The notes under the pieces are model-generated. The model was given only the letters and a program-made list of their open reading frames with translations, ran no database searches and had not been told where the DNA came from. This document shows, one piece after another, positions 1 to 64,000 of a stretch of DNA of 64,000 nucleotides; position 1 is the first letter of the stretch, and each line of letters starts with the position of its first letter. This DNA is from Candidatus Thiodiazotropha sp. (lineage in GTDB: Bacteria; Pseudomonadota; Gammaproteobacteria; Chromatiales; Chromatiaceae): assembly GCA_050292275.1 (NCBI GenBank), contig JBNKLI010000067.1, positions 18,718 to 82,717 of the forward strand, written 5' to 3'. The translations under genes were made by a program, and so were the position numbers.

Positions 1-4
1 CAGG

Positions 5-1039
5 ATGCGGGAGGTGAGCCCCGACGAACCCCATGTGGTGCGCTTTCGCAATCCGCAAACGGGTATAGTCGCGGTGGACGACCTGATTCGGGGAAGGGTG
101 ACGTTCAACAACGAGGAGCTGGATGATCTGATCATCCGCCGTACCGACGGCTCTCCCACCTACAACCTGACGGTTGTCGTCGATGACCTCGATATGCAGA
201 TCACCCATGTCATCCGCGGTGATGATCATCTCAACAACACCCCCAGGCAGATCAATATCCTCAAGGCCCTGGGAGCGAATCCCCCACACTATGGCCATGT
301 GCCGATGATTCTCGGCGATGATGGCTCGAGATTGTCGAAGCGCCATGGCGCGGTGAGCGTGATGCAGTACCGCGAGGCCGGTTTCCTCCCGGAGGCGTTG
401 CTCAACTACCTGGTGCGCCTGGGCTGGTCCCATGGGGACCAGGAGATCTTCACCCTGGACGAGATGATCGAACTGTTCGATATCGATGCGGTGAACAAGG
501 CCGCATCCAGTTTCAATACGGACAAGCTTCTGTGGTTGAATCAGCACTATATCAAGCAGGAGAGCCCGAAGCGTATCGCCCACCTGCTGAGTCCGCATAT
601 GGGAGATCTCGGTATCGATCCCACCCAGGGTCCCGACCTGGTGGATGTGGCCGAGGCCCATCGGGAGCGGGCCAATACCCTGGTCGAGATGGCCGAGATG
701 AGTGCCTTCTGTTACCGGGATTTCGAGGACTTTGAGGAGAAGGCGGCGAAGAAACACCTCCGATCCGTGGCGCGGGAACCCCTGCTGCGCATTCGCGAGG
801 CGCTGGCTGGCCTGGGTGAGTGGACACCGCAGACCCTGCACGGGGCGGTGGACCAGGTCTCCGCCGATCTGGATCTGAAGATGGGCAAGGTGGCGCAGCC
901 GCTGCGTGTCGCCCTGGTGGGCCGGGCCGCCTCTCCGGGGATCGATGTGACCCTGTTTCTGGTGGGAAAAGAGGCCAGCCTGCGGCGCATCGACAAGGCC
1001 CTTGCCTATATTGATCAACGTGAGGCCACAGCCGGCTGA
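5..1039 (+). CDS. gltX: Glutamate--tRNA ligase, 5' end lies upstream of the window
   Basis: [24 protein letters not shown] (KMSKS-like) and C-terminal anticodon domain ([14 protein letters not shown]); HIGH motif absent because the gene is truncated. Confidence 0.97.
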
Positions 1040-1077
1040 TCACCTGACAGACAACTATGTGTTGAGTAGCAGACACC

Positions 1078-2772
1078 ATGAGTAAATCGCAAAACAGCGC
1101 ACCGACCAATTTTATCCGCCAGATCATCGATCAGGATCTGCGTGCAGGAAAGCATGACGGGCGTGTACATACCAGGTTTCCCCCCGAACCCAACGGCTAT
1201 CTGCATATCGGGCATGCCAAGTCGATCGTGCTGAACTTCGGTGTGGCCGAGGATTACAACGGCCTGTGCAACCTGCGTTTCGACGATACCAATCCTCACA
1301 AGGAGAACATCGAGTTCGTCGACAGCATCCAGGCGGATGTACGCTGGCTCGGCTACGACTGGGATGACCGCCTGTTCTATGCGTCGGACTATTTTCAACA
1401 GCTCTACGATTTCGCGGTGGAGCTGATCCAGGCCGGCAAGGCCTATGTCTGCGATCTCGACGGCGAGCAGATGCGCACCTATCGTGGCACGCTCAAGGAA
1501 CCGGGCCGGGAGAGTCCCTATCGCTCCCGCAGCGTGGCTGAGAATCTGGATCTGTTCGAGCGCATGAAAGCGGGTGAATTCGAAGATGGTGCGCGGGTGC
1601 TGAGGGCCAGGATCGACATGGCGTCGCCGAATATGAACATGCGCGATCCGACTCTCTATCGCATCCGCCATGGGGTGATTCACCACCAGACCGGCGAGGC
1701 CTGGTGTATCTATCCTATGTACGACTATACCCATCCGGTCTCGGACGCCCTGGAAGGCATCACCCATTCGCTGTGTACCCTGGAGTTCGAGGATCACAGG
1801 CCGCTCTACGACTGGGTGCTGGACAACATCTCGATTGCCAACCACCCGCAGCAGATCGAATTCGCCAGGCTCAACCTGGAGTACACCGTAGTGAGCAAGC
1901 GCAAGCTCACCCAGCTGGTGGATGAGGGATTCGTGGAGGGTTGGGACGACCCGCGCATGCCGACCCTCGCCGGGATGCGCCGCCGTGGCTACACCGCAGC
2001 GGCGATTCGCGAATTCTGTCAGCGTATCGGCGTCACCAAGGCGGATGGCCTGGTCGAGATGGGTATGCTGGAGAACTGTATCCGCGAGGATCTCGATGCA
2101 AACGCGCCGCGGCGCATGGCGGTGATGCATCCGCTGAAGGTGGTGATCGAAAACTACCCCGAGGAGAAGAGTGAAACCCTGAAGGCACCCAATCATCCCA
2201 AGGATGAATCGAAGGGCGAGCGCGAGATCGAGTTCTGTCGCGAGGTCTATATCGATCAGGCCGATTTTCGTGAACAGGCGAACAAGAAGTACAAGCGCCT
2301 GGTGAGCGGCGGGGAGGTACGCCTGCGCAATGCCTATGTCATCAAATGTGAAGAGGTGGTGAAGAACAACCAGGGTGAAATCATTGAGCTGCGCTGTAGC
2401 TATGATCCTGAAACCCTCGGTAAAAACCCCGAAGGTCGCAAGGTCAGGGGGGTGATCCACTGGGTTTCGGCCAGGCATGGGGTCAAGGGGGAGGTGCGTC
2501 TCTACGACCGTCTTTTCAACAAGGCCGACCCGGACAGGGTCGAAGAGGGGGGGCGTTTTACCGACAATATCAACCCCGATTCCCTGCGCACCCTGACCGA
2601 CTGCTACTTCGAGCCGGCGCTGGCCTCGGCGGGCGTGGGAGAGCAGTACCAGTTCGAACGTGAGGGCTACTTCATGCGCGACAGCCGCGAAGCCGCCCGG
2701 GAGGAGCCGGTTTTCAACCGCATCATCACTCTGCGCGACTCCTGGGCCAAGATCGACACGCCCGGTGGGTAG
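1078..2772 (+). CDS. glnS: Glutamine--tRNA ligase
   Basis: [41 protein letters not shown] and YQFEREGYF motifs. Confidence 0.98.
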
Positions 2773-2817
2773 AAAAACATGTCGGATTCATGCCGCGAAT
2801 GGACGCAAATCTAAGCT

Positions 2818-2887
2818 GTAGGGTGCGGCTTGCCGCACCAATAACATGGGTTATTTCGATTGAACGGTGCGGCAAGCCGCACCCTAC
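2818..2887. repeat. REPIN-like doublet of GTAG-family REP (GTAGGGTGCGGCTTGCCGCACC), inverted pair with 26-nt spacer
   Basis: REP at 2818-2839 and its exact reverse complement at 2866-2887; each has GTAG followed by the GGTGCGGC-TT-GCCGCACC hairpin. Confidence 0.9.
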
Positions 2888-3045
2888 ATGTTTGTCCGAC
2901 TGATCAAGTCGGACGCCGGGATTGGCTAGTAGTATGGATATCTCGAGATTAACTCCATTTGTTGGCGGTAATCAGAATCCACGATTGGCTAGATTTTCTT
3001 ATTTGCTCAATAGGCCCTGAGCATTAGACAAACGGGAAAAAGCAG

Positions 3046-3081
3046 TGGACAAAACGACTATAATCCCCTAATATGCGCGGC
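3046..3081 (+). promoter_or_regulatory. sigma70 promoter of tRNA-Ala with GC-rich discriminator
   Basis: TGGACA (3046-3051), 17-nt spacer, TAATAT (3069-3074), then GCGCGGC, just upstream of the tRNA. Confidence 0.7.
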
Positions 3082-3086
3082 TTTCC

Positions 3087-3162
3087 GGGGCCATAGCTCA
3101 GCTGGGAGAGCGCAACACTGGCAGTGTTGAGGTCGGCGGTTCGATCCCGCCTGGCTCCACCA
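3087..3162 (+). tRNA. tRNA-Ala (GGC)
   Basis: GGGGCCATAGCTCAGCTGGGAGAGCG...; anticodon arm CAACA-CT-GGC-AG-TGTTG; T-loop GGTTCGATCC; ends TGGCTCCACCA; 76 nt. Confidence 0.98.
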
Positions 3163-3262
3163 ATTACTTGCGAAGCAGGCCTTGATTCATCAGACCTAGG
3201 GTATCCGCACCCTCTATGTCCATGAAGTCCCCTTCAACGCGATCACTTCACAGGCAGGCGAT

Positions 3263-3751
3263 ATGCTCTGGATCGACATACTGATCGTCGCAATCATCGC
3301 TCTCTCTGCCGTTATCAGTCTGATACGGGGCTTTGCACAGGAAGCCCTGTCCCTTGCTACCTGGATAGCAGCCTTTACCCTTGCCTGGTTTTTCTTTCGG
3401 CCATTGGCGGTGGAGCTCGAGCCCTGGATCGATGTTCAGTCCATACGTCTGGGCGTGGCTTATGGAATTATCCTGCTGCTGGTGCTGATCCTGGGCGCGG
3501 TGATCAACCATTTCATCAAGGTGCTGATCGATACCACGGGATTGAGTGGCACCGATCGTCTGATAGGGGTCTTCTTCGGTGCCGCGCGGGGCGCGCTGGT
3601 GGTGGCGATTCTCGTCCTGCTGGCGGGCCTGACCCCTTTTCCCAACGACAACTGGTGGCAGGCGTCGCTGCTGATTCCCTATTTTCAGGAAATGGCCCTC
3701 TGGCTGAAGAGCTATCTGCCAGAAGATATAGCTGCAAACTTCCACTACTGA
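3263..3751 (+). CDS. cvpA: CvpA family membrane protein (colicin V production protein)
   Basis: SLIRGFAQEALSL and GLSGTDRLIGVFFG motifs; canonical position upstream of purF. Confidence 0.95.
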   Translation: MLWIDILIVAIIALSAVISLIRGFAQEALSLATWIAAFTLAWFFFRPLAVELEPWIDVQSIRLGVAYGIILLLVLILGAVINHFIKVLIDTTGLSGTDRLIGVFFGAARGALVVAILVLLAGLTPFPNDNWWQASLLIPYFQEMALWLKSYLPEDIAANFHY

Positions 3752-3767
3752 TCCGGAGAACTGAAGC

Positions 3768-5282
3768 ATGTGCGGTATTGTGGGTATGGTAGGTAAGTCA
3801 CCCGTGAATCAGTCGCTCTACGATGCGCTCCTGGTGTTGCAACATCGCGGACAGGACGCGGCCGGCATCGTCACCTGCGAGAAGGGCAAGCTCTACCTGC
3901 GCAAGGCCAACGGTCTCGCCAGGGACGTCTTTCATACCCGCCATATGCTGCGCCTGAAGGGCAATATGGGAATCGGGCATGTTCGCTATCCCACAGCAGG
4001 CTGTTCCTCTTCCGCCGAGGCGCAACCTTTCTATGTCAATTCACCCTACGGCATCACTCTGGCACACAATGGAAACCTGACCAATACCGAGGAGCTGACC
4101 CACGACCTCTTCGTCGAGGATCTGCGCCATATCAATACGTCGTCGGATTCCGAGATACTGCTCAATGTGTTTGCTCACGAACTGCAGATGCAGAACAAAC
4201 TGCGGATCGCTCCGGAAGATATCTTCAAGGCGATAGCGGGAGTGCATCGCCGTTGCCGCGGGGCCTATGCGGCAGTCGCCATGATACCCGGGGTCGGCTT
4301 GATCGGATTTCGCGATCCCTATGCCATCCGTCCCATTGTTTACGGCAAACGGGAGACCGATCAGGGTACCGAATACATGATCGCCTCGGAGAGTGTCGCG
4401 CTGAATACTCTTGGCTTCGAGCGGGTGCGCGACCTGGAACCGGGGGAGGCGGTCTTCATCAGCAAAAAGGGACAGTTCCATTCGCAGATGTGCGCCGCAC
4501 CCACGGTCAAGTCACCCTGCATCTTCGAGTTCGTCTATTTTGCCCGCCCCGACTCGATCATCGACAATGTGTTCGTGCACAAGGCGCGATCCCGCATGGG
4601 CAAGAAACTGGCGAGAAAGATCCTGCGCGAGTGGCCGGACCACGATATTGATGTGGTGATACCGATTCCCGACACCAGCCGAAGCGCGGCATTGACCCTG
4701 GCCAACGAGTTGAAGGTACGATATACAGAAGGTTTTATAAAGAACCGATATATCGGCCGCACCTTCATCATGCCGGGACAGACCGTACGCAAGAAATCGG
4801 TCAGGCAGAAACTCAACGCCATCGATCTCGAATTCAAAGGCAAGAACGTCCTGCTGGTCGACGATTCCGTGGTCAGAGGCACCACTTCCAAGCAGATCGT
4901 ACAGATGGCGCGGGAGTCGGGAGCGAAGAAGGTGTACTTTGCTTCAGCAGCGCCCCCGGTCATCTACCCCAACGTCTACGGTATCGATATGCCGGCGGCC
5001 AGTGAACTGGTGGCACATAACAGAACGGTGGACGAGGTCAGGGACAACATCGGCGCTGATCGTATGATCTATCAGGACCTTGAAGATCTGATCGAGGCGG
5101 TGCAGAAGAAAGGCAAGACAGATATCGAGCGCTTCGACACCAGTGTGTTCAATGGCGATTATGTCACCGGTGATGTCAGCGAGACCTACCTTGAACAGCT
5201 GGAACTGCTACGCAACGACGGGGCCAAGGACACCAGCGAATCGGCCGATAGAAGCATCCTCGATCTGCACAACGACGCTTGA
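3768..5282 (+). CDS. purF: Amidophosphoribosyltransferase
   Basis: N-terminal [22 protein letters not shown] and PRPP loop [12 protein letters not shown]. Confidence 0.98.
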
Positions 5283-5317
5283 TTACGATCCCCTCCCGAT
5301 TGTCCGATATTAAAGGC

Positions 5318-5406
5318 GTAGGGTGCGGCTTGCCGCACCGTTAACCTTCCGGATGCATCTGTCTTATCCGGGTGGATGGTTTTAGGTGCGGCAAGCCGCA
5401 CCCTAC
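5318..5406. repeat. REPIN-like doublet of the same GTAG REP, 45-nt spacer, between convergent genes
   Basis: REP at 5318-5339 and reverse complement at 5385-5406, identical to the 2818 copies. Confidence 0.9.
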
Positions 5407-5473
5407 ATTTGGAATTAATATTTACGTCTATTTGTGGTCTGTTTTACGACCCCGATGAAGAAGAAGTCAGCAA

Positions 5474-6358
5474 TCAGCAGTGATGGATCCGATCGTAGTA
5501 GCGTGCCCGGTAAAGAAGGCGCGCCGTCTCCCCATCGGTGAACCCGCTTCGGGTATGCAGTACATTGTTGCAGATCAGCCCCTGGCCAGCTTCCAGCTTT
5601 GCGTGAAAATGCCAGGGGGATGGACTGTGCAGCAGTGATTTGAGGTATTCGACCGCCTCCTTGAGCATGGGGTCCTGCAGCCACTCGATGCTGCGGCTCC
5701 TGTCGGTATAGCGCATATGCAGATGGCCATCCGGGTAGATGGCGAAAACCGGGCCGCTGCGCGCGGGCCTGATCTCTTCGCCATCGGCGATATTGGCCGG
5801 AATGGTCATCGCCTGGGGGTGCATCAGTGCGCGGATATAATCGGGATTGCGCTCCATCAGCTGAATAAAGAGGATTTCCTGATCCAACAGATCATTTTCA
5901 CCCCCTTGATCAGCGGGATTGACGCAGTGCAGAAGCAGTGCATGGATCTGTTGCCCGGGAAGGTTGTAATAGCCATCTGTATGCCAGGCGATAGCACGGT
6001 TGGAGTAGGGAATATAGCCATTACGTAGTGCATCGGACTGCACGGTCAGTGATGAGATGGCGTCGTTGTCAGCGCACATATTGTGATCCAGGTGACTGAG
6101 GCCGAACGCCAGGCCGAGATCGGCGATGATGCGCTTGTCCTCGTCATGCCCCGAGAGGCCTGCCCAGATCGCCATGTTGGTTTTTTGGCACGTGGAGAGA
6201 ATCTTGTCGTGCTCCGCCCTGGTGAGTTTGCGCGGGTCACGAATTTCGACAATCAGATCTTCCGGTTTCTGCGGATATTTGTCGAGTTTTGCATCCCGCC
6301 AGGCATCAAAAGCGTCTTGATTGGCAGGTAGGAAAGGAGACGGGTGAGTAAGAGTCAT
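5474..6358 (-). CDS. TauD/TfdA family Fe(II)/2-oxoglutarate dioxygenase
   Basis: HxD motif WHTDGYYN and distal NNVLHTR...RLLYRARY; start chosen at MTLTHP (ORF extends to 6409). Confidence 0.85.
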   Translation of the reverse strand: MTLTHPSPFLPANQDAFDAWRDAKLDKYPQKPEDLIVEIRDPRKLTRAEHDKILSTCQKTNMAIWAGLSGHDEDKRIIADLGLAFGLSHLDHNMCADNDAISSLTVQSDALRNGYIPYSNRAIAWHTDGYYNLPGQQIHALLLHCVNPADQGGENDLLDQEILFIQLMERNPDYIRALMHPQAMTIPANIADGEEIRPARSGPVFAIYPDGHLHMRYTDRSRSIEWLQDPMLKEAVEYLKSLLHSPSPWHFHAKLEAGQGLICNNVLHTRSGFTDGETARLLYRARYYDRIHHC

Positions 6359-6480
6359 ACCGGGAATTTTCGCAGATTTGGTTAATCGTTGGTATGATAG
6401 CCTTGTCAAGGGTTACTGGGAATCGATCGCAGAGTTTCCCGGTGCCGGCATCTGAATACAGGGATACTGAAGGTTTAACG

Positions 6481-6990
6481 ATGAGACAAACAACCATGCA
6501 AGCTATCAGGCAACGTCCGATGATGCCCAGGCCATTTACTTTACCATTGAAGCTGATACCCGCAAAAGCCCACGGCTTTATCCTGAGTTCCATTCTCAAC
6601 AGGCTGTTTCGCAGTGAACTGGCTGATGGGGAGCTGGATTTTCTCGAAGGGCGGGTGGTACAGATCAAGGTAAGCGATCTTGGCCTGGTTTACAATCTGA
6701 CGTTGAAAAATGGAGTAATTTCGGAAGCTGGGAGCAGAAGCAGGGAACTGGGCATATCCGGGTCTGTCTACGATTACCTGCTGCTGATCAGCGGCAAGGA
6801 GGATCCCGATACCCTGTTTTTCCAAAGACATCTGATCATGGATGGCGATACCGGGTTGGGTGTGCATTTGAAGAATATGCTGGCCGCCGTTGAAATCGAT
6901 AAATTGCCGCTACCGACGGATATTCGTCCCTATGTCGATCGATTTATACGGATCTATGAGAGTCTTCCCAATCTGAGCGCTCGTATATAG
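6481..6990 (+). CDS. ubiT: Ubiquinone anaerobic biosynthesis accessory factor UbiT (SCP2 domain)
   Basis: GELDFLEGR and EDPDTLFFQRHL.MDGDT.LG..LKN.L motifs; ubiUV 7 kb away; exact start uncertain (6481, 6496 or 6520). Confidence 0.88.
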   Translation: MRQTTMQAIRQRPMMPRPFTLPLKLIPAKAHGFILSSILNRLFRSELADGELDFLEGRVVQIKVSDLGLVYNLTLKNGVISEAGSRSRELGISGSVYDYLLLISGKEDPDTLFFQRHLIMDGDTGLGVHLKNMLAAVEIDKLPLPTDIRPYVDRFIRIYESLPNLSARI

Positions 6991-7005
6991 GCGTAAATTA
7001 TTATC

Positions 7006-7102
7006 AGTCCGTCAACGAACGCAAATTTTTTTGCTTTCAAGGCGTAGGGATGGCAATCCGTAACCTGCAAATGATATTGATATTTGTGTTCATTTGCGGA
7101 CT
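7006..7102. repeat. Imperfect inverted-repeat element, AGTCCGCAAATGAACGCAAAT family
   Basis: Arm 7006-7026 versus reverse complement of 7082-7102 (17/21 match); same motif recurs at 45154/45339 and partially near 2792. Confidence 0.7.
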
Positions 7103-7109
7103 CGGAAAA

Positions 7110-7925
7110 TCAATCGGTTTGAGTCTGATCCGGCTGGGGCAAGGGTCTAACAGGGCATGGGTGACCCTGAATTTTCGCAATCAATGCCTGTGTCTTGTCT
7201 GGTGAAGCACTGCACCAATAAGCCACATCTCCAGGATCTGGGTTGGGTGACAACAGATCTGCATCCGCCAACCTTCTGTGCAACTGGCAAGCCACCGCTT
7301 CCCCAGTATCGATTATGGTGATCGAGGGACCTGCCAATTTTTCTATGGTACTCGTTAGAAACGGGTAATGAGTGCAACCCAATACCAGGGTATCGACACC
7401 TTTTTCCAGGATCGGAAGAAGTGCCTGCTGGACTAGTGCGATGGTTCTCTCGTGCGCTGCGCCGTTATGTTCGATCGACTCTACCCATCCGTGACAGGGA
7501 GAATAGAATATATCGGCACCATTTGCATGCTGTGCCACCAGGTTCTGGAATTTTCCACTCGCCAGTGTACCCTCCGTGGCCAGAACACCAATCAGACCGT
7601 TTCGGCTTCGTGCCGTCGCCGGCTTGATACCGGGTTCCATGCCAACAATGGGAAACGAAAACTGTCGTCTCAAATGTGCAACTGCAACGGCGGTTGCGGT
7701 ATTGCATGCAATGACGACCGCTTTGACCTGTTGCTCAACAAGAAAGTTGACGATATATTCACTGCGTTCGAGAATGAAATGGGTTGTCTTGTTTCCGTAG
7801 GGGAGATGAGCTCTATCGGAAACGTAAATCAGGGTTTCACTCGGAAGTAGTTTGCGAATGTGGCGCAACACGGAGAGTCCGCCGATTCCCGAGTCAAATA
7901 TGCCGATAGCTTGTTCAGAAGGCAT
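7110..7925 (-). CDS. murI: Glutamate racemase
   Basis: [21 protein letters not shown] and LVLGCTHYP catalytic Cys motifs. Confidence 0.96.
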
Positions 7926-10659
7926 TGTTTGTTTCTCTGGCTTGCAACAGCCGGCTGACTTCTGTTTTCACCGAATCAAACTCTACCATCAGTTGCTCAG
8001 TCTGTTTGGATATCGCGGCTTGTTCAAGTCTCTGTACTGTATAGTCCAATGCGGGTACGCCACATGAGGATGTCGAACCGCGTATCTTGTGCGTGATTTC
8101 CTTCAGATGCTCCCAGTTCTGTTCCTTTATATGTTTCTCTATCTCTTCGAGTTGCTGAGGTAGCTCACCGCACAACTGGTTGAACATTTCACGCGCCAGA
8201 GCCCGGTCCCCGCCGGTTATGTCGAGGATCTTCCTGCTGTCTATCACAAGGGGTTGGTTGTCACTGATTTGATTGTCAATATCATGGTTTTCCAACTGCA
8301 ACATGTCATGTGATTTTTGGCTATTTAATATGTTCCTGATAACAGACCACATCTGCGGTTCGTCGATTGGTTTGAGCAGGTATCCATCCATGCCGGATTC
8401 CTTGATCTGGTTGCGCGTCGCGGGTACCACATCTGCAGTCAGGGCGATTATAGGAGTGTGCTTGTTAGCGGCTGCTTCGTTATTCCGAATGACTTCAGCA
8501 GCTTTCGTGCCTTTCATCTTCGGCATGTGGATGTCCATTAGTATCAGATCGAAATCCTTGATCAATGTCTGTGAAATGGCACTTAAGCCATCGCTGGCCT
8601 CCGTTACGTTGGCCCCGTTATTCTGCATGAGTGTACTGATAAGTTTGAGGTTGATGTCGTTGTCGTCGACAACGAGTATATTGTATTTGTCCAGCATTGG
8701 TGTTGAGGAGTGTATATTCTGCTCAACGACAGATTTGGTACTGCTTTGGGTTCCGGAGACGATCCTGTCCAGAGTGTCGGAAAGTTTGCTTGTGCTGAAT
8801 GGCTTGGATAGATAAAAGTCATCACTGATAGACTGGAACTTCTCGATGATTACCCGCTCAGAAGCACTTAACAGAACAAGAAATGGTATGCTGCAGTTCA
8901 TGCGTAGCCTACGGATTTCACTCTCTGCGAAACCTGATTCTATTTCCCTGTTTTCAAATCCCATCACTACAAAATCGAAATGGCCGTCGGGCTGCAGTGG
9001 AAAGTCGCCTTTAACGGTTTTTATGCCAAACGACTCCAATGTATGCTTAATGGCAAGGAAAGAGAGTTTGTGGATGTCGGAAACAAAAGCGCGCTTACCG
9101 ATTAGAAATGGATTGTGGGACTGGGTCTGAGTCGTCGCCGGTTTTTTCAGTGGGATTGTGACAATGAAATTCGAACCCTTTCCGGGGCTGCTGATAAGCT
9201 CAATATCTCCATTCATCGTTTGTGCCAGCTTTTTGCAAATACTCAACCCCAAGCCCGTACCTCCGTAAACCCGGCTTGTGGATGATTCGGCCTGCTGAAA
9301 CGATTCAAAGAGAAACTGTTGGGCTTTACTGTCGATGCCGATTCCAGTATCGGTTACAGAAAACTTCAATATACAATTGTTTTCTGTTTCTTCGTCAGTC
9401 ATTACCCGGATGACGACATCACCCTGATGAGTAAACTTGATGGCGTTGTTGATAAGATTGACCAAAATCTGTCTTATGCGCGTTTCGTCCCCGATAAGTG
9501 TGTTCGGTACATCGGAATAGACAAGCAGTATCAGCTCAAGACCTTTGTCATGGGCGGAAGGAGAAAGTAACACAGTCGGCTCTTCGAAGCACTCATGGAC
9601 AAGGAATGGCGTGGTTTCGGGTTCGAGTTTCCCATACTCAAGCTTTGAATAATCGAGTATCTCGTTGATTATTTCCAAAAGGTTGCTTGCAGATTTGGAA
9701 ATAGTATTTACGAGATCCCGTTGCTGTCTCGAGAGGTCAGTTTTGAGTAACAAATTGGTAAATCCCAGCACGCCATTCATTGGTGTACGGATTTCATGAC
9801 TCATATTGGCGAGGAATTCAGACTTTGCCTTACTGGCGGACAATGCGCGCTTTTTGGCCAGATCGAGTTCGACGTTTTGAATTTCCAATGCTTCCATCGT
9901 TTCGGTGAGTTCTGATGTGGCCTGATCGATTTGTTGCTGCATGGTGTCATGAGAGCGTAGTATCTGGCTGGTCATGGCGTTGAAACCCTCTTCGAGGTTT
10001 CGGATTTCACCTTTGGATACTTCGGGAACGCGCGCAGTAAGCTCACCATCGCGCATACGTGAAACAGCCTTAATTAATCTGTCGATGGGTCTGGTGACAG
10101 AGCGGCTCAGAGCCAACGAAAAAAATGCTGTGCACAATAGACCTATCGCCAACATTATAATTGAATTACGAATTATGATTTTTCGATTCTCAAAGAGTCG
10201 GGTTTTGCTGAGCGATAGATTTACTTTGCCCATGCTTCGGTTGCTGGTTTCGCGGTTGGCGGTGCCTTGATCAGGGTAGTCGGTGATATTGATGTCTTCG
10301 ACTATATAGATGGCGGGAGCAGAAAATCCAGCAATATTTTCGGGCATTTCACTATATTGTTTAACCATCCTGGATAGTAGCGAACCAGATGCATCATACA
10401 CCTCGATAGCGTAGACGTCTGCCTGTAGGAATACGGGCCTGAGACTCATCTCCAAAATAGTCTTATCCCGGGTGAAAATACCATATACGCTGATTGACGC
10501 AGATTGATTGGCTATCGATTCTCCTCTTTCATTGAAGGCTTCGTTCAGTCTGTCGAGCTGGGTGCTGATCAAATATACAGTCAAAAGCAGGGCAAGAATG
10601 AAGGCGGGAAGCAAGCCTATCATCAATGCCTGAAAGCGTAAGGATTTTAGTTTAATCAT
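7915..10659 (-). CDS. barA: Hybrid sensor histidine kinase, BarA/GacS-like (2TM-HAMP-HisKA-HATPase-REC-HPt)
   Basis: [20 protein letters not shown]...[15 protein letters not shown] (BarA/GacS-typical), [31 protein letters not shown], HPt THKIRGS. Confidence 0.88.
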
Positions 10660-11713
10660 GATCGCCTTCTGATATTCTGATCATTTTGCTTTTCAGCTCG
10701 GAACCCGATTTTGTGGGAAAGTCCAATGACCTTGCCACGTCAGAATTGAACATTACGGTGAAATATTTGGCCGACTGTTCTTTGTCTTCTATCTTGATTC
10801 CGGAAAAATGCTCTACGATGTTGTCTCTGACATGGTGGGCTATATCCTCCGGTGAGGAGTAGACGGCTGCCAGCGCGCCTGCCTTTACGTACGCGGATGA
10901 AAACCCAATCAATGGAATACGTTTTCTGTAAGCGGAAATCAGTATATTGGAGACAGTTGATTTGTTATGTATTCTTGTATCGGGTACTGCCAGCAGCACG
11001 TCAGTGCTGTCAAGCAGCCGGTTCAGAGAGGCGCCGATCTGCTTTGTGCTCTCGACCTCATCGAGGTGCAGCTTCAGGTCGAGTTCGGCCGCGGAGGACT
11101 TCAGCTCTTTTTCTGATATTTTGTCTGAACTGCTGATTACGGCACCGACATTTTTGAACCTGTCTGATAATGCTCTTATCAGCAGCATGCTTCTACGCAA
11201 AGGCTGGTCCAGATAGAAGTGGTACTGCATGGGGTTGAAATATTCATCGATAGAGTTGATGTCACTACTCTTGGTTACCAATGCGGAAAATATAGGAATG
11301 TCCTTAAAGTGCTTGTTCGCGAAGATAGCCGCTTTGATGCCAAGTGTAACGATGAGCATATGCTGATGATATATTTCACTCTTAAGCGATGAAATCTGGC
11401 TGATTTCAAAGTTAGTATCCTGGCAATCAAGTTGTCGATTCCTGCAAAGTTTTATGGTTGAGTTGGTGATTGTCGTGGCTACATCGAGATAGACATCCTG
11501 ATTGCCACTGAGAAGTATCAAAATGCTGTTGTTCTCCTTTGCGCATGAATTGCCGGTCAATGAGAGGATACTGAAAAAAAGAAGAACGGATATGAGTAGA
11601 TTGCCGAAACCTTGAATCAGCGTGCCAAAGGTGGAAATACCGATCATGTCAAAGAGAGACGAGATTCCATCCATGTTGATATCAACAGGAAATTTACTGT
11701 CTCGCAATGACAT
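10652..11713 (-). CDS. Periplasmic ABC-type substrate-binding-like protein
   Basis: N-terminal hydrophobic segment; YLDQPL and [10 protein letters not shown]...[28 protein letters not shown] motifs; start may be 11647. Confidence 0.8.
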
Positions 11714-11742
11714 GGCAATAATTACTTTGCTGAAAGCAGGCC

Positions 11743-13941
11743 CTAATAGGAAACGCTGGTTTGCAGATAGATGCGCCTCTCCCAGATGTTTTGAGAACCA
11801 ACTCGGTCATTGTTGTAGAAGTCGATGTTTTCCTTGTGAAAATTCTGCAGAATCAGCGAAATATCCATGTTTCCTCCGGAAATATCGATGTGTTTGTTGA
11901 ACTTGAGGTCGAGGCGGCTGAAGTTGGGTACGACATCACCCTGGCCAGGCCACTCCATTTCGTCTGTAAAGTAGTATGCGCCGCTTGTGGTCAATCCATC
12001 GTCAAAGCTATGGCTGGCAATCATGCTGAATGTTCTTTTGGGTATTTTTTTATGTGCGTTCTCACGATAGCTCGGGATACCATCTTTGATTCTCTTAAGC
12101 TCATTACCACTGACATCCAGATAGCTTAACCCCACGAATATCAGGTCTCTGTTGGTAGGGCGAAAGTCGATTTCGAACTCAACACCGTTGATTTCCACTT
12201 CTCCGGCATTGGTGTAGGTGAGTGCGCCGCGCTGATATAGATCCTGCAGTTGCTGGAGTACTGCAAGTGCCGTCTGATCCGTGATTCCACGATCGGGATC
12301 CGCTATGTCAAAGTGTATGTATTGATCGATAATATCCGAATACTTTTCATGAAATATGCAGAGGTCAAAATTAACACCATATTCCGTGTAATTACCAAAG
12401 TAGCCAATTTCAAATCGATCGATCTGCTGCGGATCGAGCTCTTCTGTGTTCAATACCCAGGTATTGAATTCATCATCCCGGCTGCTGAGATAAAGCGAGA
12501 CATGAGCATTGTCTTCATAAATGGTTGGCATACGATAGGCTCTTGAGCCGCTTACTCTCACCGTGTTTGATGGTGTGAGGTGATGATTGATGCCCAATCT
12601 GGGTGAGAAGACATAGTCCTTACCTTCAAACTTCTCGAGCATTGCGCCGGCATTGACCACTGTTGTCGGTGTTGCATACCATTCCGTATTGAGGAAGTAT
12701 CTGAAAAGGTCCCTCGATATGGGGTCATCCTGTTGCAGCAACCAGAAGCTTTCGCCCCGGTCATGTCTTGCACCGATTCCCCAGGCAATACGTAAATTAT
12801 TCAGGGGCTCAAAGGTATGTTCGAATTCAAGATCATAGCGATGGGATTTCAATCCGATCCATGAATAGAGCATCGGTGAATCGCTCAGGTTCAAGTTGTC
12901 CAGGAGAGCATCGAAATCGTACAGGCCTCCGGATAGTGCGGCAGCGAACAGGTCGGTTCTTAGTGCCTCATCAACGTTTTGCAGCTCGTCGAGCATGGAA
13001 ATTTGTTGAGAGAGGCGCGGTATGCGGTTCAGATCATTTATGGAATAGTAGTTGTGGTAGAATTGCAGGCTGATCTTGCTTTTTTCCGACAGCAAGCGGT
13101 TCCACTCGATGAACTGGTAGTTGTATTTGTTGTCGAGTTCGCGTTCGCTCAACAACAGGCTTGGCTGGCCTTCGTCGTAGTTTCCGTAGGCAACACCTAA
13201 AGCCGTGCGAATTGAGGTGTCGATATCTATATTGTAGTCGGAGTCCAGCTTAAGCCACTTCGACCTGGATGAATCATCGCGCTCTCTAAAGCCTTCGCTC
13301 TCCAGATAGCTCGTCGAAAGCCGGTAATCGAGTCTACCAGCACTACCTGAGTAGGCAGCCTCCACATGCCGGGTTCCTTGATAGCCTGACGTTAAGGACA
13401 GCTTGGTGCCGCTAAGGTCAGCTGGATGTTCCGTCACTATGTTTATGACGCCGGCATAGGAGTTTGAGCCATAGGCGGCGGCATTGGGTCCACGGATGAC
13501 TTCAATGCGCAGTATTTCATCCAGAGTAAGCGATATTTCAGTCCATGGGATGCCCCCGAAAACCGGATCGTAGATGGATCTCCCGTCTATCAGAACCTGC
13601 ATATCACGGGCATATTCGTCCGCATGTCCATGGTAGGTTACGGTGGCGCTGGTACCGGCGAAAAAGCCAACCGTAAAACCTGGTACAAGCCGGAGCAGAT
13701 CCGGGATGTTCAATGCGGCGCTCGCCTTGATCATCTTTTTGTCTATCACAGTTATTGCCGTTGGGGTATTGGACTGTGCCTGTGAAAGCCTCGATGCGGA
13801 TAGAACTACGGGCAAATCATCATAAAAATAGCTTTCATTGAATGCCAAATAGTCATCATTACTACTGACTTCTTGACAGAATATGGTAAGTATCAAGCCA
13901 ATCGGTATGCTTTGGCGTGCGGGATGCTGAAAATGAAGCAT
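11743..13941 (-). CDS. TonB-dependent receptor
   Basis: Plug motifs PVVLSASRL.Q....P.AITVID...DLLRLVPG and RIEVIRGPNAAAYGSNSYAGVINIVT; beta-barrel C-terminus ending in Tyr; start set at MLHFQ because the upstream extension runs through a palindromic element. Confidence 0.92.
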   Translation of the reverse strand: MLHFQHPARQSIPIGLILTIFCQEVSSNDDYLAFNESYFYDDLPVVLSASRLSQAQSNTPTAITVIDKKMIKASAALNIPDLLRLVPGFTVGFFAGTSATVTYHGHADEYARDMQVLIDGRSIYDPVFGGIPWTEISLTLDEILRIEVIRGPNAAAYGSNSYAGVINIVTEHPADLSGTKLSLTSGYQGTRHVEAAYSGSAGRLDYRLSTSYLESEGFRERDDSSRSKWLKLDSDYNIDIDTSIRTALGVAYGNYDEGQPSLLLSERELDNKYNYQFIEWNRLLSEKSKISLQFYHNYYSINDLNRIPRLSQQISMLDELQNVDEALRTDLFAAALSGGLYDFDALLDNLNLSDSPMLYSWIGLKSHRYDLEFEHTFEPLNNLRIAWGIGARHDRGESFWLLQQDDPISRDLFRYFLNTEWYATPTTVVNAGAMLEKFEGKDYVFSPRLGINHHLTPSNTVRVSGSRAYRMPTIYEDNAHVSLYLSSRDDEFNTWVLNTEELDPQQIDRFEIGYFGNYTEYGVNFDLCIFHEKYSDIIDQYIHFDIADPDRGITDQTALAVLQQLQDLYQRGALTYTNAGEVEINGVEFEIDFRPTNRDLIFVGLSYLDVSGNELKRIKDGIPSYRENAHKKIPKRTFSMIASHSFDDGLTTSGAYYFTDEMEWPGQGDVVPNFSRLDLKFNKHIDISGGNMDISLILQNFHKENIDFYNNDRVGSQNIWERRIYLQTSVSY

Positions 13942-13985
13942 GCGGTAACCTTGATAAACTGGGGCCTGTCTATTTACTATCAATC

Positions 13986-14094
13986 TGTTAGGGGCTTCAA
14001 GCCTGCCCTTGCTCGGCATTGCGGCTCTTGACAACAGGCCAACCATAGCCTGCGAGCCACGCCTTGACCAAGCGCAGGCTTGAAGCCCTGAACA
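13986..14094. mobile_element. About 109-bp MITE-like palindromic element
   Basis: Arms TGTTAGGGGCTTCAAGCCTGCCCTTG (13986-14011) and CAAGCGCAGGCTTGAAGCCCTGAACA (14069-14094) match 23/26; inner GCGGCTC/GAGCCAC stem. Confidence 0.65.
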
Positions 14095-14256
14095 ACCTAT
14101 TTGGTTGTTGGATTAATGATACACCACACGAGAGGGATGGTTGTATGTCAGACGGAAATGCTGACCCTCAGGGTGTTTAAAAAGACATCGGCAGCAGACC
14201 CGTCTGTGCGGATGCATGCACCACCCAGGCAAGTTTACGGCAGTACCCGTTCAGAT

Positions 14257-15165
14257 TTAACCCCGGGAATTTAAATCTGCTTGACCTCTCTGTCCATGCC
14301 AATAACCGTTACATGTACCATAGGGCATATATCTGCTGAGGTCGGGAGGAGGAGATTGTCGATGCAGGGCACTATGAAATGCGTCCACGATCTTATCTGT
14401 ATGAGTGGATTGCGGGCTGATTCTCAAGACATCGACCTGTAGATCCTTGAGCAGCGGTAGCTCCTGGAGCAGATTACAGGTTCTTGCAGAAACTGTCTGG
14501 ATGCCGTTCAAAGCGAGAAAGGGTTCATTTTCCTGGGTGGAGAGCAGCCGACCGTCGGGATAGTCGATACATTTGTACTGGCAGTCGTCTTTCGGCAGGT
14601 TGTGCGATCGGGCGGTAAAGCACCTGGCGGAAAGGGTCAATGGCATGCGTCCATAGCAGAAGACTTCGGTTTCGATTCCTTCAGATCGACTCGACTGAAT
14701 CTGTTGCAGGGTCTGTTTTGACAGTTCGATGGGTAGTACCCAGCGTTTGAGACCTTTTGACGCCAGAAAATCGAGAGTTACCGAGTTGTAGATATTGATA
14801 CTGGGTCCAGTGACGAAAGGCAGCCCTTTTTTGTGCATGACCCGAACCGCACCGATGTCATTGGCTTCGATCATGAAGCGTCCGTTGTCACACAATCGCC
14901 TGAGGGTTTTGAGTTCAGATTCCGCCTCGATCAGGGCAAGCGTGGAGAGCACGATCTCCTTGTCACTCTGTTCGCTGAGTCTGGTGGCCAGATCGATCCA
15001 GTCGCTGCTGCGAAGGCTGCGCCTCTTGGAGCAGACGGTTTCGCCCAGATAGATGATATCCACCGGCATCTTCGCCGCTTGTTCATAGAATTCAAACAGT
15101 GTATCCCGAGACCAATAGTAGAGGACCGGGCCGAGTGAGAGCTTGGGCATTGTTTTCGTCCTCAT
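14257..15165 (-). CDS. ubiV: Ubiquinone anaerobic biosynthesis protein UbiV (U32 family, 4Fe-4S)
   Basis: LSLGPVLYYW, IYLGETVCSKRR and LSARCFTAR..NLPKDDCQYKC motifs. Confidence 0.95.
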   Translation of the reverse strand: MRTKTMPKLSLGPVLYYWSRDTLFEFYEQAAKMPVDIIYLGETVCSKRRSLRSSDWIDLATRLSEQSDKEIVLSTLALIEAESELKTLRRLCDNGRFMIEANDIGAVRVMHKKGLPFVTGPSINIYNSVTLDFLASKGLKRWVLPIELSKQTLQQIQSSRSEGIETEVFCYGRMPLTLSARCFTARSHNLPKDDCQYKCIDYPDGRLLSTQENEPFLALNGIQTVSARTCNLLQELPLLKDLQVDVLRISPQSTHTDKIVDAFHSALHRQSPPPDLSRYMPYGTCNGYWHGQRGQADLNSRG

Positions 15166-16157
15166 TGCCAGGGTCGGTAGTAGGGGCCCAAGGTCGTGCT
15201 GGTTCCTTCAGAGACCTGATCGAGTAACTCATTCCATGCGGTGTTTGCAGTGAAGCCATGGGGATCACGCAGGCAAGTGTCTATCGCCTGACGCCAGACT
15301 CTGGTCACCTGGCCCACGTAGGCCGGCGTGCGCTGCCGGCCTTCGATCTTGATCGCCTTGATGCCGGCACTGAACAATTTGGGCAGCAGCGCCAGCGTGT
15401 TCAGCGAGGTAGGTTCTTCGATGGCATAGAAGCTGTTTTTACCGACCGTAAATCGCCCTTTGCAGATCGTTGGGTAGCCGGCTGTTTCCTGCGCTGTGTA
15501 ACGATCGGTCAACAACCCGCCCAGACGCGACTCCATGCCATCGGGCGTTTCCCTGTATTCCACGAACTGAGCGGGGGAACAGGCGCCGTGGGTATTCGGG
15601 GACTCGCCTGTGACGTAGGAGGAGAGTATGCAGCGCCCTTCGACCATCACGCAGAGGCTGCCGAAGCCGAAGACTTCGATTTCCACGGGGGTGTTGTCGA
15701 TGACATGTTCGACCTGGCTGAGTGAGAGCACGCGCGGCAGCACTGCGCGTTTGATTCCGAACGACTCGTGATAGAAGGCGAGTGCCTCGTAGTTGGTACT
15801 CGAAGCCTGTACGGAGAGGTGCAGATTGAGGTCGGGCCAGCGGCGGCAGGCATAGTCGAGCACACCGATATCGGCGCAGATCAGCGCGTCGACGCCGAGG
15901 GAGGCGGCAGAGTCCACCGCCTCACGCCAGCGATCCCAGCCATCAGGTCGCGGATAGGTGTTGATCGCCATGAAGACGCGTTTAGCGCGGGCTTTTGCAT
16001 ATTCGATGCCTTCACGGGCGCGCTTCGTGTTGAAATTCAAGCCTGGAAAATGGCGTGCATTGGTATCGTTGCGCAGACCGAAGTAGACGGCGTCCGCGCC
16101 ATTATCCACGGCAGCCTTGAGCGAGGGCAGATTACCTGCAGGACAGACCAGTTCCAT
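15162..16157 (-). CDS. ubiU: Ubiquinone anaerobic biosynthesis protein UbiU (U32 family, 4Fe-4S)
   Basis: MELVCPAGNLPSLKAAV, FGSLCVMVEGRCILSSY.TGESPN..GACSPA, GYPTICKGRF, KIEGRQR and C-terminal YYRPWQ. Confidence 0.96.
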   Translation of the reverse strand: MELVCPAGNLPSLKAAVDNGADAVYFGLRNDTNARHFPGLNFNTKRAREGIEYAKARAKRVFMAINTYPRPDGWDRWREAVDSAASLGVDALICADIGVLDYACRRWPDLNLHLSVQASSTNYEALAFYHESFGIKRAVLPRVLSLSQVEHVIDNTPVEIEVFGFGSLCVMVEGRCILSSYVTGESPNTHGACSPAQFVEYRETPDGMESRLGGLLTDRYTAQETAGYPTICKGRFTVGKNSFYAIEEPTSLNTLALLPKLFSAGIKAIKIEGRQRTPAYVGQVTRVWRQAIDTCLRDPHGFTANTAWNELLDQVSEGTSTTLGPYYRPWQ

Positions 16158-16175
16158 GATTAGTTCATTCTCAAT

Positions 16176-17093
16176 TCAGGCAACCTGACGGCAAGCGGTT
16201 CGTCGACGTTGCAGTTCAGTGGTGATGGCGTTCAATACACGCCATTTCTTCGCACACCAGAGAGGGGCCAGGAGAATCGAATCCGACGCAGTGCCGGTGA
16301 GGCGGTGCCAGACTACATTTTCCGGTGCCAGCTCGACCAGCCCGGCTGCAATGTCGACATAGGATTCCATGGTGAGGGGGCGATAATCACCCAGGCGCCA
16401 GGCATTCGCCAGCTGGGTCCCCTTGACCACATGCAAGGGATGAAGTTTCAGTCCATCCGTACCCAGTTCCAATACTCTGTGCGCTGTTTCGATGTTGTGG
16501 CCGGCTGTCTCCCCGGGCAGTCCTGCGATCATGTGAGTGCAGACCTTGAGACCCCTGATCCGCGCGCGCTTGACGCTCTCGGCATACTCCCCAAAACCGT
16601 GTCCGCGGTTGACCCTGGCGAGGGTTTTGTCGAATGCCGACTGTAAACCGAGTTCCAGCCAGACCTCATAGCCCTGATCCTGGTATCCGCAGAGCAGATC
16701 GAGAACGTCGTCCCCCACACAGTCGGGGCGGGTGCCGATGGAGAGTCCTATGACATCATCTTCGGACAACGCCTCACCATACAGGGCGCTGAGGTGTTCA
16801 ATGTCGTCATAGGTGTTGGTGTAAGCCTGAAAGTAGGCAAGGTATTTGCGGGCCCCCGTGCGCTTGCGGATTACCCGCCGGCCCGATGCTATCTGTTCCT
16901 TGATGGGTTTGGGCTTACGCCCATTGGGGCTGAACGAGACGTTATTGCAGAAGGTGCAGCCTCCGGTGCCCTTGGTACCGTCGCGGTTGGGGCAGGTGAA
17001 TGCGGCATCGAGGGCGATTTTGTGCACCCGCTCGCCATATCGCTTCAGTAGATATTGTCCGAATGTCGGGACCTGCTCAGACAGCGTCGTCAT
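16176..17093 (-). CDS. yhcC: TIGR01212 (YhcC-like) radical SAM protein
   Basis: FTCPNRDGT.G.GGCTFC, YLAYFQAYTNTY, IGTRPDC, ELGLQS, NRGH and KLHPLHVVKGT motifs. Confidence 0.92.
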   Translation of the reverse strand: MTTLSEQVPTFGQYLLKRYGERVHKIALDAAFTCPNRDGTKGTGGCTFCNNVSFSPNGRKPKPIKEQIASGRRVIRKRTGARKYLAYFQAYTNTYDDIEHLSALYGEALSEDDVIGLSIGTRPDCVGDDVLDLLCGYQDQGYEVWLELGLQSAFDKTLARVNRGHGFGEYAESVKRARIRGLKVCTHMIAGLPGETAGHNIETAHRVLELGTDGLKLHPLHVVKGTQLANAWRLGDYRPLTMESYVDIAAGLVELAPENVVWHRLTGTASDSILLAPLWCAKKWRVLNAITTELQRRRTACRQVA

Positions 17094-17098
17094 GATAC

Positions 17099-17698
17099 CT
17101 ATCCGACTTCATTCAGGATACGACGGCGGAATTTGACATTCATCGATTTCGCGATCGCTTCGCAGGCAGCCATGTCGACTCCCTCGAGACCGTCGATTGC
17201 GGTCGCTGTTACATCCTCGATATAGTTCGGTGCCTGGCGCAGGAATTCGAGCATCGCTGCATAGGAGCCTGGTAGATTGGGGCGGCAATGCAGATCGTAT
17301 ATCTCTTCGTTTTGTGCATTCAGCGAAACCGACAGGGCATCCACGCATTCACCAAGCGCCGGAAGGGTATCGTGTTTGTGTACCAGGTTACATAATCCGT
17401 CGGTATTCACGCGAACCCGCCCACCCTGCTGCTTGATATGCCGGGCCACCTGGAGCAGTACGTTCAATCTCAGGGTCGGCTCTCCGTAACCACAGAAGAC
17501 CACTTCGTCATAGCGGCTCGGATCGTCTATGGAGGCGATGATCTCTTCAGCGGTGGGACGATGATCAAAGGCCAGGTCATAACCTTTGACCGTCATATCA
17601 CCATAGGTCTTTGGGCAAAAGGCGCACTCCAGGGTGCAGCGGTCAGTGATGCTGAGATAAAGGTTGTTTCCTATCCGGTAGCTTATCTGCTGTTGCAC
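17099..17698 (-). CDS. TatD-associated family radical SAM protein (TIGR04038-like)
   Basis: LYLSITDRCTLECAFC (CxxxCxxC), EVVFCGYGEPTLRL, RVNTDG and SVSLNA motifs; GTG start at 17698 preferred (GGGA upstream, fits promoter); longest ORF starts at 17731. Confidence 0.85.
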   Translation of the reverse strand: MQQQISYRIGNNLYLSITDRCTLECAFCPKTYGDMTVKGYDLAFDHRPTAEEIIASIDDPSRYDEVVFCGYGEPTLRLNVLLQVARHIKQQGGRVRVNTDGLCNLVHKHDTLPALGECVDALSVSLNAQNEEIYDLHCRPNLPGSYAAMLEFLRQAPNYIEDVTATAIDGLEGVDMAACEAIAKSMNVKFRRRILNEVG

Positions 17699-17729
17699 TT
17701 TTTTCCCAGGGTCTGAAAAAGGAAGTGAC

Positions 17730-17770
17730 ATCCTAGCGTTTGAGTCGTGTTAAACAATGACTTTGATCAA
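17730..17770 (-). promoter_or_regulatory. FNR/Anr-type box plus -10 element (class II geometry) for the radical SAM-yhcC-ubiU-ubiV operon
   Basis: Minus strand TTGAT-CAAA-GTCAT (17770-17757, 8/10 to TTGAT-N4-ATCAA) and TAGGAT (17735-17730); box centre about -40.5 from the implied TSS. Confidence 0.7.
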
Positions 17771-17951
17771 AATAATCGGGGAGGGCCGGCAATTGCGGGT
17801 GAATGGGGCGGTGGTTCCCGGTGGTACCGCAAGCTGCCGGGCGTAGCTGATGGCAGCTGCCGCGAAATCCGCGATGAGAGTGAAGAAAATTATGTAATTC
17901 AGGTAGATGCCAATGACTGGATTGTGCATGGCTGGATCAGAAAGGCCACTG

Positions 17952-19400
17952 TCACGAGCCAATAGAGTGCATGGTTTTCTGACAGATTACCTTGAAATTA
18001 TCATATTGCTGGCGTGTGACACCGGGACCGCTGATACCGTTGTCGGCATAGAAGAGTCCTACCGGTTTACCCTTGATAAAGACTGACATGGTGACAAATC
18101 CGCTGCTGTTGATCTGTTCCATGGCGGAAGGTGGTATCAGGGGCAGATATTTTTCCGCATTGTTCCTGTTCAGCGATACTGCCTGGGGTTTGCTAAGCAA
18201 GGCTTTGAATAAGCTTGGTTTTTTTATATTCAACGCGAACCCTTTCAGGGAGAGTTGTTTTTCCGACTCCACCACGAATCTGGCCCGGAGTGCGCTCTTG
18301 TCGGGGCTGAGCATGGCGAACATGGCCCTGCTCAAACCCAGTTCCTCGTGCATCTTTTGCAGGGCGTTGTTGAGCAGCTCCTGGAGTGGGTTGACGGAAT
18401 TTTCGGGGGGTGTCGGCCGAGATCTGGCTGCGGTGCCGGGTGCTGGCCGACGCTCGATCGAGGGTATGGGCGGCGTCCCGGGTGCCGCCTGGACTGGTGT
18501 TTGCTTTTGTCCGCCGGTTGCAGGCGTGTGTTTGAATGATTGGACTCCCGGCTGAATGAGGTGGTAGGCGGGCAATGGCAGGGGCAGCCGATACAGTTCT
18601 CGAGCCGCCTGTGCGGCGATGCCATGCAGCCGTGCGATGGCTGCATCCTGGGGCATCTCGAGAAACTCGGCCAGCAATTCGATGTCGTCATTCGTCCTCT
18701 CCCGTTGCCATCCGAGGCTGCTCTCTCTGGCTATGGCGGATGCAAGCATCACGCTCAGCGGTTTCGGTTGATAGCTGTTGGCGAGTCCTTGTGAATCGAT
18801 GATGAGTTGCGGCAGTCGCCACTGGCGACTGAGCTCGACACTGATCTCCTCGAAAGTAACTCCCAGGATCTGTCTCGCCGCATTCTCACGAGGTGTACCC
18901 GTTGCCATGATTTGATGGATCCCACGCATCGTATCTGGTGTCTTTGACCAGAGCGCCATCTCACCAACGTCATAGAGCAGTGCGGCGGTATAGAGTGTGT
19001 CGGCTTCATACCAGCCCCTCAATCCGGCAATCTCACGGGCATATACTGCGGCATGGGCGCCCCGGCTGTAGCAGTTGATCAGCCCGCGTCTGGAGGGGCC
19101 TTTCAGCTCATCCTCGAGTGACGGCAGCGTCCGGGTCGCCTGTGCTATGACATCCATCCCCAACAGGGGAATGGCGAGGGAGATCTTGGTGACGGGCTCT
19201 TTCGGCGGGTTTGGCAGGTTGTTGAGGCGCTGCATGATATGGAGGCTGAAACCAGGATCCCGGGAGATGACCTCCGAGAGTCTGTTGTGATTCACGCTCG
19301 ATCTTTGCAGCAGATCCCTGACATGGGTAAGGGTTCTTCGCAATACAGGAAGGGTCACCGTGGAAAGCCTGCGTGTCCATTCTTGGACTGTTTGGGTCAT
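17952..19400 (-). CDS. HDOD domain protein with Pro-rich linker and C-terminal GAF-like region
   Basis: LPVL, ISRDPG, ISLAIPLLG, ALLYDVG and WRLP HDOD signatures; C-terminal SVFIKGKPVGLFYAD. Confidence 0.85.
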   Translation of the reverse strand: MTQTVQEWTRRLSTVTLPVLRRTLTHVRDLLQRSSVNHNRLSEVISRDPGFSLHIMQRLNNLPNPPKEPVTKISLAIPLLGMDVIAQATRTLPSLEDELKGPSRRGLINCYSRGAHAAVYAREIAGLRGWYEADTLYTAALLYDVGEMALWSKTPDTMRGIHQIMATGTPRENAARQILGVTFEEISVELSRQWRLPQLIIDSQGLANSYQPKPLSVMLASAIARESSLGWQRERTNDDIELLAEFLEMPQDAAIARLHGIAAQAARELYRLPLPLPAYHLIQPGVQSFKHTPATGGQKQTPVQAAPGTPPIPSIERRPAPGTAARSRPTPPENSVNPLQELLNNALQKMHEELGLSRAMFAMLSPDKSALRARFVVESEKQLSLKGFALNIKKPSLFKALLSKPQAVSLNRNNAEKYLPLIPPSAMEQINSSGFVTMSVFIKGKPVGLFYADNGISGPGVTRQQYDNFKVICQKTMHSIGS

Positions 19401-19620
19401 GATTATTGTCGCTCGATATGGTCGTCTTTTAAATCCGGTGTGGAATGACCTTGGAAGCTGCAAACCGTAATCAACAGGTCGGCACTTCGAGGTGATTCTT
19501 AAGCAACCCCTAAATTTAGCAGAGGTTCCCTAAGTCGAGAAGATTCCTCTGTTTCTGCGAGATCCCGTGGATGTTAATATGCATTATTCGGTTATTTATC
19601 TATTTTTTTGAGAGGTTTGT

Positions 19621-20367
19621 ATGGCAGGACACAGTAAGTGGGCCAATATCAAGCATAAGAAGGCCGCCAACGATAAGAAGCGCGGCAAGATGTGGACCAA
19701 ACTGATACGCGAGATTACCGTGGCCGCGCGCATGGGAGGGGGGGATATCAACACCAATCCGCGCCTGCGGCTGGCCGTCGACAAGGGACTCGGTGCCAAC
19801 ATGCCCAAGGATACCATCGAACGCGCCATCAAGCGGGGTGAGGGAGGTACCGACGCTGACAATTACGACGAGATACGCTACGAGGGCTATGGTCCGGGAG
19901 GGACCGCCGTGATGGTCGATTGCATGACCGACAATCGCAACCGCACCGCATCCGAGGTTCGCCACGCCTTCAGTAAACTGGGTGGGAATCTGGGTACGGA
20001 CGGTTCGGTGGCCTACCTCTTCAGCAAGCAGGGAATGATCAGTTTCGGCAGTGATGCCGATGAAGATGCGGTCATGGAGGCGTCCCTGGAGGCGGGAGCC
20101 GAGGATGTCGTCACCAACGACGACGGCTCGATCGACGTCATCACCACTGTGGAGGCTTTCTCCCAGGTCAAGGATGCCCTGATAGCGGCCGGGTTGAAGC
20201 CAGACAGCGACGAGGTTACCTACAATGCCTCGACCAGCGCGGTGCTCGAGCAGGGCGATGCGGAGAAACTGTTACGCATGATCGATATGCTGGAAGATCT
20301 GGACGATGTGCAGGATGTCTATACCAACGCCGAGATCTCGGACGAGATCATGGACGCCATCGGCTGA
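19621..20367 (+). CDS. yebC: YebC/PmpR family DNA-binding regulator
   Basis: [22 protein letters not shown] and TDNRNRT motifs. Confidence 0.97.
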
Positions 20368-20864
20368 TGCGCATCATCGGTATCGATCCCGGTTCCCGCC
20401 TTACGGGTTACGGCCTGATCGACTCTGACGGCATGCACTCTGTCTGTCTGGCCTATGGGGCGCTGAAGCTATCCGGTGCGTCGCTTCCCCCCAGGCTGGG
20501 AGAGATTTTTTCGGAAGTCAGTCACCTGATCCAGGAGCATCGGCCCGATGTCATGGCCATCGAAGAGGTCTTCATGGCCAAGAATCCGTCTTCTGCCCTC
20601 AAGCTGGGTCAGGCAAGGGGGGCGGCCATCTGTGCCGCGGTCCATTGCGGTATCGGCGTGGCCGAATATACGCCCACGCGTATCAAGCAGGCAGTGGTGG
20701 GTACGGGACGGGCGGACAAGGCGCAGATTCAGCATATGGTACGGATGATTCTGGGCCTGCGGGAACAGCTCCAGGCAGATGCCGCGGATGCCTTGGCGGT
20801 GGCCCTGAGCCATGCTCATACCCATACCACGCTCATGCGCCAGTCCAACCGGGGAAGATCCTAG
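20367..20864 (+). CDS. ruvC: Holliday junction resolvase
   Basis: IIGIDPGSRLTGYG, LKLGQARG and DAADALAVAL motifs. Confidence 0.97.
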   Translation: MRIIGIDPGSRLTGYGLIDSDGMHSVCLAYGALKLSGASLPPRLGEIFSEVSHLIQEHRPDVMAIEEVFMAKNPSSALKLGQARGAAICAAVHCGIGVAEYTPTRIKQAVVGTGRADKAQIQHMVRMILGLREQLQADAADALAVALSHAHTHTTLMRQSNRGRS

Positions 20865-20919
20865 TGTATCATCCATGGCATAATTCCGGGGTGATTCTGC
20901 AACCGGATGACAATACAGA

Positions 20920-21528
20920 ATGATAGGTCGTTTGAAAGGGGAGCTCGTGCACAAGCAGGCACCCCAGCTTCTGCTCGATGTCAATGGCGTCGGCTACGAG
21001 CTGGAGGCGCCGCTTTCCACTTTTTTCACCTTGCCTGAAACAGGTAAATCGGTGACCTTGTTCACCCACTTGGCGATCCGCGAGGATGCCCATGTCCTTT
21101 ACGCCTTCGCCACTGAGTCGGAGCGGGTACTGTTCCGCAGCCTGCTGAAGGTCAGTGGGATTGGCGCCAGGATGGCGTTAGCCATACTTTCCGGCATGAG
21201 CGCCGAGGAGTTCAGCCGCTGCGTGGAGCATGAGGACCTGGCCGCCTTGGTTCGGTTGCCGGGTATCGGGCGCAAGACGGCTGAGCGCCTGATTGTGGAA
21301 ATGCGTGACAGATTGGCTAAGCTGAGCGATTCGATACCGCTCGGCAGCCCGTTGCACCGAGACCAGTCGGCAGCTACCGCCAGTGTGACATCCGATGCCG
21401 TGGCAGCGCTGGTGGCATTGGGCTATAAACAGCAGGAGGCCGCCCGCATGGTCAAACTGGTGAGTGAGGAGGGAATGGACAGCGAGGCCCTTATTCGCGC
21501 CGCGTTGCAGCGTGCGGTACAGAGCTAG
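20920..21528 (+). CDS. ruvA: Holliday junction branch migration protein RuvA
   Basis: MIGRLKG, DVNGVGYE, HhH motifs VSGIG and LPGIGRKTAERL. Confidence 0.97.
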   Translation: MIGRLKGELVHKQAPQLLLDVNGVGYELEAPLSTFFTLPETGKSVTLFTHLAIREDAHVLYAFATESERVLFRSLLKVSGIGARMALAILSGMSAEEFSRCVEHEDLAALVRLPGIGRKTAERLIVEMRDRLAKLSDSIPLGSPLHRDQSAATASVTSDAVAALVALGYKQQEAARMVKLVSEEGMDSEALIRAALQRAVQS

Positions 21529-21589
21529 CGGGATCGACAAATCTAGATGAATGACAGGCAGATGAATGACATCCGACGGGTAACCGGGT

Positions 21590-22633
21590 TTGAGTAGCGA
21601 ACCCAGATTGATCAACGGCGATGCCACGGGCGAAGACAACGCCCTGGATCGGGCCATCCGCCCCAAGTATCTGCGCGACTATATCGGGCAGCATGCGGTC
21701 CGTGAGCAGATGGATATCTTCATTCCGGCCGCCAGGGCGCGGGGGGAGGCGCTGGATCATGTGCTGATATTCGGGCCTCCCGGACTGGGCAAGACCACGC
21801 TGGCCCATATCATCGCCAATGAGATGGAGGTCAATCTGCGACAGACCTCGGGGCCGGTGCTCGAAAAGCCCGGGGATCTGGCGGCGCTGCTGACCAATCT
21901 CGAACCTCACGATGTACTCTTCGTCGACGAGATCCACCGCTTGAGTCCCGTGGTGGAGGAGGTGCTCTATCCGGCGATGGAGGATTTTCAGCTCGATATC
22001 ATGATCGGCGAGGGGCCGGCGGCACGCTCCATCAAGCTCGATATCCCTCCATTCACCCTGGTTGGAGCCACTACTCGCGCCGGCCTGCTGACCTCGCCCT
22101 TGCGGGATCGGTTCGGTATTGTGCAGCGCCTGGAGTTCTATGGTGCCGATGATCTGGCCAGGATCGTCACCCGTTCGGCACGGATACTCAACATCGGTGT
22201 GGATGCGGATGGGGCAGGAGAGATCGCACGCCGGTCCCGGGGTACGCCGCGAATCGCCAATCGACTGCTGCGCAGAGTGCGCGACTATGCCCAGGTAAAG
22301 CAGGACGGACACATCGATGCGGCGGTCGCGGACAGTGCCTTGAGCCTGCTCAAGGTCGATGCCAATGGTTTTGATAATATGGACCGGCGCCTGTTGCTGG
22401 CGGTGATCGAGAAATTCGAAGGTGGACCCGTGGGTGTCGATAACCTGGCTGCGGCGATTGGAGAGGAGAAGGGCACTATCGAGGATGTCCTCGAACCCTA
22501 TTTAATTCAGCAGGGATTTCTGATGCGCACGCCGCGGGGCAGGGTTGCCACCCAGACCGCCTACCTGCATTTTGGATTGTCGCCGAAACCCGGCGAACAT
22601 CTACCGTACAAGGATGATCTGTTCCGCGAGTAG
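21590..22633 (+). CDS. ruvB: Holliday junction branch migration helicase RuvB
   Basis: [33 protein letters not shown] and RTPRGR motifs; TTG start. Confidence 0.98.
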
Positions 22634-22902
22634 CTCCAAATAGTACTCTGAACACCGAAACTTGAGGTATAACCTCGCAATATGAAGTGTATTCTGTATT
22701 AGAAACTCCACTGATGCCCATGGCGGATCCAACACCGGCAGATCTCGACCGTGGCGGGAACTCCTTGCGAATCATGCACTCATAGAATGGGGTTTATCAC
22801 CGGGTATTGGCTATTTCCGCTACCATCGGCCTTCGAAGCTAAGTATGATAATCCGTTATTTTTTTAAGCAGGTCATGACGTGATTCGCGTCTGGAACGAG
22901 GT

Positions 22903-23325
22903 ATGAGCAACGAGTCGCCCGGTTTTGTCTGGCCGGTCAGGGTCTATTACGAAGATAGTGACGCCGCCGGTGTCGTCTACTATGCCAACTATTTGAAATT
23001 CATGGAGCGCGCACGCACCGAATGGCTGCGCAGTCTCGGTTTCGAACAGGACCGGTTGCTACAACAGGACGGGATCATCTTCGCAGTTCGCCAGATGGAA
23101 GTGGGTTACCATCATCCGGCCCGATTCAACGATGCCCTCGAGGTCATTGCCAGATTGTCAAAGAAAGGACATGCAAGTCTCAGCTTCTATCAAGAGGTGG
23201 TGCGGCCATCGGATTCACGTGTGTTGTGCAGGGGCAGCGTAAAGATCGCCTGTATCGACCGGGAGACAATGCGCCCTACACCCATTCCAAAGAAATTATT
23301 GATGGAGATACCGGATGTCGACTGA
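22903..23325 (+). CDS. ybgC: Tol-Pal-associated acyl-CoA thioesterase
   Basis: VRVYYEDSDAAGVVYYANYLKFMERARTEWL; directly upstream of tolQ. Confidence 0.95.
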   Translation: MSNESPGFVWPVRVYYEDSDAAGVVYYANYLKFMERARTEWLRSLGFEQDRLLQQDGIIFAVRQMEVGYHHPARFNDALEVIARLSKKGHASLSFYQEVVRPSDSRVLCRGSVKIACIDRETMRPTPIPKKLLMEIPDVD

Positions 23326-23989
23326 CCTTTCCATTACCCATCTGATACTCAATGCCAGTCCGGTAGTGAAGATCGTGATAGCCTTGCTGGTGTTCGCATC
23401 CGTCAGTTCCTGGAGCATGATCTTCGACCGCATGCGCATTCTCAAGCGCGCCGGGCGGGCCGCTGATGAATTCGAAGGCCGTTTCTGGTCCGGAGGCGAT
23501 CTGGCAGAGCTCTATCGCCAGATCGAGAGAGAGACCGAAGACGAGTCCGGCATGGCGGCGATATTCCGCGCCGGGTTTCGGGAATTCGCCCGTTTGCGTA
23601 CCAAGGGCCACAAGGATCCGATGGCGATGGTCCAGGGTGCGCAGCGCTCGATGCGGGTCTCGCTGAATCGCGAGGTGGACCGGTTGGAACACCACCTCTC
23701 GACCCTCGCCACGATCGGTTCCACCAGCCCCTATGTCGGGCTGTTCGGTACCGTCTGGGGCATTATGAATTCTTTCACCGCTCTGGGTAACGTCAAACAG
23801 GCGACCCTGGCGCTGGTCGCGCCGGGTATCGCCGAAGCGCTGATCGCGACCGCCATCGGCCTGTTCGCCGCCATCCCGGCGGTTGTCGCCTACAACCGCT
23901 ATTCCAACGATGTCGAACGGCTCAACAACCGTTATGATGACTTCGTGGAGGAGTTTGCCACCATCCTGCAACGCCAGGCATTGGCCTGA
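23315..23989 (+). CDS. tolQ: Tol-Pal system protein TolQ
   Basis: LATIGSTSPYVGLFGTVWGIM and VAPGIAEALIATAIGL motifs. Confidence 0.97.
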   Translation: MSTDLSITHLILNASPVVKIVIALLVFASVSSWSMIFDRMRILKRAGRAADEFEGRFWSGGDLAELYRQIERETEDESGMAAIFRAGFREFARLRTKGHKDPMAMVQGAQRSMRVSLNREVDRLEHHLSTLATIGSTSPYVGLFGTVWGIMNSFTALGNVKQATLALVAPGIAEALIATAIGLFAAIPAVVAYNRYSNDVERLNNRYDDFVEEFATILQRQALA

Positions 23990-24005
23990 ACCGCCACAAA
24001 TCGCC

Positions 24006-24431
24006 ATGAGCCGCCAGAAGAACCGTCGCCGCCCGATGTCCGAGATCAATGTGGTTCCCTACATTGACGTGATGCTGGTGTTGCTGGTGATTTTCATGAT
24101 CACCGCTCCGTTGTTGACCCAGGGGGTGAAGGTGGAGTTGCCTCAGGCCGATGCGCAACCGCTGCCGAACGAAGTGGACGAGCCCCTGGTGGTGACGGTG
24201 AGTCGGGTGGGCGATATGTACATCGACATCGGCGAGGGTAAGGATCGGCCGATCGAACCGCACGACTTGGTCGAAAGGGTGAAGATCGTCCTGCAGCACA
24301 AACCCAAGACCCCGATCATGGTCCGTGGTGACGCGGGCGTGGCCTATGGGCGCGTAGTGGAAGCGATGGTACTGCTGCAGGCCGGAGGTGCCCCCAGCGT
24401 CGGTCTGATCACAGAACCGCCGGAGTCTTAG
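24006..24431 (+). CDS. tolR: Tol-Pal system protein TolR
   Basis: SEINVVPYIDVMLVLLVIFMITAP; ATG at 24006. Confidence 0.96.
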   Translation: MSRQKNRRRPMSEINVVPYIDVMLVLLVIFMITAPLLTQGVKVELPQADAQPLPNEVDEPLVVTVSRVGDMYIDIGEGKDRPIEPHDLVERVKIVLQHKPKTPIMVRGDAGVAYGRVVEAMVLLQAGGAPSVGLITEPPES

Positions 24432-24433
24432 CA

Positions 24434-25291
24434 GTGTTCTCAGTTCTCAAACGAAACCCGGTCTCCGTCATCCTGGCAGTGATGCTGCACATCATGATCG
24501 TGGCCTTTCTGGTCTTCGGTTACGACTGGTCGAAATTCAACAAACCCGCAACACCCAAGGCCAACGTGGTGCAGGCGCACACCGTCGATGCCAAGCAGCT
24601 CGATCAGGCCAAGGAGAAAGAGGAGGCGGTGCAGCGGGAGAAGCTCGAGGAGGCTCGGAAGCGTAAACAGGAGCAAGAGAAGAGGCATCAGCAGCAACTC
24701 GAACAGAAACGTATCGCCGAGCAAAAAGCGAAGCAGCAGAAACTGGAGACCGAGCGCAAGCGCCAGGCTCAGTTGAAAAAAGAGCAGGCGGCGAAAGAAG
24801 CGAAGCGCAAGGCTGAACAGAAACGTCTCGCGGAACTGGAGGCCAAGCGGAAGGCGGAAGAAAAGCGCAAAGCCGAGCTGGAAAGGAAACGTAAAGCCGA
24901 GCTGGAAGCCAGGCGCAAGGCCGAACAGAGGCGTAAAGCAGAGGCTGCGGCACAGGCCGAGCGGGAGCGCGCCTTGCAGGAACAACTGGCAGCGGAGCAG
25001 AATAGTCGCGAGATCGACCGTTATGTAGCCGTGATCAAACAGCAGGTCGAACGTAACTGGCTGAAACCGGGCCAGGGTGGAAAGGACCTCTCCTGTGTCG
25101 TGCAGGTACGCCTGATCCCCGGTGGGGATGTAGTGCCGGGCGGAGTCAGTATACTCAGGAGCAGTGGTAGCCCGGCCTTCGACCGTTCGGTGGAAGCCGC
25201 TGTCTACAAGGCTGCGCCGTTGCAGGTGCCGAGTGGGTCCCTGTTCGAATCTTTCCGTACCTTGAAACTGAATTTTAAGCCAAGTGGCTGA
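24434..25291 (+). CDS. tolA: Cell envelope integrity protein TolA
   Basis: TM anchor with SVILAVMLH, K/A/E-rich helical domain, C-terminal SSG.PAFDRSVEAAV. Confidence 0.94.
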   Translation: MFSVLKRNPVSVILAVMLHIMIVAFLVFGYDWSKFNKPATPKANVVQAHTVDAKQLDQAKEKEEAVQREKLEEARKRKQEQEKRHQQQLEQKRIAEQKAKQQKLETERKRQAQLKKEQAAKEAKRKAEQKRLAELEAKRKAEEKRKAELERKRKAELEARRKAEQRRKAEAAAQAERERALQEQLAAEQNSREIDRYVAVIKQQVERNWLKPGQGGKDLSCVVQVRLIPGGDVVPGGVSILRSSGSPAFDRSVEAAVYKAAPLQVPSGSLFESFRTLKLNFKPSG

Positions 25292-25302
25292 TCGTCGTGA
25301 CC

Positions 25303-26595
25303 ATGAAAAAGAATCTACTTATCCTGATATTGTTACTATGCTGGCAACCGGCACTCTTTGCTGACCTGACCATAGAGATCACCGAGGGCGTCGAAGGCGC
25401 GCTGCCCGTCGCGGTGGTGCCTTTCAGCTGGCAGGGCAAGGGAGCGCCGCCGCAGGACGTGGCTGCCGTGATCAGTGCGGACCTGCAGCGCAGTGGTCGT
25501 TTCAAGACACTGCCGCGGGAAGATATGCTGGCCCGGCCCACATCGGTGGATGCGGTTGAATTCAAGGACTGGCGAACCCTGGGCATAGAGAATCTGGTCG
25601 TCGGCCAGGTTCAGGCCCAGGGCGCCGGCGGTTATCAGATCCAGTTTCAGTTGCTCGACGTGTATCGGGGTGAGCAGCTCACCGGTTATACCATCCCCAC
25701 TACGGCACCGAATCTGCGCAGTACCGCCCACCGAATCGCCGACCTGATCTATGAGAAACTGCTTGGTGTGCCAGGGGCTTTCGCAACCCGGGTGGCATAC
25801 ATAACATCCACCAGGCAGGCAGACGGTGAGGCGCTCATCAAACTGAATATCGCCGATGCGGACGGATATAACCCGGAGACCATCGTCACCTCCACAGAGC
25901 CGCTGATGTCGCCCTCCTGGTCACCTGATGGTAAAAAGATCGCCTATGTCTCTTTCGAGGGTGGGCAATCCGCTATTTATGTCCAGGGGGTCTACACCGG
26001 AACCCGGCAGAAGGTCACCTCCTACAAGGGGATCAACGGGGCACCGGCCTGGTCACCGGATGGACGCAAGCTGGCGCTGACCCTGTCCAAGGGTGGAAAT
26101 CCAGATATCTATGTCTATGATCTGTCCACACGCAAACTGCAGACCATCACCCGTCACTATGCCATAGACACCGAACCGGCCTGGTCGCCGGACGGGCGTA
26201 GCATCATCTTTACCTCGGATCGCGGCGGGCGACCACAGATTTACCGGGTCTCCGCCTTCGGTGGTACCGCCCAGCGGGTGACCTACCAGAACAGTTACAA
26301 TGCACGTGCCTCCTTTTCGCCCGATGGGAAACTGCTGACTCTGGTCACCCGGGAAGAGGGAAAGTACCGCATCGCTGTCCAGGATCTTGAATCCGGCGTG
26401 ATGCAGGTGCTCAGCCAGGGAAATCTGGACGAGTCCCCCAGTTTCGCGCCTAACGGCAGCATGGTAATTTACGCCACCAAGGCGGGTAATCGTGGAGTTT
26501 TGGCAGCGGTCTCGGTCGATGGCCGTGTAAGACAGCGTCTTGCCCTCCAGGAGGGTGATGTGCGTGAGCCGGTCTGGTCACCCTTCAATAATTAG
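25303..26595 (+). CDS. tolB: Tol-Pal beta-propeller protein TolB
   Basis: LTIEITEG and repeated P.WSPDG motifs. Confidence 0.97.
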   Translation: MKKNLLILILLLCWQPALFADLTIEITEGVEGALPVAVVPFSWQGKGAPPQDVAAVISADLQRSGRFKTLPREDMLARPTSVDAVEFKDWRTLGIENLVVGQVQAQGAGGYQIQFQLLDVYRGEQLTGYTIPTTAPNLRSTAHRIADLIYEKLLGVPGAFATRVAYITSTRQADGEALIKLNIADADGYNPETIVTSTEPLMSPSWSPDGKKIAYVSFEGGQSAIYVQGVYTGTRQKVTSYKGINGAPAWSPDGRKLALTLSKGGNPDIYVYDLSTRKLQTITRHYAIDTEPAWSPDGRSIIFTSDRGGRPQIYRVSAFGGTAQRVTYQNSYNARASFSPDGKLLTLVTREEGKYRIAVQDLESGVMQVLSQGNLDESPSFAPNGSMVIYATKAGNRGVLAAVSVDGRVRQRLALQEGDVREPVWSPFNN

Positions 26596-26621
26596 TTGCA
26601 CCGTTGCTAAGGAGATTTTCA

Positions 26622-27164
26622 ATGAAAAAAGTACTGACCCATGGTTTCCCCATTCTGCTCTTGCTGCTGCTGGCGGTCGGTTGTTCATCGACACCCACCA
26701 GTGAAGGCGAAGGGGCCGAGGTTACCGAGCAATCCACCGGTGCCGGCACTGAGGGCACTGGCTCCGGCGCATCCACCTCCGCTGCCAGTCAGGGGGATGA
26801 ATGGCGCGGCGATCCCCTGGAGAATCCCAACAGCCTGCTGGCGACCCGGGTGATCTATTTCGATTTTGATCAAAGCACGGTGCGTTCGGAGTACCTGGAT
26901 GTGATTCAGGCCCATGCCGACTACCTGGCGGCCAATCCACAGGCGGTTGTGCGCCTTGAAGGCCATGCGGACGAGAAGGGTACCCGCGAGTATAATCTGG
27001 GCCTGGGTGAGAATCGCGCCAACTCCGTGCGCAGCCTGATGCTGGCCCAGGGCGTGTCGGACAATCAGCTGGTCGTGGTGAGCTACGGCGAAGAGCGACC
27101 CGCGGCATTCGAGCATAACGAAGAGTCCTGGGCGCTCAACCGGCGTGTCGAACTGATCTATTGA
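26622..27164 (+). CDS. pal: Peptidoglycan-associated lipoprotein
   Basis: Lipobox AVGC, IYFDFD, EGHADEKGTREYNLGLGENRA and NRRVEL; AAGGAG RBS before ATG 26622. Confidence 0.97.
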   Translation: MKKVLTHGFPILLLLLLAVGCSSTPTSEGEGAEVTEQSTGAGTEGTGSGASTSAASQGDEWRGDPLENPNSLLATRVIYFDFDQSTVRSEYLDVIQAHADYLAANPQAVVRLEGHADEKGTREYNLGLGENRANSVRSLMLAQGVSDNQLVVVSYGEERPAAFEHNEESWALNRRVELIY

Positions 27165-27178
27165 TTCGGGAGAGAGTG

Positions 27179-28015
27179 ATGAGGCTGACCATCAAAAGCG
27201 TCCTGATCTGCACCCTGATTGGGTCATGCGGCAGTGCGCCGGTTTTCGCTGAAAACGGTGCCAAGATGACGATGGAGCAGCGCCTGCAGCGCATCGAACG
27301 CATCCTGCAGAACCAGAGTCTTGCCGACCTGGTGCTACAGGTGCAGCAGTTGCGCCACGAGGTGCAGCAGCTTCGCGGCGACCTGGAAGAGCAAAAACAC
27401 AATATGGACGCCATGGGTCGTCGCCAGCGTGATCTCTATCTGGATATCGATCAAAGGCTCTCGCGCTTCCAGCCCGGCGCTGCGGCGATGCCCACGCTGC
27501 CCTCCGCTCCCCCCATGACAGAGCCGCCCCAGGCAGCCGCTGTCGAGCAACCGTTGACACCATCGACAGAAACTCCCCCCGGGGCGCCTGCCGCCGTCCC
27601 GGCTACAGCGCTGACGCCACCCGACCCGAAGAAAGAGGCGGAGGCCTATCAGGGCGCTTTCAACATGCTGAAACAAGGACGATACAACGAGTCGATCACT
27701 GCCTTCTCCAGCTTCCTCAGAGACTACCCTGGCGGGGATTACGAGGATAACGCCCAGTATTGGCTGGCGGAGGCGAGCTATGTCAATCGTGATTTCGATA
27801 CCGCACTGGGGGAGTTCTCCAAGATCCTGGAAAAATATCCACAGAGTCCCAAGATACCCGGTGCGATGTTGAAAATGGGGTATATTCACTATGAAAAGAA
27901 GAACTGGGCCGACACCAGAAATATACTGAACCGGTTGGTCGACACCTATCCCGCCACGACCGAATCCCGCCTGGCGCAGAAACGCCTGCAGAGGCTGGAC
28001 AAAGAGGGGCATTGA
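27179..28015 (+). CDS. cpoB: Cell division coordinator CpoB (YbgF)
   Basis: N-terminal coiled coil (QRDLYLDIDQRL), Pro-rich linker, TPR repeats (NAQYWLAE); follows pal. Confidence 0.95.
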   Translation: MRLTIKSVLICTLIGSCGSAPVFAENGAKMTMEQRLQRIERILQNQSLADLVLQVQQLRHEVQQLRGDLEEQKHNMDAMGRRQRDLYLDIDQRLSRFQPGAAAMPTLPSAPPMTEPPQAAAVEQPLTPSTETPPGAPAAVPATALTPPDPKKEAEAYQGAFNMLKQGRYNESITAFSSFLRDYPGGDYEDNAQYWLAEASYVNRDFDTALGEFSKILEKYPQSPKIPGAMLKMGYIHYEKKNWADTRNILNRLVDTYPATTESRLAQKRLQRLDKEGH

Positions 28016-28045
28016 GCGGGGGATGGCGTCTCCCCGCCTCAGAGT

Positions 28046-28687
28046 ATGCTGCAACTTCGAGTCACCGAGATCTTTCTCTCCCTGCAGGGGGAGGGGAGGA
28101 ACACAGGCTATCCTACAGTCTTCATTCGCCTCACTGGCTGCCCGTTGCGTTGTGGGTATTGTGATACCACCTATGCATACAGCGGCGGAGAGTGGCACAG
28201 CCTGGAGGCGATCCTGCAACGAGTCAAAGCCTATGAGCCGGCCGATGTCTGCGTGACTGGTGGAGAGCCTTTGGCGCAACAGGGCTGCCTGGCGCTGCTC
28301 GAGGCCCTGTGCGACTCCGGTTATCGGGTTTCACTGGAGACCAGTGGAGCGCTGGACATCAGCGGTGTGGATCAACGGGTCATCAGGGTGGTGGATCTAA
28401 AGACGCCGGGCTCAGGCGAGATGAAACGCAACAGGATAGCGAACCTCGACTCTCTGAGGGCGGATGATCAGGTCAAGTTCGTGATTACCGACAGGGCCGA
28501 CTACGAATGGAGCCGTGGGCAAATCGAGCAGTTCAGGATCAACGAAAAGTGCGAAGTCCTGTTTTCCCCTGCACAGGATCGGCTGGATCCGACACAGCTG
28601 GCCGATTGGATGGTCGAGGACAGAGTTCGCGCCAGGCTGCAGCTTCAATTGCACAAACTGCTGTGGGGCAATGAGCCGGGTAGATGA
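28046..28687 (+). CDS. queE: 7-carboxy-7-deazaguanine synthase
   Basis: EIFLSLQGEG, FIRLTGCPLRCGYCDT, TGGEPL and QLHK motifs. Confidence 0.96.
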   Translation: MLQLRVTEIFLSLQGEGRNTGYPTVFIRLTGCPLRCGYCDTTYAYSGGEWHSLEAILQRVKAYEPADVCVTGGEPLAQQGCLALLEALCDSGYRVSLETSGALDISGVDQRVIRVVDLKTPGSGEMKRNRIANLDSLRADDQVKFVITDRADYEWSRGQIEQFRINEKCEVLFSPAQDRLDPTQLADWMVEDRVRARLQLQLHKLLWGNEPGR

Positions 28688-28703
28688 GTGGTTACGATGA
28701 ACA

Positions 28704-29378
28704 ATGAGTAGACGTGCGGTGGTGCTGCTTTCGGGCGGACTGGATTCGGCAACAGTGCTGGCAATCGCCCGTGGCCAGGGCTATGCCTGTTATGCGCTGA
28801 GCATGGCCTATGGTCAGCGCCATGCCGCTGAACTGGCCGCCGCATCAAGGGTCGCCGCGGCGCTGCGGGCCGAGGCGCACAAAGTGGTGCATATCGGTCT
28901 CGACGAACTCGGCGGTTCCGCGCTGACCGATCGTTCCATCGAGGTGCCGCAAGAGATGGGCAGTGGGATTCCAGTCACCTATGTGCCTGCGCGAAACACC
29001 GTGTTTCTCTCCCTGGCCTTGGGATGGGCTGAAGTGCTGGAGTCCCAGGACATTTTCATCGGCGTCAATGCGGTCGACTATTCGGGGTATCCGGACTGCC
29101 GGCCGCAATTCATCGAGGCCTTCCGCAACCTTGCCAATCTCGCCACCAAGGCGGCGGTGGAGGGTGCCTCGTATCAAATACATACCCCGTTGATCAATAT
29201 GTCCAAAGCGGAAATCATCCAACAGGGGATGGGGTTGGGTGTCGACTACAGTCTCACCGTCTCCTGCTATCAGGCCACCGAGTCAGGTGAGGCCTGCGGC
29301 GTCTGTGACTCCTGCCGCCTGCGTGCGAAAGGTTTTGCCGAGGCCGCTGTCGCCGACCCTACCCGCTACTCGAGTTAA
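28704..29378 (+). CDS. queC: 7-cyano-7-deazaguanine synthase
   Basis: [23 protein letters not shown] and SCY...CGVCDSC motifs. Confidence 0.97.
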
Positions 29379-29396
29379 CGCACATGAAGGCTTTGT

Positions 29397-30203
29397 ATGG
29401 ATAAAGAAGAATTCAAAAAGAGTGTAGAAGCAACATTTGACGACGTCTCCCGCCGTTATGACGAGAACAGGTTTTTCGCCATCTCGGCCTCGAAAATGGC
29501 AGAGCTGCTTCCGCCTGCCGAGAGATTGAAAATACTCGATCTTTCAACCGGTACCGGGAGTGTTGCGATGGCGATCGCCAGTAAGTACCGCAATGCGTCC
29601 ATCGAAGCCGTCGATCTGTCGCAGGGGATGCTGGAGATAGCCAGATCGAAAGCCCGGGAGAAAGGAATTACCAATATAAGATTCCGGCAATGCGACGTGG
29701 AAAAGATTGCATATACGAGCGCAACGTTCGATATCGCTACCTGTGGCTACGGGCTGTTCTTCTATCCTGAGATGGAGGCGACCTACCGGGCAATCTGCAA
29801 AACTGTAAAGCCTGGTGGCCTGTTCCTGTTTTCATCATTTACACATGAAGCGTTCAATCCCCATGCAGAGTTGTTTCTGAACCGTCTTGAGCGCGAATAC
29901 GATGTCGAGCCGGGTTCGCAGATTCGAGAGAGACTCAAGACACAACGGCAAATCGAAGACTTGGTGGCCAGCAGTGAATTCAGCACGCTTGATGTAATAC
30001 ATGAGCCGATTCGCTATACGATCAGTGTTGCCGATTGGTGGTCCTTGCTCAACAACGCGGGCTTTAAATCCCTTCTCGACCAGCTCGACGAGCGCCAGCT
30101 GGAGCAGTTTAAACAGGATCACCTCATGGAAATAGAGGGGTTGTCGGATGAGAACGGTATCGAGCTGATTGCCGACACCATGTTCGGCGTGGTGGGTCTT
30201 TAA
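29397..30203 (+). CDS. Class I SAM-dependent methyltransferase
   Basis: ILDLSTGTG, VDLSQGML, FDIATC and VKPGG motifs. Confidence 0.88.
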   Translation: MDKEEFKKSVEATFDDVSRRYDENRFFAISASKMAELLPPAERLKILDLSTGTGSVAMAIASKYRNASIEAVDLSQGMLEIARSKAREKGITNIRFRQCDVEKIAYTSATFDIATCGYGLFFYPEMEATYRAICKTVKPGGLFLFSSFTHEAFNPHAELFLNRLEREYDVEPGSQIRERLKTQRQIEDLVASSEFSTLDVIHEPIRYTISVADWWSLLNNAGFKSLLDQLDERQLEQFKQDHLMEIEGLSDENGIELIADTMFGVVGL

Positions 30204-30433
30204 GGCGAAGTGCAATTTGCGTTGGCTGAAGCCACGAAAGCGACACATTCAGCTCGGATAAAAAGGCGATTGGCGGCCATGAATCTACCTACAAAGTGGT
30301 AGAGTGGACGATTATGTGCATTGATGTATGCATAGAATGAATCTAAAGATCCTCCTGTCATGGACGATAGAACTAGTCGGAGCACACATCTTTTTTCATA
30401 CTAGAGGGACCTGGATCTACTTGGGAGATTCCA

Positions 30434-32773
30434 GTGTTAATCCAAACCAAACTCAGATACGGTAGTATTCTTCTCACTCTTGTTCCCGCAATCATCGCAA
30501 GCATCCTCATCGGACTGATCTCTGTCAACCATGCCGAATCCGCGCTCAAAGAGCAGGCGCAGTCGCGGTTGACCGCGCTCAGGGAAGACAGGGCGAATCA
30601 GATTGTCAACTACTTCAATGCCATGCGGGATCAGGCCTTTGCCTACAATAAAAACGCTACAACTATCGACGCTATGAAGCGATTCGCCGCGACCTTCGAT
30701 TCGTTCTCTTATGAGGTTGGTGTCGATGTTGCGAGCGAGAAGGAGCAGTTGAAAAAGTACTATGTCAACGACTTTACGAATGAGTTCAAGAACAAAAATG
30801 AAGGTGAGAGCCCGGATGTAAACCGGCTTTTCAACGCGCTTGACGATAAAACGGTTTTAATGCAGTACCGATATATCTACAAGAACGAAAATCCACTGGG
30901 TTCCAAGGATCAGTTGAATAGTTACTCTGATGGCAGTCAATACTCCGAATTCCACCTCCGCTACCACACTTCATTCAGGGAGTTGCAACAACGCTTCGGC
31001 TACTATGACATATTCCTGATTACTCCCGATACAGGACATGTCGTCTATTCCGTGTTCAAGGAGCTGGACTATGCGACATCATTGAAAAACGGACCCTTCG
31101 CCGACTCAGGGCTTGCGGATGCCTACAAGGGCGCAATGGCGCTGTCGTCGAACAACGAAGTCTATATGACCGACTTCGCTCCCTACTATCCTTCATACCA
31201 GGCCCAAGCCGTCTTCCTTGCCACTCCGATTTTCGATGGTGATAAGAAAATCGGCGTCATTGCATTTCAACTCCCCATCGACAAGATCAACGATGTCATG
31301 ACCGGGTATGGCAAGTGGAGAGAGTCGGGACTGGGTGAGAGCGGAGAGACCTACCTGGTTGGATCGGATCACACGCTGCGAAGTGAAAGCCGGTTTTGGC
31401 TCGAGAACAAGGATGGCTATATCGCCGCGATGAATGCGGCCGGTACGGACGACGCTGTTCTTAAAGAAATAGTCAGCAAAGGGTCCGTCATTGGATTGCA
31501 GACAATAAAATCCCCTGGCTCGCTGGCGGCATTGAAAGGCGAGAGCGGATTCTCCATATTCGATGACTATCGTGGTGTGCCCGTACTATCAGCCTACAAA
31601 CCGGTCGACATCATCGGACACAGATGGGCGATCCTGGCGGAAGTCGACGAGGAAGAGGCCTATGCCGCCGCAAGCGAACTGCATCACTACGTCATCTATG
31701 TGACAATGATGAGCGCATTCTTTCTGCTGGTTGCCAGCGGAGTTCTGGGTTGGCTCTTCAGCCGCAGCATCGTTCGTCCATTGAACAGTGTGGTAAGTTC
31801 GATGCAGGACATCTCTTCGGGTTCCGGTGATTTGACCGTCAGGCTCGATGAAACCGCCAAGGATGAGATCGGTATGCTGGCGCGTGCATTCAACACCTTC
31901 GTTAAAAAGCTGGACAGCATCATGTCAAGCGTCGGTGATACGACAACAGAACTCGCAACCGCTTCGGAAGAGCTGTCAACGATTACCCGGGATACCCGCA
32001 AGGTCGTGGAGCGTCAACAGGAGGAGATTCAGCACGTGGCAACCGCCATCGAGGAGATGACCGCCACGGTCAAGGATGTTGCGCAGAATACGAGTTCGAC
32101 CGCGGACGCCTCCCGCCATGCGGGAAGCCAGGTGGCCGCAGGTAAGAACAAACTGGAAGACACCGTCACATCGATACAACAGTTGAAGCAACGCATGGAT
32201 GAGTCGCAACAGGTGGTTAACGCGTTGAACGAGGACAGCGTGAAAGTCGGTTCGGTACTCGATGTCATCAAGGGCATTGCAGAGCAGACCAACCTGTTGG
32301 CACTCAATGCCGCTATCGAGGCGGCCAGGGCGGGTGAGCAGGGACGGGGTTTCGCCGTGGTAGCCGATGAGGTGCGGGTGCTGGCGAAAAGGACACAGGA
32401 CTCGACCGAAGAGATCAGAGAGATCATCGAGTCGCTGCAGAATCGAAGTGAGCAGACCGCTGCGATGTTGGAACAGAACAACGAGGATCTGGAATCCACG
32501 GTTGAATCGAGCAATCAAACCCTGGGTGTATTTTCAGAAATCGATCAGGCGGTAACCGAGCTGCTCGAGATGAGTACGCAAATCGCGAGCGCCACGGAAG
32601 AGCAGGCATCGGTGACTGAGGAGATCAGCCGCAATGTGGATACCATAAACGAGGGTGCGAAGCAGACACTGGTGGGTGCAGAACAGACCGCGGAGTCCAG
32701 CGTCTCACTGGCACGGCTTGGTGATCAGTTGAAGGGCCATGTTGGCTCATTCAAGTGCAGCGGCCGGAGTTGA
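30434..32773 (+). CDS. Methyl-accepting chemotaxis protein (large Cache-type periplasmic domain, HAMP)
   Basis: Two TM segments, GDLTVRL....DEIG.LA.AFN and [34 protein letters not shown]. Confidence 0.95.
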
Positions 32774-32825
32774 TCCTGGGGAGTCGCTGTCTTCATTGTG
32801 ATAGTCAGTTGTTCTTCGTCGTTCA

Positions 32826-32851
32826 GTGTGGCCGCCTGAGAGCGGCCACAC
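32826..32851. terminator. GC-rich hairpin between convergent genes, probable terminator
   Basis: Perfect 10-bp stem GTGTGGCCGC-CTGAGA-GCGGCCACAC; no clear U-tract. Confidence 0.55.
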
Positions 32852-32876
32852 AACGAATTCTATGAGTCGGGGGCGG

Positions 32877-33743
32877 TCAGTGGTACAGCAGCTCCGCCCA
32901 TCGGTCCTGTTCGATCATGGTGCTCTTCTGGCCGTTCCAGCCATCTTCTGAGCCGAATGCCTCAGCCATCACCTTATCCAGTACCTCTGCGGCCTTCTCC
33001 TGGCCGGCTACATAGACATGGGTTTTGGGTTCCCGGATGAGGCGTACGCACTCATCGATATGTCCCTCCAGACTGTCCTTCAGTCCCTCTTCCGCGCCGC
33101 TGAGCGGACGTTCCGTCAGTGCGCTGAAGGCCTTGAAGGTCTGGTTATCGTAAAATTGGTTCAGGTCTTTCTGTTCGTCATTCATATAGAGCAGATTCAT
33201 ACCCCCCCGATCGCCGTAGAAGAGTCTGACATCACCCTGCCAGCCGGCATGCCGATCGTAGATCTGGCGCACGAATGCGCGAAACGGGGCGACGCCCGTA
33301 CCGGTACCGATCATCAACAGGTTGCACGAGGTGTCTGCGGGTATCCTGAAGGGGCTCCTGTAGGGACCGGTGATCTCGATTTTGTCTCCCATCCTGGCGT
33401 CACAGAGGTAGTTTGATGCAATGCCCGGGTAGCGTTCCCCGGAGATCTCGTCCAGATAGAAGCATCGTCTGACCAGCAGTTCCAGCTCGATGCTGGGGTC
33501 GTTGCCTGTCTGTACAGGATTGGCAATGGAGTAGCGGCGGTGGTGGAACTCACTGCCGAAAGGGTGGGGCCCCGGTACCAGCACACCGATGGATTGACCT
33601 GCCGCGTAGCGGAAGGCGGGTTCATCGATCTGCAGGATGATTTGGCGTACCTCGTCTGTCGATTCCGGTGTGATCCGGGTGGTCGATTTGACCGTGGCGA
33701 CACAACTGCTCTCGAGATGGATTTCGTCAGCGCTGTCAGACAT
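32877..33743 (-). CDS. Ferredoxin--NADP+ reductase-like FAD/NAD(P)-binding oxidoreductase
   Basis: AGQSIGV, RRYSIA, GIASNYLCD, GP and GTGTGVAPFR motifs. Confidence 0.88.
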   Translation of the reverse strand: MSDSADEIHLESSCVATVKSTTRITPESTDEVRQIILQIDEPAFRYAAGQSIGVLVPGPHPFGSEFHHRRYSIANPVQTGNDPSIELELLVRRCFYLDEISGERYPGIASNYLCDARMGDKIEITGPYRSPFRIPADTSCNLLMIGTGTGVAPFRAFVRQIYDRHAGWQGDVRLFYGDRGGMNLLYMNDEQKDLNQFYDNQTFKAFSALTERPLSGAEEGLKDSLEGHIDECVRLIREPKTHVYVAGQEKAAEVLDKVMAEAFGSEDGWNGQKSTMIEQDRWAELLYH

Positions 33744-33959
33744 GGTAGTTTCCCTTAGAATTTTTTATATTTTACAATTAATTATAATATTTATTCTGTG
33801 CGGCAAAATGCATTATAGAAGCTATGCCGGGATTGCGAAACCCATACCACCGCGATTCGAATCATCGGTCTGGACAGCCTGGCCAGGCGTTGCCAAGGCG
33901 CGGGGGGGCGATTGAAATGAAAAGTGACACCTCCCGGCCGGATCGGCGAAAATGATCTG

Positions 33960-34919
33960 ATGTCTGAAGATAACCAGAATCTCGTCGTTGCCGTCACGGT
34001 CACCTACAATGTGGGGCCTGGCTTCGAGGCGGCCCTGCACAGCTATCTGGATCAGGTCGCGAGAGTCGTCATCGTCGACAACAGCAGCGACCCGCAGTGC
34101 CGGAGCTGGCTGGCGGCGATGGCAGGCTCCCTGTCTGAGCGGGTGAGCCTGATTCAGAATGGCCGCAATCTGGGCCTCGGCAAGGCGCAGAACATCGGTA
34201 TCCGTGCTGCATTGGATGAGGGTGCCCGCTGGTTGTTGATGATGGATGACGACAGTCGTGCCGCACCCGATATGGTGTCGACACTTCTGCGGGAGGCGCA
34301 GCGGCAGGATCCGGAGGTGGCAATTGTGGCGCCCCGCTATGCTGAGCAGGGGGTAAGCCGTGACGCGCGCTATGTGGTCGCGCCGAAGGGAGGCTACCAC
34401 AGCCCCCGTTTCGAAATACAGGACTTCTCAAGCCACACGACCCTGCAATATCTCTTTATCGCGATCAGTTCCGGGAGTCTGATCCGGGCTTCGCTGTTTC
34501 GCGAGATCGGGCTCATCCGTGAATCATTCTACATCGATTACCTGGATGTGGATTTCTGTCTGCGCGCGCTGCGTGGGGGCTACCGGATCATCGCCGTAGG
34601 GGATGCGGTGCTCTATCATAAGCTGGGTGCCCAGTCGGAGCATCTGCTCTTGGGCAGGCGCTTCTGGGCGTGGAACCATCCGGTGTCACGCCGCTATACC
34701 ATCTATCGCAACCGCACCCGGATCTGGCGAGAAAATCTGTTCAGCTATCCCGGCTTTGTCTGCTACGACATATTGGCGAGCCTGCATGACCTGTTTCGTA
34801 TCCTCATGTTCGAAGAGTCGAAGGCGAGCAAGTTCCGGGCTGCACTGAAGGGGATGGGGGTGGGACTTTTCGGTGGCGGACTTTACGGTTACCCCGTATA
34901 TGGGGGTGATGACCGATGA
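33960..34919 (+). CDS. GT2 glycosyltransferase, RfbF/rhamnosyltransferase-like
   Basis: VIVDNSS, NLGLGKAQNIG, MDDDS, ISSGSLI, FYIDYLDVDFCLRA, HKLG and NH...RRY.IYRN motifs. Confidence 0.9.
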   Translation: MSEDNQNLVVAVTVTYNVGPGFEAALHSYLDQVARVVIVDNSSDPQCRSWLAAMAGSLSERVSLIQNGRNLGLGKAQNIGIRAALDEGARWLLMMDDDSRAAPDMVSTLLREAQRQDPEVAIVAPRYAEQGVSRDARYVVAPKGGYHSPRFEIQDFSSHTTLQYLFIAISSGSLIRASLFREIGLIRESFYIDYLDVDFCLRALRGGYRIIAVGDAVLYHKLGAQSEHLLLGRRFWAWNHPVSRRYTIYRNRTRIWRENLFSYPGFVCYDILASLHDLFRILMFEESKASKFRAALKGMGVGLFGGGLYGYPVYGGDDR

Positions 34920-34923
34920 AAGG

Positions 34924-35634
34924 TTATATGTTGTGACATGTCAGGCAAAGTGCGCTGCCGCTCTGGTTGACTCGTAATAATGGTGGCGCAGCGACGAACG
35001 TATTGTGAACATCGTGACATGAATTGCACTGCACTTTTCCTTTAGTAAGCATGAGTGATCCGAGGGTTCCGCTTCTTGTTGGAAGGAGCGTGCCCGTGCC
35101 ATCGTCATAACCACCGACAGTGACAGGGTTTGAAGGATCATTGAGCATGGGGTCGGCGGCGCTGTCGTAAGTGATGGAGATTGGGTGTTTACCCCTGAGG
35201 TCCGTCCCCAGGTAGTAGGTTTCCTGATTGGATATGGGGCCGGCATTGTTAAGGCCGCCGCCATAGTCATCGACCGCAACCGTTCCGTCGTGGCACGACA
35301 GGCACAGTTTACTTGGACCGGTTGGCGTGGGGTCTTCAGCGGCCTGAAGGGTTCCGTTAGTGCCGTACATCGTAAAGGTCGCCGTTGTTACCTTGTGGTT
35401 CCACAATGGCGCTTCGTCCACCGCTGCACCGCCAGGTTCATTTCCGTTTGCATCATGTGGCGTATGGCAGACGATACAGATCTCGGCTTCACTCCCAAGA
35501 CCAAGATAGCCTCTCAGGTCATGTTTTGAGCCAACGATGGAGGCGGATGCGGAGACAGCAGTCAAACTGCATATCGCGCCGATGATCCCTGTGGCTTTCA
35601 TTCTATTCGGTCGTTTTACGGTACTTCCCATCAT
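34924..35634 (-). CDS. Secreted tetraheme c-type cytochrome, OmcE-like
   Basis: Signal peptide ending ASA; four CxxCH (CIVCH, CLSCH, CNSCH, CLTCH) plus four extra His (KHDL, TPH, KHP, DVH); start could be 35601. Confidence 0.9.
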   Translation of the reverse strand: MMGSTVKRPNRMKATGIIGAICSLTAVSASASIVGSKHDLRGYLGLGSEAEICIVCHTPHDANGNEPGGAAVDEAPLWNHKVTTATFTMYGTNGTLQAAEDPTPTGPSKLCLSCHDGTVAVDDYGGGLNNAGPISNQETYYLGTDLRGKHPISITYDSAADPMLNDPSNPVTVGGYDDGTGTLLPTRSGTLGSLMLTKGKVQCNSCHDVHNTFVAAPPLLRVNQSGSALCLTCHNI

Positions 35635-36351
35635 GCATCCATCAGAGGTAACAAAAGTGACTATCCATTGAGCCGTTGGGTCAAGCCAAAAAATGGCTTA
35701 AGGAATGTTTACCTGAGATCGACGATCCATAATGCAGACGCTGACTCAAGACTTGATAAAACCATCCATCAAATATCCTTTGGAAACCGAGAGACTCGTT
35801 TGATCAATATGTCCTGTGTCGTATGGAACAGCGCATACTGATCACTAACACTGTTATAGATAATAATAACAAAGATATAGCGAGTTCTAAACTCAAAAGT
35901 GCGTGTAGAATAGGTAACGGTCGTCTGCTCGAAATGCAAAATAATTTTATGATTTTACTGGTTATTCTCTTCAATCAGCCCCATCGTTTTTGCATGTTAC
36001 CATACGGTTACAAATGGGTTGTTTTGGGCAAAACATACAAAACCAGCCATTGTTCACGGTGCCAAAATGTTATGTGGTCTTTGCGTCGGACACCAGTTAG
36101 CCGATGGTTTTACAATTCTCCGCATGAATAGTTTTGAGTTTGTTTTTTGTTTAGAGTTGGCCCAGTCGCAACCATGTTTCTGTGCTCGTGTTGCGCCATC
36201 TGCCTCAACAGAAATCGGGCACCCATAACTCAAGTTTTATTCCGTGTCTGACATCGTTTCCGTCTAGACACCCTCACCGGTCACGAACACAGGGATTCAG
36301 GATTGCTAATAGGTGGAATAGGTGCCTGGGAATTTGCAACTGGCTGTCTAT

Positions 36352-37641
36352 TCAAAAGGCTTGCATCTCATCATATGGTTGCAAGCGATAGAAACCATCC
36401 TCCAATCCCGGAAGCACCAGCTCTTTCTGGTGGTACCTCAGGATCAGGCGCATTATCGGTTTGAACGGACCGACCGGGCCGGGAGCGCCTGTCAACTGGT
36501 AGCGACCGGGTTTGAGGTTTCGCGTTCGCACCCTTGTCCCGCGCTCGGTTTGGGCGATCTCCATGTGGTCGAAAGGGGCAACCAGCGGGTCGCCGATGAA
36601 AATACCTTCACCTGGTTGTTGAACGCTTTTCCAATAGGCCTCGATCAGCGTGCTGCCGGCGCCATAGTGCTCCATCACCAGGGCGGGACTGGGGAACTTG
36701 GCTATATGATTACAGGGTTCGGCGACGGTGCCGTAACTGCCGCTGGCGCCTGCCTCAAGCCACTCCAGGGCGTTCATTTGCCTACTGCCCGATAGCTGCC
36801 CACCGGTCGAAGTGAGATGATCCGCGATCGAACCGGGTCGAAAGCGTAAAGTCTCCAGGCCATTCACCTTGGACATGCCGGTGAAGTAGAAGAGTACATC
36901 GTTGCGATTGCGCAGGCTGTCCTGATGGACGATCTCGGTATCTATCCAACCCTGCATCAGGGTGCTGATGCGTGTATAGCCGAAAGCGCGCACATTTCTG
37001 CGTTTATCACTCGTGCTCAATAGATAGGCGGTCCCTTCGGGGAGGCTGCCGTCGGCGTTCAGGCCTCTGTCGATCAATGCCTTGGCGGCGTCAAAATCCT
37101 TTGCGGCGATAGTGATAGTGGGGCGCAAAGAGAGATCGCCAAGGGGATCTGCACCCTGATAGTTGAAGTAGGGGCTCGTTCGGGTGGGCGCGCAGAGTCG
37201 ATCCGAGCACCATGCATTATCAAAACCGAAGGTGACTGCCGAGGTTATGGACATACAGCCGACCCGATAGGGTGTCAGCCAGGTCAGGGCGTAGGCCTGG
37301 ATATGCTTTGGGGTCTTTTTCAGCAAGGCATCCCTGAGTCTTGTGAATGTGGCTGGCGAAAGCGATCCATTGCGGCCATCGAATGCGAGATGCAGCAGAT
37401 TCTCTGCCGGGAGCCCCCGTGCCTGCAGGTAGTATTCACCGATCCTGACACTGAGCCGGTCCCGGTCGTTGACCACGATGGCCAGTTCCTGCGGCTGCAA
37501 CCGATACTTGGGCAGTGAGAGGTTGACCTCGCCCGCTACCGGGGATGGAGCGAGCAGCAATGTGCCCAACAGTGTCACCAGGTGCGGAGACATCCAGCGA
37601 AAAAGGCTGAGTGAAAAACGCTTGGTCAGGGGAAAATCCAT
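36352..37641 (-). CDS. TIGR03790 family protein
   Basis: VVND.D..S..IGEYY..ARG.P..N, PYRVGCMSITSA, PGSIADHLTS.GG, AGASGSYGTV.EPC and GDPL..PF motifs. Confidence 0.87.
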   Translation of the reverse strand: MDFPLTKRFSLSLFRWMSPHLVTLLGTLLLAPSPVAGEVNLSLPKYRLQPQELAIVVNDRDRLSVRIGEYYLQARGLPAENLLHLAFDGRNGSLSPATFTRLRDALLKKTPKHIQAYALTWLTPYRVGCMSITSAVTFGFDNAWCSDRLCAPTRTSPYFNYQGADPLGDLSLRPTITIAAKDFDAAKALIDRGLNADGSLPEGTAYLLSTSDKRRNVRAFGYTRISTLMQGWIDTEIVHQDSLRNRNDVLFYFTGMSKVNGLETLRFRPGSIADHLTSTGGQLSGSRQMNALEWLEAGASGSYGTVAEPCNHIAKFPSPALVMEHYGAGSTLIEAYWKSVQQPGEGIFIGDPLVAPFDHMEIAQTERGTRVRTRNLKPGRYQLTGAPGPVGPFKPIMRLILRYHQKELVLPGLEDGFYRLQPYDEMQAF

Positions 37642-37643
37642 TG

Positions 37644-39821
37644 TCAGCGAGGCAGGGGAACAAGCGCGCCGGGCTCTTTCATGATTACTGCCGATCCATC
37701 CTTGGTGAGGTCAAAACGAAGGGGGGACCGGGTGATCGGCCACTCCCCCTTGAGATCGATCTGGGCCTGGTCTCCGTTGAAAACGAGATAGCTGTATTTA
37801 CCGTAGTGAGGGAGTTTTCTCGCCAGTCGCATCACTGCCTCCTCGGAACAGCCGACTACCCACGCCATGGCCTGGCCGCTTGCCGGGCTGCGTTGGCTAA
37901 TGACGAAACTGTGGTTCTTGTACGGATAGCTGGTGCCTGCAAGCGTCAGCTTGTCCGCATGCCGTGAAACGGGCAGCCCGGCGAGCCGGGTCAACATTTC
38001 CTGGTGAAACAGATTCTCTCTGCCCAGCAGCCAAACCGGGCGATCCCGGGGTAGCCGCTCGAGTTCGCTGTCGAGCCGGATCTCCGCCTCATCGTAGCCT
38101 TCCCGCCACTGCCGGGCCAAGGTCGCATAGGCCTGCAACTGCGACTTATCCGACTTCGACGGGAGAACGATCAACGCCCGCTCGCTGCCGAACAGGCGAC
38201 TCAGGGTCGCTGGGGTTTCTGCAGGGTCGAGCAGCCTGAACATATCGAACCAGGGATCGATCTGGAACAGGCGGGGTTCGGCGGGCAGTTCGAGCGCGAA
38301 CGGGGTCTCCCTTTCATTGCTGATGAGCACCTTTTGTATGACTTGCCCGTTACTCAGCTGGGCGTAGAGCGGGACCTCCAGGGAGAAGGGGGCGGAGGAT
38401 TGGTGTTGCCTGAGCGTACCCCGGATCAGGTAGCCCTGCTTACTCTGTTCCACGCCAAGCCCGTCGACCGCCAGTCCCGGGGCGCCGCTTCGTTCGGTCC
38501 ATTGGCGGAAGAATGCTTCGAGGGAGTGCCCGCCGGACTTCTCGAAGGCCCGTTGCAGATCGCCATACCCGGCTGTTTTGAAGCGGTTCTCCCGGAAGAA
38601 AATACGCAGGCCCTCGATGAAGGCCTGGTCACCGAGGTGGCGGCGCAGCATGTGAAACAACATCAGGCCCTTGTCATAACCCACGGCCTGGCTCGCTGTC
38701 GAGTGACGGGCCCTGAAGCGGGTCAGCGGAAAGTCGTTTTCGGAACGCACGAAATCAGCATAGCGTTTCAGTGCCGTGCGCCGGTGATTGGCTCCCTGGC
38801 CGCGCTGTTCGGCCAGCAGATGGTCCGCCAGGTAACTGGTCAAACCCTCCGACCAGTTGCCGGACTGGTAGTCGATATAAACACTGTTTCCCCACCAGTT
38901 GTGAAGAATCTCATGAGGATAGGATGTATGCAGGATGAATGGCAGGCGTAGTACACGTGGTCCGAGAAGGGTGAACGAAGGCATCCCGTATCCGCTCTCC
39001 CAGAAGTTTTCCACCAGGGCGAACTTGGCGTAGGGGTAGGCACCGATCAGTGTCTGGTAGAGCTTCAGATAGTGCTCGGTCGCCTGCAGGTAACGTTCGG
39101 CGAGCGCGGCATCTGTCTGGCGCAGAAACACCTGTGCCTCGACGCCATCCGAAGACTTGCGATAGAGGTGGTAGGGGGCCGCAATCAGGTAGATATCGTC
39201 CTGGGGCGAGGTCTCACGCCAACGGACCAGGCTCCTGTTTGCGCCTTCGCTGATTTCCGGGCCTTCACCCTGACTCACAGCCAACCAGGCCTGCGGCAGC
39301 TCCACTTGCAGATCGAAGCTGCGCAGCGTATCGGCGAAGTAGGGATACCAGCCGCTCGAGGCATCCAGATAGACGCCCTGTGGTGAAATGGTGCCGGTGA
39401 GGCGCTCGCTGACGCGCCCCGGGCTCTCGTTCTGCCTGGTCAGCTCATGTATGATCTTCCCGCCGTACTCCAGGGTGAATTTGTCTTGATCTTCAGGCAT
39501 GCTGATCTGGTATTCGATCAACGGGCCACTGTCGCCGAGCGGTCCGATCTCATCGAGGGTGACGCCCGCCGTCAGGCTGCGTGGATTGAGGCCGTGATGG
39601 AGCGCGAATCGTTGCCGCTTTGGATTTCCATTCACGGATGGCGATCTATCCCGCGCCTTCGCCAGGGTGATAGTATCTGTTGCCCGCAGCTGCTGGCTGT
39701 CCGGATCGAGACTGACCTGCAATGCATGGTGGACAGTCGCGGCGCCGAAAAGCGGTTTGCAAAACAGTGCCAGCCACAGCGGGATGTAACAGATCGGTGT
39801 TTTTCTGGTCATATGGCGCAT
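37644..39821 (-). CDS. Exported M1 family (gluzincin) aminopeptidase
   Basis: VENFWESGYGMPSFTL, HEILHNWWGN (HExxH), NWSEGLTSY (third ligand) and VGYDKG; signal peptide. Confidence 0.9.
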   Translation of the reverse strand: MRHMTRKTPICYIPLWLALFCKPLFGAATVHHALQVSLDPDSQQLRATDTITLAKARDRSPSVNGNPKRQRFALHHGLNPRSLTAGVTLDEIGPLGDSGPLIEYQISMPEDQDKFTLEYGGKIIHELTRQNESPGRVSERLTGTISPQGVYLDASSGWYPYFADTLRSFDLQVELPQAWLAVSQGEGPEISEGANRSLVRWRETSPQDDIYLIAAPYHLYRKSSDGVEAQVFLRQTDAALAERYLQATEHYLKLYQTLIGAYPYAKFALVENFWESGYGMPSFTLLGPRVLRLPFILHTSYPHEILHNWWGNSVYIDYQSGNWSEGLTSYLADHLLAEQRGQGANHRRTALKRYADFVRSENDFPLTRFRARHSTASQAVGYDKGLMLFHMLRRHLGDQAFIEGLRIFFRENRFKTAGYGDLQRAFEKSGGHSLEAFFRQWTERSGAPGLAVDGLGVEQSKQGYLIRGTLRQHQSSAPFSLEVPLYAQLSNGQVIQKVLISNERETPFALELPAEPRLFQIDPWFDMFRLLDPAETPATLSRLFGSERALIVLPSKSDKSQLQAYATLARQWREGYDEAEIRLDSELERLPRDRPVWLLGRENLFHQEMLTRLAGLPVSRHADKLTLAGTSYPYKNHSFVISQRSPASGQAMAWVVGCSEEAVMRLARKLPHYGKYSYLVFNGDQAQIDLKGEWPITRSPLRFDLTKDGSAVIMKEPGALVPLPR

Positions 39822-39849
39822 AGTGAGTCAATTGTAATGGGAGAAGCTG

Positions 39850-40971
39850 GTGCTCTATTCTCGTTTGCTGTTTGTTATCCTGGCCTGCACGATGGCGGCT
39901 GTCCATGCCGATGAAGACGCACCGGGTCCGGATCCGGTGATCGATCTCTCCGCGATGATCGATGTCTCGACCCTGATAGAGAAGGTCTCGGACCGACAGG
40001 TAGTGTTCGTCGGCGAAAGCCATGATCAGTATCAACACCACCTCAATCAGCTGGCGGTCATCAAGGGCCTGCATGCAAAGCACTCAGACCTGGCAATCGG
40101 GCTGGAGTTCTTTTTTCAGCCCTACCAGGCGGTGCTCGATCGCTATATCGCCGGGGAGATCGAAGAGGCCGATCTGCTTCGCGAGACGGAGTACTTCAAT
40201 CGCTGGCGGTTCGATTATCGGCTCTACCGGCCCATTTTCCAATACGCCAGGGAACATGGCATTGCGTTGATCGCACTCAACCTGGAGAGTGAAATCACCA
40301 GACAGGTGGGAAAGGAAGGTATCGAGAGTCTGTCCGAGGAGTTGAAGCAAAGGCTTCCCGAGGAGATCGACCGGGATAACGAGGAGTATCGCAAGCGGTT
40401 GCAGTCTGTCTTCGATTCCCACCCCCATAAGGAGGGCAGGAGTTTCGAAAACTTCCTCGATGTGCAGCTGCTCTGGGACGAGGGTATGGCGCAGCGTGCG
40501 GCGCAGTGGCTGCAAGCGCATCCCGATTCCCACCTGGTCATCCTCGCAGGGGTCGGCCACGTGATCTACGGTGACGGCATACCCAAGCGTCTGTCGCGCA
40601 GGTTCGACGCTACTCAGGCAATAATCCTCAATGTCGATGCCGTGGCGGGATTGAGTCAGGCGATGGCCGATTATCTGATCGTCGCGGAGCAAAATCAGCT
40701 GCCGCCTTCGGGGAAACTCGGCGTGCTGCTCGATACCGACAATACCCCGCTTAGCATCAGCGGTTTCGTTGAGGGCAGCGGCGCCGAGGAGGCGGGTGTG
40801 GAGAAGTGGGATCGCCTGCTCTCCATCGACGGCCAGCCGATCAGTAGTTACGCCGATGTGCGCATCGCCCTGATAGACAAGGGGGTTGGCGACCAGGTGG
40901 AATTGAAAGTGGAGAGAGATCGTGTGCTGCTTGGTACGATAGAAGAGACCCTGCAGGTTACCCTGCATTAG
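39850..40971 (+). CDS. ChaN family (haem-binding uptake) protein with C-terminal PDZ domain
   Basis: VVFVGESHD...HH..Q, IGLEFF..PYQ..LD, YRPIF.YA....I..IALN, QLLWDEGMA and GVGHV.YG.GIP.R; PDZ: GAEEAGV...D.LLSIDG. Confidence 0.9.
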   Translation: MLYSRLLFVILACTMAAVHADEDAPGPDPVIDLSAMIDVSTLIEKVSDRQVVFVGESHDQYQHHLNQLAVIKGLHAKHSDLAIGLEFFFQPYQAVLDRYIAGEIEEADLLRETEYFNRWRFDYRLYRPIFQYAREHGIALIALNLESEITRQVGKEGIESLSEELKQRLPEEIDRDNEEYRKRLQSVFDSHPHKEGRSFENFLDVQLLWDEGMAQRAAQWLQAHPDSHLVILAGVGHVIYGDGIPKRLSRRFDATQAIILNVDAVAGLSQAMADYLIVAEQNQLPPSGKLGVLLDTDNTPLSISGFVEGSGAEEAGVEKWDRLLSIDGQPISSYADVRIALIDKGVGDQVELKVERDRVLLGTIEETLQVTLH

Positions 40972-41002
40972 CGATACTCAACCTGGTAGACACCCCCGAA
41001 GC

Positions 41003-42301
41003 ATGAAACGACCGGAACTTCTGTCACCCGCGGGCACCCTGAAGAATGCCCGTTATGCCTTTGCTTACGGCGCCGACGCCGTCTATGCCGGTCTGCCCCG
41101 CTATAGCCTGCGGGTCAGGAACAACGACTTCCTGGAGCAGAACCTGGCGATCGGCATCGCCGAGGCCCACGCCCTGGACCGCCGCTTCTATGTTGCCTGC
41201 AATGTGATGCCCCACAATGCCAAGCTGAAGACCTTCATCAGGGATCTGGAACCGGTGATCGGCATGGGGCCGGATGCCTTGATCATGTCCGATCCGGGAT
41301 TGATCCTGATGGTCAGGGAGACCTGGCCCGGGATGCCGATCCACCTCTCGGTGCAGGCGAACACGGTGAATGCCCAAGCGGTGCGTTTCTGGCAGCGCCA
41401 GGGTCTGACCCGGGTGATCCTCTCGCGGGAGCTCTCTCTCGAGGAGGTGGAGGAGATCAGGCAGGCGGTACCCGACATGGAGCTGGAGGTGTTCATCCAC
41501 GGCGCGCTCTGCATCGCCTACTCGGGCCGCTGTCTGCTATCGGGCTATTTCAACCATCGGGACGCCAATCAGGGCACCTGCACCAACAGCTGCCGATGGG
41601 ACTACAAGGTGTCGAAAAGCGTGGACCCGCCCAGGGTCGGGCCTGCGGGTGTCGATCGCCACAGCGATGCCGACGATGTCTACTATATCGAAGAGGGGGG
41701 CAGGCCAGGCGAACCGATGCCGGTGTTCGAGGATGAACACGGCACCTACATCATGAATTCGAGGGATCTGCGCGCGGTCGAGCATGTGGCGCGGCTGGTG
41801 GGGATAGGTGTGGACTGCCTGAAGATCGAGGGGCGTACCAAATCCCACTACTATACCGCCCGCGCCACCCAGGTCTACCGCCGGGCAATCGACGATGCGC
41901 TGGCGGGACGTCCCTTTCGCGCCGAATTGATGGCGGATCTGGAGAGCCTGGCCAACCGGGGTTATACCGACGGCTTCTATCAGCGTCATGAATCACAGGA
42001 GCTGCAGAACTATCGCTATGGCAGTTCACAGACAGAACGTCAGCAGTTCGTGGGCGAGGTGACCGGAGTCGATGGCGTCTCGGGTCTGATCGATCTGGAT
42101 GTGAAGAACAAAATCCGGGTCGGCGACCGGCTCGAGCTCCTGACCCCGGCGGGAAACCGCAGTTTCGTGTTGCGACGGATGGAGGATCGCAACGGCAATG
42201 CCATGGAGGAGGCGCCGGGCGCCGGCTACCGGGTTCGCGTCGAACTGCCGACCCGCGCAGTGGAGAACGCCCTGCTGTGCCGCTATCTCGATCAGTCGTA
42301 G
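41003..42301 (+). CDS. trhP: tRNA 5-hydroxyuridine modification protein TrhP (YegQ), U32 family
   Basis: PELLSPAG, YGADAVYAG.PRYSLRVRNN, HGALCIAYSGRCLLSGY.NHRD.NQGTCTNSCRW and EDEHGTYIMNS motifs. Confidence 0.95.
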   Translation: MKRPELLSPAGTLKNARYAFAYGADAVYAGLPRYSLRVRNNDFLEQNLAIGIAEAHALDRRFYVACNVMPHNAKLKTFIRDLEPVIGMGPDALIMSDPGLILMVRETWPGMPIHLSVQANTVNAQAVRFWQRQGLTRVILSRELSLEEVEEIRQAVPDMELEVFIHGALCIAYSGRCLLSGYFNHRDANQGTCTNSCRWDYKVSKSVDPPRVGPAGVDRHSDADDVYYIEEGGRPGEPMPVFEDEHGTYIMNSRDLRAVEHVARLVGIGVDCLKIEGRTKSHYYTARATQVYRRAIDDALAGRPFRAELMADLESLANRGYTDGFYQRHESQELQNYRYGSSQTERQQFVGEVTGVDGVSGLIDLDVKNKIRVGDRLELLTPAGNRSFVLRRMEDRNGNAMEEAPGAGYRVRVELPTRAVENALLCRYLDQS

Positions 42302-42316
42302 CGACCATCCCGTCCC

Positions 42317-43207
42317 ATGAAAGTAGGCTTGAGAGTATGCGTCAACACCCTGCGCGGCGCCCTCGTGGGGGTGCCGGCGCTGTTGAGGCTGTTCGATGAA
42401 TACAAGGTCAGGGCGAGCTTCTTTTTCGCCACCGGCGCCGACAAGAGCGGGCGGCGTATAGGCCGAACCCTGCAACCCTGGTACCGGGAGCTCGATATCC
42501 CCTCGCGGCTCTACGGCATAGTGCTGCCGCCGCCGATCATCCACAGGCGGGCGGCGCAGAGCCTGCGATCGGTCGCTGAAGCGGGGCATGAGACGGGGAT
42601 TCTCTGTCACGACAGGGGCCGCTGGCTCGATGGCATCGCCCATGCCGACGCCTCCTGGACCGGCAGCGAACTGAACCAAGCGATCGAAGCCTATGCGGCG
42701 GTATTCGGCGATCCTCCCGTTTGTATGGCTGCCGCCGGCTGGCAGCTCAATTCCCACCTGTTGAAACTTCAGGAGCTGAATGGTTTCCACTATGCCAGCG
42801 ATGTCAGGGGCAGGACGATCTTCTATCCGCGCCTGCTGGATGTCGAGTCGAACTGCCCCCAGATACCGACGACGCTGCCGACCCTGAGCGAACTCCTGGT
42901 CCAGGGTGGGGCCCAGGGCGGGGCGATCACAACGGATAATGTGCACGAGTATATCTACGCGGAGAGTCAGCACATCCTGCCTCATGGCCATATCTACTCC
43001 TGTGACGCGGAGATGGAGGGGATGACCTGTCTTCCATTGATGGAGAAGCTGATCGTGATGTGGAAAGGCATGCAGGGGGGGATTCAGCCGCTAGGTCAGT
43101 TCATCGATGAAGCGGAGCTGGCACATCTGGCGAGACACCAGGTCGGATGGGCGCCGCAACCTGGTGGTAATGTCCATTACGCCACCCAAAGCGTAAGATC
43201 CTCCTGA
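42317..43207 (+). CDS. ArnD-like polysaccharide deacetylase-fold protein, catalytic residues apparently substituted
   Basis: KVGLRV.V.TLRG...GVP.L, ASFFF..G.D.SGR, AAAGWQ, YASDVRG, PQIPTTLPT and AEMEG match the ArnD layout. Confidence 0.8.
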   Translation: MKVGLRVCVNTLRGALVGVPALLRLFDEYKVRASFFFATGADKSGRRIGRTLQPWYRELDIPSRLYGIVLPPPIIHRRAAQSLRSVAEAGHETGILCHDRGRWLDGIAHADASWTGSELNQAIEAYAAVFGDPPVCMAAAGWQLNSHLLKLQELNGFHYASDVRGRTIFYPRLLDVESNCPQIPTTLPTLSELLVQGGAQGGAITTDNVHEYIYAESQHILPHGHIYSCDAEMEGMTCLPLMEKLIVMWKGMQGGIQPLGQFIDEAELAHLARHQVGWAPQPGGNVHYATQSVRSS

Positions 43208-43218
43208 GCAGCTCATAA

Positions 43219-43797
43219 ATGCAACAGCTACTGCAGACAAAGAGGCTGATTCTTCGGCAGTGGCGTGATGAGGACTTCGCCCCCTTCGCGCGGATCAATG
43301 CGGACCCCAGGGTAATGGAGTACTTTCCCAATACCTTGCCGCGCTCCGAGAGTGATGACCTGGCCGATAGATGCCGGGAGCTGATCACGGCAAGGGGCTG
43401 GGGCTTCTGGGCGGTGGAGTTGAAGCCGGTTGGAGATTTCATCGGCATTGTCGGCCTCAATCCGGTCGATGAGCGAATCCCCTGCACACCTGCTACGGAA
43501 GTCGGCTGGCGGCTCTCTTTCAAGCATTGGGGCAAGGGATACGCCACCGAAGCCGCCAACAAGGCATTGGAGTATGCCTTCGAAGAGTTGCTGCTGGATG
43601 AGGTGGTTGCCTTTACCACGTTACTGAATGCGCGATCCAGGGCGGTCATGGAACGCCTCGGCATGGTCGATACCCAGCGCAATTTCATGCATCCGGCAAT
43701 AACGCCGGGTCACCCACTATCCGAGCATGTGTTATATTCGATCTCCAGCAAGGGTTGGAAGCGCAGAGAAGACATCGCTAATGAAGGTGCCCCGTAA
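43219..43797 (+). CDS. GNAT family N-acetyltransferase (RimJ/RimL-like)
   Basis: TKRLILRQW, EVGWRL...HWGKGYATEAA and N.RSRAVMERLGM motifs. Confidence 0.93.
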   Translation: MQQLLQTKRLILRQWRDEDFAPFARINADPRVMEYFPNTLPRSESDDLADRCRELITARGWGFWAVELKPVGDFIGIVGLNPVDERIPCTPATEVGWRLSFKHWGKGYATEAANKALEYAFEELLLDEVVAFTTLLNARSRAVMERLGMVDTQRNFMHPAITPGHPLSEHVLYSISSKGWKRREDIANEGAP

Positions 43798-44170
43798 CAA
43801 AAAGGATCTCATGGCATGGCCGCCTATGGGGGCGGGGGTAGGCTCCATACTGGGCATGACCCTGGTAGACGCGCTCGGCGTATTCCATAAGACAATCCTG
43901 AACATTGAGGGTGCAACCATCCCGATAGGCTATCTCTTTCCCGTCTGCATGGGGATAGGCATAGCGATTCGACTTGATGCCGGGGATTGGCTGGGATATG
44001 CCTGGTTGGGTTTTCTCCTCTATTTGTTTGGATTATTGATAAAGTTCTTCTCCATCGAGGGCGCGATGGGGCATCTCTATACTGTGTTGATAAGTTGTGC
44101 AATCCTGCTCACTGCGCAATCCGTGTTTCTCTATTTCAAGGGACGACTAAGCAGTGAGTCTCCATCCTGA
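43781..44170 (+). CDS. Hypothetical membrane protein (about 4 TM)
   Basis: Four hydrophobic segments; ATG overlaps the end of the GNAT gene. Confidence 0.6.
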   Translation: MKVPRNKKDLMAWPPMGAGVGSILGMTLVDALGVFHKTILNIEGATIPIGYLFPVCMGIGIAIRLDAGDWLGYAWLGFLLYLFGLLIKFFSIEGAMGHLYTVLISCAILLTAQSVFLYFKGRLSSESPS

Positions 44171-44735
44171 ACAAATACGTAGGGTGCGGCTTGCCGCACC
44201 TTTCTCTTATTCACAAGCTCCCGTATAGGGACACATACCATGTACTGCTATCCATCCCGATATATGCAAAAAAATCGAGAGGAGGAGTAACCACGCCTTC
44301 ACAGGTGGAAACATCCCGCATTGCCAATTCGGGCGGTTATTTGTAGATACGGTGCGGCAAGCCGCACCCTACGATTTGCTTCACTTTTTCAGCTAATATA
44401 GAGATGAACACAATCCGCTAACCGATGAGGATACATGATGCCAGAATATCATCCTGAATAAACACGTAGGGTGCGGCTTGCCGCACCTTCTCTTATTTTC
44501 AAGCACCTGTACAGGGACACATACCTCGCGCTGCTATCCATGCCTGATACATGCAAAGAGATAGAGCGGTGGAGCAACTAGTCAGCCATAGGTGGAAACA
44601 TCCCGCATAGCCAATTTCAACGAGTATTTGTAGATACGGTGCGGCAAGCCGCACCCTACGATTTGCTCCGCTTTACCAGCTAATATAGAGATGAACAGAA
44701 TATGCTAATCGATGAGGATACGTGATGTCAGAATA
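44163..44735. repeat. Diverged tandem duplication (period 287 bp), each unit carrying a GTAG REP doublet with a 150-nt spacer
   Basis: Units begin CATCCTGAA at 44163 and 44450; REPs at 44179-44200, 44351-44372, 44466-44487 and 44638-44659; units alignable along their whole length. Confidence 0.92.
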
Positions 44736-45147
44736 CAGTGTTGACGGCAGTTGTCTGTGTGGCGAGGTTGCCTATGCGATCAAGGGTAACCTGGGAATAT
44801 TTCAATATTGCAACTGCTCGCGATGCCGAAAGTTCACCGGCAGCGCATTCGCCGCCAACCTGCTTGTGTCACCGCAGGATTTTGAATGGCTGAAAGGAGA
44901 GGAGCTGGTCGGCAGGTACGAGCTGGCTGAGGCCAGACACTTCGCCACCTGTTTTTGTAGGAAGTGCGGGTCTTCCCTGCCCTGGCTGGCGCAAAGCGGA
45001 AAGGCGGTGATCGTACCCGCAGGGACACTCGATGCCGATCCGCAAATCAGGCCGATACAGAATATCTATTGCGCTTCCAGGGCTGTCTGGTACCGGGAGC
45101 CCACTGAGTTGCCTTCCTATGACGAGCTTCCGACTAAAAGCAAGTGA
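44722..45147 (+). CDS. GFA (glutathione-dependent formaldehyde-activating/Mss4-like) family protein
   Basis: GSCLCG, CNCSRCRK and FCRKCGS Zn motifs; GAGG RBS. Confidence 0.93.
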   Translation: MMSEYSVDGSCLCGEVAYAIKGNLGIFQYCNCSRCRKFTGSAFAANLLVSPQDFEWLKGEELVGRYELAEARHFATCFCRKCGSSLPWLAQSGKAVIVPAGTLDADPQIRPIQNIYCASRAVWYREPTELPSYDELPTKSK

Positions 45148-45153
45148 ATTTGA

Positions 45154-45369
45154 AGTCCGCAAATGAACGCTAATAAACGCAAATAATGCCTCTTATAGCT
45201 TGCGTATTATCACACTGTCCTGTTGGATTTCCACAGCATGCAAAGTATGCATACTGCTGCGTTAACGCCACCCCCTGATGCGGGTGGAAGCGTAACTGAA
45301 TTATCCTGTGATCATCAACTGATTCAAAGATCCTCTTAATTTGCGTTTATTAGCGTTCATTAGCGGACT
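45154..45369. repeat. Inverted-repeat element with 31-bp arms, AGTCCGCAAATGAACGC family
   Basis: AGTCCGCAAATGAACGCTAATAAACGCAAAT (45154-45184) versus reverse complement of 45339-45369: 30/31 identical. Confidence 0.85.
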
Positions 45370-45384
45370 GATTTTATCTTCAAA

Positions 45385-46380
45385 TTACAAACCCAGTTCG
45401 GGCAGTGCCTCGATCAAATAGGGTTTCGCATGCAGATAGTGAGTGGTCTTGCGCTTGTTGTCGATGTCCTGGAATACGTACTTTGCCTGCTCCTCCGATA
45501 TGTTCAGCATCTGCGCCAGTTCACCTGCCGAGGCACCGGCATTGCGAGCCCACAGCGCCTTGTCCATCTCCTGGTAGGGGAGCGCGAAGTAGAACTCGTC
45601 CTGCCCCTGGGGCAGGCTGTAGGTGTCGGTTGTCGGTGTGGCGTTGCAGATCGAATCGGGCAGGCCCAGATGCTTCGCCAGCGCATAGACCTGAGTCTTG
45701 TAGAGGTGGGCGATCGGCTTGAGGTCGGCGGAACCGTCACCGTTTTTCACAAAGAATCCCTGGTCGTATTCGAGGCGGTTGGGGGTGCCGATCACCGCGT
45801 AGTTCAGGCGGTCCGCATGGTAATACTCGAGGGTCTTGCGAATCCGCTGCTTGAAGTTGGTGGCGGCCACTATCTGCAGGTACTCCCTGAGATCGAGGCG
45901 TTTCTCATGCTGCTGACCCTGGGGATCCTGCACCACCAGGCTGAAGTGGTTGACCTGGCCGTCGAGTCCGCCCTTGATGACGATCTTGTTCTTCCAGCCT
46001 TCGCCATACTCCGGAAAGGTCTTGATAATGGCCTCGTCCCGGGCACTATAGCAGCCGATGGCCTCGAGGGTTGCGGCGATGTTGTGGGTTGCATGGTCGA
46101 CACCCAGATGCTCGATCAGCTGGCTGCCCCGCGATTGGGTATCCTGGGCTGAGTCGACTTCGGGAAGCTGCAGGAAAAAGGCCTTTTTGGGACCAAACGC
46201 CCGGACCGCTAGGGCTGCCGATACAGAGCTGTCTATACCGCCTGAAACCGCAACGACCACGCCGCGCCTGCGCAGCTTCGTGCGCATGATTTCACGCATC
46301 GATTCACAGATCTTTTCAACCTCTTTGTCGCGGTCGAAATTGATGATTTCATCTTCGTACCGCTGTGCTAATGATTGCAT
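45385..46380 (-). CDS. nadE: NH3-dependent NAD(+) synthase-like protein of the asnB/ACP cluster type
   Basis: VAVSGGIDSSV, NFKQRIR, GTPNRLE...GFFVKNGDG and PIAHLYKTQV motifs; no glutaminase domain. Confidence 0.88.
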   Translation of the reverse strand: MQSLAQRYEDEIINFDRDKEVEKICESMREIMRTKLRRRGVVVAVSGGIDSSVSAALAVRAFGPKKAFFLQLPEVDSAQDTQSRGSQLIEHLGVDHATHNIAATLEAIGCYSARDEAIIKTFPEYGEGWKNKIVIKGGLDGQVNHFSLVVQDPQGQQHEKRLDLREYLQIVAATNFKQRIRKTLEYYHADRLNYAVIGTPNRLEYDQGFFVKNGDGSADLKPIAHLYKTQVYALAKHLGLPDSICNATPTTDTYSLPQGQDEFYFALPYQEMDKALWARNAGASAGELAQMLNISEEQAKYVFQDIDNKRKTTHYLHAKPYLIEALPELGL

Positions 46381-46476
46381 TGACTATTCTCCGACTGTTA
46401 TTCCACTTGGTGTTGACGGGCTATCCTTCACTGCCGGAACCACTTCAGTTGGTTCAATATCACAAATTCAAGACAT

Positions 46477-48000
46477 CTACTTAAGCAGGAACTTCTGTAT
46501 CTTGCCGGAGGCGGTCTTCGGCAGTTCATCGATGAACTTGATGGATTTCGGGATTTTATAGATAGCCAGATTTTTTTTGCAGTGGTGCTGGATTGTTCTC
46601 TGTTGCAGATCGCTGCCTTTCCTGGGCACGACATAAGCCTCGATGATCTCTCCAAGCAACTCGTCGGGACAACCGACGACTGCGACCTCCTGTACCTCCT
46701 CCAACTCCTGGATGACCTCTTCGATCTCCTTCGGACTGATGCGGTTGGCCCCGCTCTTGATCATATCCGAAGAGCGCCCATCGATATAGAGGTAACCATC
46801 GGTATCGGTATGCGCCAGGTCGCCGGTGTAGAGCCAGCCGTCCCTGAGCACCTCGGCGGTCTTCTCCCTGTCTTTCCAGTAGCCCTGCATGATGTTGTCG
46901 CCATGGGCGCAGATCTCCCCGGTTACCCCCGGCGCCACGACTTCACCTTCCTTGTTTCTCACCTCGATGGTCGTGTTGGGTATGGCGATGCCTATGGAAC
47001 CGCGTTTCTTTTCCAGCAGGCTCGGTGGCAGATAGGTCAGGCGTGCACTGGCTTCGGTCTGACCGTACATGATGAAGAGCTCGGTATGGGGCAGGGCGCT
47101 GGTCAGTCTGTCCGCCAGCGCAGGGGCCATTGCGCCGCCCGCCTGGGTGATATACCGCAGTTTCGAAAGATCGTAGTCGTCCAGGTTGACCCTGCTGAGC
47201 AAGAGTGCGAAGGTCGATGGGACGCCGGAGAAACCGCTTACCTGCGCCTCGGCCATCTTCTGCATGATGCGATGGGGATAGAGCAGGCTGTTCTCCAGTA
47301 TCAGCCCCGCACCGATGGCCAGGTGGGTGTGCAGGATGGAGTTGCCGTAGGAGTAGTAGAAGGGCAGCACGTTGAGAACGCTGTCCTCGGCCGTGAGTCC
47401 GAGGTAGCTCAGGATAGAGTCGACATTGGCGTAGAGATTGCCGTGGCTGAGGGTAACCCCCTTGGGTTGACCGGTAGTGCCCGAGGTATAGATGATAGAG
47501 GCCAGGTCGGATCCCTTCAGCCCGAGTTGCGGCTGCAGCGGACCATGCTCGATGATCTGTTGCCAGGTCGGTCCATGGCGGCCTTTTTCTTTCTCCGCCC
47601 TGGTGCCGACATCGACCAGGATGAACTCCCTGCCGGCTTCGGTAACGGCTTTGCGTTCCGGGTGTCGCTGGTCGATAAACAGCCACCTGGCATCGGAGTG
47701 GTCCACCCAGTTGATGATGTCCCTGGCCTTTGCCTGGGTGTTGAGCGCAACGGTCACCCCGCCCGCGGCCCAGATGCCGTAGAAGATCCCGGCATACTCG
47801 GCCGAATTGGCGACAACCATGGCGACCCTGTCACCTTTTTGCAGTCCCGCGCGGGTGAGGTAGTGACAGACCCTGGCGGCGAGATCCGACAACTGCCGGT
47901 AGCTGATCCGCTGCCGGCCGTCTGCGACAGCGAGCGCGTCGGGATGTTCCGCGACACTCTCTCTGAAGCGATCGATCAGGGTTGCCGGGCTCGCTGACAC
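46477..48000 (-). CDS. AMP-dependent acyl ligase (class I adenylate-forming enzyme)
   Basis: YTSGTTGQPKG, YGQTEA, TGDLA, GR..DMIKSG and LPKTASGKI motifs; GTG start right after the ACP stop. Confidence 0.93.
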   Translation of the reverse strand: MSASPATLIDRFRESVAEHPDALAVADGRQRISYRQLSDLAARVCHYLTRAGLQKGDRVAMVVANSAEYAGIFYGIWAAGGVTVALNTQAKARDIINWVDHSDARWLFIDQRHPERKAVTEAGREFILVDVGTRAEKEKGRHGPTWQQIIEHGPLQPQLGLKGSDLASIIYTSGTTGQPKGVTLSHGNLYANVDSILSYLGLTAEDSVLNVLPFYYSYGNSILHTHLAIGAGLILENSLLYPHRIMQKMAEAQVSGFSGVPSTFALLLSRVNLDDYDLSKLRYITQAGGAMAPALADRLTSALPHTELFIMYGQTEASARLTYLPPSLLEKKRGSIGIAIPNTTIEVRNKEGEVVAPGVTGEICAHGDNIMQGYWKDREKTAEVLRDGWLYTGDLAHTDTDGYLYIDGRSSDMIKSGANRISPKEIEEVIQELEEVQEVAVVGCPDELLGEIIEAYVVPRKGSDLQQRTIQHHCKKNLAIYKIPKSIKFIDELPKTASGKIQKFLLK

Positions 48001-48001
48001 G

Positions 48002-48247
48002 CTACTGGCTTTTCCTTGCAATGAACGAGACGATATTGCTGACCGAATCGAGGTTTTCCGGCACCATCTCCGTATCTTCGACCTTGATTCCGAATTCGTC
48101 CTCCAGGAAGTAGATGACTTCCAGGATTCCGGTTGAATCCAGAATACCCTTGTCCAGGAAGGAGTCCGCGCTGTCCAGTGCAGACTGATCCTCCGTGAAC
48201 AGGTAGTTCTCCAGTATGTAATTTCTGATCGTTGCTTCTGTTGACAT
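48002..48247 (-). CDS. Acyl carrier protein
   Basis: 81 aa, acidic, GILDSTG phosphopantetheine site, FGIKV.D.E..PENLDS. Confidence 0.93.
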   Translation of the reverse strand: MSTEATIRNYILENYLFTEDQSALDSADSFLDKGILDSTGILEVIYFLEDEFGIKVEDTEMVPENLDSVSNIVSFIARKSQ

Positions 48248-48423
48248 GAAGTTACCCAAAGTTTTGAAAATTTGATCTCGAAACCGATGCCCGGTCACAC
48301 TGTAAGTTGACCGATAAAAACGCATATTCAGTTCATATGCCCATATTGTAAAATGCTAAGTTTATATGAAATAGGTATTTTTTCACTCCCTGCCGATGTT
48401 GTTCATAACCGGGAGCCCAGGAT

Positions 48424-50364
48424 TCAAGTTGAGGCTATCGGCGATTGTTCGATGAGCTGTTCATCAACCAGCATGCTGGAGAGTATGCCCACGAAAGCCA
48501 TGTTGTCGGCGAATCCAAGGGCCTTGCCCCGGGCGCATTTTTTTACCAGCATACTGACGCTTTTCGGATTGTAATATCCCGCTTTGCGTATCCGTTCCTC
48601 ACTCAGCAGATAATCGACATACTCCAGGGGCTTGCCCTCATGGAAGAATGATTGACTGTCTGGCGCCCGATAGGGTTGCTTGCTGCGTCTTCTGATGCTT
48701 TCCGGAATCAGTCCCTGCATGGTCTGCTTGACTATATACTTCTCATTCAGGCCCATGATTTTGTATCGGCTGGGCAGGGTTGCCGCGAATTCTATCACCC
48801 GATGATCCAGGAAGGGGTATCTTCCTTCGATGGAGTTTGCCATTGCCACCCGGTCGCCCTGGGAGCTGAGCAGATAGCCCGACAGCAGGGTGTTGGCCTC
48901 TATGTACTGGTCCCGGTTGAGTGGTTTCCATGCATTGATCCCGGACGGCAGAATGCGATTGATGGTCTCGAAATCGACGGGTTGCTTGACTGCCGCGCGC
49001 GCCTCTTCGGAGAAGAACTGCATGATGCGCTGAGTCGTTGCCCAGCGTGGGATATGGGCGAAGTAGGGCTTGTCGAGATGTTCCATGCCCTGTTGAAAGA
49101 AGCGTTTGGAAAAGTCGCCGCTGGCGGTGGGGGAGTGTTTCAGATAGGGGTAGAGGCGCTGTAGAATCAGCGGTCGCCACTGCGAATCCGGGGCATGGCT
49201 CCAGAAGCGCCTCACTTTCGCTTCTTTGAAGATGTCGTAACCGCCGAACACCTCATCCGCCCCCTCACCAGTCAGCACGACCTTGTAGCCTGCCTCCCTG
49301 ACGGCGGCTGAGAGCAGCATCAACGGGGTTGGAGCAGTCCTCACGATCGCCGACTCGGTATGCGAGATAACCCGGGGGAAGGCGGCACCGATATCGGATC
49401 GCTTGCACAGCACGTGGGTATGGTTGGTGCCCAGGTAGTCGACCAGGTCCTGTTGAAATCCGCTCTCGTCGAACTCTTCATCCTCGAAGCCGATGGAGAA
49501 GGTGCGCAGTGGCGTATCGGTGAAGTTCTTGATCAGCGAGGTGAGCACGGATGAATCGAGACCGCCGCTGAGATAGGCGCCCACGGGTACGTCTGAACGA
49601 AGCTGCAGCCGCACCGAGTCGATCATCAAGGCCTTCAGCTCTTCGCTCCAATCCGCCACCGATTTGGTGTTGTCGATGCCTTCGTTGGGGTATGACCAGT
49701 CCCAATATCTGGAGAGGCGTTTGGTTCCGTTTTCGATCACCATCAGGTGGCCGGGTGGGACCATCTCCACCGATTCGAAGAGTGAATGGGGTGGCAGGGT
49801 CGTCCAGAACGTAAACACCTCCTGCAGGGCGGTCAGATTGATCTCGCGGGGAATGGCGGGGTGTGCGAAAAGAGACTTCACCTCCGAGGCGAAGTAGAGC
49901 CTGTCTGTGGTTTCGATGGTGAACAGGGGGCGTATGCCTGTTCTGTCCCGCGCGAGTACCAGCTTCTGTTTATTGCTGTCCCACAGAGCAATGGCGAACT
50001 GCCCGTTCAGATGTTCGACGAACCCCTCCGCATACTCTTCATAGAGATGGACAATGACCTCGGTATCGGAGTGGGTGTAGAAGCGATGTCCCTGTTTCTT
50101 CAGCTGCTCAGTCAGTTCCACATAGTTGAATATCTCGCCATTGAACACCACCTGTACCGACTGGTCCTCGTTGTGGATCGGCTGATCGCCCCCCGCCAGG
50201 TCGATGATGCTGAGCCGGGCATGGGCCAGTCCCACCCTGTCATGAGTGTAGTAGCCGTAACCGTCGGGGCCACGGTGATGGACGGCATGTATCATGCCTT
50301 CGAGTTCGGTCCTGGAAGGAGGGACACCATCCCTGAGATTGAAGATGCCTGCTATACCGCACAT
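48424..50364 (-). CDS. asnB: Asparagine synthase (glutamine-hydrolysing) family amidotransferase
   Basis: MCGIAG, HRGPDG, ARLSIIDL, FNGEIFN, LSGGLDSS, TGEGADE and EGRYPFLDH motifs. Confidence 0.94.
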   Translation of the reverse strand: MCGIAGIFNLRDGVPPSRTELEGMIHAVHHRGPDGYGYYTHDRVGLAHARLSIIDLAGGDQPIHNEDQSVQVVFNGEIFNYVELTEQLKKQGHRFYTHSDTEVIVHLYEEYAEGFVEHLNGQFAIALWDSNKQKLVLARDRTGIRPLFTIETTDRLYFASEVKSLFAHPAIPREINLTALQEVFTFWTTLPPHSLFESVEMVPPGHLMVIENGTKRLSRYWDWSYPNEGIDNTKSVADWSEELKALMIDSVRLQLRSDVPVGAYLSGGLDSSVLTSLIKNFTDTPLRTFSIGFEDEEFDESGFQQDLVDYLGTNHTHVLCKRSDIGAAFPRVISHTESAIVRTAPTPLMLLSAAVREAGYKVVLTGEGADEVFGGYDIFKEAKVRRFWSHAPDSQWRPLILQRLYPYLKHSPTASGDFSKRFFQQGMEHLDKPYFAHIPRWATTQRIMQFFSEEARAAVKQPVDFETINRILPSGINAWKPLNRDQYIEANTLLSGYLLSSQGDRVAMANSIEGRYPFLDHRVIEFAATLPSRYKIMGLNEKYIVKQTMQGLIPESIRRRSKQPYRAPDSQSFFHEGKPLEYVDYLLSEERIRKAGYYNPKSVSMLVKKCARGKALGFADNMAFVGILSSMLVDEQLIEQSPIAST

Positions 50365-50401
50365 AGTATCAGTCGCTCAGATCTTAATTTGTAATTCATT
50401 A

Positions 50402-50878
50402 TCAATAGTCGACACGCTTCTCACTCTCCCGCCACCGCCTGAACAGGGCAAGACTTTGCTCCCTGAGAAGCTGCCGGGTGATCATGGCTCTCTCACCCAC
50501 CGGCTTGTGGAGTTGCCCCAGTATGAAACTGTCGTTGAAACCGATGGCAGCGGCGTCAGCAGCCTCGGCGGCATAAACCAGCCGATCTATGTGGGCCCAG
50601 TAGGCGGCACTCAGGCACATCGGGCAGGGTTCACAGGTGGTATAGAGTACACTGCCCGGTAGATGATAGCTTGCTGCTTGGGAACAGGCATCGCGGATCG
50701 CCAGCATCTCGGCATGGGCGGTGGGGTCGTTGCGCGCCACCACTTGGTTCCAGCCGCGCCCGATAATTCTGTTATCCATGACCACCACCGCACCGAAGGG
50801 GCCGCCATCACCCTGCTCTATGCCCCTTTGAGCAAGATGCAGGGCTTCGGTCATGAAGATCTCGTCCTCTTGATCCAT
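50402..50878 (-). CDS. Zn-dependent nucleoside/guanine deaminase (CDA fold, B. subtilis GuaD-like)
   Basis: GGPFGAVVV, DPTAHAE and CEPCPMCLSAAYWA motifs; C-terminal Tyr. Confidence 0.9.
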   Translation of the reverse strand: MDQEDEIFMTEALHLAQRGIEQGDGGPFGAVVVMDNRIIGRGWNQVVARNDPTAHAEMLAIRDACSQAASYHLPGSVLYTTCEPCPMCLSAAYWAHIDRLVYAAEAADAAAIGFNDSFILGQLHKPVGERAMITRQLLREQSLALFRRWRESEKRVDY

Positions 50879-50881
50879 TCT

Positions 50882-51880
50882 CTACTCCCATCGAAAGGTC
50901 TTCGAGCCTATGCTGACAAAGCATAGGGTAAACAGGGAGAGAATGAACAGTTGCGGCGCCACATCCATGAATCCGGCTCCCTCGATCATCACCACCCGGG
51001 CGGCATTCACCATGTGGGTCAGGGGGAGCGCCAAGGCCAGATTCTGCACCAGCGGATGGGAGCCTTCCAGGGAGAACCAGACACCGGAGAGCAGCATCGT
51101 GGGCCAGCTGATCAGATTGAGCAGGCCGTTCGCCGCCTCTTCACTGGTGATGCGTGCCGCCACCAGCAGGCCGACGCTGATCATGCTGAGCGCACCGAGT
51201 ATCAGGATCAGAAACAGCAGCCAGTAAGAGCCCACCATGCGGAAATCCACCACCAGGTTGGTGCTGGCATAGACCAGCACGGTCACCGTCACGATCATCA
51301 GCAGGCGCGATACGATCTGCGCCGAGATGAACTCGAAGGCGCTGAGCGGGGTTGCGCGCAGACGTTTCAGGACGCCGTTCTTGCGGTATCTGACGATGAC
51401 GTAGCCCACACCGAACAGGGCGCTGAACATGACATTCATCCCCAGCACTCCGGGGATGACCCAGTCGACATAGCGAATCTCCGAGCCACTGAGTGTCTCG
51501 CGCTGCAATCCATAGGGCGAGAGCAGCTTCTCCAGCAGATAGCCCTTGGGTGAGGTGCTGTTGACCCAATAGCGGCCATTGCGCAGATCCAGCAGCAGGT
51601 CGATCTGGTGCCGGTCCACCTTGCCGACCATCTTTTTCAGATCGTCCACCACAATGAAGTCCACGTAACGGGTGGCGAGGAAATCGTCCAGGGTGTGATT
51701 CTGCGCCGGATCCCCATAGAGACCGACTTTGTAGAGATCCTCCTGCCCCGTGGTAAAGGCGAAGGCGAATCCCATCACGATCAATACCGGCATGATCAGG
51801 TTCCACCCCAGCGCTGTGCGATCGCGCAGGAACTCCAGGTTGCGGGCTTGCAGGGCGGCGAGAAAACGAGCTAACGACAT
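50882..51880 (-). CDS. ABC-2 type transporter permease
   Basis: RYVDWVIPGVLGM, YRKNGVLKRL.ATP, LSGVWF and LPLTH motifs; multiple TM segments. Confidence 0.93.
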   Translation of the reverse strand: MSLARFLAALQARNLEFLRDRTALGWNLIMPVLIVMGFAFAFTTGQEDLYKVGLYGDPAQNHTLDDFLATRYVDFIVVDDLKKMVGKVDRHQIDLLLDLRNGRYWVNSTSPKGYLLEKLLSPYGLQRETLSGSEIRYVDWVIPGVLGMNVMFSALFGVGYVIVRYRKNGVLKRLRATPLSAFEFISAQIVSRLLMIVTVTVLVYASTNLVVDFRMVGSYWLLFLILILGALSMISVGLLVAARITSEEAANGLLNLISWPTMLLSGVWFSLEGSHPLVQNLALALPLTHMVNAARVVMIEGAGFMDVAPQLFILSLFTLCFVSIGSKTFRWE

Positions 51881-51892
51881 TCCGCACTTACC

Positions 51893-52771
51893 CTAGGTAC
51901 GCAGGTGGTGACCGGTCAGTTCCAGGAACAGGTCTTCCAGTGTCGGCGTGCGCACCTGCAGCTGTTGCAGAGATATCCGTTGCGTCGCCAGGTAGTGGAT
52001 GGTGGCGTCGACATCCCTCGACAGGATCTCCATGTGGCCGTCCTGGGGGTGAAGCGTGGAGTCTTCGTCCGCTTGAAAATCATCGGGCAGGGCGGAGAGT
52101 GGCAGGCTGATCACCGACTTGTCGAAATGGTTGGTCAACAGCGTCTTCGGATTACCCTGGGCGATGATGATGCCGTGGTCCATGATGATGATCTCGTCGC
52201 AGAGTTCGAATGCCTCCTCCATATAGTGGGTGGTCAGTACCAGGGTCTTGTTTTCCGCCTTGATGCGCCTCACCTGGTTCCACAGATTGCGCCGTGACTG
52301 CGGGTCGAGACCGGTGGTGGGTTCGTCGAGGAATACCACCTCCGGGTCGTTGATCAACGCGATCGCCAGAAGCAGGCGCTGCTTCTGGCCGCCGGAGAGC
52401 TTGCGCGTATCCCGCGAGAGGAACTCATCCAGGGCGCAGACCTCCACCAGTTCGTCGATAGGTCGGGTCCTGGTGTAGAAGCGCTGAAACATCCTCAGCA
52501 CCTCGTCCACACGGATATACTCCTGCAGCGCTGTATGCTGAAACATGATTCCCGCCTCGTTGCGGAAGCGCTTGCCCAGGGGTTCGCCCTTGTAGCGTAT
52601 CTGCCCGGAAGTGGGTGTCTTGATGCCCTCGAGCATCTCCACGGTGGTGGTCTTGCCTGCACCGTTCGGGCCGAGCAGACCGAAACAGACACCTCGCGGG
52701 ATGGAGAAGCTGACCCCATCCACCGCTTTGATGCCCGCGTAGTGTTTGCAGAGGTTTTCAGCCTCAATCAT
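51893..52771 (-). CDS. ABC transporter ATP-binding protein
   Basis: GPNGAGKTT, LSGGQKQR, FLDEPTTGLD and TTHY motifs. Confidence 0.96.
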   Translation of the reverse strand: MIEAENLCKHYAGIKAVDGVSFSIPRGVCFGLLGPNGAGKTTTVEMLEGIKTPTSGQIRYKGEPLGKRFRNEAGIMFQHTALQEYIRVDEVLRMFQRFYTRTRPIDELVEVCALDEFLSRDTRKLSGGQKQRLLLAIALINDPEVVFLDEPTTGLDPQSRRNLWNQVRRIKAENKTLVLTTHYMEEAFELCDEIIIMDHGIIIAQGNPKTLLTNHFDKSVISLPLSALPDDFQADEDSTLHPQDGHMEILSRDVDATIHYLATQRISLQQLQVRTPTLEDLFLELTGHHLRT

Positions 52772-52795
52772 GACTTGGTCTTGGATGTGGAGCCA

Positions 52796-53632
52796 CTATA
52801 GAAACATGACCTCGATGTTCTGGATATCGTCGGCGACACCCTCGATTTCGATGATACTTACCTCGGGTTCCATGCCGACCTTGATGAAGGCCGGGATTTG
52901 CGCCAAGGACGAAGTATCAAAGGCACTGTCCGCATTCATCTGCGCCTCGAGTCTCGCCACCAGCACGATATCCGTATAGTCGATATCCCCCTCGCTGTCA
53001 TAGGCGAGATTGAGAAAGTTCTCCGCCACCCGGATCAGCGATTCGGGAAAGTCCCACATCTTGAGGATGCGCTGGCCGATACGGGGGCTCAGGGCATCGA
53101 TAACCCGGTCCAGTTCGGCGGCGTCTTCCAGCAGTTCCTCCTGATTCTCCGCCATGGCGAGAATCGGCAGGGCGCCGATGTTGTGGATCAGTCCCGCCAG
53201 CATCGCCTGCTCCTTGTCCAGGTGATCGGTATTGGCGGCCAGGACACGGCTGATGGCGGCGATCTGTACGCTCTCTTCCCAGACCTGTCTGAACTTGGCA
53301 TCCAGCAGATCGTTGGTGGCCTGGAATATCTGTTGCATGATCAGGCTGACGACCAGGCTGCGCACCAGGCGCACCCCCAGCCTCGCCACCGCCATCTGCA
53401 GATTGTCGATGACCACGCGACCCCGGTAGAGGGGGCTGTTGGCGACCTGGAGAAGCCGTGCCGACAGGGCTGCGTCGGAGGCAATCATCTCGGCGATCTG
53501 GTTGGCCGAGCTGCGCTCGCTCTCCACCGCGTCGCGCACTCTCAGTGCGACTTCCGGGAGTGTGGGCAGGGTGATGCGGTTGTTGTCGATGGCATCGTTG
53601 AGCTTCTGAAGAAACCGGTTTTCGTCGATCAT
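52796..53632 (-). CDS. HDOD domain protein
   Basis: LPTLPEVA, DAALSARLLQVANSPLY, AGLIHNIG and WDFP motifs. Confidence 0.93.
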   Translation of the reverse strand: MIDENRFLQKLNDAIDNNRITLPTLPEVALRVRDAVESERSSANQIAEMIASDAALSARLLQVANSPLYRGRVVIDNLQMAVARLGVRLVRSLVVSLIMQQIFQATNDLLDAKFRQVWEESVQIAAISRVLAANTDHLDKEQAMLAGLIHNIGALPILAMAENQEELLEDAAELDRVIDALSPRIGQRILKMWDFPESLIRVAENFLNLAYDSEGDIDYTDIVLVARLEAQMNADSAFDTSSLAQIPAFIKVGMEPEVSIIEIEGVADDIQNIEVMFL

Positions 53633-53714
53633 TTCCCCTGGGCTTCCTTATCTAATAGTGTTGCCAGTGTAGCGGTCATTTCGAGGTTTTATTGAATGGT
53701 TTTCACCCTTGAGT

Positions 53715-54713
53715 CTACTCCTCCGAGTAACTGTAAGGCAGGTTGAGAATCTCCAGCCTGGGGCCATTCTCACCCAGTTTGACCTGATTCTCTTCGGCGC
53801 TGGCGATTTCGATAACGGCAAGCAGGTCATAGCCTTGGCCGCTGGCCTGCGAATCCACCACCTTGCCGGCTCCCTGTCCCGAACTGCTGCCCTCGGCGAA
53901 CAGTTCGTCACCAGGCGCTGGTGGCGTATCGGATTCGACATGTGCCAGGTACATGCGGCGTTTCAATTTCCCCAGGTATTGCATGCGCGCCACCACCTCC
54001 TGGCCGGTGTAGCACCCCTTGGTAAAGCTGACACCGTCAATCAACTGCATGTTCGCCATCTGCGGGACGAAGGATTCACTGGTTTGTGGATAGAGTGTCG
54101 GGATCCCGGCGCGGATCTCCTGCAGCGCCCAGTAGGCCTTGTCCGCCTGCCGGGCCTGCTGCTCTGCGGTCTGCCAGATCTCCTGAAGCTGAAGATGCGG
54201 GCCGATGACCTCGAAGCGGGCGCTAGTGCCGGGCACTCGGATCAGGACCATTCCGTGCTGATGGGATACGCTGTTGGATTGGCTGGGCAGTCGATCGAAG
54301 AAGGGTTGCAGCAGGGCATCGGCGCAATCGCCCGTCAGACCTATCCGCACCAGCTCGTCACTGGCGTCGCAGATCGTCACCTTGGATCGCAGGACGTACA
54401 TGGAGAGTCGGGGAACAATCGTGGGAATTGCCTCGGACAGCGTCTGCAGGTAGTAGCTCGTGCCTTGGCGAAAGCAGCGAAAGCTGGCTATCATGCGGCC
54501 CTTGGCGTTGCACCAGCCCGCCAGGTTGCTGTGCCCCTCGGTGACCTGGCGCATGTCGTTGGTCAACTGGCCCTGGAGAAACTGCTCGGCATCCTCACCC
54601 TCGACCCGTATCAGGCCATAGTGGGAGAGGTCGTTCAAGGCACAGCTGACAGCCGCGCCGCTGCCCTCCGGTGCGTTTCGGGAAGCAACGAAATCAGACC
54701 ATTCTCTATTCAT
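53715..54713 (-). CDS. ygfZ: Folate-binding Fe-S/tRNA-modification factor YgfZ
   Basis: FLQGQLTND and signature KGCYTGQEVVAR. Confidence 0.94.
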   Translation of the reverse strand: MNREWSDFVASRNAPEGSGAAVSCALNDLSHYGLIRVEGEDAEQFLQGQLTNDMRQVTEGHSNLAGWCNAKGRMIASFRCFRQGTSYYLQTLSEAIPTIVPRLSMYVLRSKVTICDASDELVRIGLTGDCADALLQPFFDRLPSQSNSVSHQHGMVLIRVPGTSARFEVIGPHLQLQEIWQTAEQQARQADKAYWALQEIRAGIPTLYPQTSESFVPQMANMQLIDGVSFTKGCYTGQEVVARMQYLGKLKRRMYLAHVESDTPPAPGDELFAEGSSSGQGAGKVVDSQASGQGYDLLAVIEIASAEENQVKLGENGPRLEILNLPYSYSEE

Positions 54714-54829
54714 GTCAGGAACAGGCTCCTGGGTTTGACTTACAACAGTGCGTATCATACCCCATCGCGCAGGTGACGAAACTCCCTGTGTAATTCAGGA
54801 ATAGACGATTATCGGAATTGGTAACTTTG

Positions 54830-56641
54830 ATGAGTAGATTGACGACAGGCGCCCTGGTGCTCTACAAGATTCGGCCGGCCCGGATCATCGAGATTACGGA
54901 CAAGATCACCATCGAGCTGGAGGGTGGCAAAAGCAAGCGGGTCAGGGACAAGGATGTGGTTCTGCTCCATCCCGGCCCCATGGCCGATCTCAAGCAGCTG
55001 ACCCCACAGCGCGGCGAGGTGGAGGAGAACTGGGAGTTGCTGGAGGGAGCGGAAACGGATATCAAGGAGCTCAGCGAGCTGGTATTCGGCGACTATACCC
55101 CCGCCATGGCCTGGGCCGCCTGGGAACTGGTGGCGGAGGGCATCTATTTCGAGGGGGATCCGGGATCGATCCGCCCCCGCAGTTCCGACGCGGTGGCTGC
55201 CGAGATCGCCACACGCAGCAAAAAGGCTGCCGAAGCCGAGGCCTGGGAGGGTTTCATCCAGCGCGTTCAGGCAGGCACGATCCTCGAGGAGGATCGCAAG
55301 ACCCTCGGCGAAGTCGAGGCGCTGGCCCTGGAGAAGCGGGAGAACAGTCGTATCCTGCAGGCTTTGGATATCCAGGAGACACCGGTCAACGCCCACCGCC
55401 TGTTGCTCAGTACCGGCTACTGGCCGCCCAACGAAAATCCCTATCCGCGCCGTATGGGTGTCAATGAGACCATTCCGGGGCAGGAGGTCCCGGCGCTGCC
55501 GCAGGAAGAGCGTCTCGATCTGACCGGGCTTTCGGCCTACGCCGTCGATGACGAGGACAACCAGGATCCGGATGACGCGGTCAGCCTCGACGGCGAGCGT
55601 ATCTGGGTCCATGTTGCGGACGTCGCCGCCCTGGCCACCCCCGACAGCGGGATGGATCAGGAGGCCCGCGCCCGGGGAGCCAACCTCTATCTGCCCGACC
55701 GGGTGATACCGATGCTGCCGCCCGAGGTGACCGAGCGCCTCGGCCTCGGGCTGCAGGAGCGTTCACCCGCCCTGTCGATCGGATTCAGGCTCACCCCGGA
55801 AGGGGAGGTGGAGGATGTGCAGGTTCATCCCAGCTGGGTCCGGGTCGAGCGCATCAGCTATGCGGCCGCGGATCAGCGCCTGCATGAAGAGCCATTCGCC
55901 ACCCTGCTGGCCAATAGCGAGCGCTACCGGCAGCGGCGCAAAGCCGCGGGAGCGGCTTCGATTCAGCTGCCGGAGGTGAAGATCAAGGTGCAGGATGGCA
56001 AGGTGGTCATCGAACCACTGCCCCGGCTGCAGAGCCGGGAGATGATCACCGATCTGATGCTGATGGCCGGGGAGGGGGTTGCCGCCTATTGCCAGGCCCG
56101 TGAGATCGCCATCCCCTTCGCCACCCAGGCGCCGCCAGATCGGCTCGAACAGCCCCAGGACCTGGCGGGCATGTACGCCTACCGGCGCTTCTTCAAGCCT
56201 ACCCGGATCAAGACCCAGGCGGAACCCCATGCCGGCCTGGGGCTGGCCCGCTACACCCGGGCCACCAGTCCGTTGCGGCGCTACTCCGATCTTCTGGCCC
56301 ACCAGCAGTTGCGCGCTCATCTCAAAGGTGAGCAGACACTCGACATCCAGGCAGTCTCGGAGCGCATCGCCCAATCCGAACTGGGCAGCATGGCGAACCG
56401 CAAGACCGAAAGGGTGTCAAATGATCACTGGCGTCTGATCTTCCTGCGCGACAATCCCGGTTGGCAGGGCGAGGCGGTGATCGTGGCGAAGGAGGGCGAT
56501 CGGGCCACCGTGCTGCTGCCGGCCATCGCCATGGAGGCCAGGGTGCGCATCCGCGGTGAAGCGGGGTTGAACGATCGCATCAGGCTCAAGCCCCGGGAGA
56601 TCGACCTCCCCGATCTCAGTTGCTATTTCCGGGTCATCTGA
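54830..56641 (+). CDS. RNB-domain exoribonuclease (RNase II family)
   Basis: Catalytic DDEDNQDPDDA, VHVADV, YLPD...PMLP and HAGLGL..Y...TSPLRRYSDL motifs. Confidence 0.92.
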   Translation: MSRLTTGALVLYKIRPARIIEITDKITIELEGGKSKRVRDKDVVLLHPGPMADLKQLTPQRGEVEENWELLEGAETDIKELSELVFGDYTPAMAWAAWELVAEGIYFEGDPGSIRPRSSDAVAAEIATRSKKAAEAEAWEGFIQRVQAGTILEEDRKTLGEVEALALEKRENSRILQALDIQETPVNAHRLLLSTGYWPPNENPYPRRMGVNETIPGQEVPALPQEERLDLTGLSAYAVDDEDNQDPDDAVSLDGERIWVHVADVAALATPDSGMDQEARARGANLYLPDRVIPMLPPEVTERLGLGLQERSPALSIGFRLTPEGEVEDVQVHPSWVRVERISYAAADQRLHEEPFATLLANSERYRQRRKAAGAASIQLPEVKIKVQDGKVVIEPLPRLQSREMITDLMLMAGEGVAAYCQAREIAIPFATQAPPDRLEQPQDLAGMYAYRRFFKPTRIKTQAEPHAGLGLARYTRATSPLRRYSDLLAHQQLRAHLKGEQTLDIQAVSERIAQSELGSMANRKTERVSNDHWRLIFLRDNPGWQGEAVIVAKEGDRATVLLPAIAMEARVRIRGEAGLNDRIRLKPREIDLPDLSCYFRVI

Positions 56642-56702
56642 GAGAACGCCGGTGTTTAGAGGGATAGTCTGAAACCGCAGTTTTCGAACCGAAGCGAGGT
56701 GG

Positions 56703-57242
56703 ATGGTTATGCGATGGATAGTTCTTCTCTCACTGCTTACGGCGTGCAGCCAATCCTACATGGTCAATGATAACCTGGCCTATCCCTACAACCTGCCGCC
56801 TGTCGGCAGCAAAGTGGTGCTGCTGAAGCCTGTGGCGATCGAGCCGGGCACCACGCGCACCTTCCTGCAGCTGGGCAGGGCGATGGCCCTTGGCGACTTC
56901 AATCGCTACCGCGCCAACTGCAACTTCGAAGTCGAAAAACTCAGTGAAAAGACGCAACGGATAGAACCCGGCACCTTCATCGTCAGGAAGGTGCAGCGAC
57001 TGGTGACCGAGGTGGTACGAGACACCGTCTCTCAACCAGGGTTCTCGACCGTGGACTATGATCCAGGCTCCCCCATGGTCACTCATGGCTACCATCTCTG
57101 GCTAAGCTCTGAGAAGCAGCCCGGTGTCATGCGCATGACCTGTCATGGGGCCTTCGACGACCTGTCGCGGGCGCAACCGCCCTCCATCGATGATATTCGG
57201 GAGGCGCTGGGGGAGATCGCGGAGCTGGTGCTGGCGGTATAA
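56703..57242 (+). CDS. Hypothetical lipoprotein
   Basis: GAGG RBS; signal peptide with lipobox LTAC. Confidence 0.75.
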   Translation: MVMRWIVLLSLLTACSQSYMVNDNLAYPYNLPPVGSKVVLLKPVAIEPGTTRTFLQLGRAMALGDFNRYRANCNFEVEKLSEKTQRIEPGTFIVRKVQRLVTEVVRDTVSQPGFSTVDYDPGSPMVTHGYHLWLSSEKQPGVMRMTCHGAFDDLSRAQPPSIDDIREALGEIAELVLAV

Positions 57243-57429
57243 GCGTCGGCTCTTGCAGCTTTAGATAGGTTGCAAACCGCATTTGTCGCAGATAGCGTAT
57301 CGCGGGATTATGAGTTTTTATGAGCAAGTATCGGAACATAAATGCGAACATATCAAGACGAACCGCAAAATAATGTCCGATAGATCAGTGATGGGCTTTC
57401 AGATGCTGCATTAGCATATAGGGATTTTA

Positions 57430-58221
57430 GTGATGTGGAACATATTTCGCGGTAAACCGCTGCTTTGCAAAGAAGATACCTTGTTTCAATTGGAATGTTT
57501 CAGATGGCTGCTCACTCATTTTGGCGGTGATGATTTTTACGAGCATGCCTGCTTGGTATTGCCGACGAAAGAGTATTTTCCAACCGTTGTCAGTTCAAGC
57601 GAGGCGGCCGCTCGGTCGACCCTTGAACAGGTGAAGAAGTATGCCGGAATGGATGCCTGGCCGACCAGGTTGCAAGCCCAGGAAGAGGATCCGAATCTCC
57701 ATGTGGCACCTACTCTGGTAGTCAAAAACGTTGAGCAGAATCCCCTTGGCACCTTCTCGGTCGATGAGAATAACGAAGCAACGATAACCTACAACCCGAA
57801 GATCGTTGCTGATCCAGTACAGATGGTCGCCACCTTTGCCCACGAACTATCGCACTATCTCACGGGTACAGCACCCGAGCCACCACCTGGTGGTTGGGAG
57901 AATTGGGAATTCGCGACAGATATCTGCGCCACATTTCTGGGCTTTGGCATTTTTCAGGCAAATGCCGCTTTCAACTTTCGTCAATTTACAAGTGCAGATA
58001 CCGTCGGTTGGCAAACATCCGCAGGCGGCTACCTTACGGAAGCTGAGCACAGCTACTCGCTGGCTATTTTTCTGCGTCTAAAAGATATTGAGGCGGATGT
58101 GGCTCTTCCTCACTGTGATGCGAATGTAAAAGGGTATCTGAAGAAGGCTTTGGCTGAACTCGATCGGGGCAGCACAGTCAGCGAACTGAAGAGTGTCGCC
58201 TATATACCGCGCAACATATGA
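57430..58221 (+). CDS. Hypothetical protein with HExxH zinc-metallopeptidase-like motif
   Basis: ATFAHELSH followed by E..TD...FLG.G. Confidence 0.7.
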   Translation: MMWNIFRGKPLLCKEDTLFQLECFRWLLTHFGGDDFYEHACLVLPTKEYFPTVVSSSEAAARSTLEQVKKYAGMDAWPTRLQAQEEDPNLHVAPTLVVKNVEQNPLGTFSVDENNEATITYNPKIVADPVQMVATFAHELSHYLTGTAPEPPPGGWENWEFATDICATFLGFGIFQANAAFNFRQFTSADTVGWQTSAGGYLTEAEHSYSLAIFLRLKDIEADVALPHCDANVKGYLKKALAELDRGSTVSELKSVAYIPRNI

Positions 58222-58324
58222 TAAACGTTCCCGTCGCTTGCTCTAAATCATCTCTGCATAATCGCTATACCGTCTTCTCCGTCAGCCATGATTGTTTGCG
58301 TACGCGAAACAGGTATATACTATT

Positions 58325-58380
58325 TCGCCCGGCGTAGGCCGGGATCCTGCTGAAATCGAAAGCGTGGATTCCGAAATGAC
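58325..58380. repeat. Degenerate palindromic repeat remnant
   Basis: CCCGGC-GTAG-GCCGGG hairpin followed by ATCC...GGATTCCGAAATGAC; looks like a two-arm repeat whose right hairpin was deleted. Confidence 0.35.
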
Positions 58381-58420
58381 GAATTAATCACAGGCTCCCT
58401 AAAATTATTAAGGATGATAT

Positions 58421-58711
58421 ATGTCGTATAGAGTGCTTCTTCATTCAACCGCCAAAGCTGAATCAACTGAATCTCTATTTCCCTTTCTCGAGAAAAACCT
58501 TCCCAACGTCAGGTCTTTCAAAGGCTGTCTCAACGTGACCGTGCTCTACGATGAAGTCACGAATCAGATGATGTTCGACGAGGAGTGGAAATCAAGGGAG
58601 GATCATCAAGCGTATCTTGCGTTTATTGAATCAAATGGCGTGCTGGCGGATCTGGCGGGCTATTTGGAAGGCCCGCCTACGATCAGCTATTATCGGAATA
58701 TGGAGATATAG
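58421..58711 (+). CDS. Antibiotic biosynthesis monooxygenase (ABM/YgiN-like) family protein
   Basis: 96 aa; R.FKGC and EEWKS.EDH.AY motifs; AAGGA RBS. Confidence 0.85.
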   Translation: MSYRVLLHSTAKAESTESLFPFLEKNLPNVRSFKGCLNVTVLYDEVTNQMMFDEEWKSREDHQAYLAFIESNGVLADLAGYLEGPPTISYYRNMEI

Positions 58712-58759
58712 CGGGCGCAGGGTTCAGGTGGGGTCCTGGCGGCTCGTGGTTGTTGCGGC

Positions 58760-61096
58760 TCAGGTTTCGATGCAGAGTTTACGGGGCGCAAGAAAAAATT
58801 CCGCGAAATCATCCGCCGGCAATGCGGGGTTACAGAGATAACCTTGATACAGATGGCATTGCGCAGCATTCAGGAATTGATACTGCTCGCAGGTCTCCAC
58901 TCCTTCGGCGACGATCTGGAGGTTGAATTTCTTGGCGATGGCAATGATCGTTTCGACCAGCATCGCGTCATCCTCGTCATCCACCAAGTCCTGGGTGAAG
59001 CTGCGGTCGATCTTCAGCGTCGTGAACGGCAGCTTCTTCAGATATGAGAGCGAGGCATAACCGGTACCGAAATCGTCGATTGCGATCCCTATACCCTGGT
59101 CCCGCAGCCATTGCATCTTGCGCACCGTATCGGTGGTTTTTTCGATCATCACCGATTCGGTCAGCTCCAGCACGATGACCCCGGGATCGACGCCGTGCGA
59201 CATGATGGTTTCGATAACCCGGTCCGGATAGTCGTTCTGTCTGAATTGCAGGGTACTGACGTTGATCGCGATCTGTTCCATCGCCGCCATTTCGGGAAAA
59301 ATGAGTTGCCACTGCTTCAACTGCCGGCAGGCAGTCTCCAGTACCCACTGTCCCAGGGGCATGATCAGGCCGGTCTCCTCGGCAAGCTCCACCACCTCGT
59401 TCGGAGGGAGATAGCCACGTTCCGGATGGTTCCAGCGCAACAGGGCCTCGGCTCCGACGATACGGTTGTCGTCGAAGGCCACCACGGGTTGATAGTGGAG
59501 CTCCAGTGTATCCCGCTCCAGGGCTTGACGCAGATCGTTCTCCAGCTGCAAACGGCTCTTGATCCAGCGATCCATCTCGATCTGATAAAAACTGGTTTTT
59601 CCGCGCCCCTCCTTTTTTGCCTGATACATGGCCGTATCCGCATGTTTGAGCAGGTTGTCCGGGTCGGAGTTGCCGGCATCGGTCATGGCCACGCCGATGC
59701 TGGTAGTGGAGTTGAGTTGATGACCCATGATTTCAAAGGGGGTGGCCAGTTCCTGATGAACTTTCTCGGCAACATGTTCGGCTTTGGTCGAAGCGGTTGT
59801 AGACGAATCGCCGAGATCGGGGAGTAGAATCACGAATTCGTCTCCTCCAAGTCGAGCAACGAAATCCTCTTCGCGAAGGATTTTTTTCAGGCGGGCCGCG
59901 GTCTCTCTGAGCAGTTCGTCGCCGACTGCATGTCCCAGGGAGTCGTTGATCTTTTTGAAATGGTCCAGGTCGAGGAACAGCAGTGCGGCAATCTCGCCAT
60001 GACGTTTGAAGCGGATGGTGCAGTGACGTAGCTGTTCCATCAGGGTTACCCGGTTGGGGATCTCCGTCAGGGTGTCGTAATAGGCCTGACGGCGTATCTT
60101 CTCTTGTGCGATCATACGCTCGGTGATATCCGTGACTATCCCTATGCCACCGATAAGTTCGCGTTGGGCATCGAGGACGGGCACGCTGCGCAGGGTGACA
60201 AAAATGTCGGATGTGGACAGCGTGGTCATATACCCGCCTTCATAATGCCCCTCCTGACGTTCGAGCACAGCCTTGACGGCCGGCAGTACCCGCTTATCGG
60301 TCAATGTGTTCATATCCAGCCCGATCACCTGTTCCATGGGCGCGCGCAGGATGGTGCTGAATTCCTGATTGGATTCCAGAATGTGCAAATCGGTGTCGTA
60401 GAAGAAGATGCCCACCGGCGCTTCGCGAAATATCATACCGAAGCGCTCCTCGCTCAAGGCAAGCTGCTGCTGAGCCTTGGCGAAGAGGATGCCGGACCTG
60501 AGAGTGTTTACGAAATCCTGATTGTAGCGCTTGGATATGACCAGCAGCATACCCAAGAAGATCGTTACCAGGGCGGCGATTGTGGCATGGTGGTATGTCT
60601 GCTCCAGAAGCAGCCTGAGCGCCAACGGAAGAAGCATCAGAACCAGTAGGATACGCAGTGAACCGGGCATGGCGGAGAGGGTGTTCATGGCCCCGGCACT
60701 CATGCCTGCAAAGACTACCAGCAAGACTGACTGCGCGTAGAAATTATCCGGTACGAAGAAGATTACGGTGGCGCTTCCGAAGAGTACAGATGCCAGCACA
60801 ACCCCGCCGACGAAACGATGTTCCCATTCCGTCAGGGTATGGCGGGTGGGGTGCCGCTCAAACTGCAGGGCAGTCCCATAGCGCCAGAAACTGACCGCCG
60901 CGACCAGCATGACCCAAATCACGATTACGGAATGTTCAACATCTCCCCACAGGAGAAAGGCCAGTACCATAGCGTTGAGAATTGTCGCCAGCATCGATAC
61001 CCGGAGCTGGGAATAGGCGTGTTTGACCAGTCCTTCCTTGAGTTTCTGAATCTCATTCGCTTCAAATGCGACACTGGTTGGAGTGACGAACGACAT
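58760..61096 (-). CDS. Membrane-anchored PAS-GGDEF-EAL c-di-GMP enzyme
   Basis: Multi-TM N-terminus, PAS, intact GGDEF with RxxD I-site (REED), EALLRW and DDFGTGY motifs. Confidence 0.95.
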   Translation of the reverse strand: MSFVTPTSVAFEANEIQKLKEGLVKHAYSQLRVSMLATILNAMVLAFLLWGDVEHSVIVIWVMLVAAVSFWRYGTALQFERHPTRHTLTEWEHRFVGGVVLASVLFGSATVIFFVPDNFYAQSVLLVVFAGMSAGAMNTLSAMPGSLRILLVLMLLPLALRLLLEQTYHHATIAALVTIFLGMLLVISKRYNQDFVNTLRSGILFAKAQQQLALSEERFGMIFREAPVGIFFYDTDLHILESNQEFSTILRAPMEQVIGLDMNTLTDKRVLPAVKAVLERQEGHYEGGYMTTLSTSDIFVTLRSVPVLDAQRELIGGIGIVTDITERMIAQEKIRRQAYYDTLTEIPNRVTLMEQLRHCTIRFKRHGEIAALLFLDLDHFKKINDSLGHAVGDELLRETAARLKKILREEDFVARLGGDEFVILLPDLGDSSTTASTKAEHVAEKVHQELATPFEIMGHQLNSTTSIGVAMTDAGNSDPDNLLKHADTAMYQAKKEGRGKTSFYQIEMDRWIKSRLQLENDLRQALERDTLELHYQPVVAFDDNRIVGAEALLRWNHPERGYLPPNEVVELAEETGLIMPLGQWVLETACRQLKQWQLIFPEMAAMEQIAINVSTLQFRQNDYPDRVIETIMSHGVDPGVIVLELTESVMIEKTTDTVRKMQWLRDQGIGIAIDDFGTGYASLSYLKKLPFTTLKIDRSFTQDLVDDEDDAMLVETIIAIAKKFNLQIVAEGVETCEQYQFLNAAQCHLYQGYLCNPALPADDFAEFFLAPRKLCIET

Positions 61097-61207
61097 GGAT
61101 CTCTTTTTACCTGTGGTTGGATTTGGAATTCTTCCTGGGCGTGGTTGCCTGCTTTTACCCGGCAGCCGAAGACGCTGAAAACCATGCGACTTGTAACTAG
61201 TACCTCT

Positions 61208-61222
61208 ATTGTAGATTACAAT
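61208..61222. promoter_or_regulatory. Candidate operator palindrome in the divergent intergenic region
   Basis: ATTGTA-GAT-TACAAT, roughly midway between the two divergent starts. Confidence 0.3.
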
Positions 61223-61323
61223 TGCACTACGTATTCGGTGAAAAGGTTCTCAGAAACGGGGATGATAGAAGGGATTGAAACAACATATACTATCAGCTAC
61301 TTGGAAATAAAAACATAAGGCGA

Positions 61324-63792
61324 ATGAGCATGTCTTGTTTTAGAAACGCCGTCCAGCCGCTGTTATTGTCCTGCTTCCTCGCATCATGCGGATCGGGGGG
61401 AGGTGGCGACAACTCCACCGATCCATCCGCTGCCGATACTGAAGCGCCAACCGCCGTTTCAAACCTGTCAGACTCGAGCACTGGCCTCTCTGTGACGCTG
61501 ACCTGGAGCGCCGCCACCGACAACGTCGGCATCGACTATTATCAGATAACGCGTAATGGTACCACCGTCGGGACCACCACAACTACATCCTTCACCGACA
61601 GCTCGGTGAGTGAAAACACCGACTATACCTATCAAGTCTCCGCTTACGATGCCGCCGGCAATGCCGGTTCGGCATTATCGATAGCTGTATCCGTGCCGGC
61701 CAACAGCGGCTCAGAGGGGCTAAAGGCGTTTCCCTCCGCGGAGGGTTTCGGTTCGAATGCCAGCGGTGGCCGCAACGGGCAGGTGGTCAAGGTAACCAAT
61801 CTCAATTCCGGCGGCACAGGCAGTCTGCAGGCGGCGTTGGATCTCGATCTGCCTCGCATCATCGTGTTCGAGGTCAGCGGAGTCATCGAGGGCGATATTC
61901 TGATTCCCTATGGAAATGTCACTATCGCCGGTCAGACTGCGCCGGGAGCCGGTATAACCATCCATGGACGGTTAACCTGCCAGTACAGCGACGCACCCGA
62001 CAACATCATTGTTCGCCATATTCGCATACGCGCCGATCATTCGACCAATCCGGGAGTGGCAGGCGAACAGTACGATGGGATTCAGTGTTCCAGAAGTTCG
62101 AATCTGATCTTCGATCATATCTCCGTCTCGGGCGGAGTGGATGAAACGCTCGATATTTATGCGGCCACGGATGTGACTCTCCAGTGGTCGAGCGTGAGCC
62201 GCGCCGCTACCAGCGGGCACCCTGAGGGCAATCATAATTACGGAGTGATCAATGGTCCGGACGGTGCCAGAGTCAGCATCCATCACAATCTGTTTGCCCA
62301 TAACGGCAATCGGAACCCGGCGCTCGCCAATGGGCCGGCCGAAATCGTCAATAACGTCGTCTATAACGTACGTCACGGTTTCGTTCACCATAATCCGGCG
62401 ACCGGTGATTTCAATGTCATCGGCAACTACTACAAACAGGGGCCGGAAGACTCGCTGCATCCCTTCTTTTTCGATGATGAGAACACCGGTGGCGGTACTC
62501 CCCGGCTTAGCTATTATCTCGAAGACAACTATGTCGACGATCCGGGCGATTATGTAGGCAGTGTCGACAACCCCTGGCTCACTCCCTTCGTACACAGTAG
62601 TTTCGAGGGTATCGACTGGGGCTGGGACTCGAGCGTCGCCCGCTCAGCCGGCAAGCATGTCTTTACCCAACAGATTGGCACTATCTATGATGCACAGATC
62701 AATTATGATCTGGTGTTGAGCCGGGCCGGGGCCTTCCCGAGAGACCTGATCGACAACGACAACCAGGTCGAAGTGAACAGTCGGACCGGGTCCTGGGGCG
62801 CACGAATACCATCGGATCTGATGCAGGGTCTTAGCGTAGCAGCTCCACCTGTTGACACAGACGACGATGGCATGCCGGACGCCTGGGAAGAGAGTCATGG
62901 TCTGTCAAATACCACTGATGACCACAACCGCGTCATGGCCACAGGCTATACAGCCATCGAAGCGTATATCAATGAGCTGGCCGATCAACTGATCAACGGC
63001 GGCAGCAACCAGACCAACGATCCGCAAACGCTTGATGTCAATGTCGGCCCGGTGACCGGTGGCAACTGGTATCGCCCCGGTGTCGATACGACCTGGGCCT
63101 GGCAACTACAAGGTGCCTTGAACAGCGGCTATTCAGTGGATCTCTACGACATTGATCTGTTCGATACCTCCGCCGCCACCATTGCCGCGCTACAGGCGGA
63201 CGGACACAGAGTGCTCTGCTATTTCTCCGCGGGCAGTTACGAAAACTGGCGTGAGGATGCCTCCGCTTTTCAGGCGGCGGACCTGGGCAACACCTTGAGT
63301 GGATACGACGATGAGCGCTGGCTGGATATCCGTTCCAGCAGCGTGTTTGCGATCATGCTGGCGAGGCTGGACCTGGCGGTCAGCAAGGGCTGTGACGGCG
63401 TCGAGCCGGACAACATGACCGGCTACCAGGAGAGTAGCGGTTTCACCCTGAATGCGAACGATCAACTGGCGTTCAATCGCAATCTGTTCAATGCCGCGCA
63501 CAACCGGGGCCTGACGGTGGCGTTGAAGAACGACCTGGAACAGGTCGCAGAACTGATCGACTATGCCGACCTGATGGTCAATGAGCAGTGTCATCAATTC
63601 AGCGAGTGCCACCTTGTGCTGCCATTCATCACTGCAGGCAAGCCCGTACTCAATGCCGAATACCTTGCGAGCTATCAAAACAATCCAAACACGGTTTGTG
63701 CCGATGCGCGCCAGGCCGATATCCGAACCCTGGTCCTGTCGGTTGATCTGGATGATTCATTCTATTTCAACTGTGATACGGATTACCCCTGA
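61324..63792 (+). CDS. Lipoprotein: FN3 + PL1 pectate-lyase-like + GH114 endo-alpha-1,4-polygalactosaminidase-like domains
   Basis: Lipobox LASC; FN3 (DTEAPT..VTLTWSAATDNVG..YTYQVSAYDAAGN); PL1 (AFPSAEGFG..GGR, TIAGQTAPG, IFDH, HHNLFAH..RNP, D.DGMPDAWE); GH114 (WAWQL, DIDLFD, CYFSAGSYENWR, KGCDGVEPDN, LKND, NEQC). Confidence 0.9.
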   Translation: MSMSCFRNAVQPLLLSCFLASCGSGGGGDNSTDPSAADTEAPTAVSNLSDSSTGLSVTLTWSAATDNVGIDYYQITRNGTTVGTTTTTSFTDSSVSENTDYTYQVSAYDAAGNAGSALSIAVSVPANSGSEGLKAFPSAEGFGSNASGGRNGQVVKVTNLNSGGTGSLQAALDLDLPRIIVFEVSGVIEGDILIPYGNVTIAGQTAPGAGITIHGRLTCQYSDAPDNIIVRHIRIRADHSTNPGVAGEQYDGIQCSRSSNLIFDHISVSGGVDETLDIYAATDVTLQWSSVSRAATSGHPEGNHNYGVINGPDGARVSIHHNLFAHNGNRNPALANGPAEIVNNVVYNVRHGFVHHNPATGDFNVIGNYYKQGPEDSLHPFFFDDENTGGGTPRLSYYLEDNYVDDPGDYVGSVDNPWLTPFVHSSFEGIDWGWDSSVARSAGKHVFTQQIGTIYDAQINYDLVLSRAGAFPRDLIDNDNQVEVNSRTGSWGARIPSDLMQGLSVAAPPVDTDDDGMPDAWEESHGLSNTTDDHNRVMATGYTAIEAYINELADQLINGGSNQTNDPQTLDVNVGPVTGGNWYRPGVDTTWAWQLQGALNSGYSVDLYDIDLFDTSAATIAALQADGHRVLCYFSAGSYENWREDASAFQAADLGNTLSGYDDERWLDIRSSSVFAIMLARLDLAVSKGCDGVEPDNMTGYQESSGFTLNANDQLAFNRNLFNAAHNRGLTVALKNDLEQVAELIDYADLMVNEQCHQFSECHLVLPFITAGKPVLNAEYLASYQNNPNTVCADARQADIRTLVLSVDLDDSFYFNCDTDYP

Positions 63793-64000
63793 GGTTTTCG
63801 ACAGGAGGAAATCCATATTCCTTGTCGGTGTTTTGGATTAAGTCCGCTATTGCAACTACTCGCCTGCTGTGCGAAAAAAAAGCAGCCAAACTGAGCGCAC
63901 GGCACCCGGCACGGGATGCGGCCACCAGGGGGTGAGTAGATACCCGCTATCTACAAAATCTGTTACAGGCGGTATTATTCCGCCTGCTTGAACGTGAAAA

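Follow-up and report, generated by a model that had tools for sequence, protein, structure and literature searches.

To our knowledge, filament formation has been demonstrated for just two members of the OmcE family of tetraheme c-type cytochromes. In both OmcS and OmcE, one heme is ligated by a His residue of the neighboring subunit (PMC9473688; PMC12954529), and the two proteins have heme packing alone in common, with no recognizable similarity in sequence or overall fold (PMC9473688). OmcS and three close hexaheme homologs are encoded in one Geobacter sulfurreducens genome (PMC12954529). A minimal marine-type omcE cluster, described together with the OmcE of Desulfuromonas soudanensis (DSOUD_2954; PDB 9YUQ), consists of genes for two multiheme cytochromes, two propeller lipoproteins, OmcE and a large barrel (PMC13712944). 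In the same report, the bundling loops of 9YUQ were found not to be conserved among homologs, OmcE homologs with porin and propeller genes were assigned predominantly to Thermodesulfobacteriota and Pseudomonadota, and likely nanowire formers were restricted to omcE homologs with a porin nearby (PMC13712944, mBio 2026).

Another cluster, uet, is known from electroautotrophic Gammaproteobacteria (Candidatus Tenderia electrophaga, Tenderiales). Its parts include the tetraheme cytochrome UetA, the 28-strand barrel UetC, the NHL proteins UetH/I and the undecaheme cytochrome UetJ. The authors raised the possibility of conductive polymers and proposed that the system is used for electron uptake, not export (bioRxiv 10.1101/2022.05.06.490989). 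Our literature search found no paper that discusses uet together with OmcE. Sulfur oxidizers with iron-reduction cytochromes have already been catalogued, and the coupling of sulfide oxidation to the reduction of solid Fe(III)/Mn(IV) has been proposed (PMC12545173). The same literature search found no paper linking Thiodiazotropha to multiheme cytochromes or extracellular electron transfer. Members of the Thiodiazotropha group are best known as symbionts of clams.

The DNA analyzed here is a stretch of 64,000 nucleotides (the window) of contig C67, from a binned genome of 3.75 Mb (G000; 152 contigs, 78% complete, 2.5% contaminated). Genes for DsrA, SoxB and two large subunits of RuBisCO are present in this genome, and the host is therefore considered a sulfur-oxidizing autotroph. 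RuvB encoded in the window shares 90% identity with the RuvB of a Candidatus Thiodiazotropha sp. genome, against 73-80% with those of Woeseiaceae and Thioalkalispiraceae, and the host therefore probably belongs to Candidatus Thiodiazotropha. Among the ~60 ORFs of the window, a single gene contains CxxCH motifs. It occupies positions 34924-35634 of the minus strand, where the reading frame is open and encodes a 236-aa protein, whose named homologs include proteins from Thiodiazotropha. An alternative start, M12 (35601), would yield a 225-aa form, which corresponds to database entry P0002.

An initial annotation, made from the nucleotide sequence, had described this gene as a candidate OmcE-like nanowire subunit. 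Translation of the minus strand recovered the ORF and every motif listed there, i.e., in order, SIVGSKHDL, ICIVCHTPH, PLWNHKVTTATFTMY, SKLCLSCHDG, LGTDLRGKHP, QCNSCHDVH and the C-terminal PPLLRVNQSGSALCLTCHNI. The proposed signal peptide is likewise visible by eye: residues 1-31 (35542-35634, minus strand) form a probable Sec-type N-terminus with a K/R-rich start, a hydrophobic core, and SASA followed by S. Cleavage is expected after SASA, such that the mature protein would begin with SIVGSKHDL, and this boundary aligns with the N-terminal region of the two OmcE structures, 7TFS and 9YUQ. The four heme sites, identified in the sequence, in phmmer alignments and in an alignment of 118 homologs, are CIVCH (C53-H57; 35464-35478), CLSCH (C111-H115; 35290-35304), CNSCH (C203-H207; 35014-35028) and CLTCH (C230-H234; 34933-34947), all on the minus strand; the last of them ends two residues short of the stop codon. 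All 16 of the 16 heme-binding residues are invariant in the 118 homologs.

The initial annotation had also counted four spare His residues. Five His residues are in fact located outside the CxxCH sites (H38, H60, H80, H150 and H210), and four of these are invariant in the 118 homologs and align with the four non-motif His residues of OmcE: His38, residue 7 of the predicted mature protein (35521-35523); His60, a distal-ligand candidate following heme site 1 (35455-35457); His150, a candidate located in GTDLRGKHP and aligned with DHP in Geobacter OmcE (35185-35187); and His210, a candidate following heme site 3 (35005-35007), each on the minus strand. The fifth, H80, was ruled out as a heme ligand because this position is Arg both in Geobacter OmcE and in the in-cluster paralog of the same genome, which is described below.

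Homology to OmcE, originally proposed from shared motifs, was borne out by database searches. A phmmer search against all PDB sequences gave exactly two matches, both at E ~1e-17 and nearly full-length: the D. soudanensis OmcE bundle (9YUQ; E 6.2e-18, residues 13-235), which is the best sequence match, and the G. sulfurreducens OmcE nanowire (7TFS; E 7.6e-18, residues 21-235). The four CxxCH sites and the His residues of KHDL, TPH, (D/K)HP and (K/D)VH are in register in these alignments, and the Geobacter motifs listed in the initial annotation agree with the 7TFS sequence. Pfam and NCBIfam detected generic doubled-CxxCH and c7/c3 similarity only, at the C-terminus. The best-scoring Pfam matches are restricted to residues 198-235, with PF14522 slightly over its cut-off (29.8 vs 24.8 bits) and PF14537 under it (23.2 vs 25 bits); a compact cytochrome c7/c3 domain (PF14522, PF14537) was rejected, as the match represents generic heme-motif similarity.

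An AlphaFold2 monomer model built from the 118 homologs was of moderate confidence (pLDDT 69.7). When it was compared with the PDB by Foldseek, 7TFS was the sole match below E 0.001 (E 2e-5, TM 0.42-0.47), and VIA-align superimposed the two with Z 8.9 and an rmsd of 3.8 Å over 164/202 residues (runner-up Z 2.5). The fold is therefore that expected of an OmcE homolog, with a superposition that is only moderate because the model contains no hemes. An oligomer prediction with two mature copies and four of the eight hemes needed scored 0.04 against a mark of 0.42, a value that counts neither for nor against polymerization. The window protein is an OmcE homolog with four heme sites and four distal His residues, and because all four distal His residues are present, so is the inter-subunit ligand, whichever one it is. 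Judging from its position, His38 is the likeliest candidate for ligating a heme of the adjacent subunit; VIA-align places it on OmcE His31, the second ordered residue of the 7TFS chain.

Compared with G. sulfurreducens OmcE (GSU0618), the protein has a similar length, the same order of four CxxCH sites and four distal His residues, and, as in OmcE, an N-terminal KHDL and a last CxxCH at the very end of the chain. However, identity is only ~28-35% and the loops differ. The window host, a gammaproteobacterium, is a sulfur-oxidizing autotroph rather than an Fe(III) reducer, and the gene is located outside an omcE cluster, with no glycosylation gene set linked to it by descent. In the 64-kb window, no NHL gene, further CxxCH gene or large outer-membrane barrel adjoins the cytochrome gene, and the only barrel, a TonB receptor, is 21 kb away. 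The barrel, two propellers and two multiheme cytochromes that mark a nanowire cluster (PMC13712944) are accordingly not found near the window gene.

The initial annotation had suggested a genome search for conduit genes and paralogs, and these were identified by searching G000 by tblastn with the full cluster of a congener locus, L001. A complete OmcE-type set is present on contig C128, where it is interrupted by the contig end, and continues on contig C146. The order on C128 is a five-heme OmcE-like gene, a sigma-54 response regulator, a four-heme OmcE paralog (57% identical to the window protein), an NHL gene, a gene for a 707-aa protein, a second NHL gene, and a multiheme cytochrome that is cut at the contig end and whose L001 ortholog has 11 CxxCH motifs; C146 continues with another multiheme cytochrome and a b-type cytochrome. 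The 707-aa protein is predicted to be a large beta-barrel: its model, built from 45 homologs, is all-beta (pLDDT 88.8), contains >30 long strands and gave matches to the barrels of LptD, MtrB and ushers; the C-terminal residue is Phe. No member of the MtrB/PioB porin family was found in G000 (78% complete), and the genome encodes many further multiheme cytochromes.

The C128/C146 set matches the minimal marine-type cluster described with DSOUD_2954. The genome differs from that system in having two four-heme paralogs (one off-cluster), a sigma-54 regulator and five-heme relatives; in containing several related subunit copies it is similar to genomes with the OmcS family of wire subunits. The set also has the gene content of uet, with UetA (ALP54622.1) compared by description only, and both hosts are autotrophic gammaproteobacteria; uet additionally has a PPIase, three triheme c7 proteins and a cupredoxin. 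Thus, the cluster in trans, and not the window locus, corresponds to uet in gene content. The earlier suggestion that this organism may build OmcE-type filaments is plausible because the complete OmcE-type set is present in its genome, but the window gene itself, on which that suggestion was based, is outside such a cluster.

Across many phyla, the OmcE-like family is almost always tied to NHL machinery, since an NHL gene lies near the OmcE-like gene in 77 of 80 homologous loci, usually directly downstream. A second NHL gene occurs in 76/80 loci and a barrel was detectable by tblastn in 57/80; a ~570-aa multiheme cytochrome was matched in all 80 and is full-length in most loci with enough flank. 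In a maximum likelihood tree, the stray copy and three metagenomic relatives form a clade (support 100/96; 70-78% identity, four CxxCH in every member) that is sister to the in-cluster four-heme genes of the same genus (99/95), with joint support of 100/99. Because of this position, the window gene is considered to derive from a cluster subunit gene of the same or a close lineage. Either an old duplication or a transfer between relatives could have given rise to it. Comparison with the ortholog on metagenome contig L003 gave dN/dS 0.155 at dS ~1, and thus the stray copy is maintained by purifying selection.

With family membership, conserved ligands, purifying selection, insertion history (detailed below) and the presence of machinery in trans established by the analysis, we put at roughly one in two (0.5) the probability that the window protein is an alternative OmcE/Uet-type filament subunit that relies on the C128/C146 machinery in trans. 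Sec export, which the N-terminus predicts, and signal cleavage would leave SIVGSKHDL as the N-terminus, and four hemes would be attached in the periplasm with bis-His ligation. The protein would then cross the outer membrane through the barrel and NHL propellers that C128/C146 supply in trans, and may polymerize head-to-tail, alone or mixed with the in-cluster paralog. A heme of the next subunit would be completed by one of the distal His residues, probably His38 in the N-terminal arm, and the outcome would be a continuous extracellular heme chain. Such a wire could either deliver electrons to remote solid acceptors, in the manner of Geobacter, or import them, which is the function proposed for uet. 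Several observations count against the filament reading: the link is to machinery in trans, in a binned genome that is 78% complete; no upstream or promoter similarity ties the stray gene to the C128 cluster; and the confidence of the monomer model is moderate (pLDDT 69.7).

A possible, though less probable, alternative is that the duplicate turned soluble and now serves as a non-polymerizing tetraheme carrier, periplasmic or at the cell surface, that shuttles electrons to or from an outer-membrane conduit and other multiheme cytochromes. Such a function would agree with the monocistronic gene apart from all assembly genes, with the many other multiheme cytochromes in the genome that would need partners, with the generic c7/c3 and doubled-CxxCH similarity that is all Pfam sees, and with the view that only porin-linked OmcE homologs are likely wire formers (PMC13712944). 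However, the N-terminal His and the other filament-type ligands are strictly conserved, the nearest relatives in the tree are in-cluster subunit genes, and a monomer would be one heme ligand short if its arrangement is as in OmcE (PMC9473688; PMC12954529). We accordingly prefer the alternative filament subunit.

The immediate neighbors of the cytochrome gene are a convergent GT2 glycosyltransferase gene, a TIGR03790-family gene, and genes for an M1 peptidase, a ChaN-PDZ protein and an FNR-like reductase. In five related species (G011, G012, G014, G015 and G022), the block of ChaN, M1 peptidase, TIGR03790, GT2 and FNR-like genes is kept without the cytochrome; the gap between the TIGR03790 and GT2 genes is 25-110 bp in four of these (G011, G012, G015 and G022), and the ~0.9-kb gap of G014 contains no cytochrome remnant. 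The cytochrome occurs at this site only in the window genome and on metagenome contigs L003 and L004, whose protein is 76% identical. Thus, synteny identifies the gene and its ~0.6-0.7 kb of AT-rich upstream DNA as a lineage-specific insertion of 1.4 kb, bordered on the left by the TIGR03790-family gene (36352-37641, minus strand; NCBIfam E 1e-64) and on the right by the GT2 gene (rhamnosyltransferase-like by Pfam and NCBIfam; 33924-34919, plus strand). Both gene junctions are bridged by contigs from independent metagenome runs, and the locus is therefore not an assembly artifact; near-identical DNA was found in sediment and mangrove metagenome runs of several studies. As a separate observation, the order of the divergent ChaN-PDZ gene, the M1 peptidase gene and the TIGR03790 gene (window positions 36352-40971) is shared by five or more species of the genus, regardless of the cytochrome. 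The window also contains, at 61324-63792 on the plus strand, a gene for an 822-aa exported protein with an fn3 domain, a pectate-lyase-like region and a GH114 glycoside hydrolase domain, which may act on exopolysaccharide or a biofilm matrix.

Given this arrangement, the cytochrome might be thought to form a module with the flanking GT2, TIGR03790, M1 peptidase and ChaN-PDZ genes, i.e., to be a glycosylated or otherwise processed surface cytochrome. The GT2 stop codon is 4 nt from that of the cytochrome, TIGR03790 lies upstream on the same strand, and Geobacter OmcE has densities that likely represent glycosylation, with glycosyltransferase genes following many omcE clusters (PMC13712944). Nevertheless, we regard this explanation as very unlikely. 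The cytochrome-free block in five related species means that the flanking genes predate the insertion, and this block, together with the difference in GC3 (0.56 in the cytochrome gene vs 0.67-0.73 in its flanks), makes the adjacency to GT2 and TIGR03790 an accident of insertion. A functional link to these two genes was rejected, as it is largely refuted by synteny. The least credible explanation is a redundant or decaying duplicate without a role of its own, which might be suspected from the 57%-identical paralog in a proper cluster and from the absence of RNA runs among the listed holders of the stretch, but the reading frame is intact, all ligands are kept, dN/dS against the L003 ortholog is low, and four CxxCH sites are retained in each member of a clade with 70-78% identity.

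The region upstream of the cytochrome (35635-36351, minus strand; 717 bp, 42% GC) was aligned with the orthologous region of L003 and scanned for promoters. Several blocks are conserved between the two regions despite ~24% protein divergence, which suggests a long leader or a regulatory region. The scan gave one sigma-70-like site (35891-35863), a consensus match only. No sigma-54 promoter was found in 35635-36351, either at ≤2 mismatches or with a relaxed pattern, no Rfam family was detected in 34700-36500, and the region has no similarity to that upstream of the C128 paralog. L003 has an extra 128-aa ORF (9045-9431), hydrophobic by eye, between its TIGR03790 and cytochrome genes; this ORF is absent from the window, a search of the window genome gave no homolog, and no remnants of it or of the cytochrome were found in the gaps of the relatives.

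A more far-reaching form of the filament reading, which we consider rather doubtful, is that Thiodiazotropha-like sediment sulfur oxidizers build OmcE/Uet-type wires from interchangeable subunits, with the stray, separately promoted copy serving as the main or a condition-specific subunit and the machinery encoded elsewhere. If so, such a chemoautotroph could pass electrons from sulfide oxidation to solid acceptors at a distance or to partner cells, or could take up electrons, and the wires would link sulfur and metal cycling in a group best known as clam symbionts. Polymerization by itself, if true, would mean long-range extracellular electron transfer in a sulfur-oxidizing autotroph of the Thiodiazotropha group, and would bear on the proposed coupling of sulfide oxidation to Fe(III)/Mn(IV) reduction (PMC12545173) as well as on electron uptake of the uet type.

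The locus had initially been considered a candidate for a new system. This view was not sustained: omcE clusters have already been reported in Pseudomonadota (PMC13712944) and uet in Gammaproteobacteria, and the window gene is an unlinked paralog in a housekeeping neighborhood. Since the family and the cluster are widespread and already described, the finding is an extension rather than a discovery. What is new is the host clade, probably Thiodiazotropha, and a conserved subunit paralog outside the cluster. OmcE-family subunit genes can thus leave their cluster and yet stay under selection, and surveys that require a nearby porin would therefore miss some subunits.

Additional multiheme genes were observed in G000 and its relatives. 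Two OmcE-family paralogs with five CxxCH motifs each (C61:9241-9939 and C127:21551-22216) are located outside any NHL/barrel cluster; five-heme OmcE-like proteins have been singled out as a possible new 'leaky' nanowire family (PMC13712944). At C146:1-13759 (L107), multiheme genes with 5, 3, 6, 3, 6 and 3 CxxCH motifs are interleaved with three b561-type cytochrome b genes and followed by an NHL propeller gene and a gene for an 895-aa cytochrome with 20 heme sites. This arrangement, which follows the OmcE-type cluster, resembles a repetition of quinol-oxidase and cytochrome modules. Three genomes of other species of the genus (L109, L110 and L111 of G004, G012 and G003, respectively) have a more divergent variant of the cluster, in the order NHL gene, four-heme OmcE-like gene (37-40% identical), three-CxxCH gene, ~2.4 kb with no tblastn match, NHL gene, and gene for a 602-aa 11-heme cytochrome. 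The ~2.4-kb gap presumably corresponds to the barrel, and the variant, with its triheme gene, looks even closer to the uet cluster. Finally, two adjacent, slightly overlapping ORFs of 1693 and 528 aa at C25:6440-13025 (L108:1441-8008, minus strand) contain 67 and 21 CxxCH motifs. They represent either one ~88-heme giant cytochrome split by a frameshift or two giant multiheme cytochromes, and in either form they are remarkable in a sulfur-oxidizing gammaproteobacterium.
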